Shown piece after piece: positions 1-54,880 of a stretch of DNA of 54,880 nucleotides. The notes below the pieces were generated by a model that did no database searches, was not told the origin of the DNA, and saw nothing but the letters and a program-made list of their open reading frames with translations. The stretch is from Chara braunii (Eukaryota; Plantae; Charophyceae), in NCBI GenBank assembly GCA_003427395.1, contig BFEA01000041.1, positions 4,087,028 through 4,141,907 on the forward strand. The letters run 5' to 3'. Numbering within the stretch: position 1 is the stretch's first letter; each line of letters begins with the position of its first letter. The position numbers and the translations under genes are program-made.

Positions 1-1345
1 GTTTGTGAAACGCGGGACCCCTTCGGGGGTGTGTGGGGGGGGGGGTCCGGCGTTTGTGAAACGCCGGACCCTTTGTGTCTGTGTGGGGTCCGGCATTCGT
101 GAAACGCAGGACCCCTTTTGGGGTGTGGGGGGTCCGGCGTTTGTGAAACGCCAGACCCCTTTGTGTCTGTGTGGGGTCCGGCATTTGTGAAACGTAGGAC
201 CCCTTTGGGGGTGTGGAGGGGTCCGGTGTTTGTGAAACGCCGGACCCCTTTGGGGGGGTGTGGGGGGGGGTTCCTGCGTTTCACAAACGCCGGACGCCTT
301 TGGGGGTGCGGGGGGTCCGGTTTTTCACAAACGCAGGATCCCTTCGGGGGTGTGGGGGGTCCGGCGTTTGTGAAACGCAAGACCCTTCGGGGGTGTGGGG
401 GGTCCGGCGTTTGTGAAACGCAGGACCCCTTTGGGGATGTTGGGGGGTCCGGCGTTTCACAAACGCAGGACCCCTTCGGGGGTTGGGGGGGGTCCGGCGT
501 TTGTGAAACGCCGTACCCTTCGGGGGTGTGGGGGATCCGGCGTTTGTGAAACGCAGGACCCCTTTGGGGGTGTTGGGGGGTCCGGCGTTTTACAAACGCA
601 GGACCCCTTCGGGGGTTGGGGGGGGCTCCGGCGTTCGTGAAACGCCGGACCCTTCGAGGGTGTAGGGGGTCCGGCGTTTGTGAAACGCAAGACCCCTTTG
701 GGGTTGTTGGGGGGTCTGGCGTTTCACAAACGCAGGACCCCTTCGGGGGTTGGGGGGGGGTCCGACGTTCGTGAAACGCCGGACCCTTCGGGGGTATGGG
801 GGGTCCGGCGTTTGTGAAACGCAGGAACCCTTTGGGGGTGTTGGGGTGTCTGGCGTTTCACAGACGCAGGACCCCTTCCGGGGTTGGGGGTGGGGGGCGA
901 CGCTTGTGAAACGCCGGACCCTTCGGGGGTGTGGGGGGGGTCCGGCATTTGTGAAACGCCAAACCCCTTTGTGTGTGTTGAGGGGTCCGGCGTTTCACAA
1001 ACGCAGGACCCCTTCGGGGGTTGGGGGAGTCCGACGTTTGTGAAACGCCGGACCCTTCGGGGATGTGGGGGGTCCGGCGTTTGTGAAACGCCAGACCCCT
1101 TTGTGTGTGGGTGCGGGGTCCGGCGTTTGTGAAACGCCGGATCCCTTTGGGGGGATGCGGGGGTTCGACGTTTCACCTTTGGGGGTGGGGTGGGAAGGGT
1201 CCGGCGTTTCACAAACGCCGGACCCCTTTGAGGGTGTGGGGGATCCTGCGTTTCACAAACGCCGGACCCCTTTGGGGGTGTGGGGGGGTCCGGCGTTTCG
1301 CAAACGCCGGGCCCCCTTCGGGTTGACGGGGTCCGGCGTTTTTCC
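1..1345. repeat. Array 1 of a 29-bp palindromic unit GGGTCCGGCGTTT(GTG/CAC)AAACGCCGGACCC with short G-rich linkers (period about 40 bp)
   Basis: Directly visible: roughly 30 diverged copies, with both GTG- and CAC-centred orientations. Linkers such as cttcgggggtgtggg and tttgtgtctgtgtg. The array runs off the left window edge. Confidence 0.95.
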
Positions 1346-1738
1346 CTCAACCCCTTGGGCCAGGCGTTCAATAGTTGTCGGACCATGTGATGGNNNNNNN
1401 NNNNNNNNNNNNNNNNNNNNNNNNNNNNNNNNNNNNNNNNNNNNNNNNNNNNNNNNNNNNNNNNNNNNNNNNNNNNNNNNNNNNNNNNNNNNNNNNNNNN
1501 NNNNNNNNNNNNNNNNNNNNNNNNNNNNNNNNNNNNNNNNNNNNNNNNNNNNNNNNNNNNNNNNNNNNNNNNNNNNNNNNNNNNNNNNNNNNNNNNNNNN
1601 NNNNNNNNNNNNNNNNNNNNNNNNNNNNNNNNNNNNNNNNNNNNNNNNNNNNNNNNNNNNNNNNNNNNNNNNNNNNNNNNNNNNNNNNNNNNNNNNNNNN
1701 NNNNNNNNNNNNNNNNNNNNNNNNNNNNNNNNNNNNNN

Positions 1739-1809
<71 letters not shown>
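1739..1809. repeat. (TG)n microsatellite at a gap edge
   Basis: Direct observation. Confidence 0.95.
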
Positions 1810-1812
<3 letters not shown>

Positions 1813-1929
1813 TCCCGCCCTCATTAATGGAATGAGATTGCAGGCAACTATAAAATCTCACACTCCCATTACCGCATGTTTTGGCCTGCTTTATCTGCCA
1901 GGTTCCGACGGCGAACCGATCATGTCAAC

Positions 1930-4746
1930 ATGAACTCCGAAAGGGTCAGTCCCGTACATGATTCTCAACCATCCGTTGATTTGCTACATACACCGACCGT
2001 AACTCATTTCGCTGTTACCTGCGAAAGTCGATCGCCTTCGGGCAACGTGACACCGTCCAAGCGCCGACATTGGGTGACCTCGATCAATAAGTCGCCGAAA
2101 CGGTGTGCTGTTTGCCGCCGCCAGACGGTGGGGAGCAATAACGTTGTCCGTCGTCTTCGCCTCGATGATATCCTTAAAGGAACTACTCCTTTCACTTCTG
2201 CCCGAGGGTCAGTTGGTTCGAGGACTGCGGCTTTCATAGACGCCCAACCTATGTGCGAGGGTGATGATGTTTCGTACGATTTCGAACTTTCTCAAGCCAC
2301 GATTGAGGAGTTCGAACGGGAACAACTTAAGAGAGACGAGTTCGAACGCGATGAATTTATGAGAGATGGTGAGTTCGAAGCTGACGAGGATGACGCGGTG
2401 GAAAGGACCTCTGTGCCGCCTCACTCCTTGTCGCTCGGTAGACAAGGGAAAAGGAGATACACTTACCGCACGCGCAAAAGAGGATCGAACGAGTCAGATG
2501 CCACATACGAACGTAGGTGCAGCCTCGAGGAGTGTGACGCCGTGTTGAAGAAGACATGTTGCAAGTCTTATGGGTGTCTCTCACGAATGAAACCAGCGGC
2601 CGTCCAAAAGTGCAGATGTGAGTTCAGATCGGTTCGAGGGAAGGATAAGCGAAGGTGGTGGATATCGAAGCTTCGTAGCTTCACGGCACTCTGGCAAAGG
2701 AAGCCCGAGGTCAAGCCTATTGTAGAAATGCATCCGGTGTGCGTTACCGCATGGTGTCTGATATTGGGTTGTGGTCGGAACACTTACAAAAAGCACAACG
2801 ATGACCTCGACGATGGAACGGTCGATGCACGGCATGGCAATGATGGTTGCCCTCGGACAACTGCATAATATGCGCTGACATGGTCTGCTTTTGAGGACAT
2901 TATCCTAAATGAGTCTGACCCTATGCCAGATCAGACGGAGACGGGACCGGATTTCGAGATTAGGAACCGTGTTCATCTCCCTTCGGTGTATGGTACAAAG
3001 AAAGATGTTCATAGAAGCATCGTCCGTAGGTTAGAGAAGCTTGGTATGTCTTGCTCGCCGTACCAAGTGTTCTGTAGGATCTGGGGATATTACTTTTGGA
3101 ACGTTTCGACTTGCTAGAGTAACTGACCACGCGAGGTGCAACCAATGCATAAAAAATGCTATCCTGATCGAGGGCGCTCTTCCGGGGCCGCGGCGCCAAC
3201 TGGTTGCCACACAAAAAAGCCACCTTGATATGCAACGGGCCCATCACCAGATGTATGACCGATGGTCGACGGAATCTCAGTTTCATAAGACCCGGAGTTT
3301 GTGCATAATTATAGATGGAATGGACCAAGTGAAAACAACCATTCCCCATGTATCACGTCGGCATTTGTCGAAGGAGATGGCTAACAACGCAATGATGAAA
3401 ACGAACCTCACTGGTATAATAGCTCATGGTAGGACGCCGTCCTTGATCGTCCACACGTGGTTTCCTTATCTGTCGCACGGGTCAAATTCAGTTGTTACTT
3501 CCATTGCCAAAGTGCTAAGAGACGTGCAAGCTTGCGAAAGACAACTCCCTCGCAAGCTACGCGTCCAAGCTGATAACTGAGGTGGACAGAACAAAAACAG
3601 ATACGTTTTTGCATTCCTCGCTATGTTGGTGAAGTTCCGCATTTTCGAAGTCGTAGAGATGGGGTTCATGATAGTCGGGCATACCCATACTGACATCGAT
3701 GCGAAATTTAGTTTATTCGCTCGCAAACTCAATGGGTGCGACGCGTACACGATGGACGAACGGTTCGCAGTATTGCGAATGTCGTGTGAAGAGTCAGTGG
3801 ACTGTACGCAGCTTACGGAAATCGTGGACTGGAAAACCGCAATTCATCCATTCCTTGACAAAATGATTTCGGGTCATGCTACACCACACCTTTTTAAATT
3901 CTACATGGAGGGTGATACTCCGGCTATGGTTTATAAAGAGCACTGCACCGACAAGCGGTGGGGACCTGAAAACGGACCAGTATACTGGTTCAAACGGGAT
4001 GCGCATAAGAGATGGGCAGGTTCGACATGGGGCTTCGAGCCTCGTCGCGAGTCACCCAACTCCGCTTCGGTGACTTTGCAAACGGTAAAGCGGGTATCCG
4101 GGTGATGGTTAAAACGTGGAAAGATGCTATGAACAAATGGGGAACACAAACCGAAGAGGACCGACAACTGAGGATTGAGAGACTGCAATACTGGACGGAC
4201 CGTCTAGCTGAGTTCGACAACATTAAGACGGAAGAGACTGGAACAGTGCCTCTATCTTACTCGTTTTGGCCATCGCCCACGTTGACCGAACTAAATGCGG
4301 AGTCCGCGGTCCCGTACGTCGTAGCACAACCGCTGAAAAAACCGTGTTTTGTCGGGCGTAGGAAAGATGCACCAAAACCGGAATTCGACCCTTGCAAAGC
4401 AGTCGAGATCGACGATTTCATAGTTTTGCGCGCTCCCAATGACCACGCACAAGAAGGGTGCACATTCTGGGTTGCACGTGTAATGAAGATGGAGAGTGCG
4501 AGTATTTTCGTACAGTACTGGAGGCCATGCGGTCGTGAACACGATTTATCGAAGCTTTACGAAGATGCATGGAACAAAACGTGGAGAGTGAAAACCGAAT
4601 CGGAACCCGGATGGCAAGACCTTAAAAGCGTAGCATGGGCACGGAGCAGCTGGATACAATCCAGAACGGGAATGAAAATACGAAAACGGGATGCAATGAA
4701 AGCACAACAGTCCTTGGCAGCACCAGGTTCAGTTGAGAAAAGATAA
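1930..4746 (+). pseudogene. Disrupted DUF7869/Sola-like DDD transposase
   Basis: The joined frames give N-terminal Cys motifs (CCKSYGCL, VCVTAWCLILG, ARCNQC), DPMP, IIIDGMDQ, TGIIAHG, GSNSVV, LPRKLRVQADN*GGQNKN and FMIVGHTHTDIDAKFS, the motif series of this RNase H-fold family. Lesions: TAA 2866-2868, frameshift near 3105, TGA 3578-3580, frameshift near 4010. Confidence 0.8.
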
Positions 4747-4906
4747 AAGCACAGTCTGGATAGTGTTGCGCGACCGGTGATGTATTCGGGTTAGTGTATA
4801 AGCACGGGAGTTAGTAATGGGCACTAAGTCGTTTGTGGCATTATAAGAACAAGCAATTAGACGGACACAACAGACGGACATACTTGCCGGTGTGGTTGTA
4901 CATTAA

Positions 4907-5674
4907 ATGTACAGGATTGTAGGTGAGCCGGACGGCTCAGTGTCGATGTATGATATTGGCAATTTTGAAGAATACTGAATATGAGGGACCCTGTCGATGC
5001 TCTTCGTTTTTGCATTACATGCAATAGACGCAACCATGGATGCGATCGGTGGTACTAAGCATTGCCACACAGGCACATGGGGAACATCCATACAATACGA
5101 AGAACTAATTTCATTCCGGTACACCCAACGGATGACGGCGGTCGGTCTTCGTTCAGTGAACGAGACAATATTATACCCCACATTTGATACGTGGGCTCCG
5201 CATCTGCAACGCACGGTATCAAGGATGGCTAAGACGTGTGACCCGTTGTTGCACTATTGGAGACATGGTGCACCGCGGTGGAAAAACGTTTTCTACTGAG
5301 CTGGTTGGATATTCGACAACGATATGAGACAGCATGGAAAATTTTTATGTATTGCATTCGAAGCACGATACGGGATGACATACTGTTGTACACGCATCGA
5401 ACGACGGAAACCTCATCCGAACGACGATATCGACGACATGATGTACATCATGTCAAGATACGCATGCCTTTTTTGCAGTGTCGTTCGGGATGGCATGATA
5501 AAGTTTGTGCGGGAGAGGACATCCATGGTCGGAACAATTGTTGTGAAGGTGCTTCAAACTTTCGACGATTATGGAGCAGTACAATACATAAAGAAAACGA
5601 AGAAAAAAAACAAATGTAGATGTGAAACATTTGTTTCGCCGCATGAACGGGGCATTGCGGCATGTGCCACGTAG
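4907..5674 (+). pseudogene. Cargo family member A (unknown function), with in-frame stops
   Basis: One frame from ATG 4907 through ORFs 4997-5299 and 5324-5674, with TGA at 4976, 4982 and 5297. Shares blocks with members B and C: MDAIGG..C..WGTSIQ vs MESVGG.C..FGTSFQ; FLCIAF vs VNCVAC/VLCVAS; KFVR vs SFVK/EFVR. Confidence 0.5.
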
Positions 5675-5959
5675 AGGGGTAAATTGTGTCATGCAGTATA
5701 TGCATTGACGTAGAGGGACGCTATGTGTAATACGATTGCCTACCATATGCATTGCAACATGTGCCACGTAGAGGAGGTTGGGATCAAGGGAGGAGACCGA
5801 GCTTTGGCTATGGCTGACCTTCGTCTCCACTCCATGGATTGCCGTCGCATCTACGAGGCCCTTCGTAGTATGGATATGGCGGTTGAAGTTTGAGGAGACA
5901 TGATGGAGTTCGTGTTGTGCTCCGAATTTTTGTGGTATGTCGTCTTCCCTATCTGCGCT

Positions 5960-7540
5960 AAACGGGGAGAGGGTCCAGCGTTTCACAAACGTCGAACCCC
6001 CGCTCCACTTCGTGCCCCCATGGGGTCCGGCGTTTGTGAAACGCTGGACCCTCTCCCCTAACTGTGCACAGATAGGGACGAGGGTCCAACATTTCACAAG
6101 CGCCGGATCCCGCTCCACTTCGTCCAGAAGTTAGTATATTAGCCGGGTCCTGCGTTTGTGAAACGTTGGACCGTCTCCCCTATCTGTGCGTAAGGGGTGG
6201 ACATTGGGGCTCGAAGTGGCGCGGGGGTTCGGCGTTTGTGAAATGCTGGACCCTCTTCCNNNNNNNNNNNNNNNNNNNNNNNNNNNNNNNNNNNNNNNNN
6301 NNNNNNNNNNNNNNNNNNNNNNNNNNNNNNNNNNNNNNNNNNNNNNNNNNNNNNNNNNNNNNNNNNNNNNNNNNNNNNNNNNNNNNNNNNNNNNNNNNNN
6401 NNNNNNNNNNNNNNNNNNNNNNNNNNNNNNNNNNNNNNNNNNNNNNNNNNNNNNNNNNNNNNNNNNNNNACCGGACCCTCTCCCCTTCTGTGTCGAAGGT
6501 GTAGTGGGATCCGGCGTTTGTGAAACGCTGGACCCTCTCCCCTATTTGTGCTTAAGGGGGAGAGGATCCAGCGTTTCACAAACGCCGACCCCCGCTCCAC
6601 TGGGAGCCCCCATGGGGTCTGTCGTATGTGAAACGTTGGACCCTCACCCCTATCTGTGCTGAAGGTGGAGAGGGTCCAGCGTTTCGCATACGCCGGACTC
6701 CACTACCCCTTTGGCAAAGAAGGGGTCCTTCGTTTGTGAAACGCTAGACCCTCTCCCCCATCTGTCCTTACAGAGAAGAGGGTCCAGCATTTCACAAACG
6801 CCGAACCCCCGCTCCACTTCGAGCCNCCATAGGGTCCGGCGTTTGTGAAACACTGGACCCTCTCCCCTAGCTGTGCTGAAGGGGGAAAGGGTCTAGCGTT
6901 TCGCATACGCCGGACCCCACTACCCCTTCGGCACAGAAGGGGAGAGGGTCCGGTGTTTCACAAATAGGGAAGAGGGTCCAGTGTTTCGCAAACGCTGGAC
7001 CCCATGGGGGCTCGAAGTGGAGCGGCGGTCCGGCGTTTGTCAAACGTTGGACCCTCTCCCCTTCGGCAAAGAAGGGGTCCAACGTTTGTGAAACGCTAGA
7101 CCCTCTCCCCTATCTCTGCTTAAAGGGGAGAGGGTCCAGCGTTTGACAAACGCCGAACCGCATGGGGGGCACAAAGTGGAGTGGGCTCCGGCGACCATCA
7201 ACAACTTCAGCATAGTTAGGGGAGAGGGTCTAGCGTTTCACAAACGTTGGACTCCACTCCGTGTCGAAGGGAGGAGTGGGCTCCAGCTTTCATGAAACGT
7301 TAGACCCTCTCCCCTTTCAATATTTATAGGGGGAGACGGTTCAGCGTTTCATAAACGCCGAAACCGCGCGCCACTTCGAGCCCCCCCCGGGGTCAGGCGT
7401 TTGTGAAACGCTGGACCCCCCTCCCCCTTTAATCACAGATAGGGGAGAGGGTCCAGCGTTTCAGAAACGCCGGACCCCATGGGGCCACGAAATGGAGCAG
7501 GAGTTCTACGTTTGTGGAACGTAGGACCCTCTCCCCCTTC
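5960..7540. repeat. Array 2 of the same 29-bp palindrome, with longer self-complementary linkers (CTCTCCCC...GGGGAGAG; CGCTCCACTTCG...)
   Basis: Directly visible; interrupted by gap 6260-6469. A few linker types recur in both orientations. Confidence 0.95.
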
Positions 7541-7655
7541 AGCACAGACAATAGGTGGCCTGGCGTGACATGTTTCCAAATTTTATCGCAAACATTCATA
7601 CAGCAGTGTATGTGTTGTGTACAAAAGCTACTTCGCGTGTTCATCGAGTTGCGGG

Positions 7656-8496
7656 ATGGCCACTAACGACAACAACCATCATCGGCAGTTGGACGAGAAT
7701 ACGAAATTCCGGATAGTCGAGGCACTTCGAGTCGATCCATGGCTAAGCGTGCTGCCATGGCGAGGAACAGTTAGGAACTGGAGCGAGATCGATTGGGAGA
7801 TCGCGATGATAAAATGTCAATGGGCGCACGACTTCAGATTTGCTAACGAGATGAAGTGGGGCTCTCATCGAAATACATTCCGCCTATCTCGAGACAACGT
7901 ATATACCGAACTATGCAGAGATTCATTGGATGAACAACCATCTGGGTACTTATGACCCTCTTGTCGTAAATGCAAGCCAAGATTCGACGAATGAGTGATG
8001 CGAGGAGGATGGAGAACTTTCATGCAAGTTCGTAAGAACATCACCTCGCACGTGGCCGAACTGGTTCAAAGTCGAACTGCAAAGGTGCGCAAGATTGTGC
8101 CAGAGAATCACAACGTACCCCGTGCGTAACGAAGCGGGGACGAGCAATAAGCGCATATCGTATTACTCTGTGAGAGTTTTCTTAAACGATAGCGATTTAT
8201 GTAGAGTCAATTGTGTAGCATGCACAGGTAAGGGTGAAAGATTAATAAAGGTACGATGCGAAGCACTGTTGAATGAACACGCAAGCGAGAATTCGGTATT
8301 TGATGTGAAAGAGTTTGTGGAAGAAGTAGAACATAAAATATGCACCATAAGAGACGCTATTGGCGTCGCTCTCGTCGGAACGTGCAGTTTCGTAAAAATG
8401 TCGTATATATCATCATTCGACAGGGACGACAATGGCGAACCCGAGGGTTTGAAATTGCTCACATTCGGCTCACCCATGCATGGCTTGTATAATTAA
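7656..8496 (+). pseudogene. Cargo family member B (unknown function), disrupted near 7950-8000
   Basis: ORF 7617-7955 (ATG 7656) plus the frame of 8095-8496. Motifs DPWLSVLPW, CQWAHDFRFANEMKWGS, SPRTWPNWFKVEL, ISYYSVRV, IRDAIGVAL..SFVKMSYISSF and FGSPMHGLY are collinear with member C. Confidence 0.7.
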
Positions 8497-8685
8497 GAAG
8501 GAAAACGTATTAAACGCATTGGTTCATACTAGCAGATTCTCATATTACAAATAGTTTAGCACGGATAGGCAAGTATCATCACTTAGTGTTAGCCTCATCG
8601 GAGAGTTATCATTTCTCGGCTTTATTTACGAGCGTCTACACGTTCGATTTTGTCGCTCATGTGTGTGTGGTGTGTAGGGTGCATA

Positions 8686-9667
8686 ATGTCATCGACAACG
8701 TCGACAAGCATCAGTGGAAGTCCCGAGAGACACAAACACACAACAAAACCATTTCCTCCTTGTGCAAAATCGGTGCGGCATTATAACGGTCATACTCGGC
8801 TCAAGTATGACCCAAGAGAGGAATTCGACGAGGACCCATGGATGACCGTCGTCCCATATATGAATCGACATCTTGACCAATGGACCGATGGTAATTGGAA
8901 TGCGATGGAGAGTGTGGGTGGCTGCCCTTGCGCAAACCATTACAAGTTCGCCAATATGTTGGAGTTTGGGACCTCATTCCAGTGCCTGATGGTCTTCTCA
9001 AGCCTGTTTTCCTCACCCGTCTGCGCAAAGCATACCGCAACATTGACCGCTACAACAGTCGCCTCGACTTCGTGTACATCATAAGTTCGCCACGAATTTG
9101 GACGAGTTCGCTGAAACAAGAGTTGATAGATACAACTCCTCATTGTTCATTCTTGGAGCAGTACCACTCCGTTGCCCGGGGATTTATCCACGAGCTGTGT
9201 CATACTGTTGCGTGCGGTTGAGTATTATCGGATATGAATTCGCAAGAGTGCTCTGTGTGGCTTCTTCAAATAAATCGTGGAAACTCGTAGATGCAGTTGT
9301 GCGCGTATCACGGAACCAACTCTTTCTTCAGCCGCCACAGGGTTGGTGGTTGCCTGTTCGTTGGGATCAAGATGGACGGTCGGATGTAGTGATAGCAGGC
9401 CAGATGCAAAATCCGGCATTGTGGCAACAGCTGGAAGAGAAAGCGATGGCGATACGAGATGCCATTGGGAATTCCTTAGCATGTCCGGGAGAGTTTGTTA
9501 GGTTGAAATACATGTCGGTATTTTCGGAGAATGTAACAATCAAGGAGCCGCAGATCCACGTATATGGATCGTCCATGAATGCTATGTATGGTTTCAGTCC
9601 ACGACCTCGTCCGCGGCAAACCCCGTACGTCACAAGATTCGGACGGGTTATCAGACCTCCTACTTAA
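8686..9667 (+). pseudogene. Cargo family member C (unknown function), two frameshifts
   Basis: ORFs 8650-9084 (ATG 8686), 8895-9221 and 9098-9667. Motifs DPWMTVVPY, CPCANHYKFANMLEFGTS, SPRIWTSSLKQEL, VSYCCVRL, IRDAIGNSL..EFVRLKYMSVF and YGSSMNAMY. Confidence 0.7.
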
Positions 9668-9854
9668 GGGATGTAGTTAGTGACAATGTAATCATAGCGG
9701 ATATACTGCTTTTTCTGTTTTTTATCCGCTATATGGAGCATCTTCGTAGTTAAACAATTTTGTAATTGTATAATAGACGTGCCTGTGTACAATATTCAGA
9801 ATCTAATATGACGAAACTCGCGATTTTTGTTCGTCTACACGCTCAACATGCAGG

Positions 9855-10748
9855 ATGGAAGTCGGTCAAACAAGCTCGAATGGAAGCGGGTCCTCTCATC
9901 AAGTTCCATCAACAATTGAGGATCTCATTATTTTAGACACTAACATTTGGTCGGTTGATATCGTCGATGAATTTGCGAATTATGAGTACTTAAATGTCGA
10001 AAACGAAGTTGGGCCGGATAATAAAATTTTACCGATCATGGGGTTTGTCAACGGACAAGAGACGATTGTGTCCGACAATGCATCAAATATGTGGTACCTA
10101 TACACAAAGGAAGATGACGCATACATCATTGTATCGAGGAAAGACGTTGTGGATCCTTTGGAGATGCTAACCAATTGGAGGGAGGTATGCAGGAAACAGG
10201 ACTGGGACGAGAAAGACAAATTGGAACAAAAAGTGTGCTCGTGGTATTCCATTGACAGAAAAGAATTGCTTGCACTGGTGGTGGTGGACTTCTATGGTCG
10301 AATCCGAATATGCAATAGAGGCACGGCCATAGTGACACTTTTTACAGCAGCGAAGATCACCGGCACGACAATGAATGAGTTGTTCACTGCCCGGGAAGAA
10401 TTTTAGGACCCCGCGGGTTCAACTAAACTCGAACAGTTTCGGAATGGGTTGGAAATTGACGCGACACTCCGGAAAAAGTTAGTGTTTAGGGTTGACAGTT
10501 TGGTGCATGTGCAACTTCACTACCTTTTTGACAAATGTGAGGAGATAGTGTTCACAGTCGAGCATAGAAAATGCGACACAGGTGAAGTGACTCGTACGAA
10601 GCAGTACCATCGATCGGGACACAAAGAAGTACCATTAGTGGGTGGCAGACAGAAGATAATGATAAATTGTCCGTATTGTGAAGACATTAAGCACGCAACA
10701 AATTTTCTACCTCTTATTCTTCACGAGACCCTGGATAGTAGCCAGTAG
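9855..10748 (+). pseudogene. Orphan ORF of about 297 codons with one in-frame TAG (10404-10406); possible US22/SUKH-like repeats and a C-terminal CPYC
   Basis: ORFs 9855-10406 and 10449-10748 are in the same frame and have globular-protein composition. The family assignment is only a motif impression. Confidence 0.55.
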
Positions 10749-11252
10749 CACAGCAAGTTTGTCCAGGTCAAGACATGTTCAACAATCGATGCGCTTCATC
10801 GCTGACACGCGTTCCGGACTACAATGGTCAGATATGTGAACGACTTTGAACACTAAGGAGATAGGAATTGTTAGCGCACTGCAACAATCGTCAGTTTCAC
10901 TTTGTGTGTTGCACGCAAAATTATTTTTTTTGTTATGTTTAATCGTGTTTTTTTCACCTGTTATTTCGTTTTTGGGTTTCGATGATGTGGACGAAGTTTT
11001 GAAAATCGCAAACATTTGCAATTTACAAGCTCGAAGTTAGCATAAACAAACGTGTTTGAATTTATTTTTTCTTTTATTTTTTTTATTTTTTTTAGACAGT
11101 CTTCGTTGTATCATAGACTACAATTTCTTCGTTCGAATAATGTCGATATTTATCGGATGACTAATTTTGAACAATATTATCTAATCGATCTTGCAGGGTT
11201 GTAGTGCTCGACATTACAACAGGAGACAATAATACGCAAACCTTATACAACA

Positions 11253-11612
11253 ATGGCGCGCATCACTCCCATCGCATTGTCTGCAGGGGCATCTCTCACA
11301 ACAACAAAAGGTCCGTTTCCATACGAATATGAGTCAATAGTAAGATGCGAAGTTGGTGGATGTAAATAATTTGTAGTTGTTGTGAGATTCACGGAAATCG
11401 AGGTGTATGACGTGCGAATTTACGGAAGACAAAGACAAGCAGGGACAGTGGAAGAGTATGTGGAATGTCACGAAGCAGCTTTGCAAGTCCACGAGGAAAA
11501 CAAAATTACATTGATGCGCGAGGGTCGAACACTTGAAGGCTGGTCTGCTTTCGTAACCAACTTTGAAAGCATGCCTATTCCACCTATCCCGACGTGCATG
11601 CTCGACGGCTAG
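11253..11612 (+). pseudogene. Short orphan ORF with an in-frame TAA
   Basis: ATG 11253 (MARITPIALS...) is in frame with ORF 11382-11612 across one TAA. It is flanked by AT-rich spacers like the other cargo ORFs. Confidence 0.4.
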
Positions 11613-12430
11613 AGCGACGCGACGATGTGGATTCCCATAATGAATGCAACAAACAGGAGCCATCAATAATATGTTAATAGGAAAACGTAAGAGTATGAGC
11701 GATGATAATTATTAAAAGATGATAAGTGGCTAAGTAAAACACATGGAGCGATAGCAACAAGCGTCATTCGCATGTGGAAAAATTTTGAGTTGTTTGTTGC
11801 AATTGCAATGTAATAATTGTGACGAACACATAAAAATATGATATGGTTATCAATTTTCTGACTAAAAATTGTCTTGCGGATCACATCTATGTATCAATTT
11901 TTAAGTTAGTTGTTCCATTTGCAACGTGCGTTGGATGTTATAACGTGTTGTGCGGGCGTTTTGTTCCCACGTGTGGCAAAAAAAACAGTGACTTGTAGAT
12001 GAAAAACGCATTGACAATCTTATTATGTTATCATAATGATGCAGATTTCAGAAAAAAAAAACACAACATTGCTGATGAATCCATAGCAAACCAAAACGAA
12101 AATGCTTATTTGATGCATTTTTCGATTGATTTAGCAAAAAAATGTTGAAAATGTTAATAAAACATTTAGTGATAGTCGATAAAATGATGAAAAAAACTCA
12201 AAAAGTTAAAAAATTTTAACTACGTGCACTTGAAAAATATTTCACTATCCGAATAAACGTTGTTCAGGAGCAAAAACTTACCATTTTTGGCGGTGTAATT
12301 CGATAATTAAACCCATGGTATCCTATATACTGCGGTACAAAAACTGCCAGAAAATGAAAAAAAAAGGAAAAAAAAAGAGTTTCAATTTCGTTCAAAAATA
12401 AAAATATGTCCGTTTTGATGAAATCGCGGT

Positions 12431-12501
<71 letters not shown>

Positions 12502-12519
12502 CGTCCTCTCCTTAACACA

Positions 12520-12601
12520 ATGCACCCTGATAGCAAATGTATGCAAGCAATCTTTCTAGTCCCATACAACCATAATGAGGGAGAGTTGTGTCCGGGGAAC
12601 A

Positions 12602-12652
<51 letters not shown>

Positions 12653-12698
12653 NNNNNNNNNNNNNNNNNNNNNNNNNNNNNNNNNNNNNNNNNNNNNN

Positions 12699-12765
<67 letters not shown>

Positions 12766-12860
12766 CCCCACATTGCAGTCTTCCCTGAACACAGCCCACT
12801 CTCATTATGGCTGTACCGGCCTGGAAAGATCGCTTGTATTCATGTTATTTTGGGGAAGCG
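12520..12860. repeat. Diverged inverted repeat (about 12520-12600 vs 12781-12860) around (CT)n / gap / (TG)n
   Basis: The reverse complement of the left arm (ttccccggacacaactctccctcattatggttgtatgggactagaaagattgcttg) matches ttccctgaacacagcccactctcattatggctgtaccggcctggaaagatcgcttg. Confidence 0.75.
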
Positions 12861-12945
12861 GTACCGTCTTCTCCCCGAACGCAATCCACGACTCCACCCT
12901 GATGATGATCTTTCCGGTCCAGCACAGCGGTAATGAGGGTGCATT

Positions 12946-13013
<68 letters not shown>

Positions 13014-13523
13014 CACATCTACATTACCATCTTCCCCTGAGCGCAATGCACCCTTTCTATTCTGTACCAGATCGCTTGTACACATTCGTTATGAGGGAAA
13101 GGTGTAGTGATATGCAGGCGTGGAGTCGGAGATTGAAAATAACCCAGTGGAGTCAGTGGAAACTTTGGCGGAAAGGTGTAGAGATGGAGTATGGATGAGG
13201 GGAAAGGAGTCGAGATTTCCGCCAAGGGTCCAACGGCCAGAAAGGCCAGGGCGTATGCACAAAATGGCGGGTCCAAGTTGAGTGGCCAGGGGTATTTCGC
13301 CAAGTTTCACGTCTGTCATAGGGGCATTTCACCGTACCCATACCTTTTACTAGGCTTTTAGGGGTATCTGACGAATACCCCAACTTTCAGGGGCATCTGC
13401 ACAATTTTCCCCGAAAAAGTAGCAAAAGCAAAATCCAAACAAACAGTTGTTTGTGCCCATAAGCAGAAGCATCACTCCAAAAAAAATAAGAGAAAAACAA
13501 AAAACAAGGATTCTGAACACCTG

Positions 13524-14180
13524 GGGTCTGGTCCCACCTAAGGTTGTTGAGTTTAGAAAACTCAACGGTGTGACGCCATTTCGACATTAATGAATTCGAA
13601 ACAAGAAATAAAGAAACTGAAAAAAAAGCTAGAAACAACTTTTCTCTTTATTTTTGATAACGTAAGTCGGAGAAATGAAAAATGTCTGGAACAGTCGGAG
13701 TGACCGTCTCCGTGAAAAAGGGCTACTCCCCGTGGTGAGGGGACAGGAGGTCACCATTCGTAAAATGGACAGGGACAACGTGGATGGCCAAATGCATTCA
13801 TTGCCCAAAGAAGGAAACGAGTTTCATGCCAGAGAGCCAAACACAGCTGTCAGAGTTCCTCCGTTTCAGGATGCAATGATGTCTCAAAAACCGAAAAAAG
13901 GAAAGGCACGGCCTTTGAGAAATCTACCCTACCCTTGGTAGGGTAGTTTTCTCAACGCACAATGGTTTCCCGCCCAAACCAAAAGGGCCAAAGCATACTA
14001 CAAAACGGTTTTCACGTCAAATAAAAATTCTACAAAAAGACAAAATCTAATAGGTTATTCTCCTGTATTTCGGCACCATCAGATCGCAATACATCAACGG
14101 CAGAGCTCCATCCCACCATGCCGCAAGTGATAGAAAGCTCAGCGTTGAGAAAACTCAACGCTGTAGGTGGGACTAGACCC
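13524..14180. mobile_element. MITE, PIF/Harbinger-like (GGG-starting TIRs, 3-bp CTG target-site duplication)
   Basis: Left end ctg|GGGTCTGGTCCCACCTA; right end TAGGTGGGACTAGACCC|ctg. Both ends carry subterminal GTTGAG..AAAACTCAAC hairpins. No coding capacity. Confidence 0.75.
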
Positions 14181-14281
14181 CTGTTGCCTACCTGCACGGA
14201 CATCAAGCAACCTCATCCTTTTTTTTCCTCCTTTTGTTTTTTTTTTTTCTTACCCATCACTTCCTCCGAGCCTGTTTTTGC

Positions 14282-14670
14282 GTCCAGCGGCCTAGCTCAG
14301 TTGGTAAGGCACACATTGTCAAGTGGCATTCAGGAGGTCTTGCGTTCAATCCCCATTGGCCTCATGTACGTTCCTGGGCAAGCTTGGCGCTCGCCACCTA
14401 GAGATATGCCGTTGGTCCCCCCGAGTGGCAATGAGCAGAGACTGCTGGTGTTCATAAGGGGAGGGGACCGGAGGGGAGGCACAGTGACTGGCCCATCGAA
14501 GAAGCTCGGTCCAGATGCTACCGGCTGACCCCTGGCCGGTATCGCCCACCTGCTGTAGCAGGTATCGCACCTGCTGGTGGGTGCAGCTCCCGCATGTCCC
14601 CTCATTGGAGGCTTGAGCACGGATGTGGCTGCTACGAGGTTCCCCGTAATACTATAATGACAATAACAAA
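14282..14670 (+). mobile_element. tRNA-derived SINE-like element
   Basis: A-box TAGCTCAGTTGG (14293-14304) and B-box GTTCAATCC (14344-14352), then a GC-rich body and an A-rich end (taatgacaataacaaa). It does not form a canonical tRNA cloverleaf. Confidence 0.55.
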
Positions 14671-14957
14671 GGCCTGAAAGGCCGTCCTGTCCAGATTCGG
14701 CAGGTAATTGAATTGGTTGGGCTTAAAGAATTAGCCTTTTTTTTTTAAAAAGAACCTGTTTTTGCTGAGGTGGCACCAAGCTTTTGCTGAAGCACCACGG
14801 TGACTTTTTTCTGTTTTTTGACTGGGGCCGCCGGCCATTTCGGTCCAGTGGGGCCCCGGCTCCGAAGTGATGGTTCAACTTCGACAGCCTTGAGATATCC
14901 CTATCAGACGGACAGGCCCCAGGGAATTCAGAATTATTATTTTCTCTTCATCTAATT

Positions 14958-15023
14958 CCATCTGGATTCTAACTTGGGGGGTCCCTATCTCAACAGTTCA
15001 TGGGTGTACCAACTGAGCTATGC
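14958..15023 (-). mobile_element. tRNA-derived SINE head, second family, copy 1
   Basis: The minus strand reads gcaTAGCTCAGTTGGtacacccatgaactgttgag...GTTAGAATCCaga and is homologous to 20260-20320. Confidence 0.55.
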
Positions 15024-15035
15024 AGGCTTGACAGG

Positions 15036-15073
<38 letters not shown>

Positions 15074-15360
15074 AGACTTGACAGGCTTGTTGGTCCCTCG
15101 CCTATGTTTAATGGTGAGTGGGATCCCCTTCGCTACAAGACATTTCCTTTTCGGGCATACACCCATGCAACTTTTTGACTGGATCCGATGCACCTAGGAA
15201 ACTACCAATGTGAGTTCACAGGCAGGCCCCACTGGACTCATGGGAAGGTCTTTGTAGGGAAATTTGACTCCTTAGACCGACTCCTGATATCAGGCCTCTG
15301 AAAAGGTCGGACGCCTACCCGAGGCCCGATATTTTCCCACGCGGCAAAGGTACTAGTGGT

Positions 15361-15496
15361 TTAAGGCCCAACCAATTCATTTACCTGTCAAACCTGGACA
15401 GGCCGGCCTTTTTTTTTATTGTCATTATAGTCATACGGCGAACCCCGTAGCAGTCACATCCGTCCTCGAGCCTCCAAGGAAGGAACATGCGGGAGG
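15361..15496 (-). repeat. Inverted copy of 14588-14727 (SINE-like 3' region plus flank)
   Basis: The reverse complement ctcccgcatgttccttccttggaggctcgaggacggatgtgactgctacg...gaattggttgggccttaa aligns with 14588-14727. Confidence 0.8.
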
Positions 15497-16666
15497 CCCC
15501 CTATATGGAAACCTAGACAAATGAATACCTAGACATATATATATTCTATAATTCGTAAATATGTGTGAGAGGTGAGAGGGCCCTCCTCCTCACCCAATCA
15601 GAAAACAGCACAACATCTCTTTACCAGCATCCCATTTTTTATTTTTTTTTAAATGGCTAAGAAAAATTTGAGCTACTTACCTGAAGTGGGTTATTCGCTC
15701 TCAGACTGGCCTTCGATTGCCGAGATCAATGGCTGGAAACTCATAATCCCTGGAAATTGGCTCTTGGCCCTGTTGGGGGAGTGCATCACAAGGTAAAGGG
15801 GTCCGAAAAGAGCGCGGCTGGTGGCTGAATGTTCCAGCGCCCGTCTGTTGGTAGGCACATCAACTGTTCAAATCTTATTGGATAATGTTAGCGNNNNNNN
15901 NNNNNNNNNNNNNAGGTAAGGCAAGGTTAACGGGAGCGCAAAACACAGTGGCTGGAACTGACTGGTCCCCAAGTGTCAAACATGGAAATGGGGGAATAGC
16001 TATCATGATGTGTGTTTGCTGCCGTACATGTTGTGTGTCTGGATGGTTCAGCACCCAACTGTCAAATATTTCGGCCTTCGTGCCATGATACTGAAAACTA
16101 CCCCTTTGAGAAAAAGGGAATGGAAGTGGGGGAATAGTTATCATGAACAAAGGGGTACTATGTTCAGCAATCACGGACCAACCGGGTTGGTCCCCGATCC
16201 TGCTCAGTTGGCTCTCCTCGGCCAGGGAGGGGCCCCAGACGGGCCAGTGGACCGGCCCAGCAGATGCCTGGGTGGCACCGGCACATTCTTGCTTGGAGGG
16301 CTTTACAGGGCATGAAATGGCTTGGGCTTGCCTCCACCAGCGTCCCGGAGTGCACCGCCTTGACGGGAAAAGGAAGGGGGCTGGTAGGACCCTCCTTTCA
16401 TGAAAAGAGCTGGCACACGATCTGGGCTGCCGCCGGTCTTGCGAGATCGGCGGACAGACAATATGCAGCAAGGATGGGAGAAGAAACTGTAGCAAGAAGA
16501 GGGAGTGAATCTGCAGGAGGAGGATGAGAATCTGGAGCGAAAGGAAAATGTGCAGCAGAAGCAACATGCGCAGGTGGAGGACAAGCTGGCTGCAACGCCG
16601 ATGGCGTACAAACACAGGCCCGCCCAACTGGGTCACAGCATGTTGGAATTGTGAAAAAGTCATACG

Positions 16667-16745
16667 AATGGCAAGCTGCGTTCCGACATGCTGCGACCCA
16701 GTAATACAAATGGCAAGCTGCGTTCCGACATGCTGCGACCCAGTT
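16667..16745. repeat. Short tandem duplication (aatggcaagctgcgttccgacatgctgcgacccagt x2)
   Basis: Direct observation. Confidence 0.85.
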
Positions 16746-17018
16746 GGGCAAGAGAGGAGAAGCAGCCCAGAGGAGTGGTGGACAACAGCACAGCTCCGTT
16801 CCCTGCAACGATCGAGGATGCTCGACATGACAACCTCAGGAAAAGCAAGGCAAAGAGAAAGAGGAAGGCACTGGTGGACGAGGTCCCTGCAGAGCCATAT
16901 CATCATCCAGGGAGGTCTAAAAAGAAAAGGTCTGGCAAAATTCTCCGAAAACAGCAGAAACGCAGCCTGGGCGGGCCTCACAAGGGATGGTGATTTCGGA
17001 CGAGGATGGCGATTTTTC

Positions 17019-17106
<88 letters not shown>

Positions 17107-19176
17107 TTCCCACTCTCGTACTCTAAAAGTTTTGGGCACTGTGTGATTTTCACGAAATGAACCTCTACCGGGAAAGTCGGCTGCCATCGTTTCTTCTTCT
17201 TCGTCTTCTTCTTCTTCTTCTTCTTCTTCTTCTTCTTCTTCTTTATCCGAGTCTTCGTCTTATCTGCAGTTCATTATTGCTCTTGCTTTTCTCCATGCTG
17301 CTGTAGTCCATGCTGTTGTCTATGTTTGTTGATGTCCATGCTTGTTGGTCCTCTGTCAGTACCCTCATCTTCCCTGAGCGCAACCTTCTATCGTCTACCC
17401 ACACCCCCCCCGCCCCCAAAAAGAAAGAAAAGGAAAGAAATTTTCAGAAAAGGTTACTGGATGAAAATTTCGCTTTGCGGATTTCCATAGCTCTCGGTGA
17501 ACACAACTGGGCCCTGTTGTAATAAACAATTGGGACCGTTTTGGGACCAATCAGATTTCCAATCAGACCATCTGAACAGGACCACCCCTGGCAGAACCGG
17601 TCGGACGCCAGACCATCCCTATATCGTAAATCATTTTTAAATCGTTTTTAAATCATTTTTAAATGTAAGTCCTTTTATTTACAAGGTAAGTACTTCATAA
17701 AGTGGTGCCCGTTAACAAGCCACGATTGTAGGAAATGTACGGATGAGAACAGGAGCGCCCAAATTCATTTGCCTAGAAACGTTTCTACTCTATTTATTCC
17801 CATGGCCTATAGCTGGGCCGAAGTACTGGTGGTCTAAATGGTATATGTGATCACCGCCTAGAAACGTTTCTACTCTATTTCTACTCTATGTTACCAGAGT
17901 GGGCCGGGACCGCTTGCCCAGCCGGGCCAAAAATGAATTAAAATATACATGTCGTCAAACAGAACTATATATTTATATATATTGTCACATGATATCAGAG
18001 TGCCAAAGCCGAAAACAGAAACAAGAAAAACTTAATTCATTTTGAATCTTCTTCCTTACAACTCCCCCTGCTCAGGACCTCTTGCGTACAAGGCCGCCCA
18101 CGTGGATGTAGGTTATATATATACATATCATCAAGCAGAGATGTCGGGTAAACCGTAGGCGGAGAGGGAAAAGAGGACAACAAACGAGGGGCTGTGAGAA
18201 ACTGTTTCGTCGGAGTTTCACCGACTCATCAGGAGGCTATATATAACAATCATAATAAGATGCTAGCGTAGCGCTCGCGGTGCGGGCGGTGCGGCCTACG
18301 CCCGCAACCAAAAAGCGGGAAACGACATGCCCACCGGAAAGCGACACGCCCACCGGGAAACAAAAAGAAAAGAAAAAACGAAACGACAAAACGACACACC
18401 CACCAACACACCCACCGGGAAACAAAAAGAAAAGAAAAACAAAAAGCGGGAAAAATAAGAAAAAAAATAAGAGGACACGAAACAAAAAGAAAAGCAAAAA
18501 TGAAAAGCGGGAAACAACAGGCCAAAAGGAAAATGCTAAAAAAAAAAAAAAAAAGGCCACCCGCTTACCGACAGCAGCGGCTTCAATATATTCCCTCACA
18601 TCTACGCCCGCCGCCGCCCGGCCCCGTGGGCGCGCTCACTCGTTTAATGGCGCGCTCTGAACATTTCGGTACACGCGCCCCTCTGCACACTCCCCCGCCC
18701 TGGATCGCCTTCATCCGATGGCTCCCCTCAAAACTTTGACCCTAAATCCGCCGTGCAGCGGACCATCGACCTCCCCCCCACGGCCAATGCTGCTTAAGGG
18801 GTAGGATTTTTAATTTGTTTTTTATTTTAAAATTTGGCAAAGAATTATGATCCAACCCTGTTATCGAGTTTAGTTTTCTGCACACGCACAAGCCGCACAA
18901 CATTGTTTGTTTTCCGATCTTTTGATTTTTTTTTATTTTTATTTTTTTCAGTGACCTTCGCTGGCCCTTGCCCGGACGGGCCGCCTGGGCAACCAAGGTG
19001 ACCCGGGCGGCCCCGTTGGTAAAACAGGTTGGCAGGTCGTAGATGGGTATTGTGGTTTTGCCACTGGGTTCAAATCTCGAGGATCTGCAGCCCATGTGTG
19101 TCCTTTAGGTCGGGCGATCAACAGATAGGTCTATGAACCTGATACTCCCTATGCTTTTGCAACTTTGGTCGACCAG

Positions 19177-19216
<40 letters not shown>

Positions 19217-20186
19217 AAACAAACAAACAAACAAGGGACTAGTATTACCAGGATGAATAGGAAGACCTGCACGCAGCTTGCCCCTTCTTTTTTCTAGGCT
19301 GCTCAATCCTCAAGCAGAATGCTCCCGTCGAGACCAAAAGAAGACGACACGACCAAAATAAATGATTCCATGCAGGCCTACAGTAGACGACCAAAACGCC
19401 TGACATGCGACCACACTGGCATGCAATCAAAGTTATCAAACCAAAAACAAACCCTTGACCTAAAACGACACTTAACCCAATCCTAGCCGGTCAGTCTACC
19501 TAAGGAGGGAGCTAGCAAAAACCACCATGTGTGTTGTGCAAGCAATCACCGAACATGATCTCCAAATCCAACAGTAGAATAGACTGGAGCATTCGTCCCA
19601 ATTAAACAAAAATAAAAATAAAAAAATAAAATAAATAATAATAAAAAAAAAAAAAATCATTAACCATTTAGAATTACACTTAGTGCCAGGTTTCCCACAT
19701 TTGTCTAGTTAACTGCCAGGTGGTTTAACTTCTAACTTTTAACTTTTAACTTCTAACTTCCCACAGCTCTTCGGTTGAATCGTTTGCGACTGGTAGTGTG
19801 TTTTAACTTTTAACTTTTAACCCCCATCACCATAGCAACCCCTTGACCACTACGTCGCCCAGCCATTTTTAACCCTACCCTGCCGCAAATTTTGTGGTTT
19901 GGCCTACCGTGGCGAAATGGCTGCTGCCCCAGCCAGAAGGAGGTCAGTGCCTGTTCTTTTCTTTGGGCACACAGTGCGTTTGCAGGCTCGGAAGGAGAAG
20001 CGTCAAAGGTAACTGGTGGTCTAAACAAGTTTGCGTTGCTTGTGAAACGAATATTAAAGAAACCGTTCTTTTTGCCTTTTCTGTGCAGTTTCGTTTTTTT
20101 CTGTCTTTTTTTTTAAGCTTTTTCTAAGTTTTTCTTTTTCATGGTAGGTAAATAAATAAATAACTTTAAATAAAAGTGCACATCAG

Positions 20187-20219
<33 letters not shown>

Positions 20220-20259
20220 AATTGGTTTTACAACTTTACTCATCAAGTTCCATTATCTG

Positions 20260-20465
20260 TCTGGATTCGAACTCGGGTCTGTATTTTCAACAGTTCATGG
20301 GTGTACCCACTGAGCTAGGCTCTTGGGCACACATTGGCCTTTACATTTGCAGTTCTTCCTTGTCTTTTTTCTTTAAAAGGGTGACAGCCGTGGGTTCGAA
20401 CTCCTGTCTGTATTTCAATTGTTCATTGGGGCTACGACGCTAGGGCCATTGGTACAAAGCTAGGC
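20260..20465 (-). mobile_element. tRNA-derived SINE heads: copy 2 at 20260-20320 and a degenerate copy 3 at about 20391-20465
   Basis: The minus strand reads gccTAGCTCAGTGGGtacacccatgaactgttgaaaatacagacccgaGTTCGAATCCaga, with a consensus B-box. Poly(T) at 20188-20216 reads as a downstream poly(A) on the minus strand. Confidence 0.6.
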
Positions 20466-20687
20466 CCATTGGTACAGCAGTTCTATCTTTCCTTTTTTTT
20501 CCCCTTTTGTTTCTTTCGCGGTTCCTTTCTCGTTTCTTCTTTCAGCTCTCTCTTTAGAGTCTTTACTACCCCACTCAGGTACAGGGCTCGCCACTGAGTG
20601 CAAAAGCTGCCACACCGCCATGTGCCATAATGATCACATTGCACCCCTTCTTTTGTTTTTTTTTCCATTAACGAAATGCTCCATTCT

Positions 20688-20724
<37 letters not shown>

Positions 20725-21057
20725 CAAGTTCACTTTTTTTTTCGCTGCAGAGCTCTCTGGAGGATGGGGGGGTGGGTGGGCGGGGGGGGGGGGGGGAGGG
20801 GGAGGCTGCACCTGGTCCATGCTCATTTATGGATGCATTTAACAATTCTGTTTCTGTTTTCTCATTGATTTGTTTGCACTCAGCAATTCTGCACGAGAAA
20901 CAGGGTGGGAGGGCGAGGGGGAGGAAGGGGGAAACGAGAAGACGGGAGAAAAGGCGTGGAGCGAGAAGAGGAACAGAAAAAAAAGCAAACAAAAAGAGAC
21001 AGACGTAACACTGGCCAGCACAACAGGGGTCAGTGGCCGCTGTGCATCGATCCCAAA

Positions 21058-21250
21058 CCATATGACGACGGCCAAGGACTGAACATGACTGACTCGTGTG
21101 GGGCATGTGGAAGCAGCACGCCCAATTCTTACAGCGGCACCTCTATGGGTGCATTGCAGGCTCTGTAGCAGATGCCAGGTCCCACGCCATACGACCATGG
21201 CCAAGGACTGAACAGGACTGATTCGCGTGGGGCATGTGGAAGCAGCACGT
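21058..21250. repeat. Two-copy tandem repeat (ccata..gac..ggccaaggactgaaca.gactga..cg.gtggggcatgtggaagcagcacg)
   Basis: Direct observation; period about 129 bp. Confidence 0.8.
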
Positions 21251-24200
21251 CCGTCCAACCCTGACAGTGGCACCTCAACTATGGTTGCATAGCAGGCTCA
21301 AAATCAGATGGCATCGGAGGGAGCCTAGCGCGGTGGGTCGGATATGAGTGATCCAAGTGCAGAGGATGCTGGCAGTGTGAGTAGTCCAGATAGGATGGAC
21401 ACAAGGCATCTCCACACCACTGTGTCGAAACAAAAAAGTACAAGTGCGTGTTCCCGCGGAGAGTGGCAACATGCATCGGTTACTCTTTGTAGTAACCGAT
21501 GCATCTTGCCACTCTCTTCGGGAACATGCACGCGTGCCTTTTTCATTTCGACGGTGGTGAGGTGAGGCCCACATGCTATCCACAACTACCTCCTGAAAAC
21601 AGGCACGACACATGGCATGCTGCTGACATGCCCCAAAAACACCTGCTCACTGCTCAGCATCGACAAATCATTCAGACAAGGCATTTCCAGACTACCCCCA
21701 CAGAACGGGCAGCTAAATAGTGAATGAGGCGGACGAACACAGGATGTTGTGGTGTCGCAATCTTCAAGGCAAAGGCTGAAGGCTGGTGGTGACCACCACT
21801 TCATAACGAGTGATTCAGAAAACAGAAGTTTCATGCAGTGCGCATGCTGGCCGCAGAATGGCATTGCACAAGAACTGTCCTCCAAAGCAATCCCCAAGGC
21901 ACTGCCAGTTTGACTGGTGCTTCATCAGTAGCCATTCTAGGCTCAGCAGATGGATCGGTTGCAGGGCCCGCCCGCACCCCCATGGAGCGGATGGAACCTG
22001 CGTGCTATCTTGGGCTTCATGAGCCCTCAGCTCCATGGAGACTGTACAAGGGTCACCCATATTACCCCCCTTGGAGCAGATGGAACCCAGGTGCTATCTT
22101 GGGCCGTGAGCCTGCAGGCCCATAACTTTCCCAAACAACCTCAAAACCTAAAACAGGACTTGTATAGCTCTTACCGATAAGAAGTTATGTCAGGTTAGGC
22201 ACCGCCTGGTCTCTCCGGCCGCTGTCCCACAGAAACCAGAATTGTTAACCAAAAAAATAAAGTAAAAAAAAGGAACCACGATTTGTCGGTGAGGGCAACG
22301 GCAGAAACATGTCAAAAAGGGAAATGCAGAACATACGTACAAATGCCCAGGACCTTGACCAGCCCTTCGGCCGGACCTGGCCCGGCCAGAGGCTACCCGG
22401 GCCAAACTGAGGCCACCCGGCGGGTAACCCAGCTGGGCAGACAATTTATGCTCCATTTCTATCGGGCCTCAGGATGTCCGCGAAGTCAGAAACAGGATAC
22501 GAGGGGCAGCAATGACCGACGAACGACTGGCAAAGAGGCACGCATGAATGGCGAAGTACACGTCCTTTGTTTTTTTTTTTCTATTTTGTTTTTTTTCTTT
22601 TGAGAAAACAACCCGAGTGAATGCTAGGGGTGCTGATAAGAGCAGACACCACTAGCATGCTCGGGGAGGCTCCACCTATTGGTGGGGAGCGGCACGTCCT
22701 TTGGGACAACCGTCGCACGGATTGGAACAATACACAGAAGATGAGCATGACCCCTGCACGAGAACAACACACGTAAATTGAGAACTTTATTATTAAAAAA
22801 AAAAAGAAACGCAATGTCCGCACACTGTTTATCAGGTCAGGGCCATAAGGACCTGTTAAAGGGGGGGGGGGAACAAGGTACCCACAGTGGATTGCCTTAG
22901 CAGTACAAGATCTTCTGCATCCGAGGGCAGGTTGACCCCTCGTGAATAGTGGTTACGCAGCATTTGTAACGGGATGTGGTGGGTCTCGACCGCGTAAGAA
23001 CGGATCGAAAGCTGTTTCAGCGTGTTTAGGAGAGGCCCTGGGGAATTTAGGGGAAGGATCTCCTCTATTGTGCGGTGTGCCACCAGGGCACACACACAAG
23101 GCAGAGGGTTACAAGCCTTATCAACTGAATGGAAGGGAAGGGGGACAGAGAGAACGGTTACATCAGTCGACCAAGTTGAGTAAGCACCGGTGAGCCCATG
23201 ACGTCCAAATCCCGCACAAGCCGCAGCTTCTCGGGTCTGCACTTGCAGCCAACAGTGCTCTAGAAAGAGTCGTTACAGTGGACAGCTGACCCTGTATGCA
23301 ATGTTCCCTGGCTAGCGACCCACGGCGGCGTTTACCCTATCTATCCACGACTCACTAGAGTCTCCGCATATGCCGATAACAGTGTGACAGCATGTGCCCG
23401 CATTGCGAACAGGGCACCAAAGGTCTCTGCCAGTTAGCAAGAGACAAGATGGTCGCCTGGGAGCGGATGGACGGGAGGGGGGATGCCGATGCTGACATGA
23501 TGATCACACCAAGAGTGCACTGATGATGACGGCGATGATGAAGATGAGATGATGAAGCATAGGTAGAAGAGGAGGCCGAAATGGAGGAGGAGGAGGAGGA
23601 GGAGGAGGAGGGCAGAGAAAAGGTGGTCGCAGTCGATTGCGGGCAACGGGCTCCTCGTCAACATGATTAGTATTTGATTACTCAAGCCTGTTTCTTGAAG
23701 ATCGCTCAGAATCGAGGGCCGGCGTCAACTTGCCGTCCTGCATCAGCTGAGCGCAGTCGTGCATTTGCAGCAAGTGTAGGGGCAGTCTGTACACACTGCA
23801 CAACGCTGGCTTGGTTGGCCTCCTACTTCTGTAGTGATCTGTGCATTGCTGTGGGTGGTCTCTGACTCTCTGCAGCAGCAGTTTGCTCCATGGCCCATCA
23901 CAGCAGCAGTTGTTGCTCTTGCATTTCCTCGGTCATCAGCTGTTAGCTTCTGTGGTAGAAACAGTCCCTTCTCCAGCACCAACACAACAAGCAGGACTGC
24001 CTGACTGGAAGGAAGCACCCTACAACACACATGGTTAACAGGGGGTGCCATTTTTGGCAAATTTTGCACTGAAACTGTCACATTGCCCTGATTTTTTGCT
24101 TTTTCTCTTGATTCTTTTTTGGTGTGATTATGTGATATGTATGTGCTTTAGGGTGGTGTGAAAACAGCAAATTTGCGGCCCTCCGTTAACCGCATGTCCA

Positions 24201-25432
24201 CGACGTCCGTGCATATCGATATTTCTGCCTCCCGGACAGCAATGGATGAGCTAGCAGCAGAACCCGTTGGTAAACTATGTAGACGGCCGACAATGAACCT
24301 CTCCCATTTCACCTTCAACTAAAAGCTAAGCTATTTTCTTCTCTCAATTTCACCTTTCACTATCTACCTACCACTACTCATAAGCCGATACAGGGGACCC
24401 CCCTGCAAGCACCTTCGTGTTGCCATCATCAGGAGGCCCCCAACAGACCTTGGCAAAAAAAAAAAAAAAAAAGGTACGACAGGCAACAGTCCCATACTGT
24501 TATACCCCGTTCCACGCGGGGACGCTGCCATGCGGGTAGAGCGCGTTTTCTGTGCTAGACATGGCAACCGCCTGTGTCAGGAAAAAAAAAAAAAAGAAAA
24601 AAAAAAAGAGCGCTGTGGTCTGCGTTGAGTTCGTCGACGGTCTCGATAAGTGGGTGACGGGCCCGGGTGTCGTGATTTTCTGCTGCGGTCCGTGTCGAGT
24701 TCCAGAACAGAATGTTTTGGGGCATGCATACGTGCCCGTGTTTGGCAAAACTTGGCATAGTTTTGTCGGGCTCGGGTCGACTTCCCAACCCCCATCTACT
24801 TTGCCCTGCATTCCTAAAATTACGCTTACCATGATTCGCATTTGAAACAATACCGACGGCAGCTCGACATCGAAGAATATAATAGACGTATGAAAAATAA
24901 AACAAAAAAAAACGTAAAGGTTCAGTACGGCTTTGGAGTATGTTGTGTGGTATATTTAACAGTTTTGTGAACCGGAACATGTGCCAGAAAACGGGAAGAG
25001 CAAAAGAGGGAAGAGGATGTACATGATCAAGGTATATACCAACAAACAGCATGGCTGTGTGGATGTGNGGGGNGGGGNGGGGGGGNGGGGCACCTAAGCG
25101 CCCCCTCCCCGACACCCCCCACCCCCCTACCCTACCGTAGTATAACAAGCATGAGCAATGTATACGACAAGCAGAAACATAGTGTCTGCGTGTGGCATAT
25201 GGTTATCTGTTCTGTCAGTCCTTTGCAGTCACAACATGGCATTTCATTTCGAACAACAAGACATGTGAAAGCACCTATGCACAAGCAGAGTGTCTGTGTG
25301 TGACACTGTGTAGCATATGGTTATCTGTTCTGTTTGTACTTTGTTGTTGACAACTAGACATGGCATTTCGAACACCAAGACGTGAAGCAACACAAAGTTG
25401 ATGTGCAAGACTTCTTTCTTGTGAGCTTTGCT

Positions 25433-25468
<36 letters not shown>

Positions 25469-26856
25469 GATGCCGTAATTTCAAATGCTTCAGTAAGCAA
25501 AGTTGTCTGTCAAGTTGTGCATAGTTGTAAAGGAAAAAAAAAAAAAAAAGAGTTGAGGGTAAAGGGTTGAAACTTGGAAGTCATGGTTCTGGCCCTTCAG
25601 GGGGGTGAGTGAGTGATGCTCGCGTAGGAGAGTCGTCTGTTGGCTGAGTGATTGGCATCTTGTTGCAGACAAGGCATCGGTATGTGTATGTAACTGTTTG
25701 CATGGAAGGAAAAAGAAGAGAGCAAGACGGAAGAGAACGTACACGGTCAATGGATATCACAACAATGAGCATGGCTGTTCGCTTGTGGGGGGGAGGAGGG
25801 GGCTATATCTGTCCCTCGCTGCTAAATTGAGCCTTGCGCTAGCATAATGTCTGTGTGCAGCCTCTCCTCATCCTTTCCGATAGCAAAGAACAGGACATCA
25901 CAGCAGAACATACTATACCAGCAAGCCTAGCATAGTATAGCACAGAACAGCACAGCACAGCACAACATAGCACAGCATAGCATAGCAAAGCATAGCACAG
26001 CACAACATATGGAGGCCAATTAACACTCTTACAGTGGAAGATACGTGGTGCAGGGTTCGTTATGCTGATGTGTGGCGAATAGCGGAAACCGAGAAGAGCA
26101 GTAGCACAGGCACGCGTGAAGCCTCGGATTCCAGACATTCATTGCGTCCGAAGATGCACGAAGGGATGGCAGAGGACAGCAGATGTTGATCTATGGTCAA
26201 ATGTGAACGACGAGGGCTATGTGGTTGGTTGAGGCAGTGCACCACCTCTGCTGATATGACTTTGCATGATCTGCGTGCACAAAACTGAGACAAAACAAAA
26301 AAAAAAAAGCTTATGCTCAGCATCTGGTCATTTTGTTGGCTAAGCTATTTGTATGCTGCTGTTCACATGGCCTCGCTCTTCTCGTGCGTCGTTCTTATGA
26401 CGAAACAAGAAAACAGCAGGACCAAAGACAACTACAGCGTGCATGTATATGACCAAAATTCACTGCAGATTCACAGCAGATTCACTGCAGATTCACTGCA
26501 GATTCACTGCAGATTCAAGTGTTGAAAGTGAGGGTTTAAGGTTAGTAATGCCAATGTCTGGGAGTGTCATCTGTTGGCAGAGTGTCTGGAATCTTGCTGC
26601 TGACAGACATGGCATCGCTATGTCTATGCAACGTCCATGTGCATGAAAAAAAAAAAAAAAAAAGTACAACACATGAGATGAGACAAAGGTCCGTGGTCAT
26701 GTCCTGTGTCCACGAGGAGGGATCTCCCCTTGCGTGAAACAATGCCCTGCCTCTGCCGATTTGAGGTAGCATGGTCCACGTGTGCACAACTGAGGCAACA
26801 GAATGCTATGCTTAGCATATGGTCATCTATTGACTAAGTTCCTGGCACTTTGCTGC

Positions 26857-26946
<90 letters not shown>

Positions 26947-27726
26947 NNNNNNNNNNNNNNNNNNNNNNNNNNNNNNNNNNNNNNNNNNNNNNNNNNNNNN
27001 NNNNNNNNNNNNNNNNNNNNNNNNNNNNNNNNNNNNNNNNNNNNNNNNNNNNNNNNNNNNNNNNNNNNNNNNNNNNNNNNNNNNNNNNNNNNNNNNNNNN
27101 NNNNNNNNNNNNNNNNNNNNNNNNNNNNNNNNNNNNNNNNNNNNNNNNNNNNNNNNNNNNNNNNNNNNNNNNNNNNNNNNNNNNNNNNNNNNNNNNNNNN
27201 NNNNNNNNNNNNNNNNNNNNNNNNNNNNNNNNNNNNNNNNNNNNNNNNNNNNNNNNNNNNNNNNNNNNNNNNNNNNNNNNNNNNNNNNNNNNNNNNNNNN
27301 NNNNNNNNNNNNNNNNNNNNNNNNNNNNNNNNNNNNNNNNNNNNNNNNNNNNNNNNNNNNNNNNNNNNNNNNNNNNNNNNNNNNNNNNNNNNNNNNNNNN
27401 NNNNNNNNNNNNNNNNNNNNNNNNNNNNNNNNNNNNNNNNNNNNNNNNNNNNNNNNNNNNNNNNNNNNNNNNNNNNNNNNNNNNNNNNNNNNNNNNNNNN
27501 NNNNNNNNNNNNNNNNNNNNNNNNNNNNNNNNNNNNNNNNNNNNNNNNNNNNNNNNNNNNNNNNNNNNNNNNNNNNNNNNNNNNNNNNNNNNNNNNNNNN
27601 NNNNNNNNNNNNNNNNNNNNNNNNNNNNNNNNNNNNNNNNNNNNNNNNNNNNNNNNNNNNNNNNNNNNNNNNNNNNNNNNNNNNNNNNNNNNNNNNNNNN
27701 NNNNNNNNNNNNNNNNNNNNNNNNNN

Positions 27727-27792
<66 letters not shown>

Positions 27793-29074
27793 AGACATAG
27801 AATCGCGAAAGGAAAGGTCCACGGAAAGTTCAATGAAAGTTCAATGAAAGTTCATGGCAAGGTACATGGTGTGTGATGTGCCATGTTTATCAATGATGGG
27901 ATGATCATGTCATCAGCTTTAAGAGCGCAAGCTTCTATAAGTTGGTCGAGGCAAAAAGCCATGGCGAAGGCGAAGTTGTTCTTGCAGCATGGTGTGTACT
28001 CAAAAAACGGATGCGATCAGGACCAAACATGAGGAATCGGGTGTGGTACTTCATTAACAACCGTGCCATCTTGGTTCCACTCCTTATCAAAGAAAGGCAG
28101 AGGTGATTTGTGATCTAGGGGCAGGCAGGAAGAAGAAGAAGAACAACAAATCAGTAATGGCGAGGCCAATCACCACCCGTCCACGCTTACGCGTATTCAA
28201 TAGCCATGGACATTAAAGCTCACAAATGCGCACATTCCCCGACGCGTTTCGCCTGGCTGCGCTCCAGGGCTTATCAAGGGGCAAACCACACTCCCGCATC
28301 CACCTGTCTGTCCGCCTGAGCTCTGAGGGCCGTTCTGGCCTTGCCCTCTATGTATACCGTACTCGTGCCAGTCTGCACGTTCCTCGTGTGTCCAACAACC
28401 CGGCATAGGCACTCCCTTCACTCAGCATAACAGAACGGGCTTGCCTTCACAGTCTTCCGCCAGGAGCCTCACGTGTGCGCCTATGCTGTGCCCGGTATGC
28501 CCGTTGAGCACGTGTACCAGTTCCCGGGGAAGTTTTTGATGCCGTCCAGGTACGTCCCGTTTGTTTTCTCCTTTTTCCGGTTCCTGTCGGGTGCGCGCAC
28601 CCACCCGGCTTTTTTCCTCTCTTGCCTCTCAACCGGCCTGCTATCGGCTACCCATGCGTACTATCTAATAGTTGCTGCTGCTAACACCCTTACCTGGTAC
28701 TCGTCTCTGCTACTCTTTTCCTGCTGTCTATTAACCCAGTCCTGGCCCTATAACTCTGCTATCGGGGTTTTTAAGACTCCTGTGTCTACTGCTAATTCCA
28801 CCCACATCCCTCCTATGGTACATAAATTACAGTCCGGTGTCCTATTGCTAATTCCACACACGTCCCTGCTATGGTACATAAAATACAACCCGGTCCCATG
28901 TACTGGAGTGTTCCCCGCTCCCGTCGTGTTTCTTCCAGGTCACACCCTTCCCCGAGTGCTGCTCCGTTTTCCTCATGCCGGTCTACGTCTTGCGAACTGA
29001 ACAAGTCGTTCAGCGAGCATCTGCCATGCTTTGCTGAAGGTGCTGGTAACCCTAGCAAACTTTGCTAGAGTGTG

Positions 29075-29530
29075 GAAGAAGAAGAAGAAGAAGAAGAAGA
29101 AGAAGAAGAAGAAGAAGAAGAAGAAGAAGAAGAAGAAGAAGAAGAAGAAGAAGAAGAAGAAGAAGAAGAGTGAAAACAGTGGCCAACTGCCTTTCGTACA
29201 TGCTTCGAAAGCTCTTCAATACATAGCCACGCGTACTCAGAAGAAGAAGAAGAAGAAGAAGAAGAAGAAGAAGGCCATGGGAGAAGGAGGGAGTTGAATC
29301 GTCTCAAGCCATCGAAACCAACGGAAAGGAGGACGACGACGAGGAGGAGGAAGAGGAGGAGAGGGAGGAGGAGGAAGAGGAAGAGAGAGAGGAGGAAGAG
29401 GAGGAGAGAGAGGAGGAGGAAGAGGAAGAGAGAGAGGAGGAGGAAGAGGAAGAGAGAGGAGGAGGAAGAGGAGGAGAGAGAGGAGGAGGAGCAGGAGGAA
29501 GAGAAAGAGAATGTGGAGGAGGAGAATGGG
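29075..29530. repeat. (GAA)n and (GAG/GAA) purine microsatellites
   Basis: Direct observation. Confidence 0.95.
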
Positions 29531-30412
29531 GAGGAGCTGCAGGGGTCCCCTGTCTAATTCTTGTAGTGGGTTTTTGGCACAGAGTGCAGTGGAAGGGTTC
29601 CCTCAGAAAAGGGATTATGACACCTCTGAAGGAAGGGTTCAAGCAACCGGGGAGGTGGGGGGGAAGGAAAAAAAAAAGAAGAAGCGGTGACAAGAATGAA
29701 AATCGCGCGGAAGACCAGAACGGCAGGAAATGCAGCCAGGTGGATGTGAGTGCAGTGCGTGGCTGGGAACAGAAAACGCACTTGTTCGGTGAGGGAGGAA
29801 AAAACACTTGCGGAAAGCAATGGGCAGCGCCAGATAAGAGGGGGGAGGGGGACAGCAGCAAACAGTCCTCGAACGGAGGTGATGGAAGCAGAGCATGGAG
29901 AAGGGAAAGAGAGACGACGCAGTCAGAAGGAGAGGTAGGAGAGAGAGGGAAAGGAAAACAGACGCAGAAGAGAGAAGTACTACTATCTTCCCCCCAGACA
30001 CAACGCAACCTCATCATCAATGTATCGGAGCGGAAAGATAGCTTGTATACATGCATGATCAGGGTCCGTTGTGTTCGTGGGAAGATGGTCAGGCAAGATA
30101 GAAAACAGTGAGAAATGTGAGAGTAGGTGACAAAAAGAGGGGCACACCCAAAACAGCAAAAAGGAGGGGAGGCCGCAGACTCATCCCGCCGCCTTCTGTT
30201 TCCCTTGCCGTCCTGCTGCCCGCTCTCCTTCTCCCCCCCCCCCCCCCCCTTCCCACCCCTTCTGCGCTTAGCTATGGATGTGGACTTGATTGCAGTCAGA
30301 TACAGTCAGATCCCTCCCCTGCTTGTCGTCCTTTATCTCCAGAGCTTAGCTCATGTGATGTGTTTGTAAACCAGGTGCATTAAACGAACAGAAACAGAGC
30401 CACGCCCTCATG

Positions 30413-30450
30413 CTGTCTCTTATACACATCTAGATGTGTATAAGAGACAG
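30413..30450. other. Nextera mate-pair junction adapter (two head-to-head Tn5 mosaic ends); sequencing artefact
   Basis: Exact CTGTCTCTTATACACATCT+AGATGTGTATAAGAGACAG. Confidence 0.98.
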
Positions 30451-30709
30451 GTTATGTTCGGGCAATGGTTCAGGATCGGTCGATGGCCCAGCAGGTTCTT
30501 CGTGCCAATCCACTCCACCTCGATTGGGATCTGGATCGGGATCTGCATTGGACCGTAGAGATTGAGAGGATAGACGGCGAGGGACAGAGTGCATGCAAGC
30601 GGGAGCTTGTCCCAATGGTGTGGAAGAAGACGAAGATCTGAACGAGAACGATGCACGGGGAGGAGGAGGAAGAAGAAAGCGAGGATGGATATGGAAGACT
30701 TGGTAGAGG

Positions 30710-30747
30710 CTGTCTCTTATACACATCTAGATGTGTATAAGAGACAG
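30710..30747. other. Second Nextera mate-pair junction adapter; sequencing artefact
   Basis: Exact 38-bp adapter. 30451-30709 duplicates 31141-31399, and 30748-30902 duplicates about 30259-30412. Confidence 0.98.
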
Positions 30748-33416
30748 CCTCTGCACTTAGCTATGGATGTGGACTTGATTGCAGTCAGATACAGTCAGAT
30801 CCCTCCCCTGCTTGTCGTCCTTTATCTCCAGAGCTTAGCTCATGTGATGTGTTTGTAAACCAGGTGCATTAAACGAACAGAAACAGAGCCACGCCCTCAT
30901 GTGTCCATTAAGCTAACGGAAACAGAACCCCGCCGTTAGCTTAATGCACAGGAGCTCGATCAGATCCCGACGTGGTTGAGTACTATGGTACACATATAAT
31001 TGGTGATGAACAGATCAGGAGCTCGATCAGATCCTGCTGCTGCCAAACAAATCGGATCCATACAATAATATGCTACGATCGGGATAATCCCCGTTGAAAA
31101 GGATAAAGGCGATTGGGATCTGGATCGGGATCTGCATTCTGTTATGTTCGGGCAATGGTTCAGGATCGGTCGATGGCCCAGCAGGTTCTTCGTGCCAATC
31201 CACTCCACCTCGATTGGGATCTGGATCGGGATCTGCATTGGACCGTAGAGATTGAGAGGATAGACGGCGAGGGACAGAGTGCATGCAAGCGGGAGCTTGT
31301 CCCAATGGTGTGGAAGAAGACGAAGATCTGAACGAGAACGATGCACGGGGAGGAGGAGGAAGAAGAAAGCGAGGATGGATATGGAAGACTTGGTAGAGGA
31401 GGACGCGTGGAAGATGTGGAAGAAGACAATGGGACCAGTCTGCCTGCTACGGTAGTGCTTGTAAACATAGAGATCCCGACGACGAGTCTGTCGAGACTGC
31501 CAGGTTACAAAGGAGTAGCGCCGCCCTGTGTACATCCAGCAACTGTCGAAGTACTAAGTACTGCAGAGGAGCAAAAGGACGAGGTGGCCGAAGCTTGGCA
31601 TCATCAGCAGGAGGCCCGGGCGGTTAGTCCGGTGCGGAATACACATAAGAGGAGCAGAAGGGGAGTGGAGAGTGTGATGAAACGAGGACACGTGTCGTGT
31701 ATCTATCTGGGACTGGACCGCACTCGTGGTTAATGGGTGGTGGTGTTTTCGGCGAATTTTTTCACCGAGACTATCATTTTTCCCTGAATTTTTGCTTTTT
31801 TTTTGCTTTTTTTTTTGTGATATGTCTGTGTTTGAGGGTATATCTGTATTCAATTTCGACGTATTTGGACAAGTAATGAAAATGAAAAAAGTTGGCAAGT
31901 ACACCGGATTCCCCCAAAAAATTGGCGAACTCCGAAAGCTACTCCGAATAGGGTTTTATACTATAGTGCTTTTGAGGTTTTTTTTTTTTTCTGTTTATAG
32001 GGTTTTAAACTATAGTGCTTTTGAGGGTTTTTTTTTTTCTGTTTTTTTTTGCCAGTTCCGTTTTTTAATGTTTGTATTATGAGCCTACATAGTTTGTTCG
32101 CAAATTTTTTGACGACATTGTTTGTAGTGATGCGGAGAAAAACCCCGAATTTTGGGCCTTCCATTAACCGCGTGTCCTGGAACGTAGCGTCGAAAAAAAA
32201 AAAAAAAAAAGTCGCCTCATCATAGCTCTTTGCTTTGCGCGGGAAACAAACGGCGACGCAAAGAGAGAAGAAGAGCAGGCACGTGATGAATAGCAGGTGG
32301 ATGAGGAGGAGGAAGTAGCAGTGATGGCCATCATGATTACGATGATGGTGGTCATGGGTGTTAAAAAAATGGCATTCCCCTCCGCTAGCTGAACACGCCC
32401 ACGCTGCAACATCACCCGCTGATACGCCGAGATTTTCGACGGGCGATACTGTCTGGCACACACGTCTTCCTTCATCAACAAGCGAGAAGCTTCTATACTC
32501 CATCGATGCCCCCCTCCCTTCCTATTTTCTCTTCTTTTTTTTTTGTTCGTCCCCCTGTTTGTTTTTCTCTCTTCTGTCATTCTCCTCTTCGCCTTGCTCC
32601 TTCTTCTTGTCGTGCTCGCGCTTCTCTGGCTTGCAGTCAACGGCTTCATTCATCAACCACTGCCCCAGCTGCATTGCCCATGACTCCCTCCATTTTCTTT
32701 TTTTTTCCTCTCTTTTTCTCTTTTCTTCTTTTTTTTTCTCTTTTTTCCTTTTTTTTCCTCCAACGACTTCATCAACCACTGCCCCAGCTCCATTGCCCAT
32801 GACTCCCTCCATTTTTTTATTTTTTTCTCTTTTCTTCTTTTTTTCCCTTTTTTTTTTCTTTTTTTCCTCTTTTTTCTCTTTTCTCCTCTTTTTTCCTCTT
32901 TTTTTCCTTTTTTTTTCCTCTTTTTTCCCTTTTTTCCCCCCTTTTTTTTCTCTTTTTTCCCTCTTTTTTCCCTCTTTTTTTCCTCTTTTTTCCCTCCTTT
33001 TTTCCTCTTTTTTCCCTCTTCTTTTAAGTTTTTTTAACTTCTTTTTTTTTTCTCTTTTTTTTCTTTTTTTTCTTTTTTTTCTTTTTTTTTTCTCTTTCCT
33101 TCTGTTCTTTTATACTTAGAAAATCCACCTTTTTTTTTCTCTCTTTTTTTTCTCTTCTTTTCTCTTCTTTCTCTCTTCTTTTCTCTTTTTTTTTCTTTTT
33201 TTTTTTTCTCTTTCCTTCTGTTCTTTTTATACCTAGAAAAGAGATCGTCCCCTTCTTTGTTGTGCTTTCTTTTGTCCCTCCTCAACCGCCCCGACTCCAG
33301 TGCCCCATGTCCCGACGATACGCCTCCGTCGACCCCTGCCAAATGGAAAGCGACGCGCCTGCCTCTCCACTTGCTCTAGACCTTCGCCTCGCTGTCCACC
33401 AAAACCCCTGTAGAAC

Positions 33417-33456
<40 letters not shown>

Positions 33457-34086
33457 CTGTAGAACCGAATGCCAACTCCATGGCCAATGACAACCTCACC
33501 CCGCCCAGGGACGTCCAACCCTTGGCACAAAGATGGTCGTGGGTAGCCTGGGAATCATGACCCCCTTAGAGTGGGAGAAGGGGGACGTGAGAGGCGAGAG
33601 GAGGATGAGGAGGAGGGCGGTTAAGCTGTGATGACAGGCCTCGCTCCGCTACTCTCGACATGCACAAAAGACAAAAACCATGGCAGTGAATCTTTCCATG
33701 TTCTAGCGGAAGATTCACTCTCGTTTTGCGCAGGTTCACAGGCTCCAGCGCTGCAGGAACCTGTAATGGAGTTCAACAACAGCTTGTCAAGAAAACAACC
33801 AGACCAGCACAATCACATGACTTAGATCAAAACTGACCCCACCCNCCCACCCACCCACCCACCCATAGATCAAAACTGACCCCACCCACCCACCCACCCA
33901 CCCACCCAATCATCCATCCCCCCTTCCTCGCCTCTTGCTCCCTGTGATCGTGCTCCCCTGCCCTTTCTCGCTCTCTCTCTTCCCTTCATTGGCACTCTTA
34001 TGCAAAACCACGCAATATGAATCCACAATGCAAATCTCCCCGTACTGGCGTTCTTTTTTTCCCCCTCAAGACAGAGGTCGGTTGCT

Positions 34087-36489
34087 TCATAACCTCGTGG
34101 CATTGGCAAGGTTCAACTCCGTCCGGAAAATTGTAGATGAGTCCTTACCTGCAATGTCATTTACTGAGGGTGATTCTGATTCCCCTGCTGGATCTGACTG
34201 ACCTGTATGGTGACCCCCCTCCTCATTGCATGTGGCAGGCTGCACAGCCCTACCGATTGCATCGAAGTCCTCTGGCAACCCACCCTTCTCATCATCTCTA
34301 TCGTGATCGCTTGCTGCTAAGTCCTCTGGGGAGCCTCTGGTATCCTCAAAGGAAGTGGGATCAGGGGAGGAGGAGGAGGAGGTGGAGAAAGAGGAAGAGG
34401 CAGCAAAGGAAGAGGAGGTATAGGCAGAAGAGGAGGAGGAGGAGGAGGAGGCCACATGCGAGTTCGATATCGCCATCCTGTCAGCTCTGCCCCTGGCAGC
34501 TTTGGCCCTGGCAGCGGCCGTGCTATTCACTGCAGCATCCCTGCCCTTCTTACTCCACCCCCCTCCATTCCTCCCTCTCCCACCATCCTCTTCATCAAAC
34601 CCATCCCACAAGTCAGCCATGGACCCATCTCCACCTATTCGTCCTCGGATAAACTCACGATCCTCCTCCTCCTCCTCCTCCTCCTCTACTTTCTCTGCTT
34701 TCTTTATCCCGTCATCCACCACATCTTCTTCCTCTTCTTCCTCCTCCTCCTCCTCCTCCTCCTCCTCCTCCTCCTCCTCCTCTTCAGAATCATCATCATC
34801 ATCATCGTCGTTCCAGGCCGTGAATACATCTGTCGGCTTCCACAGAAGTCCCGATCCCGCCGTCCGGATGCTCCTCACCCTGTCTGCTTGTTGGATAGTG
34901 GCATCGGGATCCAGACCTAGCATCACCGCTTCCACGGGATCGACTTCAATAAGCCACGCGCTGTTTCCCCGCCGCCCAGGGCCAGAAGGTATGCCATACT
35001 TCTCCCTGAGGAACACGGTGTTCCGCACACCCTTGTGACTCACGTAAAACACATCCTGATGCCTTAACAGCAGCCCCTTCACACTCTGACTCAAGCGGAG
35101 GTCTTTGCGGAAGTGGGTGATCTGATCAATGAGCAGGCGTTTGCCACGTGTCAGCAGGAGAAGCTGCCGGACCATCTGCACACGGCGTATCTCCGCCTCG
35201 AGGGAATTGGCGCGCGGTAGCGCCGCCGCAGCGGCGGTAGGTTCAGCTATGTACTTCTCGGGTTCATCGGCAGCCTCAGCCAGAATGACGGCCGGACCCC
35301 CCCACGTGTCCACGTACCGAAAGGCGTCGGGATGGCGATGGACAAAGTCGATTTCGAAGTTGTCGGGGAGGAGGAGCTCACGACGGACGTGCGACAGCCT
35401 CTCAATGAGGAGGAATTTCTTGTCGGTGAGCAGAAGCAGCTTGCGTAGGTTCTCCACTGCCCTTGGCTCAAGCGCCGCCAAAGCGACCCGATACTTCTGC
35501 ACCTCCGCTGCCGCCTCCGGCGTAAATTGGACATACAGACCGTCCCGCTCTTGCGTCACGACAAAGATGTCGGGATACTGCAAGAAGAAGGACTTCAGCT
35601 TTCGGTCCGCAAAGCCGGCGCGTCTGCGCACCTTGCCCAACTTCTTGAGAGAGATTCGATACCCCGGCTCCTTGGACAGAAACTCCCAGGCTCTTCCCAG
35701 TGCCCTGGTCTTCTTCTCGGCTTCGATGATCCTATCTAAGTACACATCCTTCACTCTCTTCACTTTCTTGTTATTACCGAATGCAGCTGTCACATTGGAC
35801 ATCGCCAGATCTTCTTCGGTGGGTACATGGCCATCCAGGAGCGTCGACCCGCCGCGCCCACGCCATTTGCCCCCAGGGCCTCGCCGGATTACCTCCCGCT
35901 TCTTCTGCAGCCCATCCTCGCCGTCATCACCTGCTTCTCCGGCTTGATGACGTGCAGTGTGACGTGGAGAGGTTGACAGAAGACGACAGCCAAGGAAATC
36001 TGACGACAGACATGGATGCCTCGATGATGACGATGATGACGATGAGGAGGAGGAGGGGGCACAAGGGACACGTGTCGAGCCCCCCCAGCGTCTGGTGGTG
36101 CCCATCAGATTGCTGCCAACAAGGAAAGCATGCCACTTTTCAGCGGGACAGGTGCCCTCAGAAGAACGCACCGTAGAGGTCTGACTAACAGAGCGCAGAA
36201 AGGGGGGCTGCTTCTTCAGGCTGGGCACGGCTCGACGGAGTTGAGTCGGCGACGGCGACGACGACGACGAGGAGAAGATGTCGGCGGAACGAAAAGATGA
36301 ACGAACAGTCGATGAACGTTCCGAGAACATCACAAGGATCTTCATCGGGCCTGAGGAGGAGGAGGAGGAGGAGGAGGCATGGGAGGAGGAATGAGGGGAG
36401 GGAGTATAGACATGCGAGGGAAAGATTGGACACTTGAAGGAGGACCTGGCTGCCGCAGGTCCCGCTGCCAATTCCCGAAAGGCAGACAT
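34087..36489 (-). CDS. PORR (plant organelle RNA recognition) domain protein, WTF1/RPD1-like family, intronless, about 800 aa
   Basis: PORR motifs at about 35770-34990: VKDVYLDRIIEAEKK, FFLQYPDIF, AVENLRKLLLLT, LSHVRRELLLPDNF..HPDAFR, RQLLLLT..KRLLIDQITHFRKDL and LLRHQDVFYVSHKG.RNTVFLREKY. The N-terminus is Ser/Arg-rich and transit-peptide-like; the C-terminal tail is acidic. Start placed at MSAFRE (36489). The frame also runs through the gap at 36556-36659, so the true start is uncertain. Confidence 0.88.
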   Translation of the reverse strand: MSAFRELAAGPAAARSSFKCPIFPSHVYTPSPHSSSHASSSSSSSSGPMKILVMFSERSSTVRSSFRSADIFSSSSSSPSPTQLRRAVPSLKKQPPFLRSVSQTSTVRSSEGTCPAEKWHAFLVGSNLMGTTRRWGGSTRVPCAPSSSSSSSSSSSRHPCLSSDFLGCRLLSTSPRHTARHQAGEAGDDGEDGLQKKREVIRRGPGGKWRGRGGSTLLDGHVPTEEDLAMSNVTAAFGNNKKVKRVKDVYLDRIIEAEKKTRALGRAWEFLSKEPGYRISLKKLGKVRRRAGFADRKLKSFFLQYPDIFVVTQERDGLYVQFTPEAAAEVQKYRVALAALEPRAVENLRKLLLLTDKKFLLIERLSHVRRELLLPDNFEIDFVHRHPDAFRYVDTWGGPAVILAEAADEPEKYIAEPTAAAAALPRANSLEAEIRRVQMVRQLLLLTRGKRLLIDQITHFRKDLRLSQSVKGLLLRHQDVFYVSHKGVRNTVFLREKYGIPSGPGRRGNSAWLIEVDPVEAVMLGLDPDATIQQADRVRSIRTAGSGLLWKPTDVFTAWNDDDDDDDSEEEEEEEEEEEEEEEEEEEEDVVDDGIKKAEKVEEEEEEEEDREFIRGRIGGDGSMADLWDGFDEEDGGRGRNGGGWSKKGRDAAVNSTAAARAKAARGRADRMAISNSHVASSSSSSSSAYTSSSFAASSSFSTSSSSSPDPTSFEDTRGSPEDLAASDHDRDDEKGGLPEDFDAIGRAVQPATCNEEGGHHTGQSDPAGESESPSVNDIAGKDSSTIFRTELNLANATRL

Positions 36490-36884
36490 TGAAACGGTTG
36501 TGGAAGCAAGGAGACCTCCTCCTCCTCCCCTCCTTCCTCCTCCCCCCCTTCCTCCNNNNNNNNNNNNNNNNNNNNNNNNNNNNNNNNNNNNNNNNNNNNN
36601 NNNNNNNNNNNNNNNNNNNNNNNNNNNNNNNNNNNNNNNNNNNNNNNNNNNNNNNNNNNTCCTCCCCCCCCCCCTCCTGCTGCTGCAGAGTTCGTGCGGA
36701 GGCTGATGATGCCAGAAAAACAGCCCGTACAATGATCGGAACTGTGGCAGATCTTTTTCTCGATTTTTCCAGCGACGATGGAAGCTTTTTTCAAGTACAC
36801 ATGGCCAGAGCAAGGAAATCGCATACTACTGTTATTATGCACGCGAGGTCCAACCACCAATGGACTGCAAAGTTGGGATGGAGA

Positions 36885-37290
36885 ACGACAGGTGAAGAAG
36901 CGCATGACTGATCTGTTGTCAGGGCATACTCAGACTAAGACTTCTTCTACAAACCTCTGGACGTGATTGCAGGCAAATTCATCCCGCTCTGGGCGTAATT
37001 GCAGTCAGATGCATTTCGGAAACTGCTAGTGTGCGTATATACCCTTATCGCATATTACTACTACTATTATGCGGGCGAGCTCCAACCACCAATAGAGTCG
37101 TAATTGCAGTCAGATGCATTTCGGAAACTGCTATTGTGCTAGAGGACGACAGGTGAAGAAGCGCATGACTGATCTGTTGTCAGGGCATACTCACACTAAG
37201 ACTTTATCTACAAACCTCTGGGCGTGATTGCAGTCAGATTCATCCAGGTCTGGCCGTAATTGCAGTCAGATGCATTTCGCAAAGTGCTAC
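36885..37290. repeat. Tandem duplication (period about 260 bp) upstream of the PORR gene
   Basis: acgacaggtgaagaagcgcatgactgatctgttgtcagggcatactca... at 36885 and 37146; gtaattgcagtcagatgcatttcg occurs three times. Confidence 0.85.
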
Positions 37291-38096
37291 CGATAGTGTG
37301 TATACCCTCCCTCATTCGAGACCATGCCTCTGCCTATGGTATATATTTATTCGTATTAATTTAATAATAACAACAATAAAACTAAGCTAATGACACTATT
37401 CCCACCACGATTACGACAACTACTACATATGCTCATCACGTGGCTGCTTCATTGGTAAACGAAGCATCTGTAGCGAGATTCGCGACCTAGGCCGTAAGCG
37501 TCACGCATAAACACATATCGACAGAAATTACTGCGCATTCATGAACACACATTAATGATTTTATTACTAATTCATATTATTATCATTATTATTATTATTA
37601 TTATTATTATTGTTACTACTACTATTATTATTAAGCATGACCCGGACAACAAGAACAATATGAAGTGGAAACAGCGATGCAATCGGCAGTCCACGGTGGA
37701 GAGCAACCAAATAACCGTCGGGGAGACACCTTGAAATGTGTGTTGCCAACTTAGTCTCCCCCACCTTGGCTCTGCAAAGCCACCTCCAGACTGTAGATCG
37801 GCAGTACAAATAAGCCTCGAGTTGGGAACGAAATAACCCTCCAGGAGAGAGAGACCTTGAAAACAGCGATGCAATCGGCAGTCCACGGTACATGTGAATA
37901 GCAGAGGGAGGGGAGACCTTGGCCCTGCAAAGCCACCTCTAGACTATAGATCAGACCACAACAAACTCCCACACAAATAGGACAACTAATGACCTCATCA
38001 TCATAATCATCAAGAAGAACGAACCCACCTGCCACCCGCTGCGGCTGCCCGCGTCCACGGCCGCGCTCGGAACCGCCCACTGCCGCGCCCCCTGCA

Positions 38097-38172
<76 letters not shown>

Positions 38173-38300
38173 CCAGAACCAACCACACCACGAAGACGAG
38201 ATGATGACGACGGCCAATGTAAGGACGTTGAAAGCCACGACGATGTAAACGAGGACGACGACGGAGACTTCAACTTCCACGACAGCATGTGTGGCGACTC

Positions 38301-38337
<37 letters not shown>

Positions 38338-39134
38338 GTTAACGTTACCGACTGCCACGTGGAGCGCGCTCGTAGCTTCTTTTGTGGCAGATTGCGCCGT
38401 ATAATTCTCCGTCTTCGTTGTGGTTTTTCTTTTTTTCCCGTCTTCGTTTTTTTTTTTTTTCGTACTGTCGTTTCTGGAGAAGGTCCACGTAAGTCCGGGC
38501 AGCAGCGCCGCGCCGTCTCGAACTCGGCCTGCCGGCCGGGTAATTCATAATTTTCGGCCGACCGCCCCGGCCTTACCATCACTCTACCGGCTACCGGCCC
38601 TCTCCCTGGGCTAGGTCCCACTTGGACGAATTATGAGATAGAGACCGTAGATAGTCGAGAGAGATCGACGGCCGAAATCTCGTAATCCGTGCAAATGGGA
38701 CCTTGCCCCCGAACGAGGCAGGTGGGGGGGCCTGGGACTCCCCACGGCGCAAAAGATTTGGGGGACCGAAACTCAACCGCGCGATAACCAGCCTAAGCGT
38801 CGGCTGCTGGGTCAGCCTCGCAGGTCAGAGATCAGAAACCAACACTACCTCTGAGCCTGTTTTCGCCGAGCCTCGAACTACCTGCGCGCCGAGCTGAGCC
38901 AGTTGCACCAGTACTTGGCCCAGCTATCAAGTCCGAGCCTCGGCCGACCGGTATGCCGAGCCTTGCTGAGGCTCGAACTACTGGGCGCTAACCTCCCGAA
39001 ATTCCTTCGAGAAGAACAGGGAAAAAAGAACAGAAAAAAAAAAAAAAAGGGGCAGAAAAACGGGACTTACTCTAGAAAACATGGAAAAAAGAAAAAACAA
39101 AAGAGAGAGAGGGAAAAGAGAGAGAGGGGCCTGG

Positions 39135-39211
<77 letters not shown>

Positions 39212-40695
39212 GCGCGNNNNNNNNNNNNNNNNNNNNNNNNNNNNNNNNNNNNNNNNNNNNNNNNNNNNNNNNNNNNNNNNNNNNNNNNNNNNNNNNNNNN
39301 NNNNNNNNNNNNNNNNNNNNNNNNNNNNNNNNNNNNNNNNNNNNNNNNNNNNNNNNNNNNNNNNNNNNNNNNNNNNNNNNNNNNNNNNNNNNNNNNNNNN
39401 NNNNNNNNNNNNNNNNNNNNNNNNNNNNNNNNNNNNNNNNNNNNNNNNNNNNNNNNNNNNNNNNNNNNNNNNNNNNNNNNNNNNNNNNNNNNNNNNNNNN
39501 NNNNNNNNNNNNNNNNNNNNNNNNNNNNNNNNNNNNNNNNNNNNNNNNNNNNNNNNNNNNNNNNNNNNNNNNNNNNNNNNNNNNNNNNNNNNNNNNNNNN
39601 NNNNNNNNNNNNNNNNNNNNNNNNNNNNNNNNNNNNNNNNNNNNNNNNNNNNNNNNNNNNNNNNNNNNNNNNNNNNNNNNNNNNNNNNNNNNNNNNNNNN
39701 NNNNNNNNNNNNNNNNNNNNNNNNNNNNNNNNNNNNNNNNNNNNNNNNNNNNNNNNNNNNNNNNNNNNNNNNNNNNNNNNNNNNNNNNNNNNNNNNNNNN
39801 NNNNNNNNNNNNNNNNNNNNNNNNNNNNNNNNNNNNNNNNNNNNNNNNNNNNNNNNNNNNNNNNNNNNNNNNNNNNNNNNNNNNNNNNNNNNNNNNNNNN
39901 NNNNNNNNNNNNNNNNNNNNNNNNNNNNNNNGAGGGGATTCTACAGACTGTTGAGGGTTCAGCCTCCTGATGAGTCGGTGAAACTCCGACGAAACAGTTT
40001 GTCACAGCCCCTCCTTTGTTGTCCTCTTCTCTCTCTCTGCCTACGGTTTACCGGGCAGTTCTATTTGACGATATATATAAATATATATATATATATATCC
40101 CCCTCCCTCCCCCCCTCCCTCCCTCCCGCGTGACTTCATTTTTTACCCTTCGTTTTCTTTGTTTTTTAATTTTTGTGTATTTGATTTTTTTTTTAATTTC
40201 TTTGTTGTTTTGTTTTGTGGTGTCGTACCGAAAGAACCGGGGTCCGGCCTTCAAGCAGCGACTGGGCCTTCCCTTGGCCGACCCCCGAAGGTGTCGGCGC
40301 GTTAACGAGGAAGGCCTGCGGCCGATAGTTGAGCAAAGTACTGGTGGTTTAACAGTCATATCAGAGAGGGGGCAAAAGCGGTTTGCCTAACCTGGCTGAG
40401 GCGAGTTTTTTGGCAATAAGGTCTTTTCTGACCCTCTGCCTGTGGATATAGGACGTCCATACTACGGTTCACAAAAGAGTAGTACAGAACTGTGTTTTTT
40501 TTTTCTTGTTTTTTTCTAAAAAATGATCAATTTTTATTGCTATGAAATGAAAGTCGGGAGCCGAGCCCGATGTCTCTTACAAGAGTCGCCACTGCTATGG
40601 GTTGAGCGAGGCTCTCCGGCTAGGCAAAGCTCATGCCATGATTGTTTCAGCGACTAGTTTTGTGTTGTTTTTCTATGGTTGTTGTTGTTGTTGTT

Positions 40696-40696
<1 letters not shown>

Positions 40697-40742
<46 letters not shown>

Positions 40743-43700
40743 ACCCGGCAGCATTAGCCTGTTTCTCTTCTGTATCTTTGTTTCCATGCTTTGACACTTG
40801 CCAAACCCCGCTAGCTCCTAACCTAATTGCAGCAGATCTACTATATTCAACTCCTCCCCAATTCTATCTTATTCTACTTAACTTTTCCTAATCTACTCCT
40901 ATCTGCTAATTCACAAACCTATCAACGGGTCTGACCTTGGCCCATTCCGACCGAGAGGAACTGTTCCTTTTTGGGTAGCCTAACACTCTCTCACCCCCTA
41001 ACCCTTCGCGGTCTACTGTGGTCGTAGACTGGAACCAAGTACGCCCAGTTCGCAGATCTATCCTGCCCCTGTTGGTTACTTACCCTATTGACCTTCTACC
41101 CCCTTCTACCTTCTACCCCCCCTGCCACTGAGATATCCTTAGCTTATTACTTTCAATCGTTGTCAACCCACGAAGTAGTCCCCAAGTCTTTGCAAACCAG
41201 CTCCTCCCTAAACGAACCGATCCTTAAGTACTTTCCTTCTCCAATCTGCTTTGATTTCCATTCTCAATAGATTCTTAATAGCCTGTCCGCTTGAATTTAT
41301 TTCATCCCTTGACCCTAAAATCTCCTTTCATTTCTATCCAACCAGATTACCCACATCATGACCGTTCTGCATACTTGTGCAATGTATCCCACCCCTTATG
41401 CGTTGAGTATCCCTCTGGGAGAGTGCCCTGTCGTATCTTGCATGCCAAGATAAAACCTGGCATGTTATTCTAGTGCCGAAACCACTAGGTCCACCATTTT
41501 GCGAACAGGGGCAGGCGCACTAGAGGCGAGTCATCGTTTTAGATGGCCAATTGCATCGGTTACATTCCAATCTGACCTGCATTCCTCTGGTACTCAACCA
41601 TTTTGTTGTCGGAATGAAGAGGTGGCATTGTAAGCACAGTAGGGAGGCTATGTTCTAAAGAGGAATGGTTGTCAGTTGTCACCAAAACCGCCTCAGATCG
41701 ATCTTTGATGGGGGTAGAAGACAAGGTTGGGTTTTTTCCAGCGTTCCATCAATTTTACTTCCAGTTTTTCTTTATAAACCACCGGCTCGCCTCCCCCCCA
41801 TTGCCTCACCTCCCTTACTCGAATTTCCTCTAAGCCTTTTAGGCCCCACCTAGTAGTAGACTAGTATAAAGCTAAGATCTTGTTTCACAGCTCCTAACAA
41901 AACTATCCACTTCACATTTCTCACTTCCATTTGGGATCTACTGTTTCAAACACAAAAAAATTGGTGGTTCTTTTTCTTTTCCTAACTTGAACCTCGTCCT
42001 TGCAGGGTTCAAATTTTATGGTCCTAACAACAATTTTCAGGAGTTGGGGATTGCTTCTATTAGCATTGCCCTGCTTTTCTCTTGCCTCAGCTTCTCCTTT
42101 AGTTGACTGGGTGGACGCGACTGGCTGATACCAGCATCCTAAAGATCCCTAATTAGGGAGATTCGTCTTTAGACCCATTTCTGTCCAACATTCTTTGGGG
42201 TTATTACTACGGAAAAATAGTTTTCATTGGTGCTTTTGATGTGGTAGTTCTCAAAGATAGGTTGCTGCATCACCTCAACTTTCGTTTTGGTTTCAACCTG
42301 AGCTGTGGTTTCGAAGATAGGTTGCTGCATCACCTCAACTTTCGTTTTTTGTTTCAACCTAAGCTCTGGTTTTACCTTCCTCCAAGAGGACAAAACCATC
42401 TTTTAAATTTTATATTTGATTCTCTTGTTCACAAATGAGTCAATCATCATCGTTACCCATATGTCTGAGGGTCGGGAGAGTCCACATTCCTCTTGGATGA
42501 TAGATTCTGCCAGCAGGCACCAATCCGGTGACTCCTCTGCTTCCGTCATCTTCAGTAACCAACTTGATACCAAAACTAAGTTATGAGACTCTAAGTCCAA
42601 AACGGTAAAACACGCCTCCTCTTTTGGCTTTCACCGAGTTTTTTATGTTATCTTAGCAATATAGCCCTGATTTTTTTTCGTGTAGGGATGAACCTCTTGG
42701 ACGACGACTTGATGTTCTTCAAAGTTGAGTCTGAGAGTTTGCGGAACCGGATAACAACCCATAACAAGGAAAAGGCATGCACCGTTCCCACCAACGATAG
42801 ATGAGGGGCATTCCCCCAACTTCATATTTTTGTTATAACTTTTTTTTTTATGATAGATTCTGCATCGAGAAGCAGTCTTCTAGTGACACCAAGATGCCTG
42901 AAAAATGTTATGTTGCGTTCACTGGAACCCTTTTGAACCCGCATTGCACTTGAAAATCGAAATCCTAAGGAAGAAAGACGGTTGATTTATTCCAATTAAT
43001 TGCGACTTCGCATAACTCTACGTACATTTGGATGGGGGTTATTCCAATTAATTTCTACAGTGAGCCAAACTCGTTTACTGAGAACACTAATAGCCTAGTA
43101 ATAGGTCATTCATCAGGGCTTTGACCCTGCAATCGTTTTTCTGGAACCCTCTTCAACCCCCATTGCAGTTGGAAATCGAAATCCTAAGGAGGAAAGACGG
43201 TTGATTCAAGTTTATTTCAATTAATTGCAACTTCGCACAACTCTACGTACATTTGGAGGGGGTTTATTCCAATTAATTCCTACAGTGAGCCAAACTCGTT
43301 TACTGAGAACACTAATAGGTCATTCATCAGGGCTTTGACCCTGCAATCATTTTCCTTCGTCAATTTCAAGCCTTGGATTCGCTTAACAACATTTTTAGTT
43401 GGAGAACGAACAGAAGGGGGTTTAGAGGTCAGCCTTGTCTTATCGACCTACTCGTGTTGAACTCTTAGGAGTTAATCCCATTGACTTTAACAACCGCTAA
43501 AGAAAACATATACGAAATTTTGACCCAACTGGAAAAGGGGCCTCCAAAACCTGTGACCCTCAATCTTGTTGCCACGAATATCTTGTTTACCATATCATAA
43601 AACTTTTCAAGGTTTATCATAAGGGTTGTGACATCTTGGGACATATTCACTGAGCCTTCTGGCTGATGATTTCGCTAAGATCTTATATACTATATTTAAT

Positions 43701-44950
43701 AGCGAAATCGACATTCATTTATTGACGTCTATACCATCATTTTTTTTATTACATCAAATATTCCCCAATTGCTATCCTCACAAAATGTTATTATACAGTA
43801 ATACCAGATCACGCTCAAATGTTCCCCAACATATAGAAAAAAAATTTCCCCGGTCCTTTACCTTTAGTCATCTCTCTTAGAGTCTCTTTGAGTTCTTCAA
43901 GTGTGATAGGTATGTCCATCTCCACTCTTTCTCTTCCGAGATCTGTACTTTTAATGCCTCTTAGAGAGTTGATTCGTTCGTAAAATTTGTTTCTCACTCT
44001 CAAAAGTAATTTTCATATCCATAGTATTTCCGAAATAGTTGGCCGCATATTCGTACGTTTCTTCGTCGCATTATATTGTGGTCAGGCCTATAAGGTGCGG
44101 ATGTTGCAGTTCTTACATTGTCATTTGTCTTATTATGGGGGACAGCTTTCATAATTTTTTTTTAAAGTTCGTCATCCTGTTGTTGGTAGCAATTCCCTTT
44201 TCCGTCAATGTTTGGTCATTTTTTAACTTATTTTTACGCTTGTAACTATTCTCATTTATGCAGTCTGTGAAACCTCTCATCCGCCCGTAACAATTATGAG
44301 ATTGGGTGGTGCCTAAATTCGTTTTACCTCTTCGATCTTAGCTAAATGCACATGTTCCTTCTTAGTCTTGAGCTAGTGGATTTTTTTGTCGATCTTTGGG
44401 GACAGTAACCATGGTTGAAGATTGGATAGAAGGCAAAAAATGGGTGATTGGCTTGGTATATGCCCCCACAGATAAGAAAAAATGAATATTTTTTTTCAAG
44501 GACCTTCCCTTATTTATTCCTCATGGAGAAAACGTTTTGATTGTTGGTGACTGGAATACCTCTCTCGACAGACAAGAGAGCATCAAAAGTAGTAGTGATG
44601 TGAGAGCCCTAAGAAAGATGATGACAAAGCTTGATCTTGTAGAATCGTATCGATTGATGCACTCAAGTGATTCAAGTTTTACACGGATCTCCAATAACTG
44701 CGAAGGTACATGAATCACTAGTAGAAGACTCGACTTTTCTTAGTTTCCCAAAGTGTTTGGAAAACTATTGTAAAGGTCGTGGAATCATTTTAACCTCTAT
44801 CGGATCACAAATCGTTAATTGCTTCCTTCGAATCCAGCAAACATGAGAGAGACCCTGGGTATTTTCGAATGAACACTCATATATTAGAATACCCGAGAAT
44901 CCATGACTAGGTGCGTAAATTATCGAAAAACTAAAGAAAAAAAAAGACAT
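40697..44950 (-). mobile_element. Degenerate L1-like LINE ORF2 with poly(A) tail and an inverted 5' endonuclease segment
   Basis: Minus strand: PITLEELKETLREMTKGKGPG (about 43900), SISLLNIVYKILAK (about 43700), INLEKFYDMV...GFGGPFSSWV...VKVNG (43465-43620), and the post-RT block LDLESHNLVLVSSWLLK...WCLLAESIIQEE..L.RP.DIW (42450-42600). Poly(T) at 40697-40738 is the poly(A) tail. Plus strand 44430-44930: APE motifs VYAP, IVGDWN, DLVESYR..H, SRRLD, LSDHK, PGYFRMN. Confidence 0.85.
42920..43350. repeat. About 220-bp tandem duplication inserted inside the LINE
   Basis: ctggaaccct...tcatcagggctttgaccctgcaatc is present twice. Confidence 0.85.
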
Positions 44951-45247
44951 TCATCCTTCGACTCTAAAGCGAAATGGTTTAGGGTAAACTGAACACGGAC
45001 CGACCAATCACTGCAAACGAAGCCTTTGTGGCACTGTGCTCTATAACCCACTCACGGTTAACGGGTCCTTAACTCTTCAGAACTGAAAAAATTGAAGTGT
45101 GTTTCAGATATAATTTTTTTTATTTTTTTTTTTCAGTTGATTTTCATGGCTGAATGTGGGTTTTCCATATGTGAAGGCCTTATGAAACCGGGATTTTTAT
45201 TTTCTTTGTAAGTGAGTAAAATCTGAATGTGAGTTTTCCACAGGTGA

Positions 45248-45690
45248 CCAGGTGAACTGCCTGAACATCCGCACGTGGGCTGGACCCCTCATTTCAGAGG
45301 CTTCTGACACGAACATCATGTTTGGACCCTGGTTTCAGATCTGGTGAACAGCCTGAACATCTGCACGAACATCATGTTTGGACTCTGGTTTCAGATCTGG
45401 TGAACTGCCTGAACATCTGCATGTGGGCTGGACCCTGGTTTCAGTTGGTTCAGGCACTTCAGCATGATTCAGAATCTTAATCATGCTCGGAGGTGGGATA
45501 GCCACATCTGAAACTGGTTTCAGATGGTTCAGCCACTTCAGTTCCTTCAGAAGCTTCAGATGTCTCGAGTTTCATATGTTCAAGGTCTGAAAATGAATCC
45601 GGTGAACTGCCTGAACATCTGCACGTGGGCTGGACCCTAGTTTCAGACGGTTCAGACACTTCAACATGATTCAGAATCTGAATCATGTTT
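45248..45690. repeat. Minisatellite (ggtgaactgcctgaacatctgcacgtgggctggaccctggtttcag variants)
   Basis: Direct observation of 4 or more variant copies. Confidence 0.85.
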
Positions 45691-45845
45691 GAAACGCCTT
45701 CTACCGCTGTCCTTCTGTTGTTGAAGGTGTTCCTGTTTGAAATAATAAATTGGGTAAATTGTTCAAACATATGCACATGGGTCCAACCGGGTTTCATACA
45801 GTTCAAGCAATTCAGGGTATTTCATAATATGATAGTTGTTTTGGG

Positions 45846-45909
45846 AAATTTTCAGAGAGAGAGAGACAGCGAGATAGACAGATAGATACATAGATACATA
45901 CATGCATAG

Positions 45910-45969
<60 letters not shown>

Positions 45970-45991
45970 TATATACATACACAGAGAGAGA

Positions 45992-46045
<54 letters not shown>

Positions 46046-46511
46046 CTCAAGCCTTCACAGTGTTCATGTCAAGAAGGGCGGAAAACATTTGGAATTGTAC
46101 CAAGTTACATCTTAAAAAATTGGGGGAGTCATGGTGAAGAGAGTCTTCAATAATCGGAACAAGCCGTCAGGATTGATAAAAACTGCTCGTATGGATAGCA
46201 TGGCCAATCATGGACAAACTCATCTTAAGTCATCAGTACAAGCCCGCTTCTTGGAGAAATTTTCAGAGAGAGAGAGAGAGAGAGAGAATTCACAATGTTC
46301 ATGTCCCGAAGGACGAAAAACACTTGGAATTATACCGAGTTACATCCTCAAGAAAATGGGGGAGTCATGGTGCGGAGAGTCTCCAATAAACAAAAAATAA
46401 GCGATAAAACCAGTCATGATTGATGCAAACTGCTCGTATGAATAGCATGGCCAGTCATGGATGAACTCATCTCAAGTCATTAGTACAAGGCTGCTTGTCA
46501 GAGAAATTTTC

Positions 46512-46587
<76 letters not shown>

Positions 46588-46680
46588 CACGGTGTTCATG
46601 TTAAGAAGGCTGGAAAACACTTCAAGTTGTTAAGAGTTACATGCTAAAAAATTGGAGTTGTTATGGTGCAGATAGCTCCA
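45846..46680. repeat. Three-copy repeat of about 250-290 bp, each unit separated by a (GA)n tract
   Basis: aaattttca(GA)n...ttcacagtgttcatgt...gagttacat..aaaaa.tggg at about 46034, 46289 and 46586. Confidence 0.8.
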
Positions 46681-46763
46681 TAACAGCCATGTGGCACGAT
46701 CTCGTGACTTTAACACCCCTTCCACCCCGACGTTCCTCTAATACCCCTCCCTTCCCCCTCCTC

Positions 46764-46825
<62 letters not shown>

Positions 46826-46826
<1 letters not shown>

Positions 46827-47105
46827 CACCGAGCACTGAGCACCGAGTTCGTAGCACGAAGCACCAAGCACGTAGCACCAAGCACATGGTACGAAGTACC
46901 AAGCACGTAGCACCGACCACGTAGCATTGAGCACCGAATATGTACCACCGAGCACCGAGCATGAAGCACCAAGCACATATAATTCATGAAGCACCAAGCA
47001 CCGACCTCGAAGCACCAAGCACCAATCACCAAGCACGTATAATTCACGGAGCACCGAGCGCGTAGCACGAAGCACCAAGCATGTAGCATGTAAGCACCAA
47101 GCATT
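46826..47105. repeat. Heptamer satellite (GCACCRA/GCACGTA)
   Basis: Direct observation. Confidence 0.85.
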
Positions 47106-49304
47106 GACCCCAGTTTAAGTTGAGCATTGTCTGTCGGACAACAGATACCCTGATGTAGGCACCAACCACTGCCCTCAAGTGTACCTGTGATGAAAATCAA
47201 AGCAGACTATCAGTCACCCACATCAGAGTTGAGTGATACCCTGATGTAGGCACCAACCATTGCCCTCAAGTGTACCTGTGATGAAAATCAAAGCAAAGTA
47301 TCTCTTTTTCGCCCCTTGTTGGCTTCCTCAGTCCCTATGTAGTCCTTATGCATCCGTAGGACTTTGAGTACCTCCTCTCCACCTTTGGTTCTCCACGTGC
47401 CCCCTTCATTTCGGTTCGAGGCGGGGAGGCAGGAAGGGAGAAGAGAGGAAGGAAGGGAGGGAGGAAGGAAGGGGTAAAGAACGAAAGAAAAAAGGATTGA
47501 GAGAGATAAAACAGAAGAGGGAACACAGGAGAGAGGAAGAAAGCAAGAAAAAAGTATGATACATCAAGAGAAAGAAATAAAAAAATAAAAAAGAGGAAGA
47601 GGTAACTACAAAAGAGACAAAGAAACAAACTTTATGCAACTTACCAAATAGTTACGAGGAAAGCAGAAACTTTCGTCTTTTGAATGGTGCGCGGTCCTTG
47701 ATTTTCTGAAAATTGGAGTTGTTTTTTTTCTCGTGGTCTATTTGGCATATTACAAGGAGTAAGAAATTGAATCTGTCCTTGTTCATGTACCTGCAATGAT
47801 AAGTGGCGAGGAAAATAATTCATGAGTTAGTTAACTGATAAAATATAAACACGATCGCAAGCACTAACACAAAAATTCCCGCCTCTGCTCCACCACGCTC
47901 CTTTGCATCCTTGTCCCCGTCACTGTCTACCTGCCCAGAGGAGATCAAAAAAGAAAAAAAAAGAAAAAAAAAACGAATGAAAAAGAAAAGAAGACCACCA
48001 AACACCACCCCCACTGTTGCGCCACGCTCATATCCTGCAATCGTCATATTCCCCCCTACTTCGATCTCTTCCCCTTTCTCTCTTCCATGCCTCCGCTTGG
48101 ACACGCCTCTCCTCGACCACCTTCCCCTCTCCCTCCTTGTGACCACTCCCCCTCCTTGTGAGCCCTCTCCTTCCCCGTCACCATTCTCCTCCCCCTCATC
48201 GCCCTTCTCCCACCCCGACTTCCCTGCCACCACTCCATGCGCTCTTCTTTAGCTACCTTCCCCTCTGCTATGCCCCTCCTCGGCCCATTATCCTCCACAT
48301 CCTGCTCCATGTCATCGTCTTGCACCCCTCCGCCCCCACTCCTCCCTAAACACCACCCCTTCTCCTTTGTGACGCTACTCTTGGGCTACCTTCCCCTTCT
48401 CCTCCTCCTCCCTGTCGTGGACCTCATCCCACCTCCCCTCGCCCTCTCTGTCCTCGCCCTCCTCCTCCCTGTCATCGATGTCCTCCCCCCTCCCCTCTCC
48501 CTCCCTGTCATCGTGCGAATGAATCTACTACGAAAAAAACAAAAACAAAAAAACAAAAACAAAAAAACAACGCAGTGTATCTGTGCGCCCCCAAAGTTTT
48601 TGGCTTCGAAAAACAGAATCACACAGGGCCTCACTAGACAACTCATGACATGCACAACTAATAAAAATAGTCATCGTGTATACTCTCATTTTGCATAGGC
48701 CTTAGCGACGACACAGCCACGCCCTTCACGCCTCGTGGACTGAAGTTTTTCGATGCTGCGTTTCCACATTCCCGGACCGAAGCTTCCCGTTAGCCACGGC
48801 GAAACGCGCAATTCTGCCTGGCCGAATGGTTTCCGATGGACAGTGGAGCACGCGATTTTGCCTACCCGAATAGTTTCGACGGGGCAGTTTGAACTTGGCC
48901 CGCCTTCGGTACCCGCCTCCTTTCCCAACACTGGCATTTCAGCCTCGCATCAGATCATCACACGAGGACTGCTATTTGCTTACAGAAGGTAAGGGATATT
49001 TGTACCTCATGTGTGAATTGTACAACTTATACTCGCAGGAGAAAAGGATAACGTTTTTGTTACCGTACCTCATGTTGTGCTTGGATTTGGCAAACCATTT
49101 AAACCTTTGCTTGCAAATGGACATGTTCGCATCAATCAACTCTTTGTATTTTCTAGGATTCACATTGGCTTTGCACAAGTGTCCGACATGGTTGCTGAAA
49201 TGAAAGTGGTCGACTGTACATGGAAGAAGAGAAAAAATGACACAGATATCAATTGTCAGTACATTTTTCGCAACTTTATAAAGATGGATCAATATTGCCC
49301 TATA

Positions 49305-49349
<45 letters not shown>

Positions 49350-50177
49350 TGCGGAGAAGCACAGACATGCACACAGATGCACGCACGCAAGCACACACAC
49401 ACACATACACACACACACACGCACGCACACACACACANNNNNNNNNNNNNNNNNNNNNNNNNNNNNNNNNNNNNNNNNNNNNNNNNNNNNNNNNNNNNNN
49501 NNNNNNNNNNNNNNNNNNNNNNNNNNNNNNNNNNNNNNNNNNNNNNNNNNNNNNNNNNNNNNNNNNNNNNNNNNNNNNNNNNNNNNNNNNNNNNNNNNNN
49601 NNNNNNNNNNNNNNNNNNNNNNNNNNNNNNNNNNNNNNNNNNNNNNNNNNNNNNNNNNNNNNNNNNNNNNNNNNNNNNNNNNNNNNNNNNNNNNNNNNNN
49701 NNNNNNNNNNNNNNNNNNNNNNNNNNNNNNNNNNNNNNNNNNNNNNNNNNNNNNNNNNNNNNNNNNNNNNNNNNNNNNNNNNNNNNNNNNNNNNNNNNNN
49801 NNNNNNNNNNNNNNNNNNNNNNNNNNNNNNNNNNNNNNNNNNNNNNNNNNNNNNNNNNNNNNNNNNNNNNNNNNNNNNNNNNNNNNNNNNNNNNNNNNNN
49901 NNNNNNNNNNNNNNNNNNNNNNNNNNNNNNNNNNNNNNNNNNNNNNNNNNNNNNNNNNNNNNNNNNNNNNNNNNNNNNNNNNNNNNNNNNNNNNNNNNNN
50001 NNNNNNNNNNNNNNNNNNNNNNNNNNNNNNNNNNNNNNNNNNNNNNNNNNNNNNNNNNNNNNNNNNNNNNNNNNNNNNNNNNNNNNNNNNNNNNNNNNNN
50101 NNNNNNNNNNNNNNNNNNNNNNNNNNNNNNNNNNNNNNNNNNNNNNNNNNNNNNNNNNNNNNNNNNNNNNNNNNNNN

Positions 50178-50257
<80 letters not shown>

Positions 50258-52109
50258 CATAATGTGGATGACTCTGGTGGACACGAAGGGAATGATTGCA
50301 TCATGGTGAGTGGAGGGGTCGTGATGGACGTTAGGTCGAGGTAGGGAAGAATCAAGGCGACGATCAAGAGATAGATAAATAGTTAGATAGATATTGTGTT
50401 CAATGAAGGAGTGGTGACTAAGGGAACAATCATTGTAAGACTATCTGGGACGTATCTGAGCAGAATCACGGTAAACATCAACCAGAAAGTGTGCACAAGT
50501 CTCTGCGTTCAATTCGGGGGTTGACTATATACACACTATGTCCAAGACGTATCTGATCGGAATCACCGCAAAAGTCATTGTTATTCCACCAGGTTTTCAA
50601 CAATTTACTATTATTGGAACGGTGGCACCAACTGGGCGGCACTGTCGGCATTGAGCTTATGTTGTGCCACTGATTGGTCGGCTTCGATACCAAACTGTTG
50701 CATACTCGTGAGTTGTCTTACGAAGTGTGGGCAGAACCAAAAATCAACCAATATAGGGAGAGTATAAATGCAGCGAAAGTCTGCATTGTGGACTGACTTA
50801 CATAGAATGGACTCAAATCCAAACAATCGCAAGTGGGATGGGATCTGGGACCATGCACAAACGAAGCCCAGATCCCGTACACGCATCCACAGACGAATGG
50901 GGGAGATCAGAAGAGAGTGGGGGAAGAGGGAGATGGAGTCAGTGCCGAATGTCCAAAAATAGAATCCGGAATGTCATCAATAAGGTAACCTCAAAATGTC
51001 ACCAACATACAATAATGTCGCCGGCACCCAAGTCACCTCTGGGTGACAACCCGAAATCCTAACTCTGGTCTAAACGGCAATGCCACCAATATCAATTCCA
51101 AATATCCCTCACTGCCTCATCTGTTGAATACCATGTCCTCTCTGGTCCTGAAGTCTGACTCCGATCTCATGTCCAACTGTAACTGAACTAGAATCCTGAA
51201 GAAGAAGAAGAAGAAGAAGAAGAAGATGATGATATGGACTGAAAGGGGAAGAAGACGAAATAAAAAGAACATGAGACTGAGCGGAGGATGCAGGAGGGAG
51301 AGAAGGGAGGGAGATGGCGAGGTAGGGAGGAGGAAGTCCCTCACTCCCACCTGTCCTAACCTGTCATCGTCGTCGTCATCGGAGTACTGCTCAGAAGGAG
51401 CAATGGCGCACAGGTAGGCCGCAGGTAAGTCCTCGCCCTCTCAAGCTCTCCTCAGCGCAGCACTACACCTAGCGCTCGCTACAAACAGCGCTGCGCCCGA
51501 AACTGCAACTACGCAACGCTCCTCATTGTTGTCCTTCCAGAATGTCGGACAGACCATCCGGCGGTACTATGTACCGAAAGGTGAGGTGTGGCCTTGAGGC
51601 TGCGAAACAGCGTCATCATCTGAACCGTCGGTGGTCCGACGGTTCAGATCAGATCGGCGGGCGGCAGCCTCAAGCGCTGCCAGACCAACCTGAAATGCGG
51701 TCGACTGGTCCTACCAGCAGCCTAGTGGAAAAAGGTCCGGCTTTTGGCTGGACTGGCCGTCGGTACCCCCCTGAACTGCCGAAGTCGGACTTAGAATGAC
51801 CCGTGTGGAATAGTATGTAACACTGGGTAAATGCTCATTAAAAAAGAAGAAAAAAAACGTTTTTTTTTTCTGCGGTTTCACTGTTTTGACAACATACCCT
51901 CTGATATCAGACTATTAAAACATAACCTCTCTCTCTCTCTTTGTTCTTTAGTTTTATTATTGACACATCCGAGCAAGTGGTCCTGTGCCACTTTGGTAGC
52001 CTAGCTCAATTACAAATTACGTTTTGTTTTAGTCATCATCTTGTTTGCTAAATAGTAAATACTTGTACGGATAACTAATTTCAGTGAGAACGTTTTTTGC
52101 GAAATCAGT

Positions 52110-54555
52110 TAAACGTACATTTTGAGAGCATGTGAAAGTGTCTTACCAACGTGATGAATCTTTTGCACATCGGTAAATTCTGTTGTCTTCGCCGTCGCGG
52201 TTCTCCGTTTTTCATTTAATGCAAAACGAAGAAGATGACATATATCATCATAGCCAATGAACTCTGGGAATGAATGGTTTGCAAAGAGCGTCAAAATGTA
52301 ATGATACACCTACATGAAAGACATACATGGGGATAGAAAAATTTAGTGTTCGTTGTGTGGCTGAATCAAAATTTGAAATCTATACTAAAATAATTAATCA
52401 GATGATTCATTAACACAGTGAAAATACATTGTAGATTGAGATCTCATACCTGTGTGCATGATTCAGCCAAAACCATTTCCATTGGAGGGAACATGAAGCC
52501 ACATGCCCAAAAACAGTGGACTGAGCCACAAGTGTTGCGCTTTTCACCATCCATTTTGCGCGGTGTGCATGTTGTTCTATGTAGCTTTGATCCCCGCTTC
52601 CGTTCTGCCACATCCTTAGACTTGTATTCCTCTATCTCAACTCCCTCATAGAAGTCCATAGGTAACTCTTTGTCGTTGAAACGCTTCATTATGTCTTATG
52701 CATGTTTGCCAACAAAGTCTTCCTCTGTGCACCATAGTGATTTTGAGTATGGTTCCGATTTCCATTTCACGAGGTACCAAATTTTCTGCAGCATTTTCAA
52801 AGAAGATACACAAGAAAAGGAACACAGTGCAAGATTATGAATGAGTGATTATGTGCAATAGTGCAAGTCAACAGGTGAGTAAACAAAAGGAACACTTAAG
52901 ATAATAGGGCTCGACTAAAGGAAAGACCTCCATTATGCTCAGAGAGGTTAATACATGTCATTAAATTGTGCTTTTTTTGGTGTTGTAAACCCGGTAGGAC
53001 AAGGAGTCCCTCCCCCAAATGGAATCGGGCCTGTCCTACCGGGCGCGCAACCGGGCTAGTTCCCTCCCAGTTGCCCGTAGCGCATCCAATCTGAGGGTTT
53101 CACCAGTTTTCTTTTGGGCCAGGACGCCTCCATGCAGGTCGTGGAGGTCTCCGAGCCCAAAAATAAATCAAACCAGGTCCTGTAGTCCCGCCCAAAAGGT
53201 TTGAAAAGGGCGGGCTATCTAGATAGTTGATGTCGAGACAATGACGGCCCAGATAGGCCGCCCTTTTCAAACCTTGTGGGAGGGAAATACCGGTCCTACC
53301 CCGCCCATAGGCCTACCTGTTCCCTCCCCCGCCTCTACCCTCCTGCTGCCCTGAACCTATCGTCTGTTCCCTCCCCTGTCTGTCTGCTGAAGCGCCGCCG
53401 TGCTTGATGAAACCCCTTCACTAACCCCCCAACCATAACCCCCCCCCCCCCCCCCCAAAACTAAACTTCTCTGTTGAAAGTTTTGTTTGCGGCTTCGGGA
53501 AGATCTTGGCCCGACGACTCTTGAGTTCTGCACAGATGTCACGTGGCTCTAGATGTTGCAGCGGGGTTGTTCTCTTATGCATCCTCTGAGGAGGCCATTC
53601 CCAGCCCTGCGGGTCTCCACTGAAGTCTCACACATCGGTGCACCACCCTATATGGGGGGTATTGGCCTTGTTCCTTTGTCCCCACCTCATACATTCGTAC
53701 ATAACATAACGTTTCAAAAAATTGACCCACTTTTGGGCCCAAGTGGAATTTCGGTTGGACCATTGGGGGTCCAACCGGCCCGGTTGGATCCGGGCTGCTC
53801 CAACCAACCAGTTGTCTGCACAGCGCAGGCTTATTTTTACACACCAGAGCAACAAGAAAAACAATCTGGGAAAGGAGGGAAGGAATAAACCCGTTGAAGT
53901 CATCCTGCTCAGAAACACACATTTTTATCTGTTTAAACCCGATGAAATGATGTAGTCCCATACTCATGGGCCAGGAGGGAAGGAATAAAACTTTCACTGT
54001 ATATCCTTCTCTAAAGCAACACATTTTTTTTGTGGGACTACTAAATCATTCGACATATCTTACCTTTCTGAACATGTGAGATTTGATAATGCACTCTGCA
54101 TTTTCCATTTGTATTGAAGACCGCAGTCGAGTGCGTGATGCAATTGGTTCCTCCGTCTGCACAAGAAGCTCATTTGATCTGGAACTCTCTCCAATCGGTT
54201 CCTCTGCCTGTGCAAAAAGCTCATTTGATCTGGAACCGTCTCCAATTGGTTCCTCTGCCTGTGCAAGAAGCTCATTTGATATGTAACTCTCTTCCTGATA
54301 ATTGATGCTCTTTGCCGAGTCCTTCTTCTCGTTCCAATGTGCACGATTTCTTCTTTGCAGTGGTGTCTCCGGGCATCCTTTGACCACTTTGCCTATTGCA
54401 GTATGGTATAACGGAACATCCTTCATTTGACACCTTGCTCGACAGACTTTGAAGTGTCCATCAATCTGGCAATATCGGCCGCACAGATCTTCATTGCAAC
54501 TTGCAGGGTGATTATGTGCCTCTTCAAGAAGGTGAAACCAAAAACGTTCTTGAAC
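52110..54555 (-). pseudogene. Spliced KDZ (Kyakuja-Dileera-Zisupton)/CxC-type transposase remnant with an embedded chromodomain; exons 54555-54064, 52785-52450, 52309-~52145
   Basis: Phase-0 GT-AG introns (54063-52786; 52449-52310) join, in order: CGRYCQIDGHFKVCRARC...GCPETP (CxC6-like), ECIIKSHMFRK|KIWYLVKWKSEPYSKSLWCTEEDF (chromodomain), TCGSVHCFWACG....MEMVLAESCTQ|VY and IGYDDICHL (KDZ core). One in-frame TAA lies near 52697. Confidence 0.75.
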
Positions 54556-54809
54556 CTGTATTTTTTTAAAAATACCATATAATAAACTAACACCCTCAAT
54601 AGTTAATTTTCTGATTGGTGCGTATTCATAAATTTAAAGGTAATTGCTTTTTAACAGCTGGTATGCCACACTGCAGACTTCGTCATTAGATTTTTTTTTC
54701 ATATAGTCTATTTTTTTCTTCTGATATTAGATTTTCCTCCTTCCCTATTTTTTTCTTTTTCTTTGTAATGTTCCTTTACTTTCTCTCTTCGCTCCCTCAT
54801 TCCTCTCCC

Positions 54810-54813
<4 letters not shown>

Positions 54814-54880
<67 letters not shown>
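54814..54880. repeat. (CT)n microsatellite
   Basis: Direct observation. Confidence 0.95.

Follow-up and report, generated by a model that had tools for sequence, protein, structure and literature searches.

Do six open reading frames that stand close together on one strand, interspersed with two arrays of the same palindrome, represent the genes of one mobile element, or the remains of several? This question is raised by the first part of a 54,880-nucleotide stretch of Chara braunii DNA, which we call the window. The unit in question consists of six intronless ORFs, all on the + strand, together with two arrays of one palindrome. The original prediction had described six decayed, intronless + strand ORFs in this order, with the same palindrome in both arrays, and we confirm the order, the strand and the palindromes (28 + 22 units). 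All six ORFs carry between one and four stops or frameshifts, as in a decayed copy. The repeated stretch is at least 12 kb long, although this copy of it is broken, and the unit reaches to about 12,430, where the original prediction had placed its end at 11670. Our reading of the locus is that positions 1 to about 12,430 are probably a decayed copy of one large, modular, Sola1-like cut-and-paste transposon with five accessory genes and two putative binding-site arrays. The features are collected in Table 1.

Table 1. Features of the repeated unit, in window coordinates.
Feature	Position	Strand	Remarks
Palindrome array 1	1..1341		29-bp core in 28 full units; truncated at the start of the window
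Assembly gap (345 N, 1394-1738), then (TG)n run	1394..1813		Contiguity putative in this copy; another copy has an array unit upstream of 1817
Decayed DUF7869, Sola1-like DDD transposase (ORF1)	1930..4746	+	Stops at 2866 and 3578; frameshifts near 3104 and 4067
ORF A, ~240 aa	4997..5708 (start and end approximate)	+	Stop at 5297; frameshift near 5603
Palindrome array 2	5952..7548		22 visible units, same core as array 1; assembly gap 6260-6469
ORF B	7656..8496	+	Decayed paralogue of ORF C
ORF C, ~325 aa	8686..9667	+	Frameshifts near 8971 and 9163
ORF D, 297 aa	9855..10748	+	Single stop at 10404
ORF E, ~138 aa	11253..11669	+	Stops at 11367 and 11610
Multicopy tail, GC 0.31	11670..12431		AT-rich; bordered on the right by an (AG)n run (12432)

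The left end of the element lies before position 1, and the termini and target duplication fall outside the window. The tail is likely the right arm of the element, its exact terminus being undefined, and it has no inverted partner within the window. The spacers had been described as AT-rich, which holds between B and E (GC 0.35-0.41) but not around A (0.45-0.50). A 10-mer common to the regions upstream of C and D is a chance match, found in 474 of 2000 random sets, and an Rfam scan of positions 1-14000 returned no match. The window also holds assembly gaps and numerous microsatellites.

The first ORF identifies the kind of element. Two pieces of ORF1 match DUF7869 (PF25273) with 54.3 and 128.6 bits (E 1.7e-14 and 2.9e-37), both above the Pfam cut-off of 26 bits, and the motifs DGMDQ (3314), ADN*GGQNKN (3569-3598) and GHTHTDID (3677) are present, as originally predicted. 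The ORF is 78-81% identical to Chara braunii proteins; one gene model, CBR_g44941, is collinear with it over 875 residues at 69-81% identity, with no intron-sized gaps. The Sola1 profile consensus reads ilysDncagqNknsfvlaalle at positions 82-105 (PMC5751038 supplement), and in a comparison by eye the second catalytic motif of the window, ADN*GGQNKNRYVFAFL (3569 on), agrees with its D-n-c-a-g-q-N-k-n. The first-aspartate motif, also compared by eye, differs: the Sola1 profile has fdlqkvlslP where the window has IDGMDQVKTTIP. The Sola2 series DFxENY / SDG / TSHGK, as given in the Sola2 alignment (PMC3627910 supplement S10), is not matched by ORF1. Because the second catalytic motif fits the Sola1 profile and not the Sola2 alignment, we classify the transposase as Sola1-like, which makes it a candidate member of Sola1. 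Relatives of the transposase occur at no fewer than 23 metagenome loci (27-49% identity), and none of those listed has a match to A-E. Among PDB sequences there is no solved structure related to the transposase, and an AlphaFold model from its single sequence reaches a pLDDT of 35.

Two of the five accessory ORFs, B and C, are paralogues. A C-family profile built from Chara sequences alone detects both, C with E 1e-37 and B with 3e-9 and 4e-18, but none of A, D and E. The expanded gene family of the original prediction thus has two members, not three. Homologues of ORF C occur in 11 C. braunii gene models. D and E, which had been taken for orphans, turn out to have relatives as well: for D, four gene models and two assembled proteins at 31-41% identity, a family that conserves an LVHxxxH motif and a C-terminal CxYC; for E, two gene models and three short proteins at 31-39% identity. 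No homologue of A was found among proteins of 163-522 aa, with a query that overran the frameshift near 5603 by about 95 residues. Wherever a relative of these ORFs is named, it is a gene model from Chara braunii. A-E have no significant match in Pfam, PHROGs, NCBIfam or PDB, no known domain was found in C, D or E, and no function emerged for any accessory protein. AlphaFold models the D family with low confidence from seven sequences (pLDDT 38), and the leads from the ESM Atlas for a homologue of E are all below 0.9. We rejected capture of host genes in the manner of Pack-MULEs: the homologues of C, D and E are whole, repeated, domain-less ORFs, and host gene families are unmatched. Judged by similarity, the five ORFs appear to represent four uncharacterised protein families (B/C, A, D and E).

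The two arrays share a core, a 29-bp palindrome (reference 43-71) with a 13-bp stem and a 3-nt loop, whose DNA fold has a z-score of -6.6; none of 200 shuffles is as stable. In array 1 the period is 43-50 bp, with a single period of 81, and the G/T-rich spacers all lie on one strand while the loop flips (18 versus 10 units). Array 2 has equal numbers of units in either orientation (11 versus 11), mostly in alternation; two linker types separate them, and paired units can thereby fold into 86-nt hairpins (z -8.7 to -11.4). Short palindromes in arrays are familiar from bacterial REP/BIME arrays and from the homologous regions of baculoviruses. The likeness is one of layout alone (short palindromes set in arrays and, in array 2, units of alternating orientation joined by two linkers), whereas the window is eukaryotic nuclear DNA with a DDD transposase and not an HUH enzyme. 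The pattern has no match in viral and metagenome contigs. Three repeat peptides (P0004, P0005 and P0015) were considered as products of other palindrome arrays and rejected, since 10-40 of 40 shuffles did equally well; in the positive control, one of 40 shuffles did as well.

Array 2 also ends in 161-nt inverted arms, 84% complementary, as would be seen if the arrays were independent foldback or minisatellite repeats, without a role in the element, that had landed in a plain multi-ORF transposon. Consistent with this, sequencing depth rises to 1600 at the array end of the 1810-6010 stretch, far above the neighbouring A region. The arms, however, consist of ordinary repeat units, and the edges of array 2 (5950/7550) show no evident target duplication. 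Moreover, the element contains the core at two places, the other 47 kb of the window lack it (1739-5900 and 7600-54880, with up to 7 mismatches allowed), and a unit is found upstream of the transposase in another copy. We therefore regard independent arrays as highly improbable.

If the unit is a transposon, its parts should recur together elsewhere. We compared two stretches, 1810-6010 and 7560-12430, with sequencing runs; the arrays, the gap, the long microsatellites and the A-B junction fall outside them. Both stretches are multicopy throughout, with coverage in 30 of 30 bins per DNA run. In run X1 the summed depth, which is not equal to copy number, is 240-3200 over 7560-12430 and 43-930 over 1810-5898, versus about 9-15 for single contigs; it is uneven, lowest over A and roughly tenfold higher over C. 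The best runs contain a fraction of 0.38-0.40 of the sampled words, and about one in ten of the matching contigs is 99% alike, so the runs represent other copies and not this one. RNA reads are too few for use (16 and 22 raw reads on the two stretches), and since none is 99% alike, they too stem from other copies.

These other copies retain several of the links seen in the window. In another copy, a joint at 1817/5971 (runs X1 and X4) puts a palindrome unit immediately 5' of the transposase; an 1803-bp contig that reaches 906 bp upstream of 1817 has the same depth in X1 as this joint, and we take the two to be one record. Joints 4731>4838 and 4346>5077 link the transposase to the A region, contigs at a depth of 143-192 bridge C and D in three runs, and one further joint leaves out most of C. 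Gene models, which are predictions and yield order and strand but not distance, add that the transposase leads into a D homologue in two of eight C. braunii transposase models (CBR_g23601, which matches ORF D with E 7e-49, and CBR_g18784), and that C leads into E in two of 11 C models. Pairwise links among cargo, array and transposase, of the kind that the original prediction called for, are thus found at other loci. The three D-paired transposases, that of the window and those of the two models, are just 48-62% identical pairwise, which argues that the pairing is old; the D parts of the models are 40-41% identical to the D of the window.

The same comparison also reveals differences among copies. 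One of the 11 C models has two tandem B/C copies, and seven lead from C into a ParB/methylase-like gene that is missing from the window, two of them by way of an extra ORF F. One C-E model runs on into a Mutator-like domain (E 0.0016, below the cut-off), likewise missing from the window. Six of the eight transposase models have no cargo exon, no gene model has a transposase-C or D-E junction, no record spans array 2 from A to B, and beyond the end of the transposase three long contigs, perhaps from two loci, diverge into unlike sequence over 532-1855 bp. Given the C models that continue into the ParB/methylase-like gene or the Mutator-like domain, the family is modular, with deletions and further genes in other copies.

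Such observations could also arise from two adjoining elements: a foldback-like element of array 1, transposase, A and array 2, with the arrays as long subterminal arms, and a separate B-C-D-E cassette, in which B-E derive from a commoner element (one with the ParB/methylase-like gene or a Mutator-like transposase) that often lies beside the first. The arrays do flank precisely the transposase and A, the depth over B-E is mostly above that over the transposase and A, the majority of C models continue differently, and the A-B junction lies outside the compared stretches. On the other hand, the order and strand of transposase and D recur in two models from deeply diverged subfamilies, which would rarely happen by chance in a gigabase genome, and both halves are equally decayed and similar in CpG content. 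We consider two elements unlikely. One cargo-carrying transposon family is supported by the multicopy depth and by the links between array and transposase, transposase and A region, transposase and D, C and D, and C and E. The proposal of one large mobile unit is thereby upheld as regards repetition and pairwise linkage, and weakened by the uneven depth and by the different continuations of C.

The compact, same-strand, intronless genes without cellular homologues, and the interspersed arrays of the 29-bp palindrome, raise the question of whether the cassette is instead viral. That is, the locus might be a transposon-virus hybrid or a fragment of an endogenised DNA virus, with the arrays as replication origins and a transposase that integrates it as in Teratorn. 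The homologous regions of baculoviruses are replication origins of this kind. In the Atlas, the large ParB/methylase-like protein that follows C elsewhere lies nearest to two clusters from streptophytes (0.95-0.96), which may be its own, followed at 0.76 by phage clusters of ParB plus N6/N4-methylase, a phage kinship that we treat as a lead only. Within the window, by contrast, there is no match to a capsid, polymerase, packaging ATPase or protease in Pfam, PHROGs, NCBIfam, PDB sequences or IMG/VR; none of 13 proteins matches a named PHROGs family at E<0.05; scans of viral contigs found no IMG/VR relative; and all named homologues come from Chara. A viral fold search with the D-family model, which is weak (pLDDT 38), gave no significant match, an uninformative outcome. 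The virus-like nature proposed originally thus finds no significant counterpart among PHROGs, viral contigs or viral structures, and we judge a viral origin very unlikely.

CpG content offers a further view of the unit. The median observed/expected ratio is 1.16 inside (12 kb, n=12) versus 0.69 outside (39 kb, n=39), falling past 13 kb. The contrast is partly a coding effect, as a host PORR gene has 0.95, and 14 of the 39 outside windows reach the lowest inside value. Decay driven by CpG was rejected: among the best-supported listed sites, 8 of 37 transitions lie at CpG, versus 27% expected. This lack of enrichment fits low methylation and proves nothing, and the CpG tests are equivocal.

How might such a transposon work? 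As in its family generally, the DDD transposase would excise the element at terminal repeats and reinsert it with its cargo. A-E would be the element's own genes, co-inherited with the transposase while subfamilies diverged to ~50% identity; the anatomy suggests this, since they have no host homologues, an intronless layout and a shared inheritance. Among the least certain steps, array 1 may help the transposase to recognise the end, and array 2, which is internal, may be bound by an accessory protein. The arrays would offer many two-fold symmetric sites to a dimeric element-encoded protein, and whether a protein of the element binds the 29-bp core seems to us evenly balanced.

The nearest precedent for internal arrays with accessory genes is VANDAL, whose accessory protein VANC binds tandemly repeated motifs and strips methylation (PMC5735166). 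Array binding of this kind is our leading guess for the role of the accessory proteins; that core binding would shield the element from silencing, as VANC does, is doubtful. VANDAL differs in its Mutator-type transposase, intron-bearing genes and short non-palindromic motifs, and Pfam scans found no sequence link between VANC and A-E.

Sola elements are described as 2-9 kb long, some exceeding 15 kb, with TIRs of 11-1124 bp and 4-bp TSDs (PMC10741241). The window transposase resembles Sola1 in the second motif, D-n-c-x-g-q-N-k-n (PMC5751038), but has DGMDQ where the Sola1 consensus has FDLQK, and the element adds five accessory ORFs and internal palindrome arrays. Sola-type elements, which had been characterised as usually single-gene, include published Sola2-Fanzor chimeras in Dictyostelium and Polysphondylium, likewise with a Sola transposase at the 5' end and exchangeable cargo downstream (PMC3627910); the motifs of the window are not Sola2, its cargo is not Fanzor, and it has several genes rather than one. 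Large multi-ORF DDE elements are also seen in Polintons, Teratorn and the enlarged En/Spm elements of Chondrus crispus, the latter 16-20 kb with 4-5 ORFs (PMC6431247), but these belong to other transposase superfamilies, and the polymerase and virion genes of Polintons and Teratorn were not found in the window.

Neither DNA transposons of large size with many ORFs nor Sola2 elements with cargo are thus without precedent; what is new here is the four uncharacterised protein families and the unusual array. The literature searched yielded no description of such an element and no mention of 'DUF7869', although Repbase or the C. braunii genome paper may list the family. Little work has been done on Sola elements, and the retention of a palindrome array and several unknown proteins across divergence to ~50% identity points to undescribed transposon functions, with the 29-bp core an evident candidate target for binding by an accessory protein. 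A number of C. braunii gene models labelled 'hypothetical' would be transposon-cargo chimeras, with consequences for the gene count of a genome that is central to the question of how land plants arose. More speculatively, the locus may belong to an undescribed stonewort group of giant modular Sola-like transposons, the larger of them with a phage-like ParB/methylase gene, in which the accessory proteins recognise the arrays of their own element and so shield or mobilise it. We think this improbable as a whole; if true, it would mean that the algal relatives of land plants either invented sequence-specific anti-silencing independently or contain a module derived from phages.

Intact ORFs for DUF7869-like transposases, 570-780 aa long and 27-45% identical to the decayed transposase of the element, occur in four metagenome contigs (L001, L002, L004 and L005), and among the matches listed for these contigs there is none to ORFs A-E, the five further intronless reading frames of the element. 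The C-terminus of the transposase in the window (4400-4700) has a putative tryptophan-rich beta region (FWVARV...YW) reminiscent of Tudor/SH3-like folds.

Immediately after the tail of the element comes an (AG)n run, a possible insertion site. Further along the window lie short tandem arrays that bear no relation to the 29-bp palindrome core, and a PORR-domain reading frame that is an ordinary host gene. In three C. braunii gene models of related subfamilies (P0004, P0005 and P0015), translated tandem repeats adjoin the transposase or D exons; these repeats may be other arrays, and they tested negative for palindromes.

Features of the window beyond the coding part of the element
Feature	Window position	Strand	Remark
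Long microsatellites of (TG)n, (AG)n and (CT)n	1739-1813 and 12432-13011		Either side of coding part
Long single ORF, PORR plant organelle RNA recognition domain	34087-36825	-	Domain match, E 2e-50
Short tandem arrays with units of 56 bp and of 7/21 bp	45303-45640 and 46832-47103

At other loci of C. braunii, some gene models run on beyond ORF C. One C-E model (P0022, CBR_g25828) contains, downstream of its C and E exons, a Mutator-like transposase region at residues 361-800, whose Pfam match (E 0.0016) falls below the cut-off. In 7 of the 11 gene models with ORF C (P0007-P0012 and P0014), C is followed by a protein, abundant in Chara, that combines a region with a ParB-like HN motif and a methylase-like region. 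A Pfam scan of this protein returned no matches, and the ESM Atlas gives phage ParB plus N6/N4-methylase at 0.76, a score that counts as a lead only. Two of these models (P0010 and P0014) include between C and the ParB-like part an additional ORF F of about 170 aa, which was not found in the window. The ParB/methylase-like gene is possibly an extra cargo gene, or possibly part of a second giant element.
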